IMG/VR virus record: IMGVR_UViG_3300033181_000231
DNA: 64,000 nt
Direction: 5' to 3' (one strand)
DNA from: a virus
Shown: positions 1 to 64,000 of the stretch, piece after piece
How the letters are laid out: each line of letters opens with the position of its first letter
Position numbering within the stretch: position 1 is the first letter of the stretch
Position numbers and translations under genes: made by a program
The notes under the pieces: generated by a model
What the model saw: the letters and a program-made list of their open reading frames with translations, nothing else
Databases searched by the model: none
What the model was told of the DNA's origin: nothing

Positions 1-1194
1 CTCGACGGTGGCCGCACGGCGGCGCAACTGGACGGTCCCGGCAATTCGCCCACGACCGACGCGGCGGGCCGTTTCACATGGACGGGCAATGTGCCGCCGA
101 ATAGCAACAGCGACCCCGGCACGCGCACCGTCTCGGCGCACGAACAACAGGGCATCCTGGGCAGCGCCGAGGGGCCGACGCTTGCCAGCCACACCCTGAC
201 CATTGAAGCGGCTCCGGCCGCCGTCTGCAAGCCCGGACAGATCGACTTCCTGGGCGGCTGTCACGATACCTCCGGCTGGTGGGCGGGCCTCGTGGCCGGA
301 TTGGGCCAGTGGTGGAGCGGTCTCTTCTCGGACGGCCGCGACGGCCTCGTGACGCGCGTGCTCAATGTCGTGCTCTATGTGGACGATCCAACCACGCACG
401 ACACGCCGGTCATCGTCGGCCTGCTGGCGACGTTCAAGGCCATCGGCACGGGCGCGATCGGCATCCTCATCGCGGCGCGCGCCTTCACGATCGTCCTCGG
501 TTTATTCACGCGGGCGGCGGGGGCGGGGCCGTGGCTCACGTTGGTCTTGGAGATGGTGGGCGTCTTTGTCGCGGTGGCGGCGCTGACGCCCGTTGAGCAC
601 GCCGTGTGGGGCTGGGTTGGGCGTTTCATCGCCGGGAGCGACGCGCACGCGCTCACGCCGCTCCTTGACGCCGTGAAACGGCTGACGTTGGTAGGAGCCC
701 CCGACTCCAAGAGTCTCGGCGTGACGCTGGAGGGGATCGCGGGGCTCGTGCTGCTGATCGCGCTCGTGCCGGTGTTCGTGCTGATTGAACTGACGCGCCT
801 GGGCGGCTATATTCTGCTTGAGGCGCTGTACGTCCTGGGCCCGCTGGTCGTGCCGCTCCTCTTGCTGCGGGAGACGCGCGGCGTGACGCTGTGGTGGTTG
901 CGCTCGACGCTGGCGATCACGGCGTGGCCCATCCTGTACCTGTTGCTGATCGAGGGCGGCGTGGCGCTTGTCACGTCGTTCAGCGGCGACGCGAGCGTGT
1001 TCGGGGACACCGTTGTGCGTGTGGGGTTGGGCGTGGCCCTGGTGGCGGCGCTCCTGAGCGTGCCGGAACTGGCAGGGCAGGCGACGGCGCGGGTCGTGGC
1101 GGGCGCGGGCGGGATCGTCGACGCGGGGCGGTCGGCGCCATTGGCTCCGGCGCGGCGGGCCCAGGCGTGGCTGCGCGAGAAGCTGCCGGGGTAA
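1..1194 (+). CDS. VirB6/TrbL-like polytopic membrane protein of a conjugation (T4SS) system, 5'-truncated by the window
   Basis: Frame is open from base 1 (LDGGRTAAQLDG...). About 6 hydrophobic segments in the C-terminal 250 aa, including 'ELTRLGGYILLEALYVLGPLVVPLLLLRETR...WW', typical of Gram-positive VirB6-like proteins. Confidence 0.6.
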   Translation, partial: LDGGRTAAQLDGPGNSPTTDAAGRFTWTGNVPPNSNSDPGTRTVSAHEQQGILGSAEGPTLASHTLTIEAAPAAVCKPGQIDFLGGCHDTSGWWAGLVAGLGQWWSGLFSDGRDGLVTRVLNVVLYVDDPTTHDTPVIVGLLATFKAIGTGAIGILIAARAFTIVLGLFTRAAGAGPWLTLVLEMVGVFVAVAALTPVEHAVWGWVGRFIAGSDAHALTPLLDAVKRLTLVGAPDSKSLGVTLEGIAGLVLLIALVPVFVLIELTRLGGYILLEALYVLGPLVVPLLLLRETRGVTLWWLRSTLAITAWPILYLLLIEGGVALVTSFSGDASVFGDTVVRVGLGVALVAALLSVPELAGQATARVVAGAGGIVDAGRSAPLAPARRAQAWLREKLPG

Positions 1195-1272
1195 GGGAGG
1201 GCAATCGCCGTGTGTTATAGGCGCGTTCCGTGTCGGTGTCCCGTGGAGGTAGGTCCATGTACGCATGACTGG

Positions 1273-1533
1273 ATGGTGGTTACCAACGACTTTCGGCGCG
1301 TTCTCTTATTGCCTGAAATCGAGAAAGCGCAGGCTATACCACGCCACGCTGAGTTGGCCGCCTACGATGACATTCTTCCTGGCACGTCGGAGCGATTCCG
1401 TGAGGCGGCATGGGCCGAGATGCGTCACCGCGTCAGCATGGGAGATCGCGTCGATGGGCGACAGATAGAGCATAAGCGGGCGTGGTGGCATCGGCTTTTA
1501 CGGCAACAAGAGGGGATGGGACATGGAGACTGA
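1273..1533 (+). CDS. Small protein with a DUF2335-like motif
   Basis: 'ELAAYDDILPGTSERFREAAWAEMRHR' resembles the DUF2335 core (L..YE.ILPG.AERI...AE.E..HR). Start codon uncertain. Confidence 0.4.
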   Translation: MVVTNDFRRVLLLPEIEKAQAIPRHAELAAYDDILPGTSERFREAAWAEMRHRVSMGDRVDGRQIEHKRAWWHRLLRQQEGMGHGD

Positions 1534-1897
1534 GATACAGACGACGCGACACAGATACCTGCGCTGGTTCTTGCCGCTGGCCTTATTTAGGGCAGTGGGC
1601 GATGGTTGGCGGTCCGTGCGCGAGGCCCTGGAGCGGGTGGGCCTGGACCGTCAGGGGCGGGCCGCGCTGCTGTGCGCGCTGGTGGCCTGCGTCCTGGGCG
1701 CGACCCTGCTGCGCGCCACGGCGCTCTATGGCCCCGCCGTCGTCATAGGGGCGCTGGTGGTGGGTATGATGCTGGCATGGCGCATGGTGCGGCGTGACCT
1801 CGCCGAGATGGCGACCCCCGTACGCGAAGAGAGAGAGGCGGTGCGGGGGGCCGAGGCGCTGCTGCGGCGGGCACGGGAGGAGACGCGGCGGGGATAA
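1523..1897 (+). CDS. Hypothetical membrane protein (2 TM)
   Basis: ATG overlaps the upstream gene and is preceded by GAGGGG. Two hydrophobic helices. Confidence 0.6.
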   Translation: METEIQTTRHRYLRWFLPLALFRAVGDGWRSVREALERVGLDRQGRAALLCALVACVLGATLLRATALYGPAVVIGALVVGMMLAWRMVRRDLAEMATPVREEREAVRGAEALLRRAREETRRG

Positions 1898-1898
1898 T

Positions 1899-1928
1899 TT
1901 GACGCATGCCGCATGGATCTGCTATAGT
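1899..1928 (+). promoter_or_regulatory. Sigma70-type promoter TTGACG-18-TATAGT
   Basis: Near-consensus hexamers at 1899-1904 and 1923-1928. Confidence 0.5.
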
Positions 1929-1978
1929 CGCAGTGGATTACCGCGTCTCATCCCAGCGACACCCCGGCTACCGACGAC

Positions 1979-2015
1979 AACCCCGCTCTCCCGTCAGGGA
2001 TGGAGCGGGGTTTTT
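1979..2015 (+). terminator. Intrinsic terminator
   Basis: AACCCCGCTC...GAGCGGGGTT stem followed by a T-run. Confidence 0.65.
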
Positions 2016-2117
2016 GCGTGCGCGGGATGACGCGCCCGTCTCCCTCTGTTTCCCTCCTTCCCTGACACTTCGCTGTGTCCCTCCCACGGCGGGGTGTCGT
2101 CGTCTCTATGTGGCTAT

Positions 2118-2636
2118 CTATGAACTAGGCCGGCCGCGCTCGATCGTGGCGAGGGCGAGTCCGAGCATGACCGGGTTGCCGATGGGCCGGTCGCCGCGCT
2201 CCCACACGGCGATGGTGTTCGCTTCGACGCCGAGGACGCGCGCCAGGGCGCCTTGCGACAGCCCGAGTGCGTCGCGCCGTCGGCGCAGCGCCGCGCCGTC
2301 GAGGTAGGCTTCGTCGGGCCGGCCCGCGTCGCCTGGAATCGGGTGGGCCGGCGCGCCGCGTTCACGGAGCGTGCGGGCGCTGTACCGGGGGCCGCCGCGA
2401 TAGGGGGCGCGCGTCGGGTGGCCATCGTGGGGCAGGTCGCACAGGCGCCAGCTTGTTCTGTCGGGGTCGCGCCGTCCGGGCGCCGCGTTCGGACGTTCCG
2501 CGCCGATTACTTCCAGGCTGAACAGCGGCGCGGCGATGCCGCGCGGGGTGACCTTTCCCACGACGTAATGGCCCTTGCGCTCACGGTCGTACACCACATC
2601 GCCCGGCTGGATACGGGACGCCTCGTCTTCGGTCAT
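2118..2636 (-). CDS. Protein with C-terminal XRE/Cro-type HTH
   Basis: 'LRRRRDALGLSQGALARVLGVEANTIAVWERG' is a classic HTH_3 motif. Confidence 0.8.
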   Translation of the reverse strand: MTEDEASRIQPGDVVYDRERKGHYVVGKVTPRGIAAPLFSLEVIGAERPNAAPGRRDPDRTSWRLCDLPHDGHPTRAPYRGGPRYSARTLRERGAPAHPIPGDAGRPDEAYLDGAALRRRRDALGLSQGALARVLGVEANTIAVWERGDRPIGNPVMLGLALATIERGRPSS

Positions 2637-2673
2637 CGGTCATTCCCCCTTTGCCCTATTCTTGTCGCGCCGT

Positions 2674-3105
2674 CTAGTTATTGGCGTCGTCGTAGCAGTC
2701 GCCGCACACCGCGCCGCGCGCGGAGGTCATGAGCAACGCGGGGCGCGTCGCCGCGCCGCACACGGCGCACGGGCGTGTCGCAAGCGGGGCCGTGGCCTCG
2801 CGCTCCGTGAGAGCACGGTACGCTGCGGCCCGCTCGGCCATGACCGCAGCGCCTCGTCGTCCGGCCAGCGTCATGGCGACCCACCAGGGTGTGTCGTCGT
2901 CATACGTGGCGGGGCTGGTTGCCATCTGGTGGCAGAATGCGTCGGGGTAGGACGCTACCCCAAGCGCGTCGGCGACACGTGTATACGTGTCTCGCGTCGG
3001 GGCGTCGCCCACGATGAGCGTGACTGCCGCCGCCGCGGCGCGCGCATGACCCGCCATGTTCACACCGCTTGTGTCGATCGTCTCGTTCGTTCCGTCCATG
3101 TCCAT
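2674..3105 (-). CDS. Hypothetical phage protein with C-terminal CxxC...CxxC zinc finger
   Basis: RBS AGGGGAAGGA before ATG 3105. CAVC...CGDC motif. Confidence 0.6.
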   Translation of the reverse strand: MDMDGTNETIDTSGVNMAGHARAAAAAVTLIVGDAPTRDTYTRVADALGVASYPDAFCHQMATSPATYDDDTPWWVAMTLAGRRGAAVMAERAAAYRALTEREATAPLATRPCAVCGAATRPALLMTSARGAVCGDCYDDANN

Positions 3106-3137
3106 TGTCCTTCCCCTTCCTATGCGCCGAGGGCGCA

Positions 3138-3497
3138 TTACCGGATTTTTCGTCCACTCTTTTCGTACACCAGATCTGCCGCAAACCCATGCCCGTATTT
3201 GGCTTCCAGCGCCTTGACGCCACGCCGGCCGTTGGCTGACCGCGCCTTGCTGAGGGCCCGCGCCTGGAGGTCCTCGCCCCACAGGGCGGCGGGGTCCATC
3301 GTGACACGGTAGCGGGCCGCGAGATCCTCGCACAGCGCCACGTGTGCCGTGACCTCCTCCAGCGTGGCGGCGCACTGGCTGGCTTGGAGGCCCCGCAGCG
3401 TCATGCCCATCTTGGCCCACTTCGCGCCCGTCTCCTGCCATCCGTCGAACAACCGGCGCGCCGTCGCCGCCGTCCGTGCGTTCGTCGTGCTTTCCAT
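3138..3497 (-). CDS. Hypothetical phage protein
   Basis: GGGAGGA RBS before ATG 3497. Same orientation as the operon. Confidence 0.55.
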   Translation of the reverse strand: MESTTNARTAATARRLFDGWQETGAKWAKMGMTLRGLQASQCAATLEEVTAHVALCEDLAARYRVTMDPAALWGEDLQARALSKARSANGRRGVKALEAKYGHGFAADLVYEKSGRKIR

Positions 3498-3595
3498 CGT
3501 CGCGTCCTCCCAACTCGTCGCCATCTCTATATCATTAATATAGCACATGTGCGTGCGGAAATCAAGGGCAAAACAAGGTTTACGGGGGTAGGACG

Positions 3596-3967
3596 CTAGA
3601 TGGCATGCGCGCGGTCGTTGATGCGCCCGTGCGCGTAGCTAGGCGCGATCGGCGCGTTGGTGAGGGTGTGGCTGTCCACGCGGTATGCGCGGATGTAGCC
3701 CCGCTCGGCGTCGTCCGCGACGCCCGCCGGCACGATGTCGATGAGGCGAATGGACGGCTCGTATCCTGCGACCACTAGGTCGCGCATCCATCTGCTGTAA
3801 ACCGATGGGCCGCCACGTATCCCCGCGCGAACCGCAGAGCGAGCGGCAGATAGATGGTTCGCCAGACGTGTCCGGAGGGTGCAGCCCGTCTGTCCGATGT
3901 AGCGCACCGCACCTGTCCGTGGATCAACTAACGCGTAGATATGCACGAGCGTGGAGGGATCACGCAT
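3596..3967 (-). CDS. GIY-YIG nuclease-family protein
   Basis: 'HIYALVDPRTGAVRYIGQT...RLANHL' and 'AERGYIRAY...LTN'. Start overlaps the upstream stop (ATGCGTGA). Confidence 0.8.
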   Translation of the reverse strand: MRDPSTLVHIYALVDPRTGAVRYIGQTGCTLRTRLANHLSAARSAVRAGIRGGPSVYSRWMRDLVVAGYEPSIRLIDIVPAGVADDAERGYIRAYRVDSHTLTNAPIAPSYAHGRINDRAHAI

Positions 3968-4205
3968 GGCCGTTTTCCCCTGGGGCGTGGCCCGCGTCCC
4001 GACGCGGTTTCGGCCCCCGCTTCCGGCGTGTGAAGCGCTCAACGTCCTCGACGGGGACGAACAAATCGCGCCCGCGCTTCACACAACGCAGGCGACCTTC
4101 CGCGATAAGATGCCGTACGCGCGCCGCGTTCGCGTACCCCAGGCGCTCGGCCACCTCGGCCGTGGTTAGCAAATCGTCCTCTATCGTCCCGTTCGTCGCA
4201 TCCAT
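3960..4205 (-). CDS. Excisionase-like (HTH_17) DNA-binding protein
   Basis: 'LLTTAEVAERLG...VRHLIAEGRLRCVKRGRDLFVPVEDVERF'. Confidence 0.8.
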   Translation of the reverse strand: MDATNGTIEDDLLTTAEVAERLGYANAARVRHLIAEGRLRCVKRGRDLFVPVEDVERFTRRKRGPKPRRDAGHAPGENGHA

Positions 4206-4251
4206 CCATTTGTTCCTCCGTCCTTATTATAGCACCTTAGCGTGCTGAATT

Positions 4252-4280
4252 ATCATATATCAATGATATATAGATGTCAA
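4252..4280 (-). promoter_or_regulatory. Leftward promoter TTGACA-17-TATGAT with an operator-like palindrome (ATATCA-A-TGATAT) in the spacer
   Basis: AT-rich island. -35 at 4280-4275, -10 at 4257-4252. Confidence 0.75.
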
Positions 4281-4552
4281 GGGGTTTTGGATTTTGCTCC
4301 GGCTATGTGTGGACGAGGATACGCTCGGCTGCCGTGGTGACGGTGGCCTCACCACGCGCACCGGCCGCCACGCCAGGACGGCGCGGCGATCGGTCGGCGT
4401 CGGGACCTGCCGCGCGAACGCCCGCCACATGCATGGCCGGGCCGCCCCGCTGTCCCGCGCCGCGTTGGGACAAGCGCTCCGTTCGATCAGCGAACATTTT
4501 GTATACTCAGTAGCATATGCACACGTAGCCCGTGGCGAGGAGCGCGTTGTCT

Positions 4553-5197
4553 ATGCCTGACCACCCCACCCCGGAGGCTGTCACTCCCTCCGATGATACG
4601 CCGCTGACCGAGCAAGAACAGCGCGACGCCACTGGACTTCCTGGCACGTTTGTCCAACGTGACAGCACCGATCTCTACATTGATAAAGGGCCGAAGGGCG
4701 GCGACGTGCTCGTGCCTCCGCGCCAGAACGCGCCCCTCTTGTACGACACGACGGGGCGGCCGGAGTTGTCGAACGGCATGAAACGTCTCTTACGCGCCCT
4801 GCTGCCCCCCGAGGTGCAGGCGGAGTTGGCCGCGCTCACGGGCGTCAACGTGACGATCCCCCGTGAGACCGCCATCGTGCGCGCCGTGAAGCGGGCCATT
4901 GAACGGTACAAGGACCGTGATAAACAGGCGTGGGATATCACCTGCGCGCGCGTGTTGGACGGGCGATCATGGGCACAGGTATCGACAGAGTTTAAGGTCA
5001 GCATCGTGGTGGCGCGTCAAGCGGTCGAACGCTGTGCCGCCTACCTATCGGGTGCGGTGGAGCATGCCGTTGATGATGTAGCGGCTGACGCGGTAGAGGT
5101 ACGCGTGTTGGATCGCATCGTGCCCGACACGCGGGACGATGAAGAAGTGGATATGCATCGTTTGGCTATGCTGGATGCGATTTTCCCACGACCGTAA
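4553..5197 (+). CDS. Putative late transcription regulator (C-terminal sigma70 region 4-like HTH)
   Basis: 'AWDITCARVLDGRSWAQVSTEFKVSIVVARQAVERC' resembles an ArpU/RinA/sigma-r4 HTH. Lies upstream of the terminase genes. Confidence 0.5.
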   Translation: MPDHPTPEAVTPSDDTPLTEQEQRDATGLPGTFVQRDSTDLYIDKGPKGGDVLVPPRQNAPLLYDTTGRPELSNGMKRLLRALLPPEVQAELAALTGVNVTIPRETAIVRAVKRAIERYKDRDKQAWDITCARVLDGRSWAQVSTEFKVSIVVARQAVERCAAYLSGAVEHAVDDVAADAVEVRVLDRIVPDTRDDEEVDMHRLAMLDAIFPRP

Positions 5198-5268
5198 ATA
5201 GTGCTTGACATGCCCCCTGCGGCAGGGGAGACTAGAACTATAGAGGTGCGCCTATCATGGGGCGCGAC

Positions 5269-5307
5269 GCGGCCGGTGACGCCAGATGGCGCCCCGGCCG
5301 CTTTTTT
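5269..5307 (+). terminator. Intrinsic terminator shortly after a putative late promoter
   Basis: GCGGCCGG...CCGGCCGC stem plus TTTTTT. Confidence 0.6.
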
Positions 5308-5339
5308 GTGTGCGTTGCTCCCCACGGAGGCCGGACGCC

Positions 5340-5630
5340 ATGAAGCGGATGCCCCAGGACGCCTACGCCGACCTCATGGAAAGCGTTATTGCTCAGGCCG
5401 CGCAAGATCTCAGCGTCGGGTGTACGTGTCGCCCTCCGGGGCAACGTATGGGCCATCGCCCCTGCGTGCGCCATCGTGCCGCCCGCGAGGTGTTGGACGG
5501 CGGCGTCGGTCCCTGGATCACGCTCTTATGCGGGGACGCCGACTTGAGCGCGACGTGGGAACGGCGGCTACGGAGTATGGCCGTGGGCGCGACCGTCTCG
5601 GATGGCGCGGGGATGGCGGTAGCGTCATGA
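5340..5630 (+). CDS. Hypothetical phage protein
   Basis: GGAGG upstream. ATGA overlap with the next gene. Confidence 0.5.
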   Translation: MKRMPQDAYADLMESVIAQAAQDLSVGCTCRPPGQRMGHRPCVRHRAAREVLDGGVGPWITLLCGDADLSATWERRLRSMAVGATVSDGAGMAVAS

Positions 5631-5920
5631 CGCTGAAGGCGGCGGCGGTGCGCCATCCGTACTACCATGACAAACCGCCAGCCTACTGGGGTGACCCCGC
5701 GGACCTCGACCTCATGGCGGGTGTGTCTATCGCGGGGTACGACCGCACTGCGGCGCATCGGGCGACGGTGCGCGCGGCCAACCAACAGCGGCAGGAGCGC
5801 GAGCGGCGCCAGCGGGCGGCCGTGGTGGCGCTGGTGGACGCGGCTGTCGTCGTGGGTGATATGGACACGGGTGGCGACGTGGATCTAGACGGAGGCGTGT
5901 CGGGTCATGACGCGCGCTGA
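5627..5920 (+). CDS. Hypothetical phage protein
   Basis: Translationally coupled (ATGA) to the upstream ORF. Confidence 0.45.
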   Translation: MTLKAAAVRHPYYHDKPPAYWGDPADLDLMAGVSIAGYDRTAAHRATVRAANQQRQERERRQRAAVVALVDAAVVVGDMDTGGDVDLDGGVSGHDAR

Positions 5921-6167
5921 ACGACGCCACCACGCCGAACGCGTCAAGCGTCGGGTGCGCGGCTACTTTGTGTGCGAGACAAACGGAGATGGCCCGGATG
6001 GCCGGAAGCGTCCCACGACCGACCGTGCGTGGATTGGGCGGAGGGCGCGCACCCCGCATCCGTGTTCGTGCGCGGGCTGCGCGAATCCACGCCGGTCGCG
6101 CTTAGGCAAGCTGAAGGATCGGCTCACGATTCAGGAGCGGCGCGCCGCGTTGCCCGAGGGTGAGTGA
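5907..6167 (+). CDS. Small basic Cys-containing phage protein
   Basis: GGAGG RBS. 'RRARTPHPCSCAGCANPRR' motif. Confidence 0.6.
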   Translation: MTRAERRHHAERVKRRVRGYFVCETNGDGPDGRKRPTTDRAWIGRRARTPHPCSCAGCANPRRSRLGKLKDRLTIQERRAALPEGE

Positions 6168-6302
6168 CGAAGGTGGTTGGTGGTCGGGCGGGAACACCCT
6201 TGTGACGGGGGCTGCGATGCCCACCACCCGACCTAGAACGAACGCGCGGTAGAGGGCGAACGCTATAGAGCGAACGCGTCTGGTGGATGCGGGGGCGAAC
6301 CG

Positions 6303-6815
6303 ATGGCGAGAGCACGTGCAACGCAAGCGCCAGGAGTGCTTGAAGCCGCGGTTGAGCTAGAGCAGAAGGTATGGGAACTGCGTTTAAGCGGCATGAGCCT
6401 GCACACGATCGCGGCCCACCTCAAGATCAGTTCATCAACCGCGCACAAGCATTGGCATCGCCGTTTAAACGCCGCACGTAAAGCGGGCGAGGGCAAGGCT
6501 ATTGACCACGTCACGCTTGAGAATGAGCGATATGACGATTGGCTCAACGCCCTGACGCCGTTCCTTATGGCGGGTAGCCCCGCGCATATGGCGGTTGCGG
6601 TTGCCATCTCGAAAGAGCGACGCAAGCTCAATGGATGGGATGCCCCGTCGCGTATTCAGCACGAAGGCAAGGACGGCGGCCCCATCGTCGTCCAGCAAAA
6701 GCGGGACCTGTCGGCGCTGACCAGTGAGGACTTAGACGACCTTGAGCGCATCCACACACGCCTTGCTGGACGTGCCGAGCCCGGAGGAAATTCGGGCGGA
6801 GAGGGCGCGTCGTAG
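6303..6815 (+). CDS. terS: Terminase small subunit (HTH type)
   Basis: N-terminal HTH (VWELRLSGMSLHTIAAHLKISSSTA), 'ERRKLNGWDAP..IQHEGKDGGPI', directly before TerL. Confidence 0.7.
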   Translation: MARARATQAPGVLEAAVELEQKVWELRLSGMSLHTIAAHLKISSSTAHKHWHRRLNAARKAGEGKAIDHVTLENERYDDWLNALTPFLMAGSPAHMAVAVAISKERRKLNGWDAPSRIQHEGKDGGPIVVQQKRDLSALTSEDLDDLERIHTRLAGRAEPGGNSGGEGAS

Positions 6816-8232
6816 TCTCTACGCGTTCATGCGGCAGGCGTGGCACGTCGTTGAACCCGTGCGCCCGTTCGTGGACGCGTGGCACCTACAGGCCATCGCG
6901 GAGCACCTGGAAGCGGTCACGCGCGGCGAGATCCGTAACCTCGTCATCAACATCGCGCCGGGCATGGCGAAGTCGCTGACCGTCTCGGTCTTCTGGCCGG
7001 TATGGGAGTGGATCGCGCACCCTGAGCGGCGCTGGCTCTACAGTTCCTACGCCCTGTCCCTCTCCATGCGCGACAGCCTCAAGTGCCGGCGCATCATTGA
7101 GTCGCCGTGGTATCGGGAGCGGTGGGGTGACGTTTTCCAGTTGCGGGATGACCAGAACGCCAAACTGAAGTTCGAGAATGACCGCACGGGCTATCGTCTG
7201 GCGACATCGGTGGGGGGAACCGTCACCGGAGAAAGGGCCGATCGTGTTGTTGTTGATGACCCACACAACCTCCTAGAAGCGGCCAGCGATGTCAAGCGCA
7301 TGGAGGCGATCACATGGTGGGACGAGGCGATGTCCACGCGCCTTAACGACTTCAAGACCGGGGCGCGCGTCATTGTCATGCAGCGCCTGCACGAAGAGGA
7401 CCTGTCGGGGCACGTCCTGGCGCGCGGCGGCTATGACCATCTGTGCTTGCCCACGGAGTACGACCCGTCACGCAACGTGACGACCTCCATCGGCTTCCGT
7501 GACCCGCGCACGGTCGAGGGTGAACTTCTGGCTCCAGCGCTGTTTGGCCCTGAGCAGAACGAACAGCAAAAGAAAGACCTGGGGCCATACGGCTACGCGG
7601 GCCAGCACGGGCAGACCCCGGCGCCGCGCACGGGTGGCATGTTTCAGATGCAGTGGTTCCGGGCCGAACAGGCCGCGCCCGCGTCGTTCGTGGCCGTCGT
7701 GCGCTATTGGGACAAAGCGGGTGCCGCGCCCGGCAAAGGCGACTGGACCGTGGGTGTCCTGATGGGGCGCACCTGGGACGGCTACTACTGGATTTTGGAT
7801 GTTGTCCGGGGGCAGTGGCCCAGCAATGAGCGGAACAGCGTCATCCTCGAGACGGCAAAGGTGGACGCAACGCGCTATCCCGGCATGAAGACGTGGGTGG
7901 AGCAGCCGCCTGGCCTCGGTAAGGAGAGCACCGACGCCGTGGTCCGCCTGCTGGCGGGTTACAACGTGCAGGCTGATCCCGCCCACGGCACAAAAGAGGA
8001 TCGCGCCGAGCCCGTGTCGAGCCAACTGCGCGCGGGCAACGTCCGTATGATTGAAGCGGACTGGAACGGCCCGTACCTCGCGGTCATGTGTCCGTTTCCG
8101 GCTGGGCGCCACGATGACGATGTGGACGCCACGAGCGGCGCGTTTAACAAGCTCGCCGTTGAATCCTACGACCCCAACGCGTTCGGCACGGCGGGCGGCC
8201 GCGCTGAGGTGGACGCCTATCGGGTGTATTAG
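6742..8232 (+). CDS. terL: Terminase large subunit
   Basis: Walker A-like 'NIAPGMAKS', Walker B 'VVVDDPH', 'IVMQRLHEEDL', nuclease 'RYWDKA...DWTVG' and 'HDDDVDA'. Exact start uncertain. Confidence 0.95.
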   Translation: MSASTHALLDVPSPEEIRAERARRSLYAFMRQAWHVVEPVRPFVDAWHLQAIAEHLEAVTRGEIRNLVINIAPGMAKSLTVSVFWPVWEWIAHPERRWLYSSYALSLSMRDSLKCRRIIESPWYRERWGDVFQLRDDQNAKLKFENDRTGYRLATSVGGTVTGERADRVVVDDPHNLLEAASDVKRMEAITWWDEAMSTRLNDFKTGARVIVMQRLHEEDLSGHVLARGGYDHLCLPTEYDPSRNVTTSIGFRDPRTVEGELLAPALFGPEQNEQQKKDLGPYGYAGQHGQTPAPRTGGMFQMQWFRAEQAAPASFVAVVRYWDKAGAAPGKGDWTVGVLMGRTWDGYYWILDVVRGQWPSNERNSVILETAKVDATRYPGMKTWVEQPPGLGKESTDAVVRLLAGYNVQADPAHGTKEDRAEPVSSQLRAGNVRMIEADWNGPYLAVMCPFPAGRHDDDVDATSGAFNKLAVESYDPNAFGTAGGRAEVDAYRVY

Positions 8233-8258
8233 AGCGCGTCGGCGGGATGGAGTGCTGT

Positions 8259-9881
8259 ATGGCAACGGTGAAGGCTATCCAGGACTCCGTTGCCATCGGC
8301 GGTACACCGGGCGGCGTCACGGGCAGTCCCGCCGCAACCCCCGCGCAGGAGATCGAGTTGCGCGCGAATCCCTACGACGAATATGTGTCAGCCGGATATC
8401 TCGCGTGGTACGCGAACATCCCGCGGGTTCTTGGCTGGGCCATCGACGACCTTGAGGAGACGCTGGCCGATCCCGTTTATTCGGCCATGATGAACGACGC
8501 GCAGGTGTTCGCGTGCGTGGCGATCCTGAAAGCGAGCATCCTGGAGGATGGCGTCACGTTCACCGCGGCCGAGACGGATGAGGCGGCCGACGGCTACGCG
8601 TTGGCGGCCGACCTCCGCGACTTCTGTGAGCGCGTTATCGCGGATCTCGCGACGCCGATCGACAACGTCTTGTGGAACATGCTGGACGCGCTGGCCTTCG
8701 GCAACAAGGTGGCCGAGCAAGTCTATGCGGTGGAGGCGTCCCCGAGCGGGGCGCGGCAGGTTGTCCTGCGCGCGCTCAAGGTCAAGCCGCGCCGCTCCAC
8801 CTCGTTCGTGGTCGATGCGTTCAACAACACTATCGGCCTGCTGGGCCTGATCCCCGGCGTCGGCTTTCCGGTGCAGGTGGGGACGTACCTGACCAGTCCG
8901 CAGAGTCAGGCCAACCTCCTGCCGCGCGACAAGTTCGCCGTCCTGACCTTCCGCCCCAAAGATTCCGACCCGCGCGGCACATCGCTATTGCGCGCCGCCT
9001 ATGATCCCTTCAATGCAAAAACGCGCCTCAAGCCCGACTACCTGAAGTACTTGAGTCAGTTCGCCTCGCCCTCGCTGATGGGCGTTCTGCCGCAGAACGC
9101 GCAGCCCGGAGAGGCTATGGACGCGGCGGGGGCGACCCTCTATCTGCCGAACGGGCAACCGAAGAGGATTCTACCGCGCGACGCCCTCCAGTCGGCCCTA
9201 GTCAACTTCAGGAGCAGCACGGCGCTCGTCGTCCCGTTTGGGACCGAGGTGACGCCGATCGAGATGGCGGGGAACGGGCAAGCCTTCCTGGACGCGTTCA
9301 ATTGGTATGACCGCCAGATCACGACCGCCATCTTGCACCAGACGCTCGCTACGATGGAGGGGGAGCACCAGGCGCGGGCGGCGGCCTCGGTTCACCAGGA
9401 CGTGCTGGCGACGATCGTGCGTCAGGCCAAGGCCGCCGTCGAGACGATGCTGCGGCGCGACGTGCTGACGCCGCTGGTGCGTTACAACTACGGCGACAAA
9501 GCCCTGCGCCTCGTGCCTTACGTCACCCTGGGCCAGGTGGAGCAGCAGGACGTGGCGGGCCTGTGGGGGGCGGCGGCGCAACTCAAGAGTTCCGGCTATT
9601 TGAGCGACGACCAGTTGCCGGCGGTGGACGAGCTCATCAACATCCCCGTGCGCGAAGCGGCGCCCGCGCCGAACCCCGCTACGACCGACGCCGCCAGCGC
9701 GACCGACACAAGCGGAACACCGGATCACGGGCAGGGGAACGACTCCGCCGCCAACGCTGATACGGCCGACAACGCTAGGGCGGCGGCGATAGGCGATGGA
9801 GACAAGGGCGCGGCCGATGATGTATCGGCCGCGCCCACGGGGACACCCAAGCGTCTAGCCATCGTCGCGTCACAATCGTAG
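8259..9881 (+). CDS. Portal protein (DUF935/Mu gp29-like)
   Basis: Follows TerL. 'MLDALAFGNKVAEQVY', 'PRGTSLLRAAY', 'YDRQITTAILHQTL'. Confidence 0.85.
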   Translation: MATVKAIQDSVAIGGTPGGVTGSPAATPAQEIELRANPYDEYVSAGYLAWYANIPRVLGWAIDDLEETLADPVYSAMMNDAQVFACVAILKASILEDGVTFTAAETDEAADGYALAADLRDFCERVIADLATPIDNVLWNMLDALAFGNKVAEQVYAVEASPSGARQVVLRALKVKPRRSTSFVVDAFNNTIGLLGLIPGVGFPVQVGTYLTSPQSQANLLPRDKFAVLTFRPKDSDPRGTSLLRAAYDPFNAKTRLKPDYLKYLSQFASPSLMGVLPQNAQPGEAMDAAGATLYLPNGQPKRILPRDALQSALVNFRSSTALVVPFGTEVTPIEMAGNGQAFLDAFNWYDRQITTAILHQTLATMEGEHQARAAASVHQDVLATIVRQAKAAVETMLRRDVLTPLVRYNYGDKALRLVPYVTLGQVEQQDVAGLWGAAAQLKSSGYLSDDQLPAVDELINIPVREAAPAPNPATTDAASATDTSGTPDHGQGNDSAANADTADNARAAAIGDGDKGAADDVSAAPTGTPKRLAIVASQS

Positions 9882-9911
9882 GCCGCGTCGTGGCCTGAAA
9901 GAGGACTACCC

Positions 9912-10151
9912 ATGCCGAACAGGGCACAATCGGCCGCGACGCTGCACGCCGAGATCGGTGCGGCGACCTACAGCGCGCCGCCGTCGGCGACGCACGCCCA
10001 AATCCTGGCCGCCCTGCGTGCTGAGGGCGTCCTGGACGCGACGGGAGCCTACAGGACGGGCAAGGGGATGGCCGACGTGGTGCGCGCCGTCACGGTCCCC
10101 TCGGTGACGCAAGAAACGTTAGAACGCCTGCTGAAAGCGCGGGGGATTTAA
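9912..10151 (+). CDS. Hypothetical protein
   Basis: GAGGA RBS. Compact ORF in operon direction. Confidence 0.6.
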   Translation: MPNRAQSAATLHAEIGAATYSAPPSATHAQILAALRAEGVLDATGAYRTGKGMADVVRAVTVPSVTQETLERLLKARGI

Positions 10152-10153
10152 CC

Positions 10154-10423
10154 ATGACTGACGCCGCTGATCGATTGTACGACGCGTTGGTCGGCATCCA
10201 GCAGGCGCGCGGGCGCGCGGTGTTGGGGGAGATCGATGTGCTGGACGCGGCGCATAACGCGGGCTTGCCGCGATTGATCAATCGCGACGACGCCGCCGAT
10301 GTCAACCGCGCGTTCTGGGAATTGGACGCGCGGGGAGCCATTGTCTTGATGGCCAGGGGTACAGTCCCCATCACGTTTACCCTCGTGCCCCGGCTAGATC
10401 CGGCGCACTCCGCTGTTCGGTGA
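10154..10423 (+). CDS. Hypothetical protein (possible winged helix)
   Basis: Coupled to the upstream ORF. 'RAFWELDARGAIVL' is wHTH-like. Confidence 0.5.
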   Translation: MTDAADRLYDALVGIQQARGRAVLGEIDVLDAAHNAGLPRLINRDDAADVNRAFWELDARGAIVLMARGTVPITFTLVPRLDPAHSAVR

Positions 10424-10458
10424 CTACTCCCACGGGTAAACCCCGTGGGAGTAGTCAC
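10420..10458. repeat. Perfect 17-bp inverted repeat resembling IS200/IS605 right-end motifs; also a likely bidirectional terminator
   Basis: GTGACTACTCCCACGGG-TAAAC-CCCGTGGGAGTAGTCAC between convergent genes. Confidence 0.75.
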
Positions 10459-10473
10459 AGGTCAGTTGCGCCA

Positions 10474-10980
10474 TTAGGACACCACCATCTTGGCGATATG
10501 TGTGAACGTCTTGTCAATCATCAGCGCGACACCGTCGGGGATAAACAGGTCGAGCGACCGTTGCCCTGACAGCGAGAGGTACGCGCGGTCGTAGACGGCC
10601 AATTGGGGCAGCGCCATCGCGCGCAGGATGTGGTTAGCGGCGTCCTCATCCTCCATCGCGGAACCAGAGACGCGCTTGCCATACACGTCGGCGCGATTGG
10701 TAGTGCGTAGCAGATGATTGAGAGTGCCGCGATTGAGGTAGACCAGCGCGAAGCGATCAAATGGCGACGGTTCCCGTTGATCGCGCGGATACGAAGCGGT
10801 AACGGTCGCGATGTCGTGCAGCGGCGTGGCTGCGGCACTGTTTGTCCAGGGGACGACCGCCTGGTACCTCCACGCGACACGGCCCGTGATGACGGCGCTC
10901 GTACAGGCAAGGATTAATCCGTTTTCCAGACGCTCCGCTTCCAGCGCCCTATAATAACTTTCCCGCTGCTCCGTCGCCAT
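10474..10980 (-). CDS. Truncated paralog of the major capsid protein (A-domain region), antisense to the head operon
   Basis: AAGGAG RBS. Colinear motifs shared with the 14984-16012 MCP: VPW..A.ATPL.D, FD..A..Y.N..T.N..L..TN.AD.YG.RV.G, LP....YD..YL, LFIPD. Confidence 0.85.
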   Translation of the reverse strand: MATEQRESYYRALEAERLENGLILACTSAVITGRVAWRYQAVVPWTNSAAATPLHDIATVTASYPRDQREPSPFDRFALVYLNRGTLNHLLRTTNRADVYGKRVSGSAMEDEDAANHILRAMALPQLAVYDRAYLSLSGQRSLDLFIPDGVALMIDKTFTHIAKMVVS

Positions 10981-11076
10981 AGATGCTCCTTGGAGAAACA
11001 GACAACTCTACCCGCAGTATAAGCGCGTGTACGCACGCGCGATGCGCGTTATGCAACACCTCGTTAAGGGGGCGCC

Positions 11077-13896
11077 ATGCCTGACAAGGACGCCTCTTAA
11101 CGCTGGATCACCTGTCATCCGCATGGCGATGACGGTCCCGGCCGACCTGTCCTGCTTAACAGCGACGGCACGATCGCGGGCGGCATGGGCGGCAAGTTCA
11201 ACGGCCAGAAGATCGGTGAGATCTACAAAGGCGGCGACGCCAGGACGCCCACGGCGTCGGGCGGCGCGGCGGGCGTGCCCAACACGCTGGCGCATCCGTC
11301 ACACAACGCGCACGCGGCCGATTACGCCGACCTGGGGCCGGAGATGGCCCCCACGGTCTACGGCACACCGACGCACGCGGACGGCGCGTGGCGTCTGCAC
11401 CTGCGTAACCAACACCTCGTGGACGCCGCAATGGAGGGCGACCGTCAAACCCTCTCCGGCCACCACTTCGACCTGCATCCCGACGGTGGCGTGATCTACT
11501 ACGTCCCCGGCGAAAGTGGCCCCGAGGGCTACACCGACTCCGCGCACGCCATGGCCATCGACGTGGGCGCGAAAGTGGCCGACCGCATGGCCATCGCCCA
11601 CGAGCGCACCATGCAGGCCGCCCAAAAAAAGGGCTACGTCCCGGACGAGCCTGACTTCGGTGATTTTGAGTGGCACGGCGAGGACCATCCGGGCGATGAC
11701 GACGCGGCTATGCGGGACTACGCCGCCGAGACAACCGCCGAACTGGCGCGTCACCGCGCATCCTCGCTCAAGGACGTGCGCGACTTCATCCGGCATGAGG
11801 GCGGCATCGCACCCCACACCCGGAAAGCGGGCGACAAGACGGACCCGCGCCGGAGCGACGAATATTTGAAACTTCCGTCGCACTTAAAAAATGAGCGCGG
11901 CCTGACGCTGGATCAGATGGCCGGCATGATCGCCGAGAAGTACCCCGGCCTGGGGATCGAAACGGAGAACGACTTGCACGACTACCTCACGTCTACCGAA
12001 CGCGAACGTAAGGGCGGCTACACCAAAGCGCGCATGAGTCGTCCCCGCCTTGCGCCCGGCTCCTACGTTCAGTGGGCCGACTCATCAGGCGCCGGTAAGG
12101 GCCGTATCGCCAGCGTCCACCGCGATGAGGTCGTGCCCAACGTGTTCGACGGGCGCGTGCGCGGATCGGCCGACGACCCCGCCGCGCGCATCCGCGTCCA
12201 TGAGAAGCACGGCGACGGGTGGCGACCGACCGACCGCTACGTCGGCCGCCTCTTTAGCGGCGTCTACGGCATCGGGGCCTTGTCGCGCCCCTCAACCGAC
12301 CCCGACCACGACGGCGACGATGACACGCCCGGCGCGGGCGGCGACACCGACCACGACGCGGGCGCGTCCCCCGCGTCGCTGTCAGCCACGCCGGCGGCGG
12401 CCCTATCGACCGACCTGACGATAGACACGACCCATCCAACGCACCCAGGAGGCATGATGCGCGCCGAGTTCAGCGCCGACCCCGTGGGGGTGACGGCCGA
12501 CGGCATGGTCGTCTTGCGCGGCAAGGCGTTCGCGGCCGGAGCCTACCCCGACAAAAACCTGACGGTAACGCCCGAGCAGTTATGGGACATCATCGCGCGC
12601 TTCGATGCGCCCGTCCCCATGAACCTCGCCCACCGCCATTCCGACGCCCTAGCGGGCCACCTGGGTGGCCTGGTGGACATGTGGGCGGACGACGACGGCG
12701 CGAGCCTGATGGTCACGTCCCATAAACCCGCATGGCTGCACGCGCTGATGCCTGAGTCGCGCGTCTCGGTGGAGATCCCCCTCGACACCGACGAGCCGCG
12801 CATCACGGGCTGCGCCTGGACCTCGACCCCGCGCGTCCCCGACGCCCAGTTGGTCGCGGCTTTCTCGTCGTTTGAGCGGCGCGTGGAGGGCCAGGGCGGC
12901 GCGGAGGGCGCGGGTGGGGCACGGACCCCGCGCCCTCCTCAAAAGCCGCGTGGCGGGCTGCTGGGCGCGTTTGCGGGCGCACGGCACGACACGCGGTCGG
13001 GCCGGATGCGCCTTCAGGAGATGCACGACATGGCGGTGTCGGCGGGCGCGGTCTGCCGCGCCCCCGGCACGGCCAGCATGTCCAGCGCCCACGAGGCCAA
13101 GGGCATCCAGGCCATCCACGACGTATCGGTCGCGCACGGCGCGACCTGCGACGCGCAAGCGATCACGCCGGCCGACGCGTCGCGGCCACTGTACGGCATG
13201 TTCGACCAGCGACCGACCAGCGGCGGGGTGTCCGGCCGCGCGACGACGAACGGCGGGAGCCGTAGGGAGACACGCGGGACCATGAATCTACTCGACTGGA
13301 TCAAGGGCAAGGCGGCGGAAGACGGTCTGGACGTACAGGACGAGGACATCCGCGCGCAGTTCAGCGCCGGCCCCGATCCCAAGGTGGCCGCGCTTGATAC
13401 GGCGCACAAGGAGCAGGCGGCGCTCTTCGCGGCGTCCGAGCAGGAGCGCGCGGCGCAGGCGGCCGAGATCGCGACATTGAAAGAGGACCGTGCGAAAGAG
13501 AAGCGGGCGCGCATCGAGGCCGAGGCCGCGCACTTCGCGGACACGCAGATCGACGCCAAGCGCGCCCTGCCGGCCGAGCGCGAGGCGGCCATCGCCCTCT
13601 ACGTGCAGGCGGCGCTCGATGATGCGGAGACCCAGGGCAAGACGGCGGCGTTCAGCGACGGCGCGAGCCGCGTCTCGGCGCTGGTGGGGGCCTACGCGGC
13701 GCGCGTCCCGCACCAGTTGACGCAGGAGATGCTCAAAGACGTGGACCTCCAGGCGCTGTTTAGCCAGCAGCAGCAAGCCGGGGTGGACGATAAGGCCAAA
13801 GTCAAGCCCGAGACGCGGCGCGACCTTCTGTCGCGCACGGCCGAGGGCCGCGCCATCCTCGACCAGGAAGAGAAGGCCACCCGCGCCGGGAAGTAG
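11077..13896 (+). pseudogene. Large head protein (N-terminal accessory domains + Mu-I-like prohead protease + scaffold) with in-frame TAA at codon 8
   Basis: RBS AAGGGGG, then ATG 11077 MPDKDAS*RWITCHPHGDDGPGRPVLLNSDGTIAGGMGGKFNG, continuing in frame with the 903-aa ORF. Internal RBS+ATG at 12454 and 13282. Confidence 0.6.
12454..13896 (+). CDS. Prohead protease/scaffold (Mu I/Z-like), probably translated from an internal start; nested scaffold start at 13282
   Basis: GGAGG 3-4 nt before ATGATG. 'AFAAGAYPDK...PMNLAHRHS...RVSVEI...ITGCAWTSTPRV'. C-terminal charged helical scaffold. Confidence 0.7.
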   Translation: MMRAEFSADPVGVTADGMVVLRGKAFAAGAYPDKNLTVTPEQLWDIIARFDAPVPMNLAHRHSDALAGHLGGLVDMWADDDGASLMVTSHKPAWLHALMPESRVSVEIPLDTDEPRITGCAWTSTPRVPDAQLVAAFSSFERRVEGQGGAEGAGGARTPRPPQKPRGGLLGAFAGARHDTRSGRMRLQEMHDMAVSAGAVCRAPGTASMSSAHEAKGIQAIHDVSVAHGATCDAQAITPADASRPLYGMFDQRPTSGGVSGRATTNGGSRRETRGTMNLLDWIKGKAAEDGLDVQDEDIRAQFSAGPDPKVAALDTAHKEQAALFAASEQERAAQAAEIATLKEDRAKEKRARIEAEAAHFADTQIDAKRALPAEREAAIALYVQAALDDAETQGKTAAFSDGASRVSALVGAYAARVPHQLTQEMLKDVDLQALFSQQQQAGVDDKAKVKPETRRDLLSRTAEGRAILDQEEKATRAGK

Positions 13897-13997
13897 TACC
13901 TGTCGCGCCCCTCGCATCCAGAGCGTGACACGTATCGACGTAGCCATTCCGCTTGACCCCTCACTGACCGCGCGCCCGCCGTGGCGTGCCCCGACCC

Positions 13998-14028
13998 AAC
14001 CCGTTGCCACAGAGGCAGCGGGTTTTTT
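13998..14028 (+). terminator. Intrinsic terminator within the head operon
   Basis: AACCCGTTGCC-acaga-GGCAGCGGGTT-TTTT. Confidence 0.6.
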
Positions 14029-14058
14029 GTTGCGCGCCACGGCGCGTGGAGACACACC

Positions 14059-14847
14059 ATGCCGACCACTCCCATTCTCCAGTTCCGCGCGGATCGCGTC
14101 GACCCCATCCAGGACGAAGACCTGGTCAAGGCCGAGTCCGTCAACCTCTCCCCCGGCGTGTACCTCAAGGGCACGCTCCTGGGGCAGGTGACGACGCCCA
14201 ACAACCCGGCTGTCCCCGCCGCCCCCGCGCCGACAACCGCCACGACGGGCGGCACGGTCGCGGCCAGCGCCTACGGTATCGAGGTGACCTACGTCAACAG
14301 CCTCGGCGAGACGACCGCGTCGGCCGCCGGGACCGTGACGACGACGGGCGCCACGTCCACCATCACCGTGCCGTCGCCGCCCGCGTCGGGCAACGCGGCG
14401 GGCTACTACGTCTACGCGACGGGGCCGGGCGGCGCGACCTACGCGCGCCAGCAACCGGCCGGTCTGCCGACCGCGCTCGGGACCGCGTTCACATTGACCG
14501 CGCCGCCGACGGCCACGGGCGCGACGCCCCCGGCCAGCAACACGGCCAACGCCGTCGTCGGGGCCTACGTGCCCTACGCAGCGGCGAACACGGACGGGTC
14601 GGGCACGGCGCGCGGCATCCTCGTCTACTCCTGCACGGCGACGGCTCCCGTCGCGGGCGACACGACGGGCATCGCGGACGTGGGTTATGGCTCGGAGTAC
14701 GGGCGCTCGTACAAGACGACGCCGATGTACTATCGCGGCACGTTCGCGACCGCCGACCTTGTGGGCCTCGACCAGGTGGCCGTGACCGCCATGGGCGCCT
14801 TGCTGTTCAAGGGCTCGCTCGCCAACGGGAAGATCGTGATTGGCTGA
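14059..14847 (+). CDS. Head decoration protein (lambda gpD-like) with an inserted beta-rich domain
   Basis: Between scaffold and MCP. 'YLKGTLLGQVT...YVPYAAANTDGSGTARGIL...YYRGTF'. Confidence 0.75.
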   Translation: MPTTPILQFRADRVDPIQDEDLVKAESVNLSPGVYLKGTLLGQVTTPNNPAVPAAPAPTTATTGGTVAASAYGIEVTYVNSLGETTASAAGTVTTTGATSTITVPSPPASGNAAGYYVYATGPGGATYARQQPAGLPTALGTAFTLTAPPTATGATPPASNTANAVVGAYVPYAAANTDGSGTARGILVYSCTATAPVAGDTTGIADVGYGSEYGRSYKTTPMYYRGTFATADLVGLDQVAVTAMGALLFKGSLANGKIVIG

Positions 14848-14983
14848 CAGGTTAGCCCGTCGCCTTCCCTGTCGTATCGTGCGCGCCCCGGCGCGCGTGG
14901 GCCACACATCAGGCCCCCAAAGCCGTGTATCACAATCAGCTTTGCGCCCCGGGGCGCGTGGGCCGTGGCCCAGGAGATAAAAA

Positions 14984-16012
14984 GTGGCATATATCCTCCC
15001 GACCTCCGTTGAACTGATGGAGATTGCACAGGATCTCATCCCCCGCTTGCAGCAAGACCGCGCGATCTTCGACCTCATGCCGATGCGCGACAGCGACCGC
15101 GCGTTCGTCGAGTGGGACCAACGTGACAGCTTCACCGGCCTCCAGCAGATCCGCGGCTTGGGCGGCGAGCCCGTGCGCGTACAGAAGTTGGGCGCCAAAC
15201 GCTACCGCATGCAGCCCGGCATCTACGGGGAGTTCGAGCGGTTCGACGAGACCGAATTGACCGAGTACCGTGTCCCCGGCTCGTTCGATCGCCCCATCGA
15301 CCTGCGCGACATGGTGATGGGGTCGCAGATGCGTTTGCTGGAGCGCCGCCTCGACCGCATCGAGCAGGTCGGGTGGGCCAGCCTTCAGGGGCAGATCGCC
15401 GTGGCGCAGATGCTCCCCGGCGGCGCCAGCACCATCATGTACGCCGACACGTTCAGTGTGCAGGCGTTCACGGCGACGGTTCCGTGGGGCACGTTCGCCA
15501 GCGCCACGCCGCTGGCCGACTTTCGTAACACGAAGCTGCTGGCCCGTGGACACTCGGTCGTGTTCGACGACACGGCTAGGGCGTACACGAATCAGAGCAC
15601 CATCAACAAGATGCTGTCCAACACGAACAACGCCGACCTCTACGGTCGCCGCGTGACGGGCCTCGCCACGGCCAACAGCCTAGAAGGCGTCAACTCGCTC
15701 TTTCTAGCCGATGGCCTGCCGCGGATTATCGCCTACGATCAGACGTATCTCGACGACACCGGCGCGTACCAGTTGTTCATCCCAGACAACACGGTCATCA
15801 TCGTCGGACGGCGTCCCGGCAACGTCCCCGTCGCGGAGTACCTCTTCACACGCAACGTCAACAACCCCGGCTTCGCCCCCGGTCCGTACATGGACGTGGT
15901 CGACCGCCTGACCCAGGGTGGACAGTACCCGCGTACCATCGATATCCATGACGGGCATAATGGAGGAATTGCCCTCCTCTATCCATCGGCCGTGGTGGTA
16001 ATGCACGTCTAA
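14984..16012 (+). CDS. Major capsid protein (phage capsid E/HK97 fold)
   Basis: CAGGAG RBS, 342 aa, follows the decoration gene. 'RIEQVGWASLQG', 'LFIPDNTVIIVG', C-terminal 'GIALLYPSAVVVMHV'. Confidence 0.9.
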   Translation: MAYILPTSVELMEIAQDLIPRLQQDRAIFDLMPMRDSDRAFVEWDQRDSFTGLQQIRGLGGEPVRVQKLGAKRYRMQPGIYGEFERFDETELTEYRVPGSFDRPIDLRDMVMGSQMRLLERRLDRIEQVGWASLQGQIAVAQMLPGGASTIMYADTFSVQAFTATVPWGTFASATPLADFRNTKLLARGHSVVFDDTARAYTNQSTINKMLSNTNNADLYGRRVTGLATANSLEGVNSLFLADGLPRIIAYDQTYLDDTGAYQLFIPDNTVIIVGRRPGNVPVAEYLFTRNVNNPGFAPGPYMDVVDRLTQGGQYPRTIDIHDGHNGGIALLYPSAVVVMHV

Positions 16013-16272
16013 TCTGGCATATATTGACAATAAAGAGGGGTAGATAGTGGTATAATGAAAGGGTAACGTTCACGAGAATGCCCCCGCGCTGTTCGTAGCA
16101 GCCGAGGGCGTGACCAGAACTGGAGGTTCTGATATGGACAGTATACCCTCTTCGTTTTCCCAGATACCCCTCTTCGGTGACAAACCCTGCTCGACGTGTG
16201 GCGCGACTAAACCGCGCACCTCTGAGTACTACTACGTGAGAGATAAGCGCACAGGCGCTCTTTCGACGTGGT

Positions 16273-16836
16273 TTGACACTCCCACGGCTACAGCGCGTGG
16301 GATTCTCGCGTGTAGCTCCCACCCCGACAGGGTGGGTATTCACGAAGCTTCTGGTGCGGCGTTTCTGTCGCATCAGCCGTCCCTTTGACCAGGACGAGCG
16401 GAGTGCCATGCACCGCTCCCCGCCGAACGAACACCGCCATGACGACGATGCTCCTCTTAAGCACGGCGGGGAAGGACCGTTGCCGGTCTCCAGATAGCGG
16501 ATCACCTCATACCACTATCCATGCCAGGAATCCCGGAACATCCGGGTTGAGGGCGACCCGGAACATCCGGCGCTATCCTCCTAAGTCTACTATACTACGG
16601 GCATGAGCGCCATCAAAAAGACATCACGAGAGCACAACATACCGCTGCGGTTGAACGATGAGGAGCGGGCGACATTAGAGGCGATAGCAGCTATGTGGGG
16701 GCTGTCGCTGTCGGCGGCGATGCGGCGTCTCATCCGAGAGAAACGGGTTGGTGGCGAACGCGAGGCTAAAGCCGCTACAGCGGATGAAGCCCTCATATCC
16801 CAGGGCTAAAGCTCCTGGGCTTTACGGGCTACCCCT
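16273..16836 (-). mobile_element. Non-autonomous IS200/IS605-family element (564 bp, no tnpA/tnpB)
   Basis: Minus strand: TTAC|AGGGG...GCCCAGGAGCTTTAGCCCTGGG (left-end hairpin) through GAATCCCACGCGCTGTAGCCGTGGGAGTGTCAA| (right end). IS608-type TTAC/TCAA junctions, no target duplication. Confidence 0.8.
16603..16809 (+). CDS. Ribbon-helix-helix (CopG/MobC-like) protein carried by the IS derivative
   Basis: 'IPLRLNDEERATLEAIAAMWGLSLSAAMRRLI'. Stop lies within the left-end hairpin. Confidence 0.75.
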   Translation: MSAIKKTSREHNIPLRLNDEERATLEAIAAMWGLSLSAAMRRLIREKRVGGEREAKAATADEALISQG

Positions 16837-16973
16837 GTAACGCGCAATGCCTCTGCCGCTCGTGCAATTCGAAAAAGCATCGCAAGACGCTAAACCTCTT
16901 GCCGTCGCGTCTGCGCTGGTGGCCGCTGCTCTAACGGTCTGTCACGGCAATCGCGCGACACACTTTTCGCCCC

Positions 16974-17003
16974 AAGGCCCGCTCACCTGAGCGGGCCTTT
17001 TTC
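16974..17003 (+). terminator. Intrinsic terminator
   Basis: AAGGCCCGCTC-ACCT-GAGCGGGCCTT-TTTT. Confidence 0.7.
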
Positions 17004-17016
17004 TATGGAGGAATCG

Positions 17017-17439
17017 ATGATGACGGATCGCAAGTTCGCGGTCAAGCACGAAGGGGTGGGCAATCGCCGTCTAGGTGAGAAGGTCACGTTCCCACAGGGC
17101 GTGGATACCGACCGTCTGATCGGGTTGGGCGCGATTGAGGAGTTGTACGGCCCCGACGCCGAGGGCGACGCGGTGTACGACGACTCCCTGTCCTCGCAAC
17201 TGGTGACACGGGCGGCGGCGGGCGACAACGCGCACGATGGCGCGGAGATCGAACGGCGCAAGCGCGAGGCGCAAGAGCAACTCGACCAGATTCTTCAGCA
17301 GAAGGCCCAGGCCGAGGCCGACCGTGCGGCGGCCGAGGCGGCGACCGCTCAGGCCCAACGGGACAAGGCTGAGGCCGAGGCGGCGGCGGCGTCCGCGAAA
17401 GCCGCCAAAACGAACGGCACGGGCACAACGGCGTCGTAA
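17017..17439 (+). CDS. Hypothetical head-associated protein
   Basis: GGAGG RBS. Position after MCP. Ala/Glu-rich tail. Confidence 0.65.
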   Translation: MMTDRKFAVKHEGVGNRRLGEKVTFPQGVDTDRLIGLGAIEELYGPDAEGDAVYDDSLSSQLVTRAAAGDNAHDGAEIERRKREAQEQLDQILQQKAQAEADRAAAEAATAQAQRDKAEAEAAAASAKAAKTNGTGTTAS

Positions 17440-17506
17440 CAGGCGAACGGTCACCTTGTCGGGACGATGACGGACGACAGGGCAGACGGCAGAGGGGGAT
17501 AGGGTC

Positions 17507-18004
17507 ATGACGATGAATCCCGACGATGAAACGTACACCTATGCCCCCCTCTCGTCGTCGCGCGTGCTGCGCCCCATCTACGACCTGCGGCGGCGTCTGC
17601 CCGATGTGGACACGGCCCGCGCGGAGGCTGGCGCGGGCCGCAAAGCCTGCTTCTTCAGCGACCAGGAGTACGCCGCCTTCCTCCAGGACGCGGGCGGCAG
17701 CGTCCTGTACGCGCAGGCGGCGGCGCTCTACGCCATCGCGGGCAACTACGGTTTCGCCGCGCGCTACGTGCAACTCAACGGCGGCGGCGCGGTCGATGGA
17801 CGGACGGCGGCGAGCCTCGTGCGCCAGCAGGCGGCGGATATTCGGGCGCAGGCGGAAGCCACCGTCAACACCCCGACGATAGCTCAGATCTACGATGCCA
17901 GCCAGGACGTGACCCCCGCCATCGCGCCGTGGAGCGTGGACGCGGGAACAGTGATTGAGGACGACTTCGGCCGCGTGGTCGGCCCCACGCGCTATTATCC
18001 GTGA
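17507..18004 (+). CDS. Putative head-tail adaptor
   Basis: Synteny. 'LRRRLPD...FFSDQEYAAFLQDAGGSVLYAQAAAL' is adaptor-like. Confidence 0.6.
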   Translation: MTMNPDDETYTYAPLSSSRVLRPIYDLRRRLPDVDTARAEAGAGRKACFFSDQEYAAFLQDAGGSVLYAQAAALYAIAGNYGFAARYVQLNGGGAVDGRTAASLVRQQAADIRAQAEATVNTPTIAQIYDASQDVTPAIAPWSVDAGTVIEDDFGRVVGPTRYYP

Positions 18005-18060
18005 CTCTCGCGTGTCTATGTTTGTCTACGCGGTATGAGCGCATGGGATGGAGTTAGGCA

Positions 18061-18297
18061 ATGACGAGATCGCGCCGCAAGACGCCGATCGCGGGCGTGA
18101 CGGTTGCCGCGTCCGAGAAGAGAGACAAGCAGGACTACAACCGTCGGTATCGCCGCATCGTTAAGCAGGCCGTCACGGCGGGCGATCAGGATACGCCGCT
18201 GCCGCACCTGCGTGAGCATAGCGACCCATCGCGTATGGACAAGGACGGCAAACGACTGTTAGGCGGTGAGGATCTTCCGGCTATGCTACGCAAATAG
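18061..18297 (+). CDS. Small basic protein (MxRSRRKTPI...SEKxDK family)
   Basis: GGAG RBS. Arg/Lys-rich N-terminus. Confidence 0.65.
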   Translation: MTRSRRKTPIAGVTVAASEKRDKQDYNRRYRRIVKQAVTAGDQDTPLPHLREHSDPSRMDKDGKRLLGGEDLPAMLRK

Positions 18298-18338
18298 GCA
18301 GCGCGACGCGCGGCGATGATGAGTCAGAGGCAAGAACT

Positions 18339-18578
18339 ATGAGAGAGAGAATGTTCATGGAACTGGCCGACCTCATCCTTGAGCCGTACGCGGGCGCGCA
18401 CATCGGGGCGGCGTACGCGGACGCGCGCCGTCTCGTCGCGCTGACCGGCCATCCCATCATCGTACGTGGCAACAACACGGACGTGACCGTCACGGCCACC
18501 ATGGATGAGGCCGCGTGTCGCACCGCCTATGAGGCCGCGCTTGTGCGCTCAGGGCAGCGCCGGAGCGTGACGCCATGA
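18339..18578 (+). CDS. Hypothetical protein
   Basis: GAGG RBS. ATGA coupling to the next gene. Confidence 0.55.
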   Translation: MRERMFMELADLILEPYAGAHIGAAYADARRLVALTGHPIIVRGNNTDVTVTATMDEAACRTAYEAALVRSGQRRSVTP

Positions 18579-19198
18579 TGCCAACGGGGGGCATGCAGTC
18601 CTACGACGTGGGCACGATGGTCTACGACACCATGGCGCGGCAGACCGACACCCTGGACGGGCCGCAGCGCCTCTTGCTGGCCGCGCGGCTGACGGCGACG
18701 AGCGTGGACCCGCTGACGGGGATAAGGGCCGTGGCGTGCCCGGCGTGTTACGAACCTGATCGGGGGCAGGCGACCAATCCGCGTGACCCGACGTGTCTGG
18801 GGACGGGCTTCGTCATCCCCAACAGCGCGGGCGCGACCGACGCGAACGCCAGTGGGGTCCAGCATGGCTACCTGACGCCGCGGCCGTTTGAGGGCCTGCT
18901 CATCAAAGGTGGCACGACCGCAACAGAGGACGAGCAGGGCATCATCGAGGCGACCGAGGACATCCTGTCGTGGCCGGCGCAACGCCTGTCCCCCAAGAAG
19001 CTGGACATCGTGATCCGCACGGATTACCCCGACCTCGTGAGTGAACGCTTCCTGATCCGTGACGCGCTGGAGGCCGACGCGCTGGGCAGCAGGGTCATCG
19101 CCTACAAGGCGACGATCGCGCTGTTGGACCGCGGCGACATGGCCTACAGCATCCCGACGCCTGACCTTGGCCCCGGCGCGGCTGGGACGTGGGACTGA
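18575..19198 (+). CDS. Putative head closure/neck protein
   Basis: Synteny. 'CPAC...PTCLGTGF' Zn-like motif. Confidence 0.55.
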   Translation: MMPTGGMQSYDVGTMVYDTMARQTDTLDGPQRLLLAARLTATSVDPLTGIRAVACPACYEPDRGQATNPRDPTCLGTGFVIPNSAGATDANASGVQHGYLTPRPFEGLLIKGGTTATEDEQGIIEATEDILSWPAQRLSPKKLDIVIRTDYPDLVSERFLIRDALEADALGSRVIAYKATIALLDRGDMAYSIPTPDLGPGAAGTWD

Positions 19199-19251
19199 CC
19201 CAATTCAACGAGAGAGACGCGCGCCGGACGGCGCCCGAGAGGAGCCTGACG

Positions 19252-19761
19252 ATGGCGACGGTAACGATGTGGTTTCCCCGCATGAAGGTCGACGCGCGCG
19301 TGTCGGACGGCCATTACTATGAGCGCACCCCCGACCACGAGGACGGCGCGGTCGAGGTGGAGGAGCGCCATGTGCGCGACCTGCGCGGCCAGGGCCTCAC
19401 CCTGACGAGCCCCTTCGCGCCACAGGACGTTCCCCAAGAGGCCCCGCTGCTCGCGACGCCCGTTCCTGCCCCTGATGCCGAGGCGCCTCCTCAGACAACC
19501 CCCGCGTCTACTCAGGCCGCGCCCCCTGTCCAAGCCCCCGATGAAAAAGCGGCGGCGATTGACGCGCTCACGTCCGTCCCTGCCGGTGCGCCAACTTTGA
19601 CGCCAAGCGGGACGGCCGAGACGGTTGAACCTGTTCAGGTCGCGCCTCTCACGGGGTCTGACCCTATGGCCGTCCCCACTCCTGAGCAGCAAGCGGCGCC
19701 GGCGCCCGTGACGCCTATGTCCGGCGTGGGCGCGACCGGCGCGCCCACGCCGGAGGGGTAG
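19252..19761 (+). CDS. Hypothetical virion protein with Pro/Ala-rich tail
   Basis: GAGGAG RBS before ATG 19252. Confidence 0.55.
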   Translation: MATVTMWFPRMKVDARVSDGHYYERTPDHEDGAVEVEERHVRDLRGQGLTLTSPFAPQDVPQEAPLLATPVPAPDAEAPPQTTPASTQAAPPVQAPDEKAAAIDALTSVPAGAPTLTPSGTAETVEPVQVAPLTGSDPMAVPTPEQQAAPAPVTPMSGVGATGAPTPEG

Positions 19762-19765
19762 GGCA

Positions 19766-20143
19766 ATGGACTTCGCGGATAGCATCGCGGCGCGCCTCGA
19801 CGCCGGGGTCGGCCGCGCTTTGACCGAGATTGGCGAGGCGTGGGCGGAGGCGGCGGCTGATGACGCCCCGGCCGTCACCGGCACGCTCTCCGCGTCCGTC
19901 CACTATGAGCAGACTGGCCCCACGACCGGCCACTTGGTGATGCGTGGCTACGGGCGGTCGGTCGCGACGGCGCCCGCGCCGACGGGGGGATCACCCCGAC
20001 AGATCGCGTCTCGCGCCCGCTACGCGCGGAAGATCGGCCGCGCGGTCGACCATCCCAACGACTTCCCGGCCCGCGCCTGGGACGACGCGCGCGTGCGCGC
20101 CCTGCGTGACGCCTACCCCGGCCTCGTGATGCGCGAGGAGTAG
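19766..20143 (+). CDS. Tail completion protein (HK97 gp10-like)
   Basis: 'APAVTGTLSASVHY' motif and synteny. Confidence 0.65.
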   Translation: MDFADSIAARLDAGVGRALTEIGEAWAEAAADDAPAVTGTLSASVHYEQTGPTTGHLVMRGYGRSVATAPAPTGGSPRQIASRARYARKIGRAVDHPNDFPARAWDDARVRALRDAYPGLVMREE

Positions 20144-20183
20144 GACGCTGTCCGGCGGCGACAAGCAATAAGGAGGCGCGCCC

Positions 20184-20903
20184 ATGCCCGCGTCTCCCAC
20201 CCCCGCGCTGCGCTCGTCCGTGGCCAACCGCGTGAAGCGCGTCGTGCAAACGGTGTTCGCAGGGCTCGCGAACGAGGACGGCTCGCTGCTGGGCCTGTAC
20301 GACGCTGCAACGAACCCCGGCGGCGTGCAGGTGCGCCACGCCTATGCCACGCTCGAGCCGAATTATCCCGAGGTCGTCGTGTCCGTCCTCTTCGGAGACA
20401 TCCCCATCACGCCCGGCGACGGCTGGCTGGACGAGGACACCGACCCCGTGATCGGGAACGCCTCGGGCGGCGTCGGCGGTATCCAGGGCTTCATGTCCGA
20501 GGGGTCGGTCATCACGCTGGGCATTCGCACCCAACTGGAGGCCATGCGCGACTACCTGGCCGACGAGATTGTGCGTGCCATCGGCTTCCGCTACTGGACC
20601 AACCCCGTGACGGGCGTGACCTACGAGCGGTACGTCATCCAGGCGCTGGCCGAGGCGGGTATCGAACTCTCTATGATCGGGACGATGACCGTTCCGCGGC
20701 CCAAGACGACCGACCCGCGCTCGCGCGAGCAGATCTGGGACGTGGACATCCCGCTCCGCTGCGCCATCACGGTTTACGACGTGGTCACGCCGGGGGCGCC
20801 GCTCGGCCCCACGACGATCACGTCCGGCGCGGCCGGTGAGTCCGGCCCCACCGACAGCCTCACCATCCAGACGATCGACACCCTCGTCGTTCCCGGTTTC
20901 TAA
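20184..20903 (+). CDS. Putative tail terminator/neck protein
   Basis: AGGAGG RBS. Immediately before the sheath gene. Confidence 0.55.
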   Translation: MPASPTPALRSSVANRVKRVVQTVFAGLANEDGSLLGLYDAATNPGGVQVRHAYATLEPNYPEVVVSVLFGDIPITPGDGWLDEDTDPVIGNASGGVGGIQGFMSEGSVITLGIRTQLEAMRDYLADEIVRAIGFRYWTNPVTGVTYERYVIQALAEAGIELSMIGTMTVPRPKTTDPRSREQIWDVDIPLRCAITVYDVVTPGAPLGPTTITSGAAGESGPTDSLTIQTIDTLVVPGF

Positions 20904-20954
20904 CGGCTACCGCCGACCCCGTGGGCCGCGACGCCCCACACGCGTGCAGAGGAG

Positions 20955-22481
20955 ATGGCCCACATGGCGACAACCCCGTTCCAACCCATCGCGATCAATG
21001 TCAACTTCGCGGGGTCGCAGGCCACGGTGTCGGCCCCCACGGGCACGCGCGTCGTGGGCCTCCTCGGCCGCGCCATCAAAGGCCCCAACGTGCCCTTCAT
21101 CGGCACGGCGGCGCAGGTGTACGCCGCCTTTGGGTCGCCCTCCGACCCCCTGACCAACGGGACGGACATCCCCTTCCAGACGTACCTCGCCGCCAGCCAG
21201 AGCACGGGCGGGGACGCCGCCGCCCAATTCCTCATCATGCGCGCGGGCGTCGCGCCCGGCACGCTCAAGGTCTACGATGTGACGGGCCAGACCGCCGCCG
21301 CCGTCTGTTTCACGCTGACCGCCATCGGCCCCTACGCCGGCAGCGCCGCCGCGAACCTCGACGTTATCCTGACGATCTCCGGCGTCACCACCAAGGTATC
21401 GTCGCTGACCTTCGTGGACGCGATCAGCGGCCTGCCCGTGCTGACCCTCGTGGACGGCAACAACGGCGGTCTGTGGGACCTCTCCAGCAACGCCCGCATC
21501 GTGGCCGCGATTCAGGCCGCCTCGCCCGCTGCGAACCCCGCCAGCGTCGTCACGGCGACGCTTGGCCCCTCGACCAACGTCCCCGTCGCCATCCCCACCC
21601 CTGTCCCCTTCGCGGCCGGGGCGGACGGCCTGGGGGCCACGGCGGCCGACCCGACCATCGGCGGCGCGGGCGGCACGGTCGGCCTGCTGGATCAGAGCAT
21701 GGCCTACCCGCTCAACTACCTGGCGACGGGCTTCGACGCGGCGGCGATCGCGCCCACCATCCTCTCGCACCTCGCGGCGGCGCAGAGTGTCGGCGCCTTC
21801 CGCAAAGCCTATCTAGGCGCGGCGGCGGGCACGACGTTCAACACCATGACCACGACCTATCTCGGCGCGGGCCTCAAGAACCGGCGCGTCTCGGTGGTGG
21901 GCCACGACTCTCTGCTGGCCTATAACCCGGCGCGGCAGATCAACGATATTGTCGCGGGCTACCACGGCGGCGCGGCCTACGCGGGCCTGAAGGCGTCGGC
22001 GCCGATCGCGGAGGCGGGGATCGGGCAGGAGGTCGCGGGCATCTCCGACATCGTGGCGCCGCCCGACAAGAGCGCCATCCAGGTCTCCGACACGAACCTG
22101 CTGGCCGGGTCGCGCCTGCTGACCTTCGAGAAGGTTGGCTACGCGGGGGCGGTGCGGGTGCGCGACGCGCAGACGACCGTGCCGCAATACAACGCCAACA
22201 ACCAGTTCAACAACGATTCGGTGACGAACATCCCCGACCAGGACGACGCGTTCGCGGCGGGCATCCTCCAGGCGGTCCAGGCGGTCAAGGGACGGTCCGG
22301 CTCGTCGGCCACGACGATCATGCTCCTCAATCAGTACATCCACAAGTTCACGGCGGGCTACCCCATTACGGCGCTTGCCGTGTCGCCCAACAGCCAGGGC
22401 GGCTATGACATTACCGCCAGCTACGGCGCGGGCACGATCGCGCGCGGCTTTAATATCACCGTCGCCAACGCCAACGCGTAG
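20955..22481 (+). CDS. Contractile tail sheath protein
   Basis: 508 aa. 'VVGLLGRAIKGPNVP..I...AQVYAAFG', 'LLAGSRLLTFE...VRVRDAQTT'. Followed by the tube gene. Confidence 0.8.
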   Translation: MAHMATTPFQPIAINVNFAGSQATVSAPTGTRVVGLLGRAIKGPNVPFIGTAAQVYAAFGSPSDPLTNGTDIPFQTYLAASQSTGGDAAAQFLIMRAGVAPGTLKVYDVTGQTAAAVCFTLTAIGPYAGSAAANLDVILTISGVTTKVSSLTFVDAISGLPVLTLVDGNNGGLWDLSSNARIVAAIQAASPAANPASVVTATLGPSTNVPVAIPTPVPFAAGADGLGATAADPTIGGAGGTVGLLDQSMAYPLNYLATGFDAAAIAPTILSHLAAAQSVGAFRKAYLGAAAGTTFNTMTTTYLGAGLKNRRVSVVGHDSLLAYNPARQINDIVAGYHGGAAYAGLKASAPIAEAGIGQEVAGISDIVAPPDKSAIQVSDTNLLAGSRLLTFEKVGYAGAVRVRDAQTTVPQYNANNQFNNDSVTNIPDQDDAFAAGILQAVQAVKGRSGSSATTIMLLNQYIHKFTAGYPITALAVSPNSQGGYDITASYGAGTIARGFNITVANANA

Positions 22482-22525
22482 ACCCAGCCGCCCGCGATTG
22501 GACACGCTAGAGGAGGACACCGGCC

Positions 22526-23134
22526 ATGCAAATTATCGGGCGCTACCTGCGCGACTCCGAGATCGAGCCTGTCGGGCACGGCATGAGCGACAACAACCGC
22601 ACCCTGTACGAGGCGTCGCTCTACACGCGCATCTTTGTCGGCGACCAGTTCATGGGCGCGTGGGAGACATATTCCGTCGACCAGAACACCGGCTCCGACC
22701 ACGAGGGACAGGGCGGCAACGATTGGCAGGAAGCCAAGCCCGGCGATCGCTTCTGGACGTGGTCGTACACGCGGCGCCGCATCCGCGGCAAGACGCTGGA
22801 AGACAAGGTCTACGAGTTGTACAAGGGCGGCAAACTGGCCGACATCGACTTCCGCGTCCTGCCCTTCGACCTGACGTTTCATCAATTTTATCAAAGTCCG
22901 TCCGGCAACACGACCTATCAGGACGAGGCCGAGACGATCTTCGACTGCCACGTCCAGCAGTACATCGTCTCGCCCACGGACAAGAAGGGGTGGCGCGAGG
23001 AGCGCGTGTCCGGCTGGGCGCGTGGCCACCGCCGCTTCGGCCAGAACGTCACCGAGTTCCTGACCAACCCTGGCCTGCACACGACGCGGGCGACGGACGC
23101 CAACATCAAGCTTGTCAAACTGGGGGGCCAGTAG
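22526..23134 (+). CDS. Tail tube protein
   Basis: GAGGAG RBS. Beta-rich, located between sheath and chaperone. Confidence 0.7.
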   Translation: MQIIGRYLRDSEIEPVGHGMSDNNRTLYEASLYTRIFVGDQFMGAWETYSVDQNTGSDHEGQGGNDWQEAKPGDRFWTWSYTRRRIRGKTLEDKVYELYKGGKLADIDFRVLPFDLTFHQFYQSPSGNTTYQDEAETIFDCHVQQYIVSPTDKKGWREERVSGWARGHRRFGQNVTEFLTNPGLHTTRATDANIKLVKLGGQ

Positions 23135-23137
23135 CCG

Positions 23138-23677
23138 ATGACGATGGACGACGACGACAGGAATGAGACAGGGGACGACACGGGGGGGGACGGCGCAGCC
23201 AACCCCACGCCGTCCCCGGACGCGCTCGTGCCCGCGGCGACGTGGTTCGCGCGCACGCTGGCGCCCATCACACGGCCGGTGTCGTGGAACGGCCACACCA
23301 ATGTCGTCACCTTCAAGATTCTGACGGGCGGCGAGGAGCGCGAGGTGACGCGCTACGCCCGACGCGACGCCGGTGGCGTCGAGACCTCACAGCAGTACAT
23401 CGTATCCGCCACGCTGGCGCGTCTGGCCTATGCGCTGGTAGCGGTCGATGGCGACAACGTCGACGATTCCTGCAAGGATATTGATCAGCGCCTTGAAATG
23501 GTGGAGAACCTGTCCTCGCCCTGCATCGACGCGCTCATCGAGGCGTACAGTGATGCGCGCGGTGAACCGCTCGTCTACCTTGATGAGATGGAACGGGACG
23601 CCGCGTCTTTCGGGCACGCACGCGCGGAGAATGGTCCGTCATCCGCGCGTGCGGCCTCTGGCACGGACGCGGACTAA
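23138..23677 (+). CDS. Tail assembly chaperone (G-like)
   Basis: 'VTFKILTGGEEREV...LARLAYALVAVDG...RLEMVENLSSPCIDAL'. Position before the TMP. Confidence 0.75.
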   Translation: MTMDDDDRNETGDDTGGDGAANPTPSPDALVPAATWFARTLAPITRPVSWNGHTNVVTFKILTGGEEREVTRYARRDAGGVETSQQYIVSATLARLAYALVAVDGDNVDDSCKDIDQRLEMVENLSSPCIDALIEAYSDARGEPLVYLDEMERDAASFGHARAENGPSSARAASGTDAD

Positions 23678-24027
23678 CGCCCGAGGAGGCGGCCTTCGCG
23701 CGCTTCCACACCGCACAGGACGCCCTGGACCGTGAGGACCGTGATCGCGCCACCCAGCGCCACCTCGTGGCGGCGCTCTCCGTCGCGCTGCACAACCCTC
23801 AGAAGATCGGTGACCTGATGCGCCTGGATGAGCCTGTTGAACGGGACGTGGCTCCCGTGGAGCGCCGGGACGACCCGGCGCGGACGGCGCGCATCGCGGC
23901 GCAAGGAACGACGATCGGCGGCTTCTTCCGCGACCGGGGCATGGACGCCTTGATCGCGACGGGTTACGCCGACGCGCGGCGCGCCTTCGAGGCGGAGCAC
24001 GGGAGCGCGGGAGGCGACGATGAGTAA
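23587..24027 (+). CDS. -1 frame extension of the tail chaperone (GT-like)
   Basis: The -1 frame is open 23587-24027 (EWSVIRACGLWHGRGLTPEEAAFARF...) and lacks its own RBS/ATG near the start. Confidence 0.55.
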   Translation, partial: DGTGRRVFRARTRGEWSVIRACGLWHGRGLTPEEAAFARFHTAQDALDREDRDRATQRHLVAALSVALHNPQKIGDLMRLDEPVERDVAPVERRDDPARTARIAAQGTTIGGFFRDRGMDALIATGYADARRAFEAEHGSAGGDDE

Positions 24028-24044
24028 CGGGGGCGAGGGCGACG

Positions 24045-25943
24045 ATGAGCGGCAATGATGGTGACGAGTACGTCCTCAAACTGCGCGCCGACGTGTCTGG
24101 GGCCAAGAGCGACCTGCGCGCGATCAATGCCGACATCGAGGCGCTGCGGACGAACTTCCAGAAGGCGTTCAACGCGCAGGTCGCGTCCCCCACGGCGCAA
24201 GCAAAGACGCCACAGGAGGCGCTGGAGCGCGCTAGTAATGACTTTAAGCCGGCCGACCTGCGCCAGGCGTCGCCCCAGGCGGCGACGATGCTCACGGAGA
24301 TGCAGCGTCTCCAGCGGCAGGCCGAACGCCTGACCGTGCGGGCGGGGCTCCCCTCGGCGGCGGCCGGTGGCGGGGTCGGCGCGGGGACGCCGGGCAAGCC
24401 GGCCGAGATCACGGCCAACGATTCGTTCTTCGACCGGCTGGCGCGGTCCAACGTCAAGGCGGGCCTGAACCAACTGGTGATGCGGGCGGCGGGCGGGCGT
24501 GTCGACTCCGTGTCCAGTGTCCTGGGGCTCGTTAAGGGCGCGCTGGGCGAGATGGGGCCGCTGGGCCTCGCGGCCGGCGCGGCCGGCGGGGTAGCGCTTG
24601 CCGCCAGCGATCAACAGGCGACCATCCAGCGACAAATGGCGCTCCTGGCGTCCAGCCTCACGGGCGGCCCTAGTATGGGCAACCCGCTGGGGTTGGCATC
24701 AGATATTCGCCACCAGGGGCAGGCGTTTAACTATGGCCCCGATCAAGCGATGCGGATTGCGTCCGACCTTGCGCTGGCGGGCGTCGGCCGCGCCAATCTC
24801 GTGGGGTCGGTCGGCGCGACCGCGATGCTGGCGCGAAACGCGGGCGTTGATCCCAGCCAGATCACGCCGCTGACCAGCGCGCTGGCGGTACAAGGCGGCA
24901 TGGGGCACGAGCAGATCAACAGCCTCTATCAGGATCTATCGAACCTCTCGGACGCGGCGGGCGGCAGCGGGCCGTCGCTTCTTCGGTTAGTCGACGGCCT
25001 CAAGACCTTGCAACAGCAGACGGGTGGGGCCGCGGTCAACGTGGCGGGCTTGGCGGCGGTCAGCAAGATGCTGGGGCCGGGCTACAACGCGGGGTCGGTC
25101 CTTTCGGGCGCGGTCGGCGCGTCGGGCACGAACCAGTTGCAGCAGGCGGCCGTGCTGGGCATGAGTCCCGACGCCTACGCCCGCGTGCAGAGCAAACCGG
25201 CCGAACTCAGCGACACTATTGGGCGTTTCGTGCGGCAGATCGCACCCAAAGGCGGCGTGGCGCAGGACGACATCGCCATTACGGCGCTGCGTACCCTGGG
25301 CCTCGTCGACTTCGATGGGCTGAATCCCGCTCAGCAGCGTGCCCTCGTTGACAAACAGCGCCAGGGGGGCGCCGTTGCGCAGGAACGCCGCTTGGCCGAT
25401 CAGGCGCGCGGGCGGCATCGTACGGAGCAAGTGGCGTTGGCGGCGGCGGCAAAGGCAACCGAGCCGCAAACGAGTCCTCGCAACCGCGCTGGCGTTCTCC
25501 TTCAGAATGTCAGCGCCGACCTGACCAGCGGGCAGGCGAGCATCGACGTAGCGGCGGGTCTCGCGCCAGGCGCCGACCCCGTCACACGCATGCGCCTGAT
25601 GGCCTTGCGCGTTGCGAAGCAGTACAGCATCCCCGGTGCGAGCTTTCAGGGGCAGGCCCTCCAGCAAGGCATCGGTCCGAACCCCGACGCCCTGCTGGCC
25701 CTGGCGCGTCAGGACAAGGCGCGCTATGGCAATGGACGCGGCGACTCATGGAACGGTATCATGGGCGGCGCGGGCTTCAACGGAGGCGATACGACGGGGT
25801 GGGCGGGCGCCAACACGCAGCCGCGCGACCTGCGTATCACGGTCGTCGTGCAAGACGCGAACGGGCGCGCGATGGGCAGCGCGCGCACAACAACAACCCT
25901 GACCCCGGAGCCGCGTCGCCTCAAGGGCTATCAAGGCCGCTAG
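24045..25943 (+). CDS. Tape measure protein
   Basis: 'DEYVLKLRADVSGAKSDL' N-terminus. Ala/Gly-rich helical, 632 aa. Follows the chaperones. Confidence 0.85.
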   Translation: MSGNDGDEYVLKLRADVSGAKSDLRAINADIEALRTNFQKAFNAQVASPTAQAKTPQEALERASNDFKPADLRQASPQAATMLTEMQRLQRQAERLTVRAGLPSAAAGGGVGAGTPGKPAEITANDSFFDRLARSNVKAGLNQLVMRAAGGRVDSVSSVLGLVKGALGEMGPLGLAAGAAGGVALAASDQQATIQRQMALLASSLTGGPSMGNPLGLASDIRHQGQAFNYGPDQAMRIASDLALAGVGRANLVGSVGATAMLARNAGVDPSQITPLTSALAVQGGMGHEQINSLYQDLSNLSDAAGGSGPSLLRLVDGLKTLQQQTGGAAVNVAGLAAVSKMLGPGYNAGSVLSGAVGASGTNQLQQAAVLGMSPDAYARVQSKPAELSDTIGRFVRQIAPKGGVAQDDIAITALRTLGLVDFDGLNPAQQRALVDKQRQGGAVAQERRLADQARGRHRTEQVALAAAAKATEPQTSPRNRAGVLLQNVSADLTSGQASIDVAAGLAPGADPVTRMRLMALRVAKQYSIPGASFQGQALQQGIGPNPDALLALARQDKARYGNGRGDSWNGIMGGAGFNGGDTTGWAGANTQPRDLRITVVVQDANGRAMGSARTTTTLTPEPRRLKGYQGR

Positions 25944-25951
25944 CATCGCTA

Positions 25952-26302
25952 TCAATGGAACAGACGCCGCCGCTCTTCATCGCTGATCGGAGTCGGAACC
26001 ATCGGGCGCACTCTCTGCGATCCTGCGTTGATGGGTTGTACATCGCGCTGGCAATAGCGACACACAGACGCGGCCTCGGGGATGCGGCTTAGGCAATGGG
26101 GACATGACCGCGTCCACGCATCAGCCTGCCGGATCGTTTCGACATCGTCCAGTGGACGCAAGAGCGCCACGACAATAAACGCGAATATGCCGAATAGGAT
26201 GCCGAGCACGAGCCACCCGCCAACGTCGCGATGCTTGTTCGACGCCACGATCGGCGCCCCCACGATCCCCAAGAACCACGCGATAGCGATGAACAGTGTC
26301 AT
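25952..26302 (-). CDS. Membrane protein with C-terminal zinc ribbon (moron)
   Basis: GAGGGGG RBS. Two TMs, then 'SCPHCLSRIPEAASVCRYCQRD'. Confidence 0.75.
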   Translation of the reverse strand: MTLFIAIAWFLGIVGAPIVASNKHRDVGGWLVLGILFGIFAFIVVALLRPLDDVETIRQADAWTRSCPHCLSRIPEAASVCRYCQRDVQPINAGSQRVRPMVPTPISDEERRRLFH

Positions 26303-26365
26303 GGCGCGCGTCCCCCTCTCTCGCGCACAAGCGTACCGAAAAAAGGGGAGCATGTCAACAAGCAC

Positions 26366-26508
26366 AGAGGGGGCGCGTTTCTGGAACGCGCCCCCTCTCC
26401 TCACCAAACGGAGCCTCTCCCCGCCGTGCCGTGCCGCGCCGGACCTGGCCTGACCATGCCTGACCACGCCAGACCCTACCCCAACGCTAGCCCACCCAAC
26501 CACCCACA
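26366..26508 (-). ncRNA. Putative guide RNA B: 19-nt leader + GGY-NN pentamer array + 3' 14-bp hairpin
   Basis: 12 consecutive perfect GGY-NN units (26480-26421) then 5 degenerate ones. Hairpin AGAGGGGGCGCGTT/AACGCGCCCCCTCT (26366-26398). Confidence 0.75.
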
Positions 26509-26511
26509 ATG

Positions 26512-27126
26512 CTAGCGCAGGGCAATACGCGTCAACCGGAACGCGCCGTGCCACCCGCCCGTCGAGGGGCGGTAGTCACCGACGCCGTGCATCTTGCCGG
26601 CCGTCTGGATGACCTTCTCAATGCTTGCCATATCGGTTAGCGACAGGTCCAAGACGTAGCGGCAGGTCATGAACCACGGCGGGTTGATCTCCGGCCGGCC
26701 GCGCTCGACGCCTGCCGTTCCCACGACGACGCGCTCCACGTTCACGCCGTAGTCGTCGATGGGCGTCCCGTTCTCATCGTGGAGAACAAACATGGTATGC
26801 ATGGCGTCGAATTGCATCGCGCCTTTGAGAATGTAGCTGTAGCGATAGCGTTGCCCCGGCGCCGGGAAGCGCGCCGCCGCGTCGATCATGCTCTTGCGCA
26901 TATGCGTTGCCGGTAGCGCAAGGTGGCCGTCCGCGTCACGGTAGACGTACTTGGGCGCCTCCTGCTCCGGCGTTGGCCGCTCCTTCTTCTTAACGATGCC
27001 CGTTTCCTGGCGCAAGTTGCCACGCCAATTGTGCATGAGAACCGACGATATGCCCTCGACCGTGAACTCCAGATCGCGCCACGCCTCGAACTCAACCTGT
27101 GGCTTCTCTACCAATGCCGTCACCAT
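26512..27126 (-). CDS. Solo Cas7/RAMP-fold protein (Vipr-like putative RNA-guided effector)
   Basis: AAGGAG RBS. 'LEFTVEGISSVLMHN', 'YRDADGHLALPATHMRKSMIDAA', 'RGRPEINPPW', C-terminal Gly-rich loop 'AGKMHGVGDYRPSTGGWHGAF'. Confidence 0.8.
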   Translation of the reverse strand: MVTALVEKPQVEFEAWRDLEFTVEGISSVLMHNWRGNLRQETGIVKKKERPTPEQEAPKYVYRDADGHLALPATHMRKSMIDAAARFPAPGQRYRYSYILKGAMQFDAMHTMFVLHDENGTPIDDYGVNVERVVVGTAGVERGRPEINPPWFMTCRYVLDLSLTDMASIEKVIQTAGKMHGVGDYRPSTGGWHGAFRLTRIALR

Positions 27127-27158
27127 CGTGCGTTACTCCTTCTTAGAAATCCCCTAGC

Positions 27159-27252
27159 AAGCCAGACCTTACCCCACCTCACCCGACCATACCTAGCCTT
27201 CTACCTGACCATGCCTCGCCTGACCGAGTCCGTGCCCGCCCAACCACCCACA
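27159..27252 (-). ncRNA. Putative guide RNA A: 19-nt leader + GGY-NN pentamer array
   Basis: 13 perfect GGY-NN units (5 + AA insertion + 8) in the intergenic region upstream of the RAMP gene. Confidence 0.7.
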
Positions 27253-27259
27253 TGCACGG

Positions 27260-27841
27260 TTACAGCACGCTATTTTTCTCCGCGATGGCGACGACCTCCT
27301 CTTCGTTAAACACTTGACCAACCGTGCTGTCCGCCGCCCCAGCGGCCATGCGGCCGGCGAGGCAATCGAAGAACCGCGCGTAGGCCGCGTTGGACCGCGT
27401 GCGATCGTAATAGGCGGTGCGTTGATAGAGAACCATGTCCCCTGTCATGTCACCCAGCGGGACCATGCCGACGCCGGGGATCATGAACCGCCAATCGCTC
27501 AGGAGGCACTGCGCCTTGCCCTGCGCGACCGACCGCACCTTCGTCTCGATGGCGATGGGGGCGTCAGGGTTCACCAGGACGGGCGCGCTGCCGGTCACAA
27601 CGGACCTGCTCTGGCGCGTCTGATGCGCGACCTTGCGCCCCAGATAGATGAAGCCTTGCAGGGTGACCGTCCCGGCGATATCGGGCAGGATGCCCCGGTC
27701 CTGGCATGCCGCCAGCGTCCGGTCGGCCGCCTCCCGGTAGCCGATCTGGCCGCTCGCAAGGAGATCGCGCAAGTGGCGCATGGCCCACGCGGTCGCCGCT
27801 GATTGGGCGTCCGCGTCGTCCGGCGGAAGGGGGTTCAACAT
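27260..27841 (-). CDS. Hypothetical protein upstream of the RAMP gene (possible accessory factor)
   Basis: AAAGGA RBS. 'VPLGDMTGDM...Y...N...ARFF..LA' C-terminal helical domain. Confidence 0.65.
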   Translation of the reverse strand: MLNPLPPDDADAQSAATAWAMRHLRDLLASGQIGYREAADRTLAACQDRGILPDIAGTVTLQGFIYLGRKVAHQTRQSRSVVTGSAPVLVNPDAPIAIETKVRSVAQGKAQCLLSDWRFMIPGVGMVPLGDMTGDMVLYQRTAYYDRTRSNAAYARFFDCLAGRMAAGAADSTVGQVFNEEEVVAIAEKNSVL

Positions 27842-27865
27842 GTGGCCTGATCCTTTCTGATTCAC

Positions 27866-28072
27866 TTACTGGGGCGTTGAGATGAACGTGAGTTGCGTCA
27901 GCGTGGTCGTGGCGCCGCCGACCGTGACGTTGTTCACGACGAACGCCTCGCTGCCGAAATAGCCGGTCTCATCGCGCCACCAGTACGGCTCGGCGTCCAC
28001 CCGCTCCCCCGAATGAATCCAATCAAGCGGGTAACTCGTGGGGCGTGGCGTCTCCATTGTTGGCGTCATCAT
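27866..28072 (-). CDS. Hypothetical protein
   Basis: GAAGGAGG RBS. Coupled to the upstream ORF. Confidence 0.6.
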   Translation of the reverse strand: MMTPTMETPRPTSYPLDWIHSGERVDAEPYWWRDETGYFGSEAFVVNNVTVGGATTTLTQLTFISTPQ

Positions 28073-28278
28073 GATCCTCCTTCATGCATGGGCAGGGCAT
28101 CGACCGTGACCCACACGAGCAGACTAACGGGGATGGTCGAGAAGGTGCGGGGCGTCATCACGGCGAACCCCCCATCTTGCCAGGGGCGGCCGTCAAGCGA
28201 CGGCGGGAGGGGATCACTAAAATGGCAACTGAGGTCCTGCTGCGTGAAGTCGTGCGCGACCGGGGGTGTCCTAGGCAT
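28069..28278 (-). CDS. Hypothetical protein
   Basis: AGGAG RBS before ATG 28278. Confidence 0.55.
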   Translation of the reverse strand: MPRTPPVAHDFTQQDLSCHFSDPLPPSLDGRPWQDGGFAVMTPRTFSTIPVSLLVWVTVDALPMHEGGS

Positions 28279-28291
28279 GCGTTCTCTCCTT

Positions 28292-28621
28292 TCAGGCGAT
28301 ACCGGGGGCGAGCGTGAGATGGCGTCGGGCATGAGGTGAGCGGCGGCGGGGCCGTGCGGTCGTGCGCCTGCCGCGCAGCAGGCGCAGCCGCGTCCTGTCC
28401 GCGTGATAGGCGCGACTCTCATGCGCCGCGTCCGTACACGCGCGCTGGAGCACGTCCTCGTGCGCGCTAACGATAAACGCGAGGAGCACGGCCGCTCCGG
28501 GCGAGTCGGGCGAGCCCGCGAGCGCCTCCGTCACGATCCGCGCGATGCTACCCTCTCTCCCGTTGACTTGGACGAACCGCCGCGCCTGATCCGCGGTAAA
28601 GAGCGGAGCGTGCTCGTTCAT
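28292..28621 (-). CDS. Hypothetical protein
   Basis: GGAGG RBS. Part of the leftward operon. Confidence 0.55.
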   Translation of the reverse strand: MNEHAPLFTADQARRFVQVNGREGSIARIVTEALAGSPDSPGAAVLLAFIVSAHEDVLQRACTDAAHESRAYHADRTRLRLLRGRRTTARPRRRSPHARRHLTLAPGIA

Positions 28622-28623
28622 CG

Positions 28624-28896
28624 CTACACCTCCAACGTCGCGGCGAACTCGTAGTCGGACGCGTAGGCGGCGAGATGGTCCACGAAGCGCCGCAGGGCGG
28701 CGACGTATTCAACGTGGTCAATCGGCGTCGGGTCGTAGACGCCGCGCGCTAGGTGGACCGTGACCTGGCCCATGGGCGCGTCGTCGGCCGCCACGAGCGT
28801 CAGGGCGATGTCGTGGACGGGATCGACGCGATCGACATAGACGGGGTGCAGACGCGATAGATGCGTTGGACGAACACGGTGCAATTGTGCTACCAT
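28624..28896 (-). CDS. Hypothetical protein, first gene of the leftward island operon
   Basis: AAGGAG RBS before ATG 28896. Confidence 0.6.
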   Translation of the reverse strand: MVAQLHRVRPTHLSRLHPVYVDRVDPVHDIALTLVAADDAPMGQVTVHLARGVYDPTPIDHVEYVAALRRFVDHLAAYASDYEFAATLEV

Positions 28897-28998
28897 TGGG
28901 CGTACTCCTTAACCGGAGCCTGTCCGCCTCATCACTACTTTCCACGGGAGAGATGGGGTGGACATTTTACTAGGAAGGCTCACCGCCCACCTGATATG

Positions 28999-29027
28999 AT
29001 TATAGTGCAATCGCACTAAGTTTGCAA
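28999..29027 (-). promoter_or_regulatory. Leftward promoter TTGCAA-17-TATAAT with a palindromic operator TAGTGC-AATC-GCACTA (29003-29018)
   Basis: Near-perfect sigma70 hexamers with 17-nt spacing. The palindrome overlaps the spacer and -10. Confidence 0.8.
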
Positions 29028-29068
29028 GGGGGATGGTTGTGTCGCTGATCGTGCTTGATTGGGTGAGG

Positions 29069-29293
29069 GTGGACGGAAAACCCGAATTCATAACGCTCCG
29101 CGAGGCTGCCGAGCGTGCGGGGTATGCCTCCAAGAGCACGCTTCAGACAGCGGCACGTTATGGTGAATTGGAAACTCATAGGGTCGGCAATCAATACCTG
29201 ACGACTCCAGAGTGGCTTGACTCCTACTTGCGAAAGGTGCGACGGGGTTCGTATCGTCGCGGACAAACGCGATCCGAAGGCGAGTCAGCGTAG
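29069..29293 (+). CDS. HTH_17/MerR-like DNA-binding protein
   Basis: 'FITLREAAERAGYASKSTLQTAARYGELETHRVGNQYLTT'. Confidence 0.75.
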   Translation: MDGKPEFITLREAAERAGYASKSTLQTAARYGELETHRVGNQYLTTPEWLDSYLRKVRRGSYRRGQTRSEGESA

Positions 29294-29547
29294 TGACAAC
29301 TGCCGTGCAAGACAAAACCGAATACATCACGCTAGCGCAAGCCGCTAAAGAGGCTGGCTATTCTAGCCCAAGCACGCTGTACGCTGCTGCTCGCACGAGT
29401 CCGCCTCGACTAAAGACACGACCCTTTGGTCCGCGCGCCACCATGACAACGCGCGCGTGGCTCCAAGAATACCTTACGGGACTCAAAGAGAGCATGTCGC
29501 ACCGTGGTGAGCGTCGTCCTGACGACGACGACGCGGACGACGCGTAG
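29293..29547 (+). CDS. HTH_17/MerR-like DNA-binding protein, tandem paralog of the previous gene
   Basis: 'YITLAQAAKEAGYSSPSTLYAAAR...TT..WL..YL'. Confidence 0.75.
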   Translation: MTTAVQDKTEYITLAQAAKEAGYSSPSTLYAAARTSPPRLKTRPFGPRATMTTRAWLQEYLTGLKESMSHRGERRPDDDDADDA

Positions 29548-29663
29548 AGACCGCTCCCCCACCTGCCTTATTGCTCTCCGTGTTCCTTCTGGTCTACACT
29601 GTGAAGACGGGACGCCTTGCAGCCCACCCGCGTCACCCGCGCGTCCCCCGGAAGGAGACGACC

Positions 29664-29921
29664 ATGTTGGAGCACGAACGCGCCTATTTCGATGCGCATT
29701 TATCGGAGTGGTTACAGCACTATCCCCAACGCTTTGTTCTCGTCAAGGGCGAGGAGTTAATCGGGACGTTCGACACGCAGGACGACGCCCTACGTGAGGG
29801 CGCCCGCCGCTTTGGCCTCGCGCCCTTCCTTATTCGCCGCGTGGAAATGCAGCGGCCGGTGGCCGAGATACCCGCGCTCACTCTGGGGCTACTCCGTGCC
29901 GATTCTGCACGTTCGGCCTGA
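29664..29921 (+). CDS. DUF5678-like small protein
   Basis: AAGGAG RBS. 'YF..HL.EWL..YP.RFVLVKGEELIGTFDT..DAL..G...FG..PFLIRRV'. Confidence 0.7.
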   Translation: MLEHERAYFDAHLSEWLQHYPQRFVLVKGEELIGTFDTQDDALREGARRFGLAPFLIRRVEMQRPVAEIPALTLGLLRADSARSA

Positions 29922-30381
29922 CACCAGCGGGCAGATGCCCGATGGGACGCCCGTGCAGCTACCGCCGCCTGTCGCGTTCCAGATGCGCGGGCCGTGCCTC
30001 CAGGTGACGATCAATCTGAGCGCGAGCGTTGCGGCCCAATTGGTGCAGCAGGGCGTGGCTGTCCCCGCGCCCATGTCGGGGACGGCGCTGATCGACACAG
30101 GGGCGTCGTTAACCTGTATTGATGACGTGGCGGCGCAACGTCTGGGGTTGTCGGTGATCGATGTCGTCAGCATCGCGTCCGCGTCGCACGCGTCCACGCA
30201 GCAGAACGTCTATGCGACGCTCATCGAGATCACGGGGACGGCCATCAGCATCAACGCCGACCGCGCGATCGGGGCCGCGCTACATGCCCAAGGACTCATC
30301 GCCCTAATCGGCCGTGATGTCCTGATGATGACGACGATCTTCTATAACGGGGTTACCGGCGAGTTTACCTTATCCGTCTAG
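29896..30381 (+). CDS. Retropepsin-like (clan AA) aspartyl protease
   Basis: 'ALIDTGASLTCID' and 'ALIGRDVL' signature motifs. Confidence 0.85.
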   Translation: MPILHVRPDTSGQMPDGTPVQLPPPVAFQMRGPCLQVTINLSASVAAQLVQQGVAVPAPMSGTALIDTGASLTCIDDVAAQRLGLSVIDVVSIASASHASTQQNVYATLIEITGTAISINADRAIGAALHAQGLIALIGRDVLMMTTIFYNGVTGEFTLSV

Positions 30382-30428
30382 GGAGGGGGTCATCATGCGC
30401 GTGTCCTGTTCTACGAAGGCGCTGTGAC

Positions 30429-30968
30429 ATGGCTGTGAAAGAGCAAGCGCGGCGCGCGGCCCTGGAAGAGATCAAGGGCCTCGCGCGGGAGTTACAGACA
30501 GCGACATCGGCCCGCCAACGGTACGAGATTAGCCAAAAGATGAACAATCTCTCCAAGCATGCGCAGGCGGATATCGTCAGGCTTGAAGAGGTGCGTCCAT
30601 GGCGCGATGAGCAACGCTGGCGATTATCGAACTTCTATGGGACCTATGATCATCGGATGGACATCTTTTATCTCTACGCCCCGCCGCTGGACCCAGCGAC
30701 ATGCATATACGCGCGATTGGGGGATTGCCTCGCTCTCATATCTAGCGATACGCATGAACTTGTTGGCTATCAGATAGACAACTTTCGTTCGGTCTGGCTC
30801 ACGGCGCATCCAGAAGTACAAGCGCAAGCCCAAACGGCCGCGCGCCCTCTGGCGCATCCATCGTTGCGGGGTTTTGGTGGCGCGTGGGCGGATCTCATAC
30901 GGACGGTCATGAATAGCCTCATCCGTGAATCACAGGGTATATCCCCACCCATGCAACTATCACGGTAG
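30429..30968 (+). CDS. Protein with a DUF2283-like domain
   Basis: 'YDHRMDIFYLY...D...THELVGYQIDNF'. Confidence 0.5.
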   Translation: MAVKEQARRAALEEIKGLARELQTATSARQRYEISQKMNNLSKHAQADIVRLEEVRPWRDEQRWRLSNFYGTYDHRMDIFYLYAPPLDPATCIYARLGDCLALISSDTHELVGYQIDNFRSVWLTAHPEVQAQAQTAARPLAHPSLRGFGGAWADLIRTVMNSLIRESQGISPPMQLSR

Positions 30969-30989
30969 CCCGCGCCCCTGCCGACGTTC

Positions 30990-31019
30990 AGGCCCATTTA
31001 GCGCGCTAGATGGGCCTTT
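30990..31019 (+). terminator. Intrinsic terminator closing the accessory island
   Basis: AGGCCCATTTAGC/GCTAGATGGGCCT stem plus TTTG. Confidence 0.55.
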
Positions 31020-31116
31020 GCCTATCCTTCGGGCCTTCTTTCATCCCCTCTCTGACCCGCTACGCCATCCGGCGCGGCGGGTTTTGTGTTGCCCGCCGTG
31101 TCGTGTGAGGTGGAAT

Positions 31117-31647
31117 ATGGTGACACATCCGACCTATCACCCCAGCCATCACGCGCATCAACCGACGCCCCAGGATATCATCGACGAGGTGAAGGCGCAC
31201 GGCTACCAACGCCTGACGCTGGACGGCCTAGAGTTCTGGATGAACCCCGAGTCGTTCAGCGACACGCAGGAGCAGCTGCGCGTCGTGGCCCAAACGGCGG
31301 CGGGCTACGGCGACTACGACTACGGCGCCAAGCCGGCCGAGATCGTCATCTCCGGCACGACCGGCAACGCGGGCGTCGAGGGGCCGGGCGGCATCCGGCA
31401 GATGGAGCGGTTCCGGCCGCGCATCGGCCGCGTCTCGCGCATCTTGCAGCTGCGCTACCCTATCGAGGGGAATGGCACGCGCTACCTCAAAGTTGATTTG
31501 TTCCGGCGGTCGCGCGAGGTGTCAGGCAACAACAAGTTGTGGGTGCGCTACGAGATCCGGGCGCGTGAGTTCCCGCTGCACGAGTACGCCGTGGCGCACA
31601 ACGTGACCGGGCGCGTTGGATCAACCCCGTTTCCGATCGGGGGTTGA
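31117..31647 (+). CDS. Tail tube initiator/baseplate protein
   Basis: 'FWMNPESFSDT...G....G.KPAEIVISGTTG'. Position after the TMP and island. Confidence 0.65.
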   Translation: MVTHPTYHPSHHAHQPTPQDIIDEVKAHGYQRLTLDGLEFWMNPESFSDTQEQLRVVAQTAAGYGDYDYGAKPAEIVISGTTGNAGVEGPGGIRQMERFRPRIGRVSRILQLRYPIEGNGTRYLKVDLFRRSREVSGNNKLWVRYEIRAREFPLHEYAVAHNVTGRVGSTPFPIGG

Positions 31648-31674
31648 CCCGCGTAGCCCGCTAAAGGGGATGGT

Positions 31675-31920
31675 ATGGCGACGACGACGCAACTGTATAC
31701 GTGGCAGGCGGGCGACCAAATATGGACGGTCGCAGCGCGCTTCCTAGCGGCCAGCGGCTACCCCGATGTCTCGACCTTCGTGGGCGACAGCGAGAACCCG
31801 GTGGACGGTATCCGCTACTACAATCAGGCGCTGACGCTGCCCGACGGCACGACGACGAACGTGGTCGATTGGCTACGTATCCCGGCCGGGACGCGCATCG
31901 TCATTCCCTCCATCACCTAA
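31675..31920 (+). CDS. LysM-like baseplate protein (P2 gpX-like)
   Basis: 'YTWQAGDQIWTVAARF...I..YN.....IPAGTRIVIP'. Confidence 0.7.
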   Translation: MATTTQLYTWQAGDQIWTVAARFLAASGYPDVSTFVGDSENPVDGIRYYNQALTLPDGTTTNVVDWLRIPAGTRIVIPSIT

Positions 31921-31947
31921 CGGACGGTTAACGCAAGGGGTGGCGTC

Positions 31948-34422
31948 GTGGGGATTTGGTCGCACACTCCGCAGTACCGTTTGATTGTCCGGCAAAAAGG
32001 CGCTGAGTGGTCATTGCAGAGCGCGCAGGCCACGGTCGTCACGGCCCCCGATCAGGTCGGGACGGCCACGTTCGTCGTGGCCGATTACACCGGCTTCATT
32101 CGCGAGACGATCAAGCCGCGCGCCCGTAACCTCGTGGAGTTGTGGTCCAACAATCGCTTCGGGCAAACGGGGCGCTGCTGGACGGGCTACATCAACGAGC
32201 GCGGGGTATCGCTCGATCCACAGAGCGGCGACAATGTGACACTGCGCTGCACATCGCCCGTGGCGCTGTTCGAGCAGACGCACCAGACGCCCGGACTGGC
32301 GGCGACGGTCGCGTTGCAATACGCCGCAAACGTGACGGGCTCACAAATCCTCCGGCTCGCGGCCAAGGCCAGCGGGTATCCGTCCAGCATGATCCACGTT
32401 CACCCGTTGGCCGACAGCGGCTCGGGCTACCAAAATATCAACGGTGCGGTGTTCACCTCGCCTGACCTTCAGCCGTGGGCGGCGGTTGTTTCGGCGATTC
32501 AACGTAATTCCGGGATCGAGTGGTTTTTTGATGAGGCGGGCGCGTGCATCTGGCGGCAGGTCAACTTCGTCGAGCCGTGGTTTCCCGTCGGCCGCAATGA
32601 GCCGCGCACGATCAGCGCGGACGACATTCTGGGCGCGGACTTCATGGAGGGCGATGAGGGTGTCGTCACGCGCGTCGAGGTGCGCTACTTCGCCAACGCG
32701 GGGCTGACGGGCGACACGGCGGGCCATTGGACTGGCCCCGCCTCGATGGAGAAGCAACTCGGTGTGCGTCAGTTTGTTGTTTATGAACCGTATATCCTCT
32801 CCAAGGCGCAGGCGGCGTATGTTGCGGAGGTGTTAGGGCTTCAATATGGCGCGGGAGCCGCGACCGCGAGCGTGCTCATCCCGGCCGACCCGCTGATAAC
32901 AGTCGGCAGCCTCGTCCAGTTGCCCCTTATCGGTACGCATGACCAGGCGGTGTACTACGTCAGCAGCGTCCATTACATGCTGGAGTGGGGCGGCGGCTGG
33001 AACATGCTCTTGACCCTCGCGTATGGTCGCTCCCCAACCGAGTCATTCCCCTACATCGGCAGCGCGCCATTTCCCGTGCTCGGCCGCTTGAACGCGCCGA
33101 CAACACTACAGGGGAAGGTTTTTGAGGGGGCGTTCGATGTCACGGCACGGACAATTATTGTCGATCGCACACTGGACCCCAACACCGCTATCACGACCCT
33201 GTACCCGCCAAACTCAACCATTCAGGTCTATGTGGCGGGCCGGGGCGGCGGCGCGCTCATCGGCGCATCGACCAGTGGCGAGTTTACAACGTCCTTCGGG
33301 ACCAAGGGGTTCGACGACATCACGATCACCCTCTCGTCGAATTCCATCGGCGGCGGGCAGAGTGCGACAAAGGGGTATGTGACCCTGCTTGCCGTGGGAC
33401 AGGCAAAACCCGCGTACTCAGCCGACACGACCGCCCCCGCCACCACGACCTCCCCTATCGTCGATACGGCCCCGTCCGGCCAGGCCACCGACCTCCAGTT
33501 GGCGCGCTGGGCCAAAGCGGCGGGCATCCCGCCCGACCAACAAGCCATCTCCGTCGCCATCGCCATCGCAGAGTCGGGAAAAGTGATCGCCGCCCGGAAC
33601 GCCACGTCGGGCGCGGCGGGTCTGTGGCAAATCCTGCCCAGCGCCCACCCAACCTACGACGTGGCGCGCCTGTTGAGCGACGGGCCGTACAACGCGCAAG
33701 CCATGGCGGCTATCTACAAGGACACGCTGACCAGGAACGGTACGCAGTGGACCGACTGGGTCACGTACACGTCGGGGGCCTATCTGGGGTACATGGCCGA
33801 GGCGAAGGCGGCGGTGGCGCAGGCCACCGGCAACGCCACGACGGGAGCGGGACCGACCCCGCCAGACAGCACGGGCGGTTCGCCCACGGGCGGGACGCCG
33901 CCCGTCTCGTCCGGCAAGCCTGGCTCCTTCGCGGAGATGGCGCTGGAGACGGCCTTTACGCTGCACAAGATGCCCTATAGCAGCGGCGACGCGGGTCCGG
34001 ATCGCGCCGATTGCTCGGGCCTCGTGGCGTTTGCGTTCTATTCGTTGGGGATGGGACATCTCATCGCGGGAACGTGGGCGACCGGCCAGCACTCTGACGT
34101 GGGGCCGGAAGGGGTGTACGACTTCTTCCTCGCGCACGGCGCCACGAAATGCCACCCGTCCGAGGCGGTGCGCGGCGACCTCTTATTTATCGCCGACGTA
34201 CCGACGCAACCGGCCGGGTCCGGGTTGGTGTTTGCCAACAGTCAGCGCGGTTTCATTCATGTCGGGTGGTGCTGGGGACCGAACCAGAACTATGGCGCCG
34301 ATGGGCCAACGGGAGCGTTTCCCTACGTCGCCGCCACCGACACGTTTCATAACGGCCCCTATGGGTTCAGTCGCGCCCTCCGCATGGGCGCCGTCACACT
34401 AACGGGGTGCATGACGGGGTGA
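31948..34422 (+). CDS. Baseplate hub fused to SLT/lysozyme-like and NlpC/P60 domains
   Basis: N-terminal hub. 'AIAIAESG...NATSGAAGLWQI' (lytic transglycosylase). 'PYSSGDAGPDRADCSGLV...HVG' (NlpC/P60). Confidence 0.8.
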   Translation: MGIWSHTPQYRLIVRQKGAEWSLQSAQATVVTAPDQVGTATFVVADYTGFIRETIKPRARNLVELWSNNRFGQTGRCWTGYINERGVSLDPQSGDNVTLRCTSPVALFEQTHQTPGLAATVALQYAANVTGSQILRLAAKASGYPSSMIHVHPLADSGSGYQNINGAVFTSPDLQPWAAVVSAIQRNSGIEWFFDEAGACIWRQVNFVEPWFPVGRNEPRTISADDILGADFMEGDEGVVTRVEVRYFANAGLTGDTAGHWTGPASMEKQLGVRQFVVYEPYILSKAQAAYVAEVLGLQYGAGAATASVLIPADPLITVGSLVQLPLIGTHDQAVYYVSSVHYMLEWGGGWNMLLTLAYGRSPTESFPYIGSAPFPVLGRLNAPTTLQGKVFEGAFDVTARTIIVDRTLDPNTAITTLYPPNSTIQVYVAGRGGGALIGASTSGEFTTSFGTKGFDDITITLSSNSIGGGQSATKGYVTLLAVGQAKPAYSADTTAPATTTSPIVDTAPSGQATDLQLARWAKAAGIPPDQQAISVAIAIAESGKVIAARNATSGAAGLWQILPSAHPTYDVARLLSDGPYNAQAMAAIYKDTLTRNGTQWTDWVTYTSGAYLGYMAEAKAAVAQATGNATTGAGPTPPDSTGGSPTGGTPPVSSGKPGSFAEMALETAFTLHKMPYSSGDAGPDRADCSGLVAFAFYSLGMGHLIAGTWATGQHSDVGPEGVYDFFLAHGATKCHPSEAVRGDLLFIADVPTQPAGSGLVFANSQRGFIHVGWCWGPNQNYGADGPTGAFPYVAATDTFHNGPYGFSRALRMGAVTLTGCMTG

Positions 34423-34454
34423 CGCAGCGGTGTCAGGAAAGGGAGGAGCGGCGT

Positions 34455-34934
34455 ATGCGTCCGATGCAGCAGCAGCCGCTCCCCGCCCCTCGGCGGGCGC
34501 AGGTCCTTGGCGTCGGGAACGATGGGTCGCTCATCGTGCGCTACGGCGACAGTTTCCAGGGCGGCGCGCCGTTCCCCGCGCCACGCATGGGCAGCACGCA
34601 ATCCGGCTTCCAAACCGTTCCGGTCAAGGACGCTAACATGCTCGTGCTGGCCGAAGGGTACGGCCATGGCCTCCCGGTCGGCGGTATCTCGGTCGGCGAC
34701 GCGCTGCCGTTCCTTGAGGGGAAGCATCCCCACCTCAAACCGGGGGAAAGTTGCATCTTTGGCCCCGACGGGTCGATCCTCTCGTACCTTAGAGCATCGG
34801 GGCCAATTGTCCTCTATCAGAACCATGATGGATCGGTGGCGCTTACGATTGACCCCGTGACGGGCGTCGTGGCGCTGACCCACCCCGCAGGCGGGGGCTT
34901 CAAGGACAACGGGACCACGATCGCGGCGCCCTAA
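34455..34934 (+). CDS. Baseplate spike/assembly protein (gpV/Mu gp45-like)
   Basis: 'HLKPGESCIFGPDGS'. Synteny. Confidence 0.6.
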   Translation: MRPMQQQPLPAPRRAQVLGVGNDGSLIVRYGDSFQGGAPFPAPRMGSTQSGFQTVPVKDANMLVLAEGYGHGLPVGGISVGDALPFLEGKHPHLKPGESCIFGPDGSILSYLRASGPIVLYQNHDGSVALTIDPVTGVVALTHPAGGGFKDNGTTIAAP

Positions 34935-34952
34935 AGAGCGTGAGGAGCAGGC

Positions 34953-35462
34953 ATGGCGACGATGGTTCCTCCGACGCCCACGAACGACATCGCGCTGGCC
35001 TACGGACCGCCCCCGGCGGGCAGCGGCGTCGTGGGGACGGTCGGGTTCGCGCTCGACCACGGCGGGCAGGCGCGCACGGTGGCCGACGCCGACCGCGCTA
35101 TCCAGGACGCCCGCCTGTTTCTGACCCTGCCGCAAGGGGCGTGGTTCGCGGACCCGGCCGACGGCAACGCGCTGTACGGCGCCGTGGGCCTGCCCTCCAC
35201 GCCGGGGACGCCGCTGGCGACACACGCGGGCGACATGCTGCAACAGGCCGAGGCGGCGTTCCTGCAACGCCAGATCGGGGAGGTGGCGTCGGGCTACCTC
35301 GGTCTCGGCGCACAGGTTCAGAGCCTCACGCTCAACAGCGCCGCGTTGACGCCAGCGGGGATTATCGACCTAGGCGTCACGGCCACGACGGCGACCGGCG
35401 CCACGGCCGGGGCGGACGCGCTCTTTAGCGGTGGCGGGAACGGCGGGAATGGGGGCGGCTAA
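34953..35462 (+). CDS. Baseplate wedge protein (gp25/Mu gp46-like)
   Basis: 'IQDARLFLTLPQGAWFADPADG'. Synteny. Confidence 0.65.
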   Translation: MATMVPPTPTNDIALAYGPPPAGSGVVGTVGFALDHGGQARTVADADRAIQDARLFLTLPQGAWFADPADGNALYGAVGLPSTPGTPLATHAGDMLQQAEAAFLQRQIGEVASGYLGLGAQVQSLTLNSAALTPAGIIDLGVTATTATGATAGADALFSGGGNGGNGGG

Positions 35463-36578
35463 TTGAGTCTCAACGACGCCTACGCGCGCTTCACGGGACG
35501 GCTTGGCCCCAACGCGCCGACCATGGCCTTGAACCCCGAAGCGGTGCTCATGCGCGTCGCCAAGGCGCTCCTAGCCGAGGCCGAGGATGTGCGCGCCAAG
35601 GCGGCGGCGATCACGCCCGCGCTCCATGTCGATACGGCGCAGGGCAACGACCTCATCCAACTGGCGGCCGATAAGGGCGTCCCCGTCGGGACGGGCCACG
35701 CTGCGTCCGCGACCGGCGTCTTTACGGTCCAGACGGCGGCGGCCACGGCGCAACTCATCCAGGCGGGCACGGTCATCTTTATCCCGGCCACCAGTACGGG
35801 CGTCGCCCCAGTCCTCTATCAGAGCCTCACCGACGTGGTGCTGTCGGCCGGCGCCACGTCGTCGCCCGCCGTGACCGTGACCTGCACCCAACTGGGCACG
35901 ATCGGCAACGCCGCCGCGCCCGCGATCACGCAGACGCGCGACCTGCCGGGCGTCGGGTTCACGCAGCAGACCGACGCCGTGGGGGGTATCAACCCCGACA
36001 CAGACGACCAGATTCGCGCCGCCATCCGGGCGGCGCTGGCGATCCACGGCGGCACGGCGGCGGTCGAGACGGCCATCCTGGCCGTTTCCGGCGTCTACGA
36101 CGCGCAGGCGTTCGATCCGCAGGACGGTACGGGCAAGGTCAATTATCTATGGTCCGACGCCTTGGGCTTACAAGCGCAAATAGGCCTGGCGGCGGCGGTG
36201 CAGGCAGCGGCGCTGGGCGCGGTCGATCTGACGACGATCCTCCAGAGCGGGACGTTCACCGTCGTCGCGCTGACCGACGTGGAGGTGAGCTACCGCGCGC
36301 CGGCCGCCGTCGTCTCGGCGTCCATCGAACCAACGATTATCGCCGCCGTCGCGGCCTACGTGCAGGGCGACGGCGTGACGCCACGCTCCGGCCTGATCCA
36401 CGGGCAACCCGTTGATTCGTCGGGCGCGTTTATGGAGGCGCAGGAGGCGACCGGCTACGTCGTCACGTCGCTCACGATCACGGCCACGACGCCCGCCGCG
36501 ACCGCACCCACGCCGACGACGCTGTACCGCCTGACGGGCAACCCGTCGTCGGTGATCCACCTGACGCGCCTCCCGTAG
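35463..36578 (+). CDS. Baseplate J-like protein
   Basis: 'VDTAQGNDL..LA', 'VTCTQLGTIGN', 'GGINPDTDDQIR', 'GGTAAVETAILAVSGV'. Confidence 0.85.
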   Translation: MSLNDAYARFTGRLGPNAPTMALNPEAVLMRVAKALLAEAEDVRAKAAAITPALHVDTAQGNDLIQLAADKGVPVGTGHAASATGVFTVQTAAATAQLIQAGTVIFIPATSTGVAPVLYQSLTDVVLSAGATSSPAVTVTCTQLGTIGNAAAPAITQTRDLPGVGFTQQTDAVGGINPDTDDQIRAAIRAALAIHGGTAAVETAILAVSGVYDAQAFDPQDGTGKVNYLWSDALGLQAQIGLAAAVQAAALGAVDLTTILQSGTFTVVALTDVEVSYRAPAAVVSASIEPTIIAAVAAYVQGDGVTPRSGLIHGQPVDSSGAFMEAQEATGYVVTSLTITATTPAATAPTPTTLYRLTGNPSSVIHLTRLP

Positions 36579-36635
36579 GCTACTGGCCGCGCCTGCCCTA
36601 TCTATGGTCGTCGTGTCTCGTGAGAGGTGGTCTCA

Positions 36636-38408
36636 ATGCTACGGTTCGCTTCGCTCTTTGGCGCGGACTACAATGCGGCCGGTTTGACGCACAGCTACCT
36701 CGACTACGCCGTGACCGTCTCACCGGACGGCCACCCGCGCATCGTGCCCGCCCGGACCATCACGACGACCGTGACCGAGACGGGCGCGCAAGCCGTCGGG
36801 GGCACACCCCCGGCCGGGACACCCGCGATCACGCGCGGCAACAGCTACGGGGTTGGGGCGAACGCATGGGCCGCTTACGCGGGCCTCTACGCGCTGACCG
36901 GACAGGCGGGCGACACGCTCACCTTCACCACGACCGCGCTGCAAATTATCGTCACCTTCGCCGGGATGATGACGATGGGCGCGGGACTCGGGATGGGCGC
37001 GGGCGCCACGCTCGGCGGCATCAAGAACGGCGCGAAGGCCACCATCAGCGTCGATGGGGCGGTTCTCTACGCGGTTGACACCTACAACACAATCGCGTCC
37101 GAGGCCGTTTTTCTGGACGGCCTGTCGCACACGGTGACGATCACGCACACGGGCAACTATAACAGCGCCGTGTCGCCCATCGGTCCTATCACGCCCGTCG
37201 GCGGGACGGCCAACACGGTCAGTCAGGCGCTTGTCCTGACGGCCGTGGCGCGGCCGACGTTCGCGGCGGCGCGCTGGCGCTTTCAGGCGACCGACGCGAC
37301 GCATTACACCGTCACGCGCATCGACGGGAGCGGGACACCCTATGGGACGCTGACGGCACTCACGACGGGCACGCATTATAGCGGGATCGTCCCAGGCGTC
37401 GATGTGTTCCTGCCCGTCACGATCATCCTCGCGGCGGGTGACACGGCCACGGCGACAACCGACCCCGCCGTCATCGCTATCGAGAGCATCGCGTTTGGAA
37501 GCGGGTCGGGCGCGGGCCAGAGCGGGTACACATCGGCCGTCTACGACCTGGGCACGAGCGCCATGCGCCCATACCTCCTGGAGTGGCGGCAGGACGCGCT
37601 CGGCGCGGTCACGGGCGTCACGGTGGACGTGGGGCCGACGCCCACGCCAGACGCCGCGTGGACCTACGGCCTCGCTCCGGCGCTGGGGGGCTACACGACC
37701 GCCGATGGGGCGTCCTACGGCACGGCGGGCCTCTACGCCGCCGTCACGCGCCCGTGGCGCTACCTGCGCTACACCTTCGCCTTCGGCGGCGTGACGACGA
37801 TGCAGCCGTGGATCGGCGATGTTCTGCTGTACGCGTGGGACCCTATCCGTGACCGCATCCCCGCGCGTCTGGCTCTGGGGCAGGGCTATGTCTTGGACGA
37901 TCCGACAGCGGCGTACCTAGCGGCGTTCGCAGCCGAATACGCCGACCTTGACGCCCTTCTCGATGGGGCGCGGGCGGGGGCCAGCATCAGTGGGGCAACC
38001 GACGCGGCGCTGGCGGGGCACCTGGCCGACCTGGGCCTGGCGCGCGTCACGGGCGAGCAACCCGTGACGGCGCGGGCGCGGGCGCGGGCCGTGACCAGTA
38101 ATTCCGTGGGCGCGCTTTCGCTGCCCACGGTCACGGAAGAGATCGCTCTGCTGGTTATGGGACAACCGGCCCCCGTCACGATCATGGGCGCGCCGGGGAG
38201 CATGCAAGCGACGTGCGGCGGGGTCGTCGTGACGCAGAATGGGGCCTACCGCTACACCGTGACGATCCCCGGCGCGCCCTATGCGGGCCTGCCCGGCATC
38301 CCCGTCGGGTTACCCACGACCCCCGGCAGCGCGCAATACCTCATCGCGCAACATGTGACGACGACCCTGCGCCCGGTCGGATCAGTCCCGACGATCACCT
38401 TCCTGTAG
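36636..38408 (+). CDS. Tail/baseplate protein with C-terminal gpI-like wedge segment
   Basis: Follows J. Beta-rich N-terminus. C-terminal 'ISGATDAAL..HLADLGLARVTGE....RAR'. Confidence 0.6.
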   Translation: MLRFASLFGADYNAAGLTHSYLDYAVTVSPDGHPRIVPARTITTTVTETGAQAVGGTPPAGTPAITRGNSYGVGANAWAAYAGLYALTGQAGDTLTFTTTALQIIVTFAGMMTMGAGLGMGAGATLGGIKNGAKATISVDGAVLYAVDTYNTIASEAVFLDGLSHTVTITHTGNYNSAVSPIGPITPVGGTANTVSQALVLTAVARPTFAAARWRFQATDATHYTVTRIDGSGTPYGTLTALTTGTHYSGIVPGVDVFLPVTIILAAGDTATATTDPAVIAIESIAFGSGSGAGQSGYTSAVYDLGTSAMRPYLLEWRQDALGAVTGVTVDVGPTPTPDAAWTYGLAPALGGYTTADGASYGTAGLYAAVTRPWRYLRYTFAFGGVTTMQPWIGDVLLYAWDPIRDRIPARLALGQGYVLDDPTAAYLAAFAAEYADLDALLDGARAGASISGATDAALAGHLADLGLARVTGEQPVTARARARAVTSNSVGALSLPTVTEEIALLVMGQPAPVTIMGAPGSMQATCGGVVVTQNGAYRYTVTIPGAPYAGLPGIPVGLPTTPGSAQYLIAQHVTTTLRPVGSVPTITFL

Positions 38409-38447
38409 TCCGTTCCCTCGCTTGCCCGTAGCCAAAGGACACACGCT

Positions 38448-39290
38448 ATGACCCAGTTCGCCGATCAGGGGTCGGGGGGATCGCCCGCGGGCACGCCCGT
38501 CGATGCCGCGCACTTCAACGCGCTCGTCGTGGCGGCGGGGCACATCCAGGCCGGGACGATCCCCACCTCGTACTCCGGCACGAGCCTGACGATCACGGTT
38601 CCGGCGCTCACCGCCATCGTACCGACGGGGACCGAGGCCGCGCTCTCGGTCGCGATGGCCGCGACGACACTGACCGTGGCGGCCAGCATGGACACCTACG
38701 TCGATCTTGCGGCGGGGGGCGCGTACACCCAAACGGTGGTGGCGACGGGGACGACGCCGCCGGCCGTCGCCGCCACCAGCACGCGCCTATATAAGGTCAT
38801 GGCGAACGCGACCGGCGTGACGGCCATCGTCGGCGGCACGCCCCCCTTTGCCACCGCGGCCCCCGTCTCCGGCGCGATGGTGCAAACAGGGACGGCGAAC
38901 GGCGTGGCGGGCCTGGACAGCGGGGCGCGTTTGCCCGTGGGGCAGTTGCCGACGAACATCACGGTCGGCGGCAAACTCACGCTTCCCACGACCAACTACA
39001 GCAACGTGGCCGGTGGTGGCGGTGTGGTCGCTGTCGGCGCGGCCCTGTCGGGCAACGTGCCGGTTAATAACGGCATCGCCAACGGCACGACGTGGCAGAT
39101 CAACACGACGGCCGCGACAGCGGGATCAACCGTCGTTGTGACGCCCGCCTGCGGCGCCATCACCAATATGGCTTTCGTCGTCCAGTCCAACCCCGGCGGC
39201 GGCAGTTTCAACGTCATGCTCAACACGACGAACGGCGCGGCGTTGAACGCGGCCGGCGCGTTCTATTGGGCCATCGTCAGCTCTCTCTAG
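38448..39290 (+). CDS. Tail fiber protein
   Basis: 'GTANGVAGLDSGARLPVGQLP' fiber motif. Thr/Gly-rich. Confidence 0.65.
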   Translation: MTQFADQGSGGSPAGTPVDAAHFNALVVAAGHIQAGTIPTSYSGTSLTITVPALTAIVPTGTEAALSVAMAATTLTVAASMDTYVDLAAGGAYTQTVVATGTTPPAVAATSTRLYKVMANATGVTAIVGGTPPFATAAPVSGAMVQTGTANGVAGLDSGARLPVGQLPTNITVGGKLTLPTTNYSNVAGGGGVVAVGAALSGNVPVNNGIANGTTWQINTTAATAGSTVVVTPACGAITNMAFVVQSNPGGGSFNVMLNTTNGAALNAAGAFYWAIVSSL

Positions 39291-39326
39291 CTTGTCTACC
39301 CGCCCGTCGTCCGAAGGAGCATCCCT

Positions 39327-39707
39327 ATGTCCACCACCCCAACCCCAACCCCACCGTCCCCGCCGCCGTTCGGTCCCGGCGACGACACGCGCGGCGAACG
39401 CGAGCCGGGCACCAACGACCTGCTCGTCTCGGCCACGATGCGCTACGGTGGCCTGGCCCCCGACGCGCCCCTCATCAAGCATCGTGTCCCCGCGTTCCAT
39501 GCGCTTCTCTACCACAAAGCGTGTGCTGTCCTTAAGGTAGAGGATCTCGTTGACTACAACGCCGCGACCAATCCCAACCCCGTTCCAACCGACGCCGACG
39601 TGGCGCGCCTCGTGGGCCTCATCCAGACAATCGAGACGTGTATCACACCAGATAAGCCACCGACGCCGCCCACGGTCGTGACGGCTCCCGCGTTCAATCT
39701 ATCCTGA
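39327..39707 (+). CDS. Hypothetical protein
   Basis: AAGGAG RBS. Confidence 0.6.
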   Translation: MSTTPTPTPPSPPPFGPGDDTRGEREPGTNDLLVSATMRYGGLAPDAPLIKHRVPAFHALLYHKACAVLKVEDLVDYNAATNPNPVPTDADVARLVGLIQTIETCITPDKPPTPPTVVTAPAFNLS

Positions 39708-39721
39708 GAGGAGGCCAGCCC

Positions 39722-39847
39722 ATGACCCTCTACGCCGCCTCTCAGTTCGGCATATCCGTCGTGGACGACGCGATACGCAAGATACAGAGCACGACCAGTC
39801 AGGGCACTGGCATCGCCGACCTGCCGAGATCGCAGGTTGCGTTTTAG
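39722..39847 (+). pseudogene. Truncated diverged copy of the 5' end of the 40750 gene
   Basis: MTLYAASQFGISVVDDAIR... versus MVLYAASQYGTSFVDDGIR...; own GGAGG RBS; stops after 41 aa. Confidence 0.7.
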
Positions 39848-39855
39848 GAGAGCCT

Positions 39856-40308
39856 ATGTCTGTCATACCGAACGACCCCATCGTTGACCAAAAGGCCGCA
39901 ATGCCCCAGAACGACAACGCTGCCGACGACGCCGAGGATACGCAAGAGCGCGACCGTGACCGTGACCGTGTCCCCTACGTGGGTGCTGATGTGCTGTACC
40001 ACCTCCCACCGCGCTGTCGTCATGAGGGCGATCTCCGGCCAGCCAAAGTCGTGCGCGTTTGGTCCGCAGGCATAGTGCAACTTGTCGTGTTTACAGATGG
40101 CCTGAACGACGGACTTGATCTAGTCCACTCGGCGTCATCAGTCACCAAAGGTAGATGGGCGGGGCAGTGGGAATGGCCGCTGTGTAACGAGGTGATTCCA
40201 AAGCAATCTGGCCTCACGGCGATCGTGGCGGCAAGGACACGACCTGAGAGCAAACGTTCTGCCGCCTCGTGTCGCCCTGGGCATAGGCGCGTAGCGCCCG
40301 CACGCTGA
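39856..40308 (+). CDS. Conserved-looking phage hypothetical protein
   Basis: 'PYVGADVLY...RPAKVVRVWS...QLVVFTDG.ND...G.WEWP'. Confidence 0.6.
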   Translation: MSVIPNDPIVDQKAAMPQNDNAADDAEDTQERDRDRDRVPYVGADVLYHLPPRCRHEGDLRPAKVVRVWSAGIVQLVVFTDGLNDGLDLVHSASSVTKGRWAGQWEWPLCNEVIPKQSGLTAIVAARTRPESKRSAASCRPGHRRVAPAR

Positions 40309-40321
40309 TCGCTTAGCGTCC

Positions 40322-40570
40322 ATGGGAGATTCTATGTCTACACAACCACAACCACAACAACCGTCGTATCGAGACCCAAGCGTGCAGGAAACAGATAGTC
40401 ACTTCGACACGGTCTACGACCTTGTACAACAAGCGTGCGTGGACTATGCCAAAGCTGAGAGCATGGCTGACCCCATGGATAAGGGGAACATGCAGGAGGG
40501 CATCGTCGCGACGGGGGCTGTCGCTATCGTGGCGTACTACGAAAAGCATCTCACGGACCCTAGCGGTTAG
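40322..40570 (+). CDS. Hypothetical protein
   Basis: Compact acidic helical ORF. Confidence 0.5.
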   Translation: MGDSMSTQPQPQQPSYRDPSVQETDSHFDTVYDLVQQACVDYAKAESMADPMDKGNMQEGIVATGAVAIVAYYEKHLTDPSG

Positions 40571-40749
40571 CCGCTAGGGTAAAGGGGCGTCTGCGCTAGA
40601 TCATCGGCGGCATGACTTTGTCGTTCACTTTCTCAGCCTTGATCATCGGCAAATAGCCGACGCCCCTCCCGATACCGCCGCTGCCGTTCGGCCCTGGCGT
40701 CACGACAATCACAACAGATCCAAGCCTTTTGTTTTAGGGAGGGGCGCGC

Positions 40750-41328
40750 ATGGTCCTCTACGCCGCATCCCAATATGGCACGTCGTTCGTGGACGACGGT
40801 ATCCGCGCCTCACAGCGCATGACGGGCCAGAGTTCGGGCCTGGTCGGCCTCACGCCTGCCGAGGAGCCAACCCACAGCTACGACATCCGTGTCTGGCCCG
40901 ACGGCCACGCGCGCGCCATCGAGGCCAAGCCGTTCTTTGTACGCCAGTTCGACCCCATCACAGCTAGTCCGCGCGTGCGCCTGCGCCGCGTCCCCTGCTC
41001 TGAGGCGCAAGAGGAGGCGGTGTGGAACGAGTTGCTCAGACATGTGGGCCAGTTGTACGACTTTGCGGGCGTGGCGCTCCTGGGCGCTGACCTCGTGCTG
41101 CGGCATCCCTGGAGCATCAACAAGACGACGCACCGCGTGTTCTGCTCGGCGATCTGCATGATGGCTTGGCGCGCGGCGGGCGTGCCCATTCTGGGCACGA
41201 CGCCGCCGGACATGGTGTGCCCCGCGCTGCACGAGTTCGGGCAGGACGCGGAGGGCTGGCCGGTCGAGGCGCGGTCCATCCCGCGCCTGCTGGCTGACGC
41301 CGCGCGGGGTGTGGCCGTCCCGGTGTAG
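40750..41328 (+). CDS. Permuted papain-like (YiiX/YaeF-type NlpC/P60) amidase
   Basis: His ('THS') precedes Cys ('YDF...VFCSAIC'), the permuted order. Confidence 0.7.
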   Translation: MVLYAASQYGTSFVDDGIRASQRMTGQSSGLVGLTPAEEPTHSYDIRVWPDGHARAIEAKPFFVRQFDPITASPRVRLRRVPCSEAQEEAVWNELLRHVGQLYDFAGVALLGADLVLRHPWSINKTTHRVFCSAICMMAWRAAGVPILGTTPPDMVCPALHEFGQDAEGWPVEARSIPRLLADAARGVAVPV

Positions 41329-41408
41329 GCCTGCCCACGCCCACTCCATGTCCCTTACGCCGTCCCCATCGAGCCGTCCTAACGCCCACGTAGAGAGGAC
41401 GATAGGCC

Positions 41409-42128
41409 ATGATAAACGAGCCCGTTCAAGGACAACAGACGGCGCCCGTCCCCGAGGAAGTGGGCGTCAAACTGCGGCTGACCGACTTGATCGCCAACTT
41501 TCGCGCCTTCGTGGCGGAGGCGCGACGGGAATATGAGCGCATCGAGGAGAAAGCGGCCGCCGCGCTCGTGGCGCACTGTCTCGAAGTCGCGCAATGGCGC
41601 GACGGGCACGTCAAAACTCACGAGGACATCCAGAAGACCTTTGTCTATCTACACGGCCTGTCCAAGGAGGAGCAAGCGCGGGTCGAAACGTCGCTGACGG
41701 GTATCCGGCAGGCGGATAAGGCCGACCTCCGGGAGGCGATGGAGACCCACCAGCGTGAACACGCCCGCCAGCGCGAGGCGGACATGCTGGCAGACGGAAA
41801 GATGGATACGCGCCTGGAGAGCATGAACGGCTACAGCCGCACCTTCCGCGAGATGCAGCAGTTGAGCGTGACGCGCGACCAACTCGACGATAAGGTTAAC
41901 AGCGTCATGACGAAGGTGGACACCGCGAACAGCGCGAACGGGCAGGGTGTCACGCGCGTGGAAGCCGCGCTCAACGCGCAGGTGCAACGCCTGGAGGCGG
42001 CGCTGGTCGATCTCCAGACGAGCCGCGCGCAACAGATCGGACGCAGCACCGCGCTCTCCGGCATGATCGGCGTCGCGACCTTCGTGATTAGCCTCCTGGT
42101 TGGGATCGGGCTCCATTTTATCAAGTAA
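41409..42128 (+). CDS. Coiled-coil protein with C-terminal TM (holin/XhlA-like candidate)
   Basis: Long heptad region. Final 'MIGVATFVISLLVGIGLHFIK'. Confidence 0.55.
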   Translation: MINEPVQGQQTAPVPEEVGVKLRLTDLIANFRAFVAEARREYERIEEKAAAALVAHCLEVAQWRDGHVKTHEDIQKTFVYLHGLSKEEQARVETSLTGIRQADKADLREAMETHQREHARQREADMLADGKMDTRLESMNGYSRTFREMQQLSVTRDQLDDKVNSVMTKVDTANSANGQGVTRVEAALNAQVQRLEAALVDLQTSRAQQIGRSTALSGMIGVATFVISLLVGIGLHFIK

Positions 42129-42134
42129 GCAGTG

Positions 42135-42656
42135 CTATTGATTAGCACTGCGCCTTATGAGGTGGTAGCAGCTATAACAGTAACCTTTCGCCTCATGATG
42201 GTGTTCCGTGCGGCCACAAGAGACGCAGGCATCGTACCGGCGTGACCATGGGCGCGGCTGGGCCATCATCTCGTGGACGTGCAGGCGCTTATGTTGACTG
42301 GCGGAAAGGACCACAAGGTTGGAGGGGTCATTATTCGTAACGTTACGATCTTTGTGGTGGACGTGCTCGGTGGGCAAAAGTGGTCGGCCCAACACCTGTT
42401 CCATCACGAGGCGATGCTCACCGACGCGCTTTCCGGGTGACACATACACACCAATATAACCCTCTGTTTCGACAACCGTACCGCCCTTCCATGTGGGGCT
42501 GTCAGGGCCGAGAAGGGTACGACGGCACAGACCCCGACAAGCCACGGAGCAGAAGCGTCCGCGCCCCTGCTTGAGGCTACTGGGATAGACAAAAAACGCG
42601 GTTCCACATATCTCGCACGTGGCATTGGGGGTGTGCTTGGTATCATTGAGGCGCAT
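42135..42656 (-). CDS. HNH homing endonuclease (HNH_3)
   Basis: 'EHRLVMEQVLGRPL...VHHKD.N..NN...NLVVL....H...H'. N-terminal Zn motif. Confidence 0.9.
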   Translation of the reverse strand: MRLNDTKHTPNATCEICGTAFFVYPSSLKQGRGRFCSVACRGLCRRTLLGPDSPTWKGGTVVETEGYIGVYVSPGKRVGEHRLVMEQVLGRPLLPTEHVHHKDRNVTNNDPSNLVVLSASQHKRLHVHEMMAQPRPWSRRYDACVSCGRTEHHHEAKGYCYSCYHLIRRSANQ

Positions 42657-42739
42657 TGGTGACTCCTATCACTGTGCCATTGGAGCGGGCCGTTAGAGCG
42701 GTCGCGCTCCTTTTATTTTACCACGGAGGTTTACCCTTC

Positions 42740-43134
42740 AGGGGCGGGAGCCCAGGCGCTGTAGCCCTGGGAGGAAGCCCTCTACTTTAGCGGCTTTAGC
42801 CCACATAAACTGTGAGCACGGGACGCTTGAATGTGGTAAAATGAAGGTGCGCGTCAAGGCACACCTTCGGGTGAAACGGTTTAAGCGCACGGGCGAGAGG
42901 AGACCTCCTCACAGCCTTTTTGTTGGGGTAACTCCCAACGGGCCGGTCCAGAGCAGCGTCCCCTGCCCGCACACGCGGGGCAAGGACGGAAGTCTCCGCA
43001 AGGGGGCGACTGGACATCAGATCACCCGGCCCCGTCGCCCTGCGCGACGCACGTTGGTTCGCCAGCGTGGAAGCCCTGCCCGTCTCCTTGATGGGTGAGG
43101 GCAAGCCCATCCGCTTTAGCGGTGGGTAGGTGAC
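42740..43134. mobile_element. Non-autonomous IS200/IS605-family element (~395 bp)
   Basis: Left end AGGGG..AGCCCAGGCGCTGTAGCCCTGGGAGGAAGCCC (same core as the 16.8-kb left end). Right end CAAGCCCATCCGCTTTAGCGGTGGGTAGGTGAC. No transposase. Confidence 0.7.
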
Positions 43135-43252
43135 TTTCCCCCTACGTCCACTTCATTCACTAATCCTCTACCCGGCCACCGCTGACCCCACGCCCCGACC
43201 GCTAGCATGCGCCCCGCCGCGCATCTCACCGCTCCACCAGAGGAGGTCCGCC

Positions 43253-46200
43253 ATGCCGCGCGCGTCCGTTCGTCGCCTCTCGCTCGCCGCCCTCTGGCGC
43301 GTCCTCCTCGTGCTGGCGCTCATCGCCGCGTCGTTCGCGGCCGGACGCGTCAGCGCGCCCACCGGCCCCTCGGCTCCCGTCACAACGGCTCCCACGACCT
43401 TTCCCGCGCCGCTGCTCACCCCGGCGTTCGGTCCCGCGTTCACGGGACACTACCCCGACCTCATGGGCGGCGGCGCGTACACGCCGGACATCGCGCCGGT
43501 GGCGGTGACGACGACGCAAAGCCTGGGGACGGTTCCCCCCAGTCTGCTGGGCGTCAATGTCGTGCCGCAGTACGACCCCAATATCCTGGATAGCGCGACG
43601 ACCTCCGCGATGAGCCAGGCGGGCATCAAGGTTTTCCGCTGGCCGGGCGGCTTCCCCGGCTTGATCTACCACTGGCAGGCGAACTGCTGGACGAACAAAG
43701 ACAACACTCCGACGCGCTGCGCCGACACGGGCATGCCCAATGAGTATGGCGCCGATAACCCACAGAACACGCTCGACGCCCAACCGTTTTCGTCGTTTAT
43801 GAGCATGGTCAAAGCAGCCGGGGGTAAGGCTGTTATTGAAGTCAATACCCTGAATAACTACACGGGCCAGTCGTCGATGCTCAACACCGCCACGCCTCAC
43901 ACGGGCCTGTGGGACGCCCAACTTCTCAACGATGGCGCGGCCGTGTGGCAACCCGCGACCGGGGTCGTCAGCGGCACGACATACGTCACGTCTGTCTGGG
44001 CCAGGGGGACAACAGGGGGGACGGCTCGCCTACGTCTCTACGAAAACGATACCAATAACGCTATCCTTGGAGATCAGACGTTTACCCTCACCTCGTCCTG
44101 GCAGCAATACAGCATAACGGCGCTTGCTGGAGCCAACGGTTTGCGTCCGAATATCGCGGCCATCGGAAATGGAGGTGTCTTTATTGACGACGCCGCCGTC
44201 ACCGCCCAGGGGTCCTCGTCAAACCTTCTGACCAACCCTGGCTTTGACGCCACGTCCAGTCGGACGGGCAAGGTCGGAACGTTCGACGGGTGGAACCAGT
44301 TCGGCGGCAACTCCAACGCCGATCCCCAGGAAACCGCCGGGTGGGTCACGCACGAGATCCAGAACGGCGACGCGCCCTACATCCTGAACTTTGGCCTTGG
44401 CAACGAGGACTACAACCAGAGCGGCAGCCATAGCGCCGCGTACCCGTCCATCGCCCACACCCTCGCCCAGGCCATGCAGGCGGCCGCGACGGCCCAGAAC
44501 ACGACCATCCACATCGCAGTGGACGCGTGGGACGCCGTGAACTACTTCGAGGGCGGCGCGGGCGACACGTACACGGTCAACGCCCTGAGCGCGACGTGCG
44601 GCGATGCCATGGTCGATACGATGGACAACCACTTTTACACGGGCGCGAGCCTGGACAGCAACCTGCTGCGCACCAATCCGACCGAGGAGGTCTGGCGCGC
44701 GTCCGTGTACGACATGCCGGGGCGCGTCGCCAAACTCAAGGCCAATATCACATCCGCGTGTCCCGCCAAGTCCGCGACCATGGGCATCGTCTCGGGTGAG
44801 TTCAACTCCGATGGCAGCCACGGCGAGGCGCCGCAAAACAGCAGTCTCGTCAACGCACTGTTCACGGCCGACAATATTAGCTCGCTAGCGACGCACGGCG
44901 TCAGCAGCGTCATGTTTTTCGACCAGCACGACGGCACGCGCTACAATCAGCCGACCACCGGCAACTTTGGCAACGGTCTCTACGGCGCGGGCACAACCAC
45001 GGGGTCGTGGGGAATGCTCTCGCTCACGCCCGGCTACAATGGCGAGGGCTTTGGCGCGACGGGACCGACTATTCCCGGTGCAAACTATGCCTATCCCGCC
45101 TACCACGCCTACAGCCTGCTTAACAATGTGTACGGCGCGGGCGGCACGATGGTCGCGGCCTCCAACCCGGCCTCCGCGCTCTCGTCCTATGCCACGACGG
45201 CGGCCGACGGCTCCGTCCGCGCGCTCCTGGTCAACCGCTCGTCGTCCGTGACATTCACCGTGCCCCTCGCGGTCGCGGGCGCCAATGGGACGCCGTTCAC
45301 GGGCAACGGATACATGCAAACGCGCGTGTACGGGCCCGCGCAATCGGCGGCGGGACCGGCGCCGGTCGGGACAAGCGCCGCCGCGCCCGTCTCCACGACC
45401 ACCCCCTACAGCGGTCAGCCCGTCGTCACGCTCCCGGCCTACACGATAGCGGCGGTGACACTGTACCCGGCAAGCGCCGCCGTCCCCGCCACCAGCACGC
45501 CCGTCGTGCCCACCGCAACCCCGATCCAATCCAGTACGCCCACGCCCGGCCCCACCGTCGGGAACGCGGCGACCGCGCCCCAGGCCCCGCTCAGTGGCCT
45601 CTACAACGCGGTTGGCATCGTTGCGGACGGAACGACCTTCACGGGCGCGTCGGCCGTGGACGGCTGCTGCGCCAACTACAGCAGCAACGCGCTGACGGCG
45701 GCGGGCTTCACCCTCGGCGGCACGTTTAGCTATGGCGGCGCGACCTTCACGACCCCACCCACGACGGGCAACAACGCGCTGACCTTTGCAGGCCAGACGG
45801 TCTCCTTCGGCGGCTATGTCGCCGGCGCGCGTCTCTCGCTGCTGGGGTTCGCCACGGGCGGCGATAAAACAGACACGGTGACGCTCCACTACGCGGACGG
45901 CACGAGCGCCCCCGCAACGCTGACGATCCCCGACTGGACCTCGACCACGGCCCCGCCCACGGGCGTCTCCGTGGCGGTCCAGACAACGTACCGCGTCTCC
46001 ACGAACGGGACACAGGACACGGGCAGCAAACCCCGCGTGTACAACATCGATTTGCCGATCGCCAAATCCCTCGCGTCCTTCACGCTGCCCACGAACAGCG
46101 GACTGCACCTGCTGGCCGCGACGGTCAACACCACGGCCTACCCGGCGACCGCGACCCCCACCGCGATAAACACGCCAACGGGCACGCCCGTCCCGACCAA

Positions 46201-46987
46201 TACCCCCGATGCCAACGGGTTTACGAACGCGCTCCAGAACAACGGCTTCGAGTTTGGTTCGTTCGCGGGGTGGGATACCGTCACGAACGCGACAGTCACC
46301 ACGACCGCGCCCCACGCCGGAACGTATGCCGCGTCGTTTCCCGCGACCGGTGGTTCTGTCGCCCAAAACGCGGGGAGCCTCACGTCGGGGCTTGCCTACA
46401 ACGCCGGGGCGTGGGTCAAGGTGGCGACGGCGGGCGATTGTGTCACGCTCATCGTGACGGGCTTCAACGGCCACCTGGGGCAGGCAGGGAGCTGCTTCTA
46501 CCCCCTCGTCAACACCTGGACCTATATCGCCGTGCCGTTCGTCACGGGCGGGACGGATACCAACGCCCTCGTGACCATCAGCGCGCCCGCGACGAACGGT
46601 GGCGCGACCTATGTCGACGACACGGCGGTGTTGCCCGCGACCGCGCCGCAAGCCGCCACGCCGTACCCGAGCATGGCGCCACTGACCGTCCTCATCAACA
46701 CGACCACGCGCGCGCCCGTCGTGGTCATGACGGGGCAAACCGAGACGATCACGGTCACGCTCGCGACGACGACGGGCGCGCAGGTGACGGGGGCCACGCT
46801 CTCCTGTGCCATCACGGGGCCAGCGGGGCAGGCGGTCACGACCGTGACCACGCCCAACTTGACCATCCCCGCGGGCGCGCCGACGACGTTCACCGCGACG
46901 TGGGTCGTCCCCGCCGGGTCGCCGCTCGGCGTGTACACGGTCCAACCCAGCGTCCTCTCGGCGGCGGGCGCCCGCATCAGTAATTAG
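43253..46987 (+). CDS. Secreted multidomain glycoside hydrolase (clan GH-A, GH44/51/79-like) with CBM4/9-like and Ig-like domains
   Basis: AGGAGG RBS. Signal/anchor 'LWRVLLVLALIAASFAAG'. 'VFRWPGG', 'FGLGNEDY', 'SGEFN'. 'NxLxNxGFE' CBM motifs. Confidence 0.8.
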   Translation: MPRASVRRLSLAALWRVLLVLALIAASFAAGRVSAPTGPSAPVTTAPTTFPAPLLTPAFGPAFTGHYPDLMGGGAYTPDIAPVAVTTTQSLGTVPPSLLGVNVVPQYDPNILDSATTSAMSQAGIKVFRWPGGFPGLIYHWQANCWTNKDNTPTRCADTGMPNEYGADNPQNTLDAQPFSSFMSMVKAAGGKAVIEVNTLNNYTGQSSMLNTATPHTGLWDAQLLNDGAAVWQPATGVVSGTTYVTSVWARGTTGGTARLRLYENDTNNAILGDQTFTLTSSWQQYSITALAGANGLRPNIAAIGNGGVFIDDAAVTAQGSSSNLLTNPGFDATSSRTGKVGTFDGWNQFGGNSNADPQETAGWVTHEIQNGDAPYILNFGLGNEDYNQSGSHSAAYPSIAHTLAQAMQAAATAQNTTIHIAVDAWDAVNYFEGGAGDTYTVNALSATCGDAMVDTMDNHFYTGASLDSNLLRTNPTEEVWRASVYDMPGRVAKLKANITSACPAKSATMGIVSGEFNSDGSHGEAPQNSSLVNALFTADNISSLATHGVSSVMFFDQHDGTRYNQPTTGNFGNGLYGAGTTTGSWGMLSLTPGYNGEGFGATGPTIPGANYAYPAYHAYSLLNNVYGAGGTMVAASNPASALSSYATTAADGSVRALLVNRSSSVTFTVPLAVAGANGTPFTGNGYMQTRVYGPAQSAAGPAPVGTSAAAPVSTTTPYSGQPVVTLPAYTIAAVTLYPASAAVPATSTPVVPTATPIQSSTPTPGPTVGNAATAPQAPLSGLYNAVGIVADGTTFTGASAVDGCCANYSSNALTAAGFTLGGTFSYGGATFTTPPTTGNNALTFAGQTVSFGGYVAGARLSLLGFATGGDKTDTVTLHYADGTSAPATLTIPDWTSTTAPPTGVSVAVQTTYRVSTNGTQDTGSKPRVYNIDLPIAKSLASFTLPTNSGLHLLAATVNTTAYPATATPTAINTPTGTPVPTNTPDANGFTNALQNNGFEFGSFAGWDTVTNATVTTTAPHAGTYAASFPATGGSVAQNAGSLTSGLAYNAGAWVKVATAGDCVTLIVTGFNGHLGQAGSCFYPLVNTWTYIAVPFVTGGTDTNALVTISAPATNGGATYVDDTAVLPATAPQAATPYPSMAPLTVLINTTTRAPVVVMTGQTETITVTLATTTGAQVTGATLSCAITGPAGQAVTTVTTPNLTIPAGAPTTFTATWVVPAGSPLGVYTVQPSVLSAAGARISN

Positions 46988-47012
46988 CCGAGACAGGGAG
47001 AGGAGAAGCCTA

Positions 47013-50000
47013 ATGGTAGCGCCCGCCGTGGCGACCGACGCGCTTCAGGCGCGCAACGCGGCCGAACTAACGGCCTGGAGCCGGAACTGGCTCCAGAAGT
47101 ACGGCGTCGCGGGCTACGTGGGCGAGTTCGGCGTGCCCAACGCCGCCTACGGCGTCGCGGCCGACGCGCCGTTGTGGGCGGCGGACGTGGACGTGTATCT
47201 GAAGCAGGCCGAATACCTGGGTGTCCACACGACGTAGTGGGCCTCGGGCGACAACTGGCCCTCCTACAATCTGGGCGTCTACACCGAGGGCGCGGCCGCG
47301 TCCGGCACGAACATCACGACGGCACAATCCATTGCCGCTACGGCCGAGGCGCACCCCGACACCGCGACGCTCTTCCACGGTCAAAACGTCAGTGGGTGGG
47401 AGGGGCCGGGCGGCGGCTATACCAACAGCCGCACGTCGACGCTCTACACCACGTCGGCCGCCTCCTTCTCCTACCTGGCCTCGCGCGGCGTTAAGACGGT
47501 GCGCCTGCCCATGATGTGGGAGGCGTTACAGCCCACGCTCAACGCGCCGCTCGACACGACGAAGTTGGGCGACCTCAATACAATGATTCAGGGCGCGTCA
47601 GCAGCAGGCATACGATTGTCTTTGGACCTCCATAATTATGCGCGGTACACGGATTCAAACAACATTCCACAGACTTTAACGCGTGTTGGAAGCCCACTCA
47701 ATGCGTCCCATTTGGAAGACTTCTGGGTGCGCCTCTCGACGTGGGTACGCGCCGACCCGACGCGCAACAGTACGGTGTTCGCGTACGACCTCATGAATGA
47801 GCCGCACGACTTGACCGGCGAGACCGGAGCCTATGTCGTCGGCACGAACATCTACGACTTCGAGACACAGGCGCAGGTGACGACCCCGACATGGGGGGAT
47901 ACACCTGTTTGGGATACTTCGGCCGCGTATACGGGCTCACACTCTCTTGGTGTAACACCCGGCTCGGGCGGCGGCAACGTGCTCGACGGCACGGCGCACT
48001 CTTACGCCTCGGGGTCAAACCTGCGCTGCTACTGCTATATCCCGGCGGGCGCGACCGGCACGCTCACCGCGCGCATCGTCATTCAGGCAAGCGCGACGGG
48101 CAGCGGCTACAGCAATTACACGCAGTACAGCAACAACCAAAACACGACCCTGACCCCCGGCCAGTGGACGCTGGTGGAGTGGGCCAACTGCCCCGCGTTC
48201 CTCCTCGCCAATATCGGGCAGATGGGCGTCTACTTCGGTGGCGCGGGCTTTACCGGCTCCGTCAAAGCCAACATCGACGACCTCTCAGTGGGGGCCGTGA
48301 CGGGCGCGTACAACCCGAATCAGGTGTGGGAGTACATCAGCCAGCGGGCAGTCTCCGGGCTGCGCTACGGGCTGGTGGGGGCCACATCAGGCCCCATCGT
48401 GGACACGCATACCATCATGGTCTCCGGCAACAACTACAGTTCGCTCGTCAACTGGATCGGCGCGCACCCCCAACCGTGGATCACCGACCCGGTTGTGGGT
48501 GGGACGATTTACGAAAGTCATCACTATTGGGACTCGCAAAGTGGCTATCAGCGCAGCGGCACCTACTCGCTGAACAACGCCAACCTGCCGTATAGCACGG
48601 AGTTGGCGAACGCCCAGAGCCAGGGCTACACCGCCACGCCCACGGTCACAACGCTCTCGCCCACGTCCGCCTCCGTCGGGGCCACCGTGACGGTCACGGG
48701 GACAAACTTCACGAACGTCAGCGGCGTGACCGTTGGCGGTGTTGCCGCCACGACCTACAGCGTGGCCTCGGCCACCAGCCTGACCGTCACCGTCCCCACG
48801 GGGGTTGCGACGGGACAGAGCGTGCAGGTCGCCGTTACGACGCAGAGCGGGACAACACCGGCTGGAGCCGCGTCTACCCTCGCGGTGGTCGCGCCCTCGC
48901 CCACGATCACGGGCTTCTCGCCCAACCCCGCGCCGGTCGGGAACACCGTCACCGTGACGGGCGCGGCGCTCACGGGGGCCACGGCGGTCACGGTCAACGG
49001 CACGGCGGGCACAGGCATTGTCGTCGCCTCCGGGGGCGCATCCTTGACGTTTATTGTTGGCGCGGGTTCGACCTCGGGGCCGATCGTGGTCACGACGCCG
49101 GCCGGAACCGCTACCTCGTCCACCAGCTTGACCATCGGGGCGCTGGTGGCGGGCGTGCGGCCCTTCTACTGGAGCGGCCTGCCAGGTGGGACAATCCCCA
49201 CGGCCGCCAACTTCACCTCCGAAAAAAGCGCGGGGGTCAAGGCCCACGTCGTCACCGCCAGGTGGGCCAACTACTACACATCCCTCTATGCGTCTGGCGT
49301 GTACACCCCCGTCAAGAACACGTCGTACATCAACGGCATTAAGACGGAGATCGCCAACGCGCAGGCGGCGGGCCTGGACGTGATGATCAACTGGCACACC
49401 GGCGCGGCGCACCCGGACCTTTTTGCCAACGAGTCAAACGCGCGCTTCGTCGATCAAAACGGCCTGGCCTACACGCAGGGCCAGAACGGGGCCGACAGCG
49501 GCGACGCGGGCGACGCCAACCTCGTGTTCAACAGCACGCTCCGCACGCGGGCGCAGGCGTTCCTCTCTGACCTCATGAGCGACCTTGTGACACCCTACGG
49601 CATCACCTGTATCCGCGCCGCCAACGGCCACTTCGGGGAGTGGGGCTATCCGCCTTTCCACATCGGCGCGTCCGGTAATTCGACCGTCAACTACTGGGGT
49701 TTTGACGCACTGGCCCAGGCCGACCGCCAGAGCTACGCCACCGCGAACAGTAAAACCATCGCGGGGACATGGCGACCGGGGAACGCGTCGCCCAATGGCG
49801 AGGCGCGCACATTCATCCAGTGGTACTACCAACGCCAGGTGGACTACGGCAACTGGAGCATCCAGGCATGCCGCAACGTCGGCTTCAGTGGGCCGGTGAT
49901 GCTCCTCATGCCGGGCTTCGGTGTTCGGCATGGTTCGGCGGCGAACCTGCTGGCCGGGTCAAACCCCGATGTGGACGCCGCCGTCACGGCCAACCTCAAC

Positions 50001-50762
50001 GGCACGTCCACGTTTGAGCCGTCGGGCGAGATCAGCACGGGGCACTGGTTCCAGGGCATGATCGCGCAGATGACGGACACAAAGGCGATTCCCGAATGTA
50101 CCTGGATCGACTGCGGCTACCCCGCCGTCACGCTGGGCGGCGTCTCGTATCCGAACAATGGCCTGGGCATCACGCTGACCTACAGCGGCGCTGATCCCTC
50201 GCAGGGGTACTGGGGGCCGTACCGCCGCATCGCCTACTACGCGTCCCTCAAAACGCCGCAACTGCGGACCTTTGGCGAGATGACATCCACCAATCACCTG
50301 GGCGCGCTCGACTGGGCGGTCAAGGAGATGCTGGCAGGTAAGGGCGTTGGGCTAGCTTATTTTCAGGAGGCCGATCTGTTCAACGGATCCGCCTCCACCG
50401 TCCAGTTGGCGGGCTACGGGTCGTACATTACGGCCAACCCCGACAGCGCGTACAGCGGGCCAAGCAGCGCCGCGGCGCGGATCGTGTCCGCCGCGGCCAC
50501 CCCCACCGTCCCCGTGGCGGGGGGCGTTGTCACCCTCGCGCTCACCGTCCAGGCGTTCAGCGCCATCGCCGCCACCGTCACCTGGACGATCCAGGACGCG
50601 GGCGGCGCGACCGTCACGACCGTGACCGCGCCGCTCTCGCTGGCGGCTGGAGCGACCGGGACCGCCTCGGGGACGTGGACCGTGCCCGTGGGCGCGGCGG
50701 GCGGGGCCGCTTACGCGATCTACGCCGCCGTCACGGACAGCGGGGGCGCGTCACTCATCTAA
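47013..50762 (+). pseudogene. Circularly permuted GH5 + CBM insert + 2 IPT/TIG + second GH (GH42/GH14-like) + Ig; in-frame TAG at 47235-47237
   Basis: 47013 and 47499 ORFs are in one frame. 'GYVGEFG', 'HTT*WASG' precede 'VKTVRLPMMWE', 'DLHNY', 'YDLMNEPH'. Confidence 0.75.
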
Positions 50763-50844
50763 GCGACGCGCGAATCCCTGAACATGTACCCCCGCGCGGG
50801 CATGGCATGCCCGCACACACGCTAGACGAATGAGAGGACGACGT

Positions 50845-53286
50845 ATGCGCGGATTCCTGCCCTGGCTGATTGTCGTCCTCTGCGTCCTCTGCCTCGCCGT
50901 CGGCGTCGTCGTGCCCGCCAACCCCCTCGGGGGGCGCGCGGTTCGCGCGGCGGCGCGCCCCCTCCTGGGGGCGGTCGTCGGCACGCCCGTCGCCACGGTG
51001 GTCGTGGCGACCTCCACCCCGACCGCGACGCCGCCCGCCGCGAACGGGTCCGCGACCGTGACGGCGGTTGCGCCCGCGCCCACCACCGCGTTCACCGTGG
51101 CCGCGCCGCTCTCCCCCGCGTCGCCCGTCTGCGACACGTTCGGGGACGGCACACTCGGCGCGTGGGTGACGGACTACGGCGCCTCGGCCGCGTGGGGCGC
51201 GACCCCGGCCCACAACACGCTCTCGTGCGCGGGGGCCGCTGCGCAAACCAACCCCGGGGCCATGCAACTCACCGGCAACGGGTCGTCGGGGGTCCAACTG
51301 CACCGCGCGATGACCGGACTTACAGCGCAGACACCCTATACCCTGACCATGTGGGTCTACGACCCCACGACGAACGGCACGAACATTCACCTCTACGTCA
51401 CGGGCTACGCCGGGGCCACGTCCTCAACCGGCCCCACGGGCGGTTACCCGCAGGGCTGGACGCAAGTCAATATCCCGTTCAGTACGGGCAATAGCAACAC
51501 AAGCGCGCAGGCGAACATCTATCTCTACAGCGGGACGCTGGCGCTCGACGACATCTATCTTCAGCAGGGGGCGACGGGGGCGGCCCCCGCGACCGCGGTC
51601 CCCTCGTTCACGCCGGTGCCGGCGGGCGGCATCAACGACCCCGGCTTCGAGAACAACGGCAGTTTTACCCCCTACTGGCAAACGCAGGCCAACACCACGC
51701 TCGCGGTCGGCGGGCAAGCCCACACCGGCACCGGGTCGGCGTTCTTTACGGCGGCGGGCGATCAGGTGTTTCAGACGGTGTCGGGCCTGAGCGCGGGACA
51801 CACCTACGCCGTCATATCCTATCTCAAAGCCAACACGGCGGGCCAGCACGTCTGTGTCGGAGCGCACGACTACGCGCCCTACGGCGGGATCGTCTCGACG
51901 TGTACCACCGGCACGACTTACGCCCCGATCACGGCTACGTTTAGCCTCGTCGGGTCGCAGACCTCAGCGGTTGTCTTCGCGGGCATGACCACGAACAACG
52001 AGTACGGCGGCGGTTACGCCGACGACTTTAGTTTGACCGACCTGGGGGTCGCCGCGACACCAACGCCGCACCCGCCCATTGCGATCCCCTCGCCCGCGCC
52101 CACGGTCCTGCCCGGCACGGCTCCCTACGGCCTGCACGCCTCGGGGAAGGCGGTCGTGGACCACGGCGGGACGGCTATCGTGCTGCGCGGGGCCGACAAG
52201 TCGAGCCTAGAGTACGCCTGCACCTTCGGCCAGTACGACACGGGCGGGACCGACAACGCCAGCATCGAGCAGATGCGGCTCTGGCACATCAACATCGTGC
52301 GCGTGCCCCTCAACGAGGGCTGCTGGCTCGGCGTGGGCGGTCTGCCCGCGGGGAGCCTCACGACCACGACCTACCGCCAGTCCGTCCGCGATTATGTGAC
52401 GCGGCTCAACAACCACGGCATGGCGGTGGTCCTGGACCTGCACTGGAGCGCGCCCTCGGTCGTCACGACCACGGCGGGGATCACCGAGACCCCACAGGCC
52501 AATATGCAGCAAGTCATGGCCGATAGGGATAACTCCCCGGCCTTCTGGTCGTCGGTCGCGGCCACGTTCGCCAGCAATACGTCCGTGCTGTTCGACCTCT
52601 ACAACGAGCCGCAGGGGCCGTCGGGGACGTGGAATTGGGCCTGCTGGCGCGACGGGGGCTGCGCGGTGCGGTCCTATCGCGGGAACGGCGGGTCGAACAC
52701 GAGCTCCTACACGGGCGACTACACCGTGGCCGGGATGCAAGAACTCCTGACCGCCGTGCGCCAGGCGGGGGCCACCAACCTTGTCCTGATGGGCGGCTTG
52801 CAGTACGCCTCTGACTTGTACCAATGGCAGACCTACGTGCCCTACGATCCCCTTCCGACGCCCAATGTCGCCGCGAGTCTCCACTTCTATAAAAATGGTT
52901 ATTCGCCGGAAGGGGCGGGCTGCGTCGGCGGCACGACCACCGCGGCGCAGGACATGGCCTGTCTCACGACCCAGCTAAAAGCGGTGGACTACGCCTACCC
53001 TGTCATCGCGACGGAGTACGGCGAGGGCGACTGCCTCTCGACCTGGGATAACCAATTCCTGCCGACGATGGACGGGCGGGGCGCGGCGGGCTACATCGCC
53101 TGGGCCTGGAACACGGACCAGGGCTGCGGCGGGCCGGGTATCGTGTCCTCGTACACGACCGGCGCGCCGACGGGCGGCGGCCAGGGCATCCACGACTATT
53201 ACGTGACGAACGCGGCGCTCCCATCGTTCTACGCGCCGACCCACCGCGACCATTCGCGGCCCATCCCCCCGCGCAGGAGGAGGTAG
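50845..53286 (+). CDS. Secreted GH5 glycoside hydrolase with two N-terminal CBM-like domains
   Basis: Signal 'FLPWLIVVLCVLCLAVGVVVPA'. 'NIVRVPLN', 'VLDLHWS', 'FDLYNEP', 'VIATEYG', 'YIAWAWN'. Confidence 0.9.
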   Translation: MRGFLPWLIVVLCVLCLAVGVVVPANPLGGRAVRAAARPLLGAVVGTPVATVVVATSTPTATPPAANGSATVTAVAPAPTTAFTVAAPLSPASPVCDTFGDGTLGAWVTDYGASAAWGATPAHNTLSCAGAAAQTNPGAMQLTGNGSSGVQLHRAMTGLTAQTPYTLTMWVYDPTTNGTNIHLYVTGYAGATSSTGPTGGYPQGWTQVNIPFSTGNSNTSAQANIYLYSGTLALDDIYLQQGATGAAPATAVPSFTPVPAGGINDPGFENNGSFTPYWQTQANTTLAVGGQAHTGTGSAFFTAAGDQVFQTVSGLSAGHTYAVISYLKANTAGQHVCVGAHDYAPYGGIVSTCTTGTTYAPITATFSLVGSQTSAVVFAGMTTNNEYGGGYADDFSLTDLGVAATPTPHPPIAIPSPAPTVLPGTAPYGLHASGKAVVDHGGTAIVLRGADKSSLEYACTFGQYDTGGTDNASIEQMRLWHINIVRVPLNEGCWLGVGGLPAGSLTTTTYRQSVRDYVTRLNNHGMAVVLDLHWSAPSVVTTTAGITETPQANMQQVMADRDNSPAFWSSVAATFASNTSVLFDLYNEPQGPSGTWNWACWRDGGCAVRSYRGNGGSNTSSYTGDYTVAGMQELLTAVRQAGATNLVLMGGLQYASDLYQWQTYVPYDPLPTPNVAASLHFYKNGYSPEGAGCVGGTTTAAQDMACLTTQLKAVDYAYPVIATEYGEGDCLSTWDNQFLPTMDGRGAAGYIAWAWNTDQGCGGPGIVSSYTTGAPTGGGQGIHDYYVTNAALPSFYAPTHRDHSRPIPPRRRR

Positions 53287-53289
53287 CCC

Positions 53290-53904
53290 GTGCTCATCAC
53301 GCAGACCATCACCGTGCGCAACAGCGCGCAGGGAGGCACGCGCCTGACCGGACTCGCGCCCACGTGGGTGCAATTCGTGTCTCTGGCGACAGGCGCGGCG
53401 CTCACCGCCCCGGCCGCGCCCGTCGAGGTCGGCCGGGGCGTCTATCGCGTCAGTTACGACGCCGAGGCCAACGGAGAAGCGGCGGGGCAGATCGATGTCA
53501 CGCCCACCGGCGCGACGCCGGGCGGCGCGACGCTCGTGGAGGCCGACCGCTACGTCGATGTCCTATTCACGCGCGACAGTTCGCGCCTGCAAACGGCGTT
53601 GCCCGTCCCCGCGCCCGGTCAGACGGGGGGGCTACCGACCGTCAACGCCGCCAATCAGGTCCAGACCGACCCCTCTTTCGTGGTGGACAGCGCGGGCGGG
53701 ACGACCGTGACCTTCGCCAAGTGGCTGCAGATCGTTCTGTCGCTCCTGACACAGAAGTACGTGGTGCAGCTGAACTACCCCGCGGCGGGCCAGCAGACGG
53801 CGACCTACTATCGCCTGGACGGCGTCACCTCGACCATCAGCACGACCGTCACATTCGACGGCCAGGGTCGCCCGCTCGGTCGCGGGGTCCCCACGATCAC
53901 GTAG
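53290..53904 (+). CDS. Hypothetical virion/structural protein
   Basis: AGGAGG RBS. Beta-rich 'EVGRGVYRVSYD'. Confidence 0.6.
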   Translation: MLITQTITVRNSAQGGTRLTGLAPTWVQFVSLATGAALTAPAAPVEVGRGVYRVSYDAEANGEAAGQIDVTPTGATPGGATLVEADRYVDVLFTRDSSRLQTALPVPAPGQTGGLPTVNAANQVQTDPSFVVDSAGGTTVTFAKWLQIVLSLLTQKYVVQLNYPAAGQQTATYYRLDGVTSTISTTVTFDGQGRPLGRGVPTIT

Positions 53905-54015
53905 ACCCACTGTCCCATTCCCTGTTTCCGCTGTCTCGCCCACTGTCCCGCCCGCGCCTGTGACGCGGCGGTCCACCTGAGAGGCGCGCCGGTCGCGCGC
54001 GAGGAGAATTGACCC

Positions 54016-54450
54016 ATGGCCGCAAGTCTGTCCGCCACGCTTGAAGTCGTGATCCACGACTATATCACCGGCGGCCCCGCGCCGACCGCGACCTACGCGA
54101 CACAGTACCTCGCCGTCTTTGTCGGCGCGCTGCCGACGCCGACCGGGGGGACTGAGTGTACGGACGGCAACTATCAACGCCACCAGATCACCTGGGGCGC
54201 GGGGTCGGGCATGGCCCCGCGCACCAAGGCGTTGACCAACGGCTTCCAGGCGTTCGATAAGGGCGGGGCGACCGGCGCCGCCGCCGCTCAGCAGGTCTAT
54301 GGCCTGGGCATCTACGACGCCCCGACCGGCGGCAACCTGCTTCAGGTCGATCCCTTCGTCGACGCCAACAACATCCCCCAACCTGTCAGTGTCGCGGCAG
54401 GCGCGCCCTATAATTTCGCGGCGGCTGCTTTGGTGTCACGCATCATCTAG
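54016..54450 (+). CDS. Phage tail fiber-associated protein
   Basis: 'YLAVF...P...GGTE...GNYQR..ITW...GIYDAPTGGNLL'. Confidence 0.75.
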   Translation: MAASLSATLEVVIHDYITGGPAPTATYATQYLAVFVGALPTPTGGTECTDGNYQRHQITWGAGSGMAPRTKALTNGFQAFDKGGATGAAAAQQVYGLGIYDAPTGGNLLQVDPFVDANNIPQPVSVAAGAPYNFAAAALVSRII

Positions 54451-54546
54451 ACAGACAACAACGCCTTCACGCAACGCGCGCGGGCGTCGGCCGGCCGATG
54501 CCCTCCCCCCCCTCTTTTTGATCCGCGCTAGCAGCGGGAGGTCGTC

Positions 54547-55851
54547 GTGCCTGTCCTTCTCGATGGCGCGCGCCCGAGCGCCGCGCTGGGCGAATCGCCC
54601 GATAGCGCCAACCTGTCGGCGTTTGCCGCGCCCGCGCCCGCCGCCGGGACATTCACCGCGACGGGCGGTTTCGCGGGCGCGGGCGTCGTCTCCGTCGCCG
54701 CTGTCACGGGCGCGGCCCTGTTCGCCGCCGGGACCTTCCTCGCGGCGGCCGGGACCGTGGGCGCTCCGAGCGTGCCGGGGGCCGGGATGTTCGGCGGCGC
54801 GTGTACGCTCGGAGCGTCGCCCGTCGTCGGCGCCTCCCCCGTCACGGGTGGCGGCGCGTTCAGCGGGTCCGCGGTCGTCGCGGGCGGCGGCGCGTCGGGC
54901 GTCGCCCCGGTCGCGGGACAGGGTGTGTTCGTCGGGGCGACCACACTCAACGCCACCACCGCGTCGGGCGTCGCCACGGTCGCGGGCGCGGGCGCGTTCG
55001 TCGGGGCGACCACTCTCGCGCAGGGGGCGATCACGGGCATCCCCCCGGTCGCGGGCGCGGGCGCGTTTGCCGCCGCCGTGCCGTTTGTCGGCCCTGGGAC
55101 GGCGGGCGCGGTTGGGGTGTCGGCGGGCGGCCTCTTCGCGCTCACGACGGGACTTGCGGGCGCGGGCGTCGTTGCCGCGGCTCCGTCAACCAGCGGGGCC
55201 GCCACGGGAGCGGGGGCGTTCAGCGCGCTCGCCGCGCTCAGTGGGACGGGGCAAGTGGGCGTCGGCACCGTCACGGGCGGGGCGTCCTTCCTTGTCTACA
55301 CGGCAACGGTTGGGGCCGGGACCATTGGCCCAACGGGCGCGCTGGCCGGCCCCTCCTCGGTCGGCGCGTTCGACACCCTGATCCAGTTCGGTGGCACGGG
55401 CGTCGTGGGCGCGCCGCCCATCCTGACCGAGATCGTAGCCGCCTACGCCCTCACCCTCTCGCCGGAGGTCGGCCCCGCCGTGGCGCTGGCCCCGCCCGCC
55501 ATCGCCCCCGACGCCGCGGGCGTGGGCCTCTCGCTGCGCCTGGACGCCCTTCCGGTGGGCGCCACGGTCGTCCCCCTCGCCGCCAGCGCTGTCGTCCTGA
55601 CGCTGGACGCCGCATCACTCGCGCCGGTCCCCGCGCCGGGCTTCATCGTCACACCGGTCCCCGTGCTCGTCACGGACAGCGGAGGGACGCTGGGGACGCG
55701 CCTCGTCGTCACGCTCGGCAACGGGGCGCAATCGGACGGCGCGGCGTACCTCGTCCACCTCACGTTCAGCGTCGGCGGTTCAACGTTGGGCGTCACGCTG
55801 GGCGTCCCCTGCACGACCGAGGCCGGCGACGGCCCCGCCTACTATGCCTAA
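54547..55851 (+). CDS. Gly/Ala-rich repetitive virion protein
   Basis: Repeats of 'VAG.GAF.GATTL'. Follows the tail-fiber-type gene. Confidence 0.6.
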   Translation: MPVLLDGARPSAALGESPDSANLSAFAAPAPAAGTFTATGGFAGAGVVSVAAVTGAALFAAGTFLAAAGTVGAPSVPGAGMFGGACTLGASPVVGASPVTGGGAFSGSAVVAGGGASGVAPVAGQGVFVGATTLNATTASGVATVAGAGAFVGATTLAQGAITGIPPVAGAGAFAAAVPFVGPGTAGAVGVSAGGLFALTTGLAGAGVVAAAPSTSGAATGAGAFSALAALSGTGQVGVGTVTGGASFLVYTATVGAGTIGPTGALAGPSSVGAFDTLIQFGGTGVVGAPPILTEIVAAYALTLSPEVGPAVALAPPAIAPDAAGVGLSLRLDALPVGATVVPLAASAVVLTLDAASLAPVPAPGFIVTPVPVLVTDSGGTLGTRLVVTLGNGAQSDGAAYLVHLTFSVGGSTLGVTLGVPCTTEAGDGPAYYA

Positions 55852-55909
55852 CCCTATCGACCGACTATCGACTCAAACGGACACCGATTCACCACGCAAG
55901 GAGCACACC

Positions 55910-56236
55910 ATGGACGCGCTCGTCTACAAAGCCGCCGACCTCGACAACGCCACTCTCGCCCGCCTCGGCTCCGAGGGCTACGCCATCTTCGACCCCGCAA
56001 CGAAGGGCGACCTGCTGCTCTTCGTGAAGGACACTCCGACAGCGCCGCCACCGCCGACCGTTCCGACCGCTGGGGACGCCGCGCCCCTCCCGTCCGATGT
56101 CCCCGCGTCCGTGGAGCCTGTCGCCGCGCCGACCGAGGCCATGCCCACCGAGGCCATGCCCACCGACGCGGGCGGTGTCACGGTCGCGTTCCCGACCGAC
56201 GCCTACGCGCCCCCGGCCGACCAGCCGGCCGTTTAA
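55910..56236 (+). CDS. Hypothetical protein
   Basis: AAGGAG RBS. Pro/Ala-rich tail with a 15-bp tandem duplication (TEAMP x2). Confidence 0.55.
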   Translation: MDALVYKAADLDNATLARLGSEGYAIFDPATKGDLLLFVKDTPTAPPPPTVPTAGDAAPLPSDVPASVEPVAAPTEAMPTEAMPTDAGGVTVAFPTDAYAPPADQPAV

Positions 56237-56288
56237 CCCGACGCGCTCCACGCGCGCCCTACGCTGTCCCATTGAGGAGGAGACACCT

Positions 56289-56957
56289 ATGACCCCCGCG
56301 ACCTTCGCATCCCTGAGCGGCTTCGTGTCGCTCGCCATCCCCTACGTCGTGCTCGCCATCCTCGTGGCGGGCGTCGCGCTCGGCGCGACGCCCGCCTACT
56401 GGGCGGCGAAGGCCACCACGGCCGTCGTCAAGAACTGGGGCGCGCGGCACGTCATCGAAACGGGCGTTGAGTACGCCCAACAGTGGCTCGATAAGGCGCA
56501 GCGGTACGATGGCGCGGTCAACGTCGCCACCGCCGCCGCGCCCTGGCTCAAAAAGAGCCCCATTCTGAAGCCACTCGTCGAGGCGGCCGTCCTGCGTGTC
56601 CACACCAACCTCGGCATCTACGACGCGGAGTTGAAAGCGGCCGACGCCGGTGTCGCGCCGCATAGCGTCGCTCCGGCTGACCTTGAGGCCATCAGGACCG
56701 AGGCGCGCGCCATCGCCGCGCAGGTGGCCCAGGACACGCTGCGGGGCGTCCTGACGACCGCGCTGGGGGGCCAGGGCGTCCAGGCGACGCACGAAGCCGC
56801 CGTCACGACGCTGACCCCCGCGCCCGCGCCGGTCACGCCTACACCGACGGCCGCCCCCTTCAAGATCGTGGACGCCACCACCAATGAGGCCATCGCGGAC
56901 GTGAGGCTGCCTGCCGCTCAGACCATGCCGCTGACCGGGGGAGCGCCAACGCCATGA
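56289..56957 (+). CDS. Putative holin (LL-H-like)
   Basis: GAGGAG RBS. N-terminal TM. 'VIETGVEYAQQ...K...LVEAAV'. Confidence 0.55.
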   Translation: MTPATFASLSGFVSLAIPYVVLAILVAGVALGATPAYWAAKATTAVVKNWGARHVIETGVEYAQQWLDKAQRYDGAVNVATAAAPWLKKSPILKPLVEAAVLRVHTNLGIYDAELKAADAGVAPHSVAPADLEAIRTEARAIAAQVAQDTLRGVLTTALGGQGVQATHEAAVTTLTPAPAPVTPTPTAAPFKIVDATTNEAIADVRLPAAQTMPLTGGAPTP

Positions 56958-57550
56958 AAGCGCGCCTGATTCAGCCAATAGGCACGCGCACCTATCTGTG
57001 CCGGTATGTCGGCGCCTCCGATGGCTCCAAGATCTGCCCGCTCCCTGAGTGGGATTACCACAACGCGGAGGCGGTGGGTGGGGAGTCAAGCGAACCCGCT
57101 GAGACGTTCTGGCAAGATGACCCACGGCGTCTAGCCATGCCGTCGCATGACGACGCACGCTGGCCGTCACGGTGCGCGTGCGGCTACGTCTTCACCGAGG
57201 ACGACTCGTGGCAACTCACCTACAAACGCTGGTGGAACACCGACAGCGGCTATCCCGAACCGGGCGACCTGTTCTGGCGTCCTGACGGGGGCCTGTCACG
57301 CGACCGCCAAAAGGGGGACGAGACGCCGCACCTCTACGCGATCTGCCCCGATGGGCGCGCGTGGGACATCGACGGTGGCAGCAGCAACGGGAATGGGTGG
57401 ACGCGCACGGGCGAGCCACCCACCATCACCTGTAGCCCGTCGATCTGGACGAATATGCCACACGGCTACCACGGATTCCTCCAAAACGGAGAATGGACCG
57501 CGGATCTGAGCGGGCAGACCTTCGACGCCAAACCGTACATCTTCGCGTAA
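56954..57550 (+). CDS. Cys/His/Trp-rich protein with a DUF6527-like C-terminus
   Basis: 'W.R.GEPPTITCSPSI...GYHGFLQNGEW'. Confidence 0.6.
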   Translation: MKARLIQPIGTRTYLCRYVGASDGSKICPLPEWDYHNAEAVGGESSEPAETFWQDDPRRLAMPSHDDARWPSRCACGYVFTEDDSWQLTYKRWWNTDSGYPEPGDLFWRPDGGLSRDRQKGDETPHLYAICPDGRAWDIDGGSSNGNGWTRTGEPPTITCSPSIWTNMPHGYHGFLQNGEWTADLSGQTFDAKPYIFA

Positions 57551-57562
57551 AGGACTGACCAC

Positions 57563-58780
57563 ATGATCCGGCTCGTCAAACGGCTGCACATTCCCCTGCT
57601 GTGGATCATCGTCCTGGCGCTGCTGTTGGGAAACCTCAATGGCGCGCTTGGCACGCTGCTGGCCCAGCGCGTGATCCACGGCCTGGGGGCGCGGCGGGAC
57701 AGCGTGGCCACGATCCACGCCCACGCCCTCACCATCGACCCGCGCCTCGCGCGCACGATCGGTGGCGGGGCGACGGTGGACCTCTCCAACCTGTTCCCGC
57801 CGGTCCAAAACCAACTGAATACGAACGCGTGCTCCTCGTTCTCGCTCACCGCCATCCTCTACGCGCTGCGCATTGAGCGCGGAGAGACGCCCGCGACGTA
57901 CTTCTCGCCGTGGTATCACCGCTGGAATCTCGTTGGGAACAGCGACACGTACACGACAATGGATGGAGCCATCCGCGCTGTGTACGCGCCCAGCGGGGGC
58001 ATGGTCTACCATTGGCGGCAGGAGGGGCCGGGTCGTCCCTCGGCCACCGAGTACGCCGCCGCGACCGCGAAGAGCGCGTACTATCAGGTGTTCTCTGGCG
58101 GCGGGACGGGGACGTTTGACCAGATCGCCTACGAGGTGCGGACAGGCCACCCCGTGTGGCTCCTCTCCGACGTGCGCGACGGCATGTGGTACCTCTCCCC
58201 TGGCAACCCCTATACCGACAACCAAGGTCCACATGTGATCGGCCAACATTTTGAGGTCGTGACGGGCGTATACGGCGACTATCTCAAGGTCCGCAACTCG
58301 TGGGGCGCGGGCTACGGGCAGGGCGGCTACTGGTATCTTTCGCGCTACGGGGCCGACACGACGACGCGTGAGGCCGCCATCGTCACGCTCGGCCCCGCCG
58401 TCGTGTGGCCCGCCCCCGCGCCGCTTGCCCCGCTACCGACCGCCGTACCCACGCTGACTCCGCGCCCCGTCGCGCGTCCGACAGCGCACCCCACACCGCG
58501 CCCTAAGGCGACGCCGACGCCCCGACCAGCCCCTAGGCCGACACCCCGGCCCATCGTCCACTACCGTCAGCAGGCGGTCTACCGGACAACCCACGCGACG
58601 TTGTTGCGTCCCCGGCCCCAGGACGCCCCTAAGGGACGCACAGGGGTCCGGGCGGGGAGCATGGTGTTTGATGTGAGAGGGAGTAATAAGACGTGGTTGC
58701 ACGTCAGCACCGGCGCGCACCAGGGCTTTATCTATCGCCCCTTCGCGCGCTTCCTGCGCTTTCAACGCCAGCGTGTCTAA
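57563..58780 (+). CDS. Papain-like C1 peptidase with N-terminal TM, Pro/Thr linker and SH3b-like C-terminus (endolysin candidate)
   Basis: 'VDLS...PVQNQLNTNACSSF', 'QHFEVVTG...KVRNSWGAGYGQGGY'. C-terminal 'WLHVSTGAHQGFI'. Confidence 0.8.
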   Translation: MIRLVKRLHIPLLWIIVLALLLGNLNGALGTLLAQRVIHGLGARRDSVATIHAHALTIDPRLARTIGGGATVDLSNLFPPVQNQLNTNACSSFSLTAILYALRIERGETPATYFSPWYHRWNLVGNSDTYTTMDGAIRAVYAPSGGMVYHWRQEGPGRPSATEYAAATAKSAYYQVFSGGGTGTFDQIAYEVRTGHPVWLLSDVRDGMWYLSPGNPYTDNQGPHVIGQHFEVVTGVYGDYLKVRNSWGAGYGQGGYWYLSRYGADTTTREAAIVTLGPAVVWPAPAPLAPLPTAVPTLTPRPVARPTAHPTPRPKATPTPRPAPRPTPRPIVHYRQQAVYRTTHATLLRPRPQDAPKGRTGVRAGSMVFDVRGSNKTWLHVSTGAHQGFIYRPFARFLRFQRQRV

Positions 58781-58867
58781 CGCGACACACATAGACGGCG
58801 AAAGTTGACAAAATATATTCCTAGAATTATTCCATGAACGCGGACACAGAGAGGAGGCGGGAGTCTT

Positions 58868-59062
58868 ATGTTTGATGTAAGCCCGCACGTCGACATTGCA
58901 CAGTCACACGAACAGGCGCCGTATGGCGCTATCGGGCTGCGAGAGCTAACACTCACGGCCGAGCAAGCACAGGCTGTCACCGACATCATTGAGAATCGTA
59001 CAGCTCAATGTACGCGGCCGCACCGTCACTTTCCACCAGGGGATGAATCGCTGCTTCGATGA
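58868..59062 (+). CDS. Small hypothetical protein
   Basis: GGAGG/GGGAG RBS. AT-rich upstream region with TTGACA. Confidence 0.4.
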   Translation: MFDVSPHVDIAQSHEQAPYGAIGLRELTLTAEQAQAVTDIIENRTAQCTRPHRHFPPGDESLLR

Positions 59063-59119
59063 TCACCGGACAAGCTAGTACATCGTTCTCACCGTTGCCC
59101 GTATTACTCGCAATAGACT

Positions 59120-59156
59120 GAACCCCCGACCTCGCAGTGAGGTCGGGGGTTCTTTT
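59120..59156. terminator. Strong (probably bidirectional) terminator ending the late region
   Basis: Perfect 14-bp stem GAACCCCCGACCTC/GAGGTCGGGGGTTC plus TTTT, between convergent operons. Confidence 0.8.
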
Positions 59157-59176
59157 GTCGTCTGTGGGGGATCGGC

Positions 59177-59686
59177 CTAACGCCACCCGGCCGTAAGCCG
59201 CGCGTAGTCCGTCCACCCGTCCGCGATCTTGCGCGCCAGGTCGGCCGCCTCGCACGCCGCGTCGGTCGTCAGCAGCGCGTGGGAGCCCCAGTACGCCGCC
59301 CGCTCCCTGGCCCGTACCTCACATGCCGCCGCCAGCGCCGCGCGCCGCAGCGGCCCCCACGTCGCGTGGTCGACCTCGAGCTCTGCGTGGGCGTGGCACT
59401 GCGCCACCAATTCGTCCAGCGCGTCCAGCCGCCCTTCCTCACTCATCGTACGTCCCCCGCCGGTCCCGCTGTCCAGCCACACGGTCGGCGCGGAGGTGGG
59501 CGCGGCCGGGTTGTACGTCAGGTGCGCCTCACAGGCCCGCCCCGCCACGCGGAGGAACAGCAGCGGGCTATGGCTCGTGGGCCCGGAGACGCGCCATAGA
59601 ACGCGACAGAGCGCCGTGGCGCGCGTGACGCGGGGGTGAGCGCGCCGGTCGGGGATGGGGATTGTCATCGGTCGTTCTTCAATCAT
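59177..59686 (-). CDS. Hypothetical protein
   Basis: Last gene of the leftward operon. Start uncertain. Confidence 0.45.
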   Translation of the reverse strand: MIEERPMTIPIPDRRAHPRVTRATALCRVLWRVSGPTSHSPLLFLRVAGRACEAHLTYNPAAPTSAPTVWLDSGTGGGRTMSEEGRLDALDELVAQCHAHAELEVDHATWGPLRRAALAAACEVRARERAAYWGSHALLTTDAACEAADLARKIADGWTDYARLTAGWR

Positions 59687-59690
59687 TGGT

Positions 59691-59912
59691 CTAACCCTCT
59701 TTCTCTACATGGTTGGGGCACACCCACCCGACCGCGCGCCCATCAGCATGCGCGGCACGCACGAAGCGCCACCCAATCCGATTCATATGGCGCCTAACAC
59801 CTTGATTAGGCGTAAAAAACTCCGTAGTCATACAGCCCTCGATGCCGCACTCGACGGATACCTCGTAGTGCGCGCGCCCTTTCCATGTGTAGCGTTGGGG
59901 TGATTGGCTCAC
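59691..59912 (-). CDS. Small Cys-containing hypothetical protein
   Basis: GAGGTG RBS. 'CGIEGC...CPNH'. Confidence 0.6.
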   Translation of the reverse strand: MSQSPQRYTWKGRAHYEVSVECGIEGCMTTEFFTPNQGVRRHMNRIGWRFVRAAHADGRAVGWVCPNHVEKEG

Positions 59913-60133
59913 GCTGTCACCTCTTGCGCGCTGTACTGGATCGTCTTGTGCTCAGGGTCAAGCATCCACGCCCGCACGTCGTCGGTGATCTGATGTGCGC
60001 CCCGAGCTAGGTGCGCGTTCTCGATGACGATGTACTCGCTACGCACATGGTAGACGCGGCCCGTATTGCTGTCATAGCGCGTCAACTCGAACTCCTCGCC
60101 ATCGATGGTGAAGTACTCGCACCGAAAACCCAT
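59909..60133 (-). CDS. Hypothetical protein
   Basis: Coupled stop/start with the next gene. Confidence 0.6.
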   Translation of the reverse strand: MGFRCEYFTIDGEEFELTRYDSNTGRVYHVRSEYIVIENAHLARGAHQITDDVRAWMLDPEHKTIQYSAQEVTA

Positions 60134-60183
60134 CCTGCTTTGCTCCTGTCATGCGTTACAATGCGTGCCAACTAACTAGCAGT

Positions 60184-60248
60184 ATCTTACCACCATATAA
60201 CACCATTGTCAACACCATTTAGCACGACATACCACCATCATGTATAAT
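60184..60248. promoter_or_regulatory. Divergent promoters: leftward TTGACA-17-TAAGAT and rightward -10 TATAAT, with phased CACCAT direct repeats
   Basis: -35 at 60212-60207, -10 at 60189-60184, TATAAT at 60243-60248. CACCAT at 60191, 60201, 60213, 60233. Confidence 0.75.
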
Positions 60249-60269
60249 AAGAGTGGGAGGTCGTCGTGT

Positions 60270-60440
60270 ATGGCAGAAGAATGGAAATACCGAACAGTGC
60301 GACTCAGGCGGTGGGCGTGGGAGGCGTTGGCGCAACTAGCGCAGCGTGAGAACAGAACGCAACTGGAGCAAGCGCGACACCTTATAGAGGATGGGCTACG
60401 GCGCCAGGGTTTTGAGGAGAAGAAAGAGACCGACAAGTGA
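60270..60440 (+). CDS. Arc/CopG-like ribbon-helix-helix repressor
   Basis: 'YRTVRLRRWAWEALAQLAQRENRT..EQARHLIEDGL'. Confidence 0.75.
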   Translation: MAEEWKYRTVRLRRWAWEALAQLAQRENRTQLEQARHLIEDGLRRQGFEEKKETDK

Positions 60441-60901
60441 CGAACATTGCCGATATCAATCCGCTAGACTTGCCGAGCATGACGCTTGAGAATCGTGGTC
60501 GCCTTCCCAATTGCGCAGCAGTGTATTTTGTAATAGATAACAGCAACACTGTTTTGTATATCGGCCAGACCATCTCGCTTGTGCGCCGATGGATGGCGCA
60601 CCATCGCGCAAAGGAGCTGCTTGGATTTGAGTCCGCACGCATTGCTTGGCTTGAAGTGAGTGACACCAGCCTTCTTGCTGGTATTGAGCGGGCTTGCATT
60701 GACCATTTCGCGCCATATCTAAACCAACCTAACGGGGATCTAGACAAGCCCCTAACGGTACGCCTATCCTATCGACTGCATGAGCTTGTTAAGGAACGTG
60801 CCCGGGCAGCGCGACGTAAGCCAGCCGATTGGATACGCTATGCCATTGAGGAGCAAGCCGAGCGCGAACGCCTGGACGAAGATAAAAGGTCAAAGCCGTG
60901 A
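60437..60901 (+). CDS. GIY-YIG nuclease fused to a C-terminal RHH
   Basis: 'AVYFVID...VLYIGQT..L.RRW..HHR', 'IERACIDHF.PYLN', then 'LTVRLSYRLHELVKERA...PADWIRYAI'. Confidence 0.8.
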   Translation: MTNIADINPLDLPSMTLENRGRLPNCAAVYFVIDNSNTVLYIGQTISLVRRWMAHHRAKELLGFESARIAWLEVSDTSLLAGIERACIDHFAPYLNQPNGDLDKPLTVRLSYRLHELVKERARAARRKPADWIRYAIEEQAERERLDEDKRSKP

Positions 60902-61356
60902 ACAAAGATGAAGCCATGGCGCGCATTAGTCAACTGACCAAGGCGGCCAACCTGACCATGGAGGCGCTGAAGTTCGTCGACACGATGCTCACCCAGTGGC
61001 CGGCCGACGATGCCGCGCCTCACGCCATCGACCGCGCCGCTGTCTCCCTGCTGGCCAAAGAGATGCGCAACACGGCCGAGCACGTCGTGGCGACGCGCAA
61101 TGCGCTGACCCAGGAGATGTACAAGGGACGGTACGACTCCGCTGAAACCGCCCCTATGTACAGGTTGCCCGCCAACCTGTATGGCGCGCAACAGGCCTTT
61201 TCCTGTGTTGAGTGTGGCGGATCCGGGATAGATCGGAGCGACGGTGTACGCTGCTCCGTGTGTGGCGGCTCAGGGGCCGTGTTCGGCTACAAGGCGGCGC
61301 GCGGCGCCCTCTCCCGCTCCGCCGACGCATCCGATGCCGAGGAGACGACGCTATGA
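60898..61356 (+). CDS. Protein with a DnaJ-type CxxCxGxG zinc finger
   Basis: 'CVECGGSG...CSVCGGSG'. Confidence 0.65.
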   Translation: MNKDEAMARISQLTKAANLTMEALKFVDTMLTQWPADDAAPHAIDRAAVSLLAKEMRNTAEHVVATRNALTQEMYKGRYDSAETAPMYRLPANLYGAQQAFSCVECGGSGIDRSDGVRCSVCGGSGAVFGYKAARGALSRSADASDAEETTL

Positions 61357-61574
61357 CCGAGCCCGTCCTCTACGACGCGATCATCTGGGATTACGGCACG
61401 TCGGTCCATATCTCCGCTCAGTGCAACGTCGATCGGCCACGCGGCCATGCTTGGGGTGACGCATCGGCCAGCGCGTGCCTACGCTACATGGACGAACACA
61501 TCATCCCAAGCTACTACGGGCGACCGGGACAGGCGCGTCGCGTCAGTTATCGACGGCAGGGACAGGTGCTATGA
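61353..61574 (+). CDS. Hypothetical protein
   Basis: ATGA coupling. Confidence 0.5.
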   Translation: MTEPVLYDAIIWDYGTSVHISAQCNVDRPRGHAWGDASASACLRYMDEHIIPSYYGRPGQARRVSYRRQGQVL

Positions 61575-61747
61575 GCACACACGTCCTCTGCGAGTCCTGC
61601 GCGGCCCGCGTCCCCCTCGACGCCGTGACGTGGGACCAGGGCCACGGCTTTTGCCGCATATGCTGGAAGACGGGCGCGCACAAACGCGCGCGGTACGCGC
61701 CCGCCCAGGATGCCAGGGAGGACAAGGAGCGGCGTAAGGCGGGGTAG
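61571..61747 (+). CDS. Small CxxC-CxxC protein
   Basis: 'CESC...CRIC'. ATGA coupling. Confidence 0.5.
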   Translation: MSTHVLCESCAARVPLDAVTWDQGHGFCRICWKTGAHKRARYAPAQDAREDKERRKAG

Positions 61748-61767
61748 CGTGGAGAGGAGATAGGGCA

Positions 61768-61968
61768 ATGGACGGGCACGCGCGCATGGACTGGGTCTGC
61801 ACGATTCTGGAGTATGTGTCCCGACAGCAGCAATGGGGCATGAAGGATGTCGACATGCTCCGCAAACTTCTGACGAATACGGGCCTCGATTCGCAGGTGA
61901 ACGAAGAGATCTGGTTGCGGCGGTGGTATGGGGAACCGCTGCACGTCGATGAGGACATCATTAGGTAG
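61768..61968 (+). CDS. Hypothetical protein
   Basis: GAGGAG RBS. Confidence 0.5.
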   Translation: MDGHARMDWVCTILEYVSRQQQWGMKDVDMLRKLLTNTGLDSQVNEEIWLRRWYGEPLHVDEDIIR

Positions 61969-62006
61969 CGTGGAGTCGGGACGGGAAATAGCGTGGAGGG
62001 TTACAG

Positions 62007-62237
62007 ATGTACGTTCGTGTTTACTGCCTGTACTGCGGGAACGTCGCGCTACCTGAGCGTATGGCTGGCGACAATACCCTCTACGAGTTGGCCTGCTCGG
62101 CATGCGATGAGCCTCTCGTGTCTCTACGCATTGACAGCATCGCGCCCACGCGCGAGCGATTATCTGATCACGTGCCCGCGGGGACGGCGTACATGCTCTA
62201 TGCCGACCCCGAGACGGGCGAGGTCTCTATTGAATAG
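62007..62237 (+). CDS. Small zinc-ribbon protein
   Basis: GGAGG RBS. 'CLYCG...CSAC'. Confidence 0.55.
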   Translation: MYVRVYCLYCGNVALPERMAGDNTLYELACSACDEPLVSLRIDSIAPTRERLSDHVPAGTAYMLYADPETGEVSIE

Positions 62238-62293
62238 ACGAGGCAACATCATGCTCAGCGAATCTAACAAATAGCCGGGAGGGGGAGCGGATT

Positions 62294-62599
62294 ATGAGTG
62301 ACCAGTCGGCGATACCGCGCTACCAGCATACGTCCTACGCGTGGGAACGCGGGTACGCCGTGGAAACCGTCTCGGACGGGCGGGTTTTAGTGTATCGGTG
62401 CCCGCGCACGCACATTTACCGTATCCCGGTGCGCGGCCCGTTTCCCGAGGTCGTGTGGGCGTGGTACTACGGGGAGTCGGTGACAATCGGCGGATTGGAC
62501 GAAGCGCACTATTGGGCACTCGCGCAAGTAGAGAGGGGACTGCTGCCCAGAGGCGATGCCGCCCGCCCGCTCGCCCCGGCGTGCCTCGCGCATCCGTGA
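62294..62599 (+). CDS. Hypothetical protein
   Basis: GGAG RBS. Confidence 0.5.
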   Translation: MSDQSAIPRYQHTSYAWERGYAVETVSDGRVLVYRCPRTHIYRIPVRGPFPEVVWAWYYGESVTIGGLDEAHYWALAQVERGLLPRGDAARPLAPACLAHP

Positions 62600-62683
62600 G
62601 AAAATGAGTTTGCCGCGCATGCGTTTTCGTGTGTTTACGGTCGAAAAACAGGGTTAACATCAGTGGTGAAGGGGGTCATCACC

Positions 62684-62905
62684 ATGACTGATCGCGTACA
62701 ACACAACGCCGATGGATCGCTGGATGAAGTTGTCGTAAGCGCCTGCGATGTTCACCTCGAGCACATGAATGACGGCGCGTGGTGGATAGGGATAACGCGC
62801 GACGGGAAAACGATGCATCTCTGGCTCGTCAACGACAAGCGCGGCCGGCCAACTGTCACGGTGACGGACGATGAAATCGGCATCCCCGTCACGCACGAGG
62901 GCTAG
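62684..62905 (+). CDS. Hypothetical protein
   Basis: 'VHLEHMNDGAWWIGI' globular-looking ORF. Confidence 0.55.
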   Translation: MTDRVQHNADGSLDEVVVSACDVHLEHMNDGAWWIGITRDGKTMHLWLVNDKRGRPTVTVTDDEIGIPVTHEG

Positions 62906-62974
62906 TGCGCAGCCAGCCGGATGAATCAGCGCACCGATTGACGCGCCCCGCTCCTGTTTGCTACCCTACTCATC

Positions 62975-63376
62975 ATGCCTACCCTGCCGCTCCCACCGAC
63001 GCCCCCTGATCCCTTCGCCGCCGCCGCGCGTCTGCTGGCCGCGCACACCGACCGCATCACGGCGCTGGAAGAGCGTGTCAGGGCGCTAGAAGCCGAGCGC
63101 GGTCCCACCCTCGACGACTTCCGACCCATGACGACGCGCGAGGCGGCCGACCTACTGCGCGTCTCCCCCACCTTCGTCCTTACCCTCATCGAGCGCGGCG
63201 TCCTCGCGCGCGTTCCTTTTATGGGGTCACGCGTCCTGATCCCCCGCCAGAGCGTCGTGCGCCTCGTCACGGAGCAATCCACCCCTGACGACCTCGCCGC
63301 TGTAGACAGCCGCTCAGACGCTCCCAACGACGCCGTAGACGCCGTAGACGCCGATCTAGAGAGCGATGGCGGGTAG
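62975..63376 (+). CDS. Excisionase (HTH_17)
   Basis: 'MTTREAADLLRVSPTFVLTLIERGVL...RVLIPRQSV'. Directly upstream of the integrase. Confidence 0.8.
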   Translation: MPTLPLPPTPPDPFAAAARLLAAHTDRITALEERVRALEAERGPTLDDFRPMTTREAADLLRVSPTFVLTLIERGVLARVPFMGSRVLIPRQSVVRLVTEQSTPDDLAAVDSRSDAPNDAVDAVDADLESDGG

Positions 63377-63378
63377 GG

Positions 63379-64000
63379 ATGGCGACAGGTTCTATTCGGC
63401 GCAAGGTGGTCGACACGACGAAGGCAGTGCGCTACGAGGTCGTCGTTGACCTTGGCCCCGACCCCGCGACGGGCAAGCGCCGGCAACGCTCGCGCACGTT
63501 TCCGACCAAGAAGGAAGCGCAGCGCGGCCTGGCGGCGTGGCTGGTAGAGCACCACGTCCGGCCGCAGTCCCACACCACCTACGCGCGCCACGTCCGCCTG
63601 CACATCGTGCCCCGCCTAGGGGCACTGCCCGTCCACAAGTTGACGGCGCCCATCCTCCAGGCCACGTACTCGGCCATGCTCACCGACGGCATGCGCCCGG
63701 TCATGGTGCGCATCTGCCACCGTCAGATCAAGGCGGCGCTGGCGCGCGCGGTGCGCCTGGGTCTCCTGCCGCGCAACGCGGCCGATGCCGTGCGCCCCCC
63801 GCGCGTCCTCCGGTCGCGTATGGTCGCGTGGAGCGCCGACGAGGCCCGGCGCTTCCTGCTCTCGGCGGAGGTGGCGGCCGAACCCGACTACCCGCTCTAC
63901 GCGCTGGCGCTGGGGACCGGCCTGCGGCGCGGCGAACTGCTTGGCCTGATGTGGTCGGACATCGACTGGGGCGATGCCGTGGACCGCGCGGGCGTGCGTA
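63379..64000 (+). CDS. int: Tyrosine recombinase/integrase, 3'-truncated by the window (not in the ORF track)
   Basis: MATGSIRRK...GPDPATGKRRQRSRTFPTKKEAQ (arm-binding), 'HIVPRLG', 'LYALALGTGLRRGELLGL.WSDID'. Confidence 0.95.
   Translation, partial: MATGSIRRKVVDTTKAVRYEVVVDLGPDPATGKRRQRSRTFPTKKEAQRGLAAWLVEHHVRPQSHTTYARHVRLHIVPRLGALPVHKLTAPILQATYSAMLTDGMRPVMVRICHRQIKAALARAVRLGLLPRNAADAVRPPRVLRSRMVAWSADEARRFLLSAEVAAEPDYPLYALALGTGLRRGELLGLMWSDIDWGDAVDRAGVR

What the first reader, a model, noticed from the sequence alone, without database searches (positions are those of the whole stretch)
27159..27225. Decoded guide A reads like a conserved protein motif if the skipped base is the codon wobble position
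Seen: the NN string 5'->3' is CA GA AT CA AG [extra AA] TA AT CG GA GG AA CT TT. Inference: read as NNx codons this gives (H/Q)(D/E)(I/M)(H/Q)(R/S)[K/N]Y(I/M)R(D/E)G(K/N)L(F/L). The 'YIR(D/E)G(K/N)L' part resembles the recognition-helix/wing turn of excisionase-type HTH_17 proteins (compare 'LIAEGRL' at 3960-4205). A guide skipping wobble bases would resist synonymous escape and could hit a rival phage's regulator gene. The AA insertion breaks the 5-nt register once. I found no convincing self-target by eye.
Basis: inference. Interest (0 to 1): 0.7.

Follow-up and report, generated by a model that had tools for sequence, protein, structure and literature searches.

The report
VIPR guide RNA, target not found
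The 67-base stretch is the repeat tract of a guide RNA of a VIPR system, a phage-borne CRISPR-like DNA silencer first described in 2026.

Summary
Observation confirmed. On the minus strand, 27225-27159 is 13 in-register GGY-NN units, one of them 7 nt long (GGTAGAA). The tract lies in the 133-nt gap between a conserved accessory gene and a 204-aa gene. A second array follows that gene.

The 204-aa protein is a Vipr-family RAMP:
- its family profile hits the solved SUSP1 Vipr at E=6.9e-18;
- the AF2 model matches Csm3/Cas7;
- the GGY-reading residues are conserved.

So this is vrRNA "A" of a VIPR system (bioRxiv 10.64898/2026.04.26.720920, .720927 and 2026.10.15.759431). It is a new member of a known kind. 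This scan has already noted VIPR loci in at least 53 other genomes.

The "skip = wobble, resists synonymous escape" inference is the published 1-nt-skip rule. The HTH_17 target is not supported:
- perfect 18-base core matches occur at chance frequency (21 seen, about 17 expected, in 596 Gb);
- they fall in about 40 unrelated protein families, none of them HTH_17;
- real HTH_17 genes match no better than they match shuffled guides.

No self-target was found. No target was found in IMG/VR, metagenome contigs, 401 alphaproteobacterial genomes, rival VIPR loci or 111 kb of related phages. The target remains unknown. The last two units (CT, TT) may belong to a conserved 3' tail rather than to the guide.

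The parts
27159..27225 (-). Repeat tract of vrRNA A: 13 GGY-NN units. NN = CA GA AT CA AG(AA) TA AT CG GA GG AA CT TT.
   Evidence: Direct reading. It is one of only two runs in 64 kb with 8 of 8 in-register GGY. It matches the published vrRNA definition of 9-16 YNNGG repeats.
27199..27205 (-). Irregular 7-nt unit GGTAGAA, which shifts the 5-nt register by 2.
   Evidence: Direct reading. Irregular 4-, 6- and 10-nt units are common in arrays of relatives L296, L297 and L002. The paper notes 'frequently observed internal degeneracy'.
27233..27251 (-). G-rich 5' leader, GTGGGTGGTTGGGCGGGCA. Near-identical copies lie before array B and before both arrays of the 84%-identical locus L002.
   Evidence: Alignment A1 and direct reading. 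Function is inferred (processing or nucleation signal).
27127..27158 (-). 3' tail of vrRNA A, which is also the 5' UTR of vipr. It contains the vipr Shine-Dalgarno AAGGAG at 27136-27141.
   Evidence: Direct reading. The segment CTGGYTWGY..GGG, which spans the last two units and the start of the tail, is shared with both L002 arrays. There is no significant fold: z = -0.72 for the whole intergenic RNA.
26512..27126 (-). vipr: a 204-aa Vipr-family RAMP (P0001).
   Evidence: Pairwise search puts SUSP1 Vipr as the top PDB hit at the G-loop. The family profile hits PDB 36pp_D 'SUSP1 Vipr protein' at E=6.9e-18 over profile 14-193 / chain 2-190. The AF2 model has pLDDT 94. The Foldseek top hits are all Csm3/Cas7. 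Residues H32, R144, D184, Y185 and R186 align with SUSP1 H17, R138, D177, W178 and R179.
27260..27865 (-). Conserved upstream partner gene (P0002, vap-like). The likely start is the ATG at 27841.
   Evidence: It is syntenic upstream of vipr in L002 (62% id, E=2e-81) and L296 (31% id, E=7e-24). No Pfam or Atlas hit. Function unknown.
26396..26508 (-). vrRNA B: leader 26508-26490, 12 clean GGY-NN units at 26480-26421, then degenerate units.
   Evidence: Direct reading and the period-5 scans.
26366..26398 (-). Terminator-like hairpin that closes the unit.
   Evidence: 14-pair stem, 10 of them G-C.
28999..29027 (-). Promoter-like site (TTGCAA-17-TATAAT) that could drive the minus-strand unit through vap-like, vrRNA A, vipr and vrRNA B.
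   Evidence: This is a consensus match only; the count is not above shuffles.

Best explanation
The stretch 27159-27225 (minus strand) is the repeat tract of a VIPR guide RNA, vrRNA A. It is transcribed with the minus-strand operon vap-like gene / vrRNA A / vipr / vrRNA B / terminator.

By analogy with the solved SUSP1 system, one Vipr protomer binds each unit. The protomers sequester the GGY bases and present the NN dinucleotides. The filament then pairs with double-stranded DNA that reads NN-x-NN-x, skipping every third base, and silences transcription of a competitor's gene.

Shown here: the anatomy, the family membership of the protein, conservation of the GGY-reading residues, arrays with different NN strings in relatives, and absence of a self-target.

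Inferred from the family: expression, filament formation, the 1-nt-skip rule and silencing.

Unknown: the target. Units 12-13 (CT, TT) are probably part of a conserved 3' tail, so the working guide may be about 11 units. The 7-nt unit may bulge out, or it may split the guide into blocks of 5 and 6-8 units.
For: - The GGY-NN tract is exact and unique to the two flanks of one gene.
- That gene belongs to a family of 879 representatives. The family profile hits the solved 'SUSP1 Vipr protein' at E=6.9e-18 over nearly its full length.
- The pairwise alignment places GVGDYRP on SUSP1 GVGDWRP.
- The AF2 model (pLDDT 94) matches Csm3/Cas7 RAMPs at E~1e-6.
- Relatives L002 (84% id), L296 (47%) and L297 (39%) also carry GGY-NN arrays beside vipr, with different NN strings.
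- The upstream gene is syntenic in two relatives.
- No self-target, as the papers report for natural systems.
- The tract is unstructured (z = -0.72), as expected for a protein-coated repeat.
- The published definition and mechanism were read.
Against: - No natural target reaching the papers' criterion (at least 80% NN match) was found above chance in any collection searched. These searches were limited to exact seeds or to 3 mismatches or fewer.
- The 7-nt unit breaks the register, and its effect on a Vipr filament is unknown.
- No pseudoknot-type tail like the SUSP1 tail is evident.
- Nothing here shows expression or processing.
- The protein is only distantly related to SUSP1 Vipr (pairwise E=0.15), so the skip rule is extrapolated.
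Confidence: 0.88

Rival explanations
1. The array is mainly a cis-regulatory protein-binding site in the vipr 5' UTR, in the manner of TRAP, which binds triplets with 2-nt spacers. Vipr oligomerises on its own leader and occludes the Shine-Dalgarno 18 nt downstream, giving autoregulation rather than, or in addition to, guiding.
For: The tract sits directly upstream of the vipr start. The conserved 3' segment runs into AAGGAG at 27136-27141. The period-5 triplet-plus-spacer layout resembles TRAP sites (own knowledge).
Against: The second array lies downstream of vipr, where it cannot regulate vipr translation. NN strings differ between relatives while GGY is kept, which is the signature of a guide and not of a fixed operator. 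The published systems show guide function.
Confidence: 0.05
2. Guide A is a decayed or disabled guide. The 2-nt insertion breaks the register, so the tract no longer forms a continuous filament and has no current target.
For: The 7-nt unit. No target was found in any collection. The homolog L002 has even more degenerate arrays, with TG or GT in place of GG.
Against: All 13 GGY triplets are intact. Irregular units are frequent in arrays of relatives and in published vrRNAs. Six-unit guides are functional, so either block could still work. Failure to find a target is expected with these limited searches.
Confidence: 0.06
3. It is a G-rich structural element (two-tier G-quadruplexes), or the C-rich antisense strand acts as a Rho-loading site, unrelated to RNA guidance.
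For: GG runs every 5 nt could in principle form G2 quadruplexes. The plus strand is C-rich and G-poor.
Against: This does not explain the strict pyrimidine at position 3. It also does not explain the exclusive association with a Vipr-family gene in this window and in relatives, or the variable NN strings.
Confidence: 0.01

Closest known systems
VIPR systems (Vipr protein + vrRNA + vap). Characterised examples are the type II systems of Escherichia phage SUSP1 and a Pseudomonas fulva prophage (bioRxiv 10.64898/2026.04.26.720920, 10.64898/2026.04.26.720927, 10.64898/2026.10.15.759431).
   Same: - A lone small RAMP with G-loop and thumb residues conserved.
- GGY-NN tandem units within the published 9-16 range, on the vipr strand.
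- One vrRNA upstream and one downstream of vipr, as in SUSP1.
- A two-gene core with an accessory gene, carried by a provirus.
- No self-target.
- The decode with the skipped base at wobble is the published 1-nt-skip rule.
   Different: - Very distant Vipr sequence (pairwise E=0.15).
- A different accessory gene with no detectable DNA-binding domain.
- A conserved G-rich 5' leader before each array, which the paper's main text does not mention.
- No SUSP1-like pseudoknot tail detected.
- vrRNA A lies between the two genes, and its tail overlaps the vipr ribosome-binding site.
- One 7-nt unit.
- The type (I-VII) could not be assigned, because the paper's supplementary tables are not held.
Class 1 CRISPR backbone subunits (Csm3/Cmr4/Cas7) on crRNA
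   Same: The same RAMP fold (Foldseek E~1e-6, TM~0.5). One protomer binds per fixed RNA step, with thumb-induced base flipping.
   Different: - A 5-nt step with three bases sequestered, against a 6-nt step with one base flipped.
- The guide is hard-coded in the genome, not acquired.
TRAP (trp RNA-binding attenuation protein) binding sites
   Same: Conserved triplets separated by 2-nt spacers, wrapped by a homo-oligomer, and lying in a 5' leader (own knowledge).
   Different: An unrelated protein fold. TRAP sites are fixed operators, whereas here the spacers are the informative part.

Membership tests
VIPR system | A Vipr protein: a minimal RAMP (RRM core, glycine-rich loop, thumb) homologous to the published Vipr family. 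| tested here: met
   The profile of 68 homologs hits PDB 36pp_D 'SUSP1 Vipr protein' at E=6.9e-18, covering profile 14-193 and chain 2-190. The AF2 model has pLDDT 94. The Foldseek top 50 are all Csm3/Cas7-type RAMPs.
VIPR system | GGY-reading residues (SUSP1 H17, R138, D177, W178, R179). | tested here: met
   The alignments place P0001 H32, R144, D184, Y185 and R186 at these positions. R144 is invariant, R186 is nearly invariant and D184 is conserved among close homologs. W is replaced by Y, which keeps the aromatic ring.
VIPR system | A vrRNA: at least 4 (typically 9-16) tandem GGY-NN units next to vipr on the same strand. | tested here: met
   13 units at 27225-27159 and 12 clean units at 26480-26421, both on the minus strand and flanking vipr.
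VIPR system | GGY conserved while NN is hypervariable among related loci. | tested here: met
   L002 (Vipr 84% id) keeps the leader and the 5-nt period but has different NN strings. L296 and L297 carry their own GGY-NN arrays. Only three relatives were examined.
VIPR system | A conserved, structured 3' tail capping the repeat tract. | tested here: inconclusive
   The segment CTGGYTWGY..GGG is shared by 3 of the 4 arrays compared. No significant fold or pseudoknot was found, and array B ends differently, in a terminator hairpin.
VIPR system | An associated accessory (vap) gene. | tested here: inconclusive
   The upstream gene is syntenic in L002 and L296. It has no recognisable domain, so equivalence to vap1-6 is unknown.
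VIPR system | A natural target obeying the 1-nt-skip rule with at least 80% NN match and skipped bases at wobble positions. | tested here: inconclusive
   No hit above chance in IMG/VR, genome contigs, metagenome contigs, 401 genomes or related phages. The searches were restricted to exact seeds or to 3 mismatches or fewer.
VIPR system | No self-targeting on the source contig. | tested here: met
   The best NNx match in the window is 17/26 (65%), within the shuffled-guide range.
VIPR system | vrRNA expressed, bound by Vipr, and repressing DNA targets. | not testable with these tools
   This needs sRNA-seq, pull-down and reporter assays.
HTH_17 (PF12728) gene as target of guide A | The decoded NNx string matches the HTH_17 recognition-helix coding sequence better than chance. 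| tested here: not met
   None of the 21 distinct perfect-core hit proteins is HTH_17. For 29 HTH_17 genes, the mean best match is 13.4/26 against 13.1 +/- 0.24 for shuffled guides (p=0.10). In frame it is 12.3 against 12.1 (p=0.27). The best single match is 16/26, and it is not at the recognition helix.

The most novel reading that the evidence does not exclude
Guide A is aimed at the first codons of a dCTP deaminase gene of the host or of a rival. The conserved N-terminal motif SD-x-DI-x-R-YI-x-x-GK-(I/L) would be read at codon positions 1-2, so the phage would silence nucleotide metabolism or a dCTP-depleting defence.

The best natural match found is such a site: L276, a Bryobacteraceae-type dcd, with 19 of 20 NN over units 2-11, located at codons 6-17. 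Alphaproteobacterial dcd N-termini also match guide A slightly better than shuffled guides do (p~0.014). A variant of this reading is that the 7-nt unit makes guide A a two-part guide.
Probability: 0.05. Interest if true: 0.55.

Novelty: new member of a known kind. Interest (0 to 1): 0.25.

Why it matters
It adds a well-supported VIPR locus from an uncultivated, GC-rich provirus. The host is uncertain: the closest named TerL relative, at 62% identity, is from an Armatimonadetes MAG.

It is far from the characterised E. coli and Pseudomonas systems and shows clade-specific features:
- a conserved G-rich 5' leader before each guide;
- a guide embedded between the two genes, with its tail on the vipr ribosome-binding site;
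- a 7-nt irregular unit.

There is also a practical lesson. Reading a decoded vrRNA as a peptide motif is not enough to name a target class, because 18 specified bases recur by chance in unrelated genes. Target calls need mismatch-tolerant searches with shuffled-guide controls in the right community.

Tried and rejected
Target searches:
1. Self-target: best 17/26, within shuffles.
2. Exact 13-unit NNx pattern in IMG/VR: 0 hits.
3. 3' eight units (16 bases) in IMG/VR: 10 hits, about 5 independent, with 5' extension of 0-6/10, which is chance level.
The best full score of 22/26 is the expected tail. The hits were redundant AT-rich marine phage genes, none HTH-like.
5. The 18-base core (units 2-4 and 6-11, with unit 5 as a wildcard):
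   - IMG/VR: 0 hits.
   - Genome contigs: 21 hits against about 17 expected.
   - Metagenome contigs: 23 hits, about 14 distinct.
   - L291 (21-23/26, 67% GC) is a chromosomal GNAT gene next to namZ.
   - L265 is an out-of-frame artefact.
6. The extra AA read as an additional target triplet: 3 IMG/VR hits, chance level.
7. The 24-base pattern with 3 mismatches or fewer in 401 Alphaproteobacteria: 0 hits, against 1 for the reversed control.
8. Guide B 20-base core in IMG/VR, tried in order to locate a shared rival element: 0 hits.
9. Rival VIPR loci and prophage fragments: background level.
10. 111 kb of phages with 62-71% TerL identity: best 18/26, shuffle p=0.18.

Target-class tests:
11. The Vipr motif RDG[KN] as target: rejected. 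Only 8 of 150 homologs have it, and none has the preceding Y[IM].
12. HTH_17 family-level test: negative.
13. dCTP deaminase family-level test: small excess (p~0.014) but the maximum is 16/26. L276 is the extreme tail of an abundant housekeeping family.

Searches that returned nothing useful:
14. Rfam: only a sub-threshold STnc250 hit on array B.
15. Megablast of 8 kb against phage records: no match.
16. P0001 in IMG/VR by peptide patterns: nothing found.

Early ideas dropped once the flanked gene proved to be a Vipr homolog: a TRAP-like attenuator, G-quadruplexes, and a Rho-loading site.

Full report
**What is there**

On the minus strand, 27225-27159 reads as 13 consecutive units of the form GGY-NN: GGTCA GGCGA GGCAT GGTCA GGTAGAA GGCTA GGTAT GGTCG GGTGA GGTGG GGTAA GGTCT GGCTT.

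The tract lies in the 133-nt gap between two minus-strand genes. These are 27260-27865 (P0002) and 26512-27126 (P0001, 204 aa). A second array follows the stop codon of P0001. It has 12 clean units at 26480-26421, followed by degenerate units, and it ends in a strong hairpin at 26398-26366.

Across both strands of the whole window, runs with 8 of 8 in-register GGY occur only at these two places. The plus strand never exceeds 5 of 8, and the only other minus-strand run of 6 or more is a single 6/8 near 56160.

**What the flanked gene is**

- P0001 has no Pfam hit and only an unannotated PHROG.
- An exhaustive HMMER search finds 879 representatives of its family.
- A profile of 68 of them hits a single PDB sequence, 'SUSP1 Vipr protein' (36pp_D). 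The hit is at E=6.9e-18 and covers nearly the full length.
- Even the pairwise search puts that protein first, aligning GVGDYRP with GVGDWRP.
- The AlphaFold model (pLDDT 94) matches Csm3/Cas7 backbone subunits of type III and type VII CRISPR complexes (E~1e-6, TM~0.5).
- From the alignments, P0001 H32, R144, D184, Y185 and R186 stand at the positions of SUSP1 H17, R138, D177, W178 and R179. The cryo-EM paper reports that these residues read G1, G2 and Y3.

**The known system**

Three 2026 preprints from one laboratory describe VIPR (Viral Interference Programmable Repeat) systems (read).

- A lone RAMP called Vipr polymerises on a vrRNA made of 9-16 GGY-NN units, one protomer per unit.
- The GGY bases are buried and the NN bases pair with DNA. 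One target base is skipped per unit (the 1-nt-skip rule), giving transcriptional silencing.
- Natural targets lie mostly in coding sequence, with the skipped base at the wobble position.
- The October preprint states that this codon periodicity prevents mutational escape. It also shows a functional footprint of only six units.

The scan's index holds 57 VIPR-related findings in at least 53 genomes.

**Comparative support**

- A locus with an 84%-identical Vipr (L002) has 5-nt-periodic arrays on both flanks. They have different NN strings, the same G-rich leader (GTGGGTGGTTGGG-N-GGGC) and a similar 3' end.
- L296 (47% id) has at least five tandem vrRNA-like arrays downstream of vipr. L297 (39% id) has one upstream.
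- Irregular units of 4, 6, 7 and 10 nt are frequent in these arrays, so GGTAGAA is not unusual.
- P0002 is syntenic upstream of vipr in L002 (62% id) and L296 (31% id). It is a vap-like partner with no recognisable domain.
- The segment CTGGYTWGY..GGG, which covers guide A's last two units and the start of its tail, recurs in both L002 arrays. CT and TT may therefore be tail rather than guide. That would remove the 'L(F/L)' from the decoded peptide.
- The tail runs into the vipr Shine-Dalgarno at 27136-27141.
- The intergenic RNA has no significant fold (z = -0.72).

**Testing the decode: is there a target?**

No self-target exists. The best match in the window is 17/26, and shuffled guides reach 15-19.

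- In IMG/VR the full 13-unit pattern gives no hit.
- The 3' eight units give 10 hits, about 5 of them independent, with chance-level 5' extension.
- The 18-base core (units 2-4 and 6-11, with the irregular unit as a wildcard) gives 0 hits in IMG/VR.
- The same core gives 21 hits in 596 Gb of genome contigs, against about 17 expected from 2N/4^18.
- It gives 23 hits in metagenome contigs, about 14 of them distinct.
- Treating AA as an extra target triplet gives three chance hits.
- A 24-base pattern with up to 3 mismatches finds nothing in 401 Alphaproteobacteria, while the reversed control finds 1.
- Guide B's 20-base core has no IMG/VR hit.
- Rival VIPR loci, related prophage fragments and 111 kb of phages with 62-71% TerL identity give only background scores.

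**Testing the HTH_17 reading**

- The 21 distinct in-frame proteins of at least 90 aa that carry a perfect 18-base core belong to about 40 unrelated Pfam families. These include dCTP deaminase, sigma-54 AAA+, IucA/IucC, protein kinase, GNAT and solute-binding proteins. None is HTH_17.
- I fetched 29 real HTH_17 genes from Alphaproteobacteria. Guide A's mean best match to them is 13.4/26, against 13.1 +/- 0.24 for 1000 shuffled-unit guides (p=0.10).
- In frame on the coding strand the figures are 12.3 against 12.1 (p=0.27).
- The best single match is 16/26, and the top matches are not at the recognition helix.
The similarity is only a generic hydrophobic-x-E-G-basic-L pattern.

**Weak positive signals, reported with their limits**

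(a) I trained a composition model on 44 of the phage's own genes, whose GC by codon position is 0.65, 0.54 and 0.85. It ranks 'NN = codon positions 1-2, coding strand' first for both guides. The margin is only +1.9 and +1.3 nats over background, and about 1.8 nats over the runner-up for guide A.

(b) The best natural match is the first codons of a Bryobacteraceae-type dCTP deaminase (L276, 'MVLSDVDIQRYIREGKIRI', 19 of 20 NN over units 2-11).
- 27 alphaproteobacterial dcd N-termini match guide A slightly better than they match shuffled guides (13.3 vs 12.0 +/- 0.5, p~0.014), but never above 16/26.
- Typical relatives of L276 match the decoded peptide at 6-8 of 13 residues.
- I read this as the tail of an abundant housekeeping family. 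I keep it only as the low-probability novel case.

(c) With a 3-nt skip, the 14-unit string scores 19/28 inside the excisionase-like gene (4202-4136, minus strand). Shuffles reach this 3.7% of the time. Given the number of variants tried, and that the published rule excludes a 3-nt skip, I do not credit it.

**Host**

The record is an IMG/VR provirus of 64.6 kb. TerL relatives occur in 19 of 201 sampled Alphaproteobacteria (best 50% identity) and in 0 of 201 Actinomycetota. The closest named relative, at 62% identity, is from an Armatimonadetes MAG. The host is therefore unsettled, which limits any pangenome-style target search.

The sampled genome sets included one unpublished genome (G045). 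Its loci were left out of the HTH_17 and dcd tests, and no claim here rests on it.

**Verdict**

The feature is vrRNA A of a VIPR system and a new member of a known kind. The wobble-skip idea is right in principle but already published. The HTH_17 target is not supported, and the true target is unknown.

Noticed in passing
window 27233-27251 and 26490-26508 (minus strand); L002 642-662 and 1372-1392: Both arrays, and both arrays of the 84%-identical locus, are preceded by nearly the same G-rich 19-nt leader (GTGGGTGGTTGGG-N-GGGC), a few nt after the preceding stop codon. The word 'leader' does not occur in the main text of the first VIPR paper. It may be a clade-specific processing or nucleation signal.
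   Followed up: partly
window 27127-27158 (minus strand): The 3' tail of vrRNA A overlaps the vipr ribosome-binding site (AAGGAG, 27136-27141). Vipr assembling on its own leader could feed back on its own translation.
   Followed up: no
L276 518-1096 (metagenome contig Ga0187893_10140109): The best natural match to guide A's core (19 of 20 NN over units 2-11) is at codons 6-17 of a Bryobacteraceae-type housekeeping dCTP deaminase. It is probably chance, but the site is promoter-proximal and the motif is conserved in the family.
   Followed up: partly
L296 1515-1775: The 47%-identical Vipr homolog is followed by at least five tandem GGY-NN arrays separated by spacers of about 13 nt. They run to the contig end, so this is a multi-guide array in the same clade.
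   Followed up: no
L298 2501-3160: A 38%-identical Vipr homolog on a 61-kb contig has no recognisable GGY-NN array in the adjacent intergenic regions. It may use one of the alternative repeat forms the paper mentions, or have its guides elsewhere.
   Followed up: no
P0274 (homolog of window 6742-8232): An 81%-identical large terminase in a relative is 818 aa long and carries intein and LAGLIDADG domains (PF14890, PF14528). It is an intein-bearing TerL in this phage group.
   Followed up: no
window 4136-4202 (minus strand): With a 3-nt skip (5-nt period), the 14-unit NN string matches 19/28 inside the excisionase-like gene 3960-4223. Shuffled guides reach this 3.7% of the time. It is not credited, because the published rule excludes a 3-nt skip and many variants were tried.
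   Followed up: yes
window 29033-29293 (+): A weak HTH_17 match (E=0.002, below the Pfam cut-off) in the divergent unit next to the VIPR operon. Guide A does not match it.
   Followed up: partly
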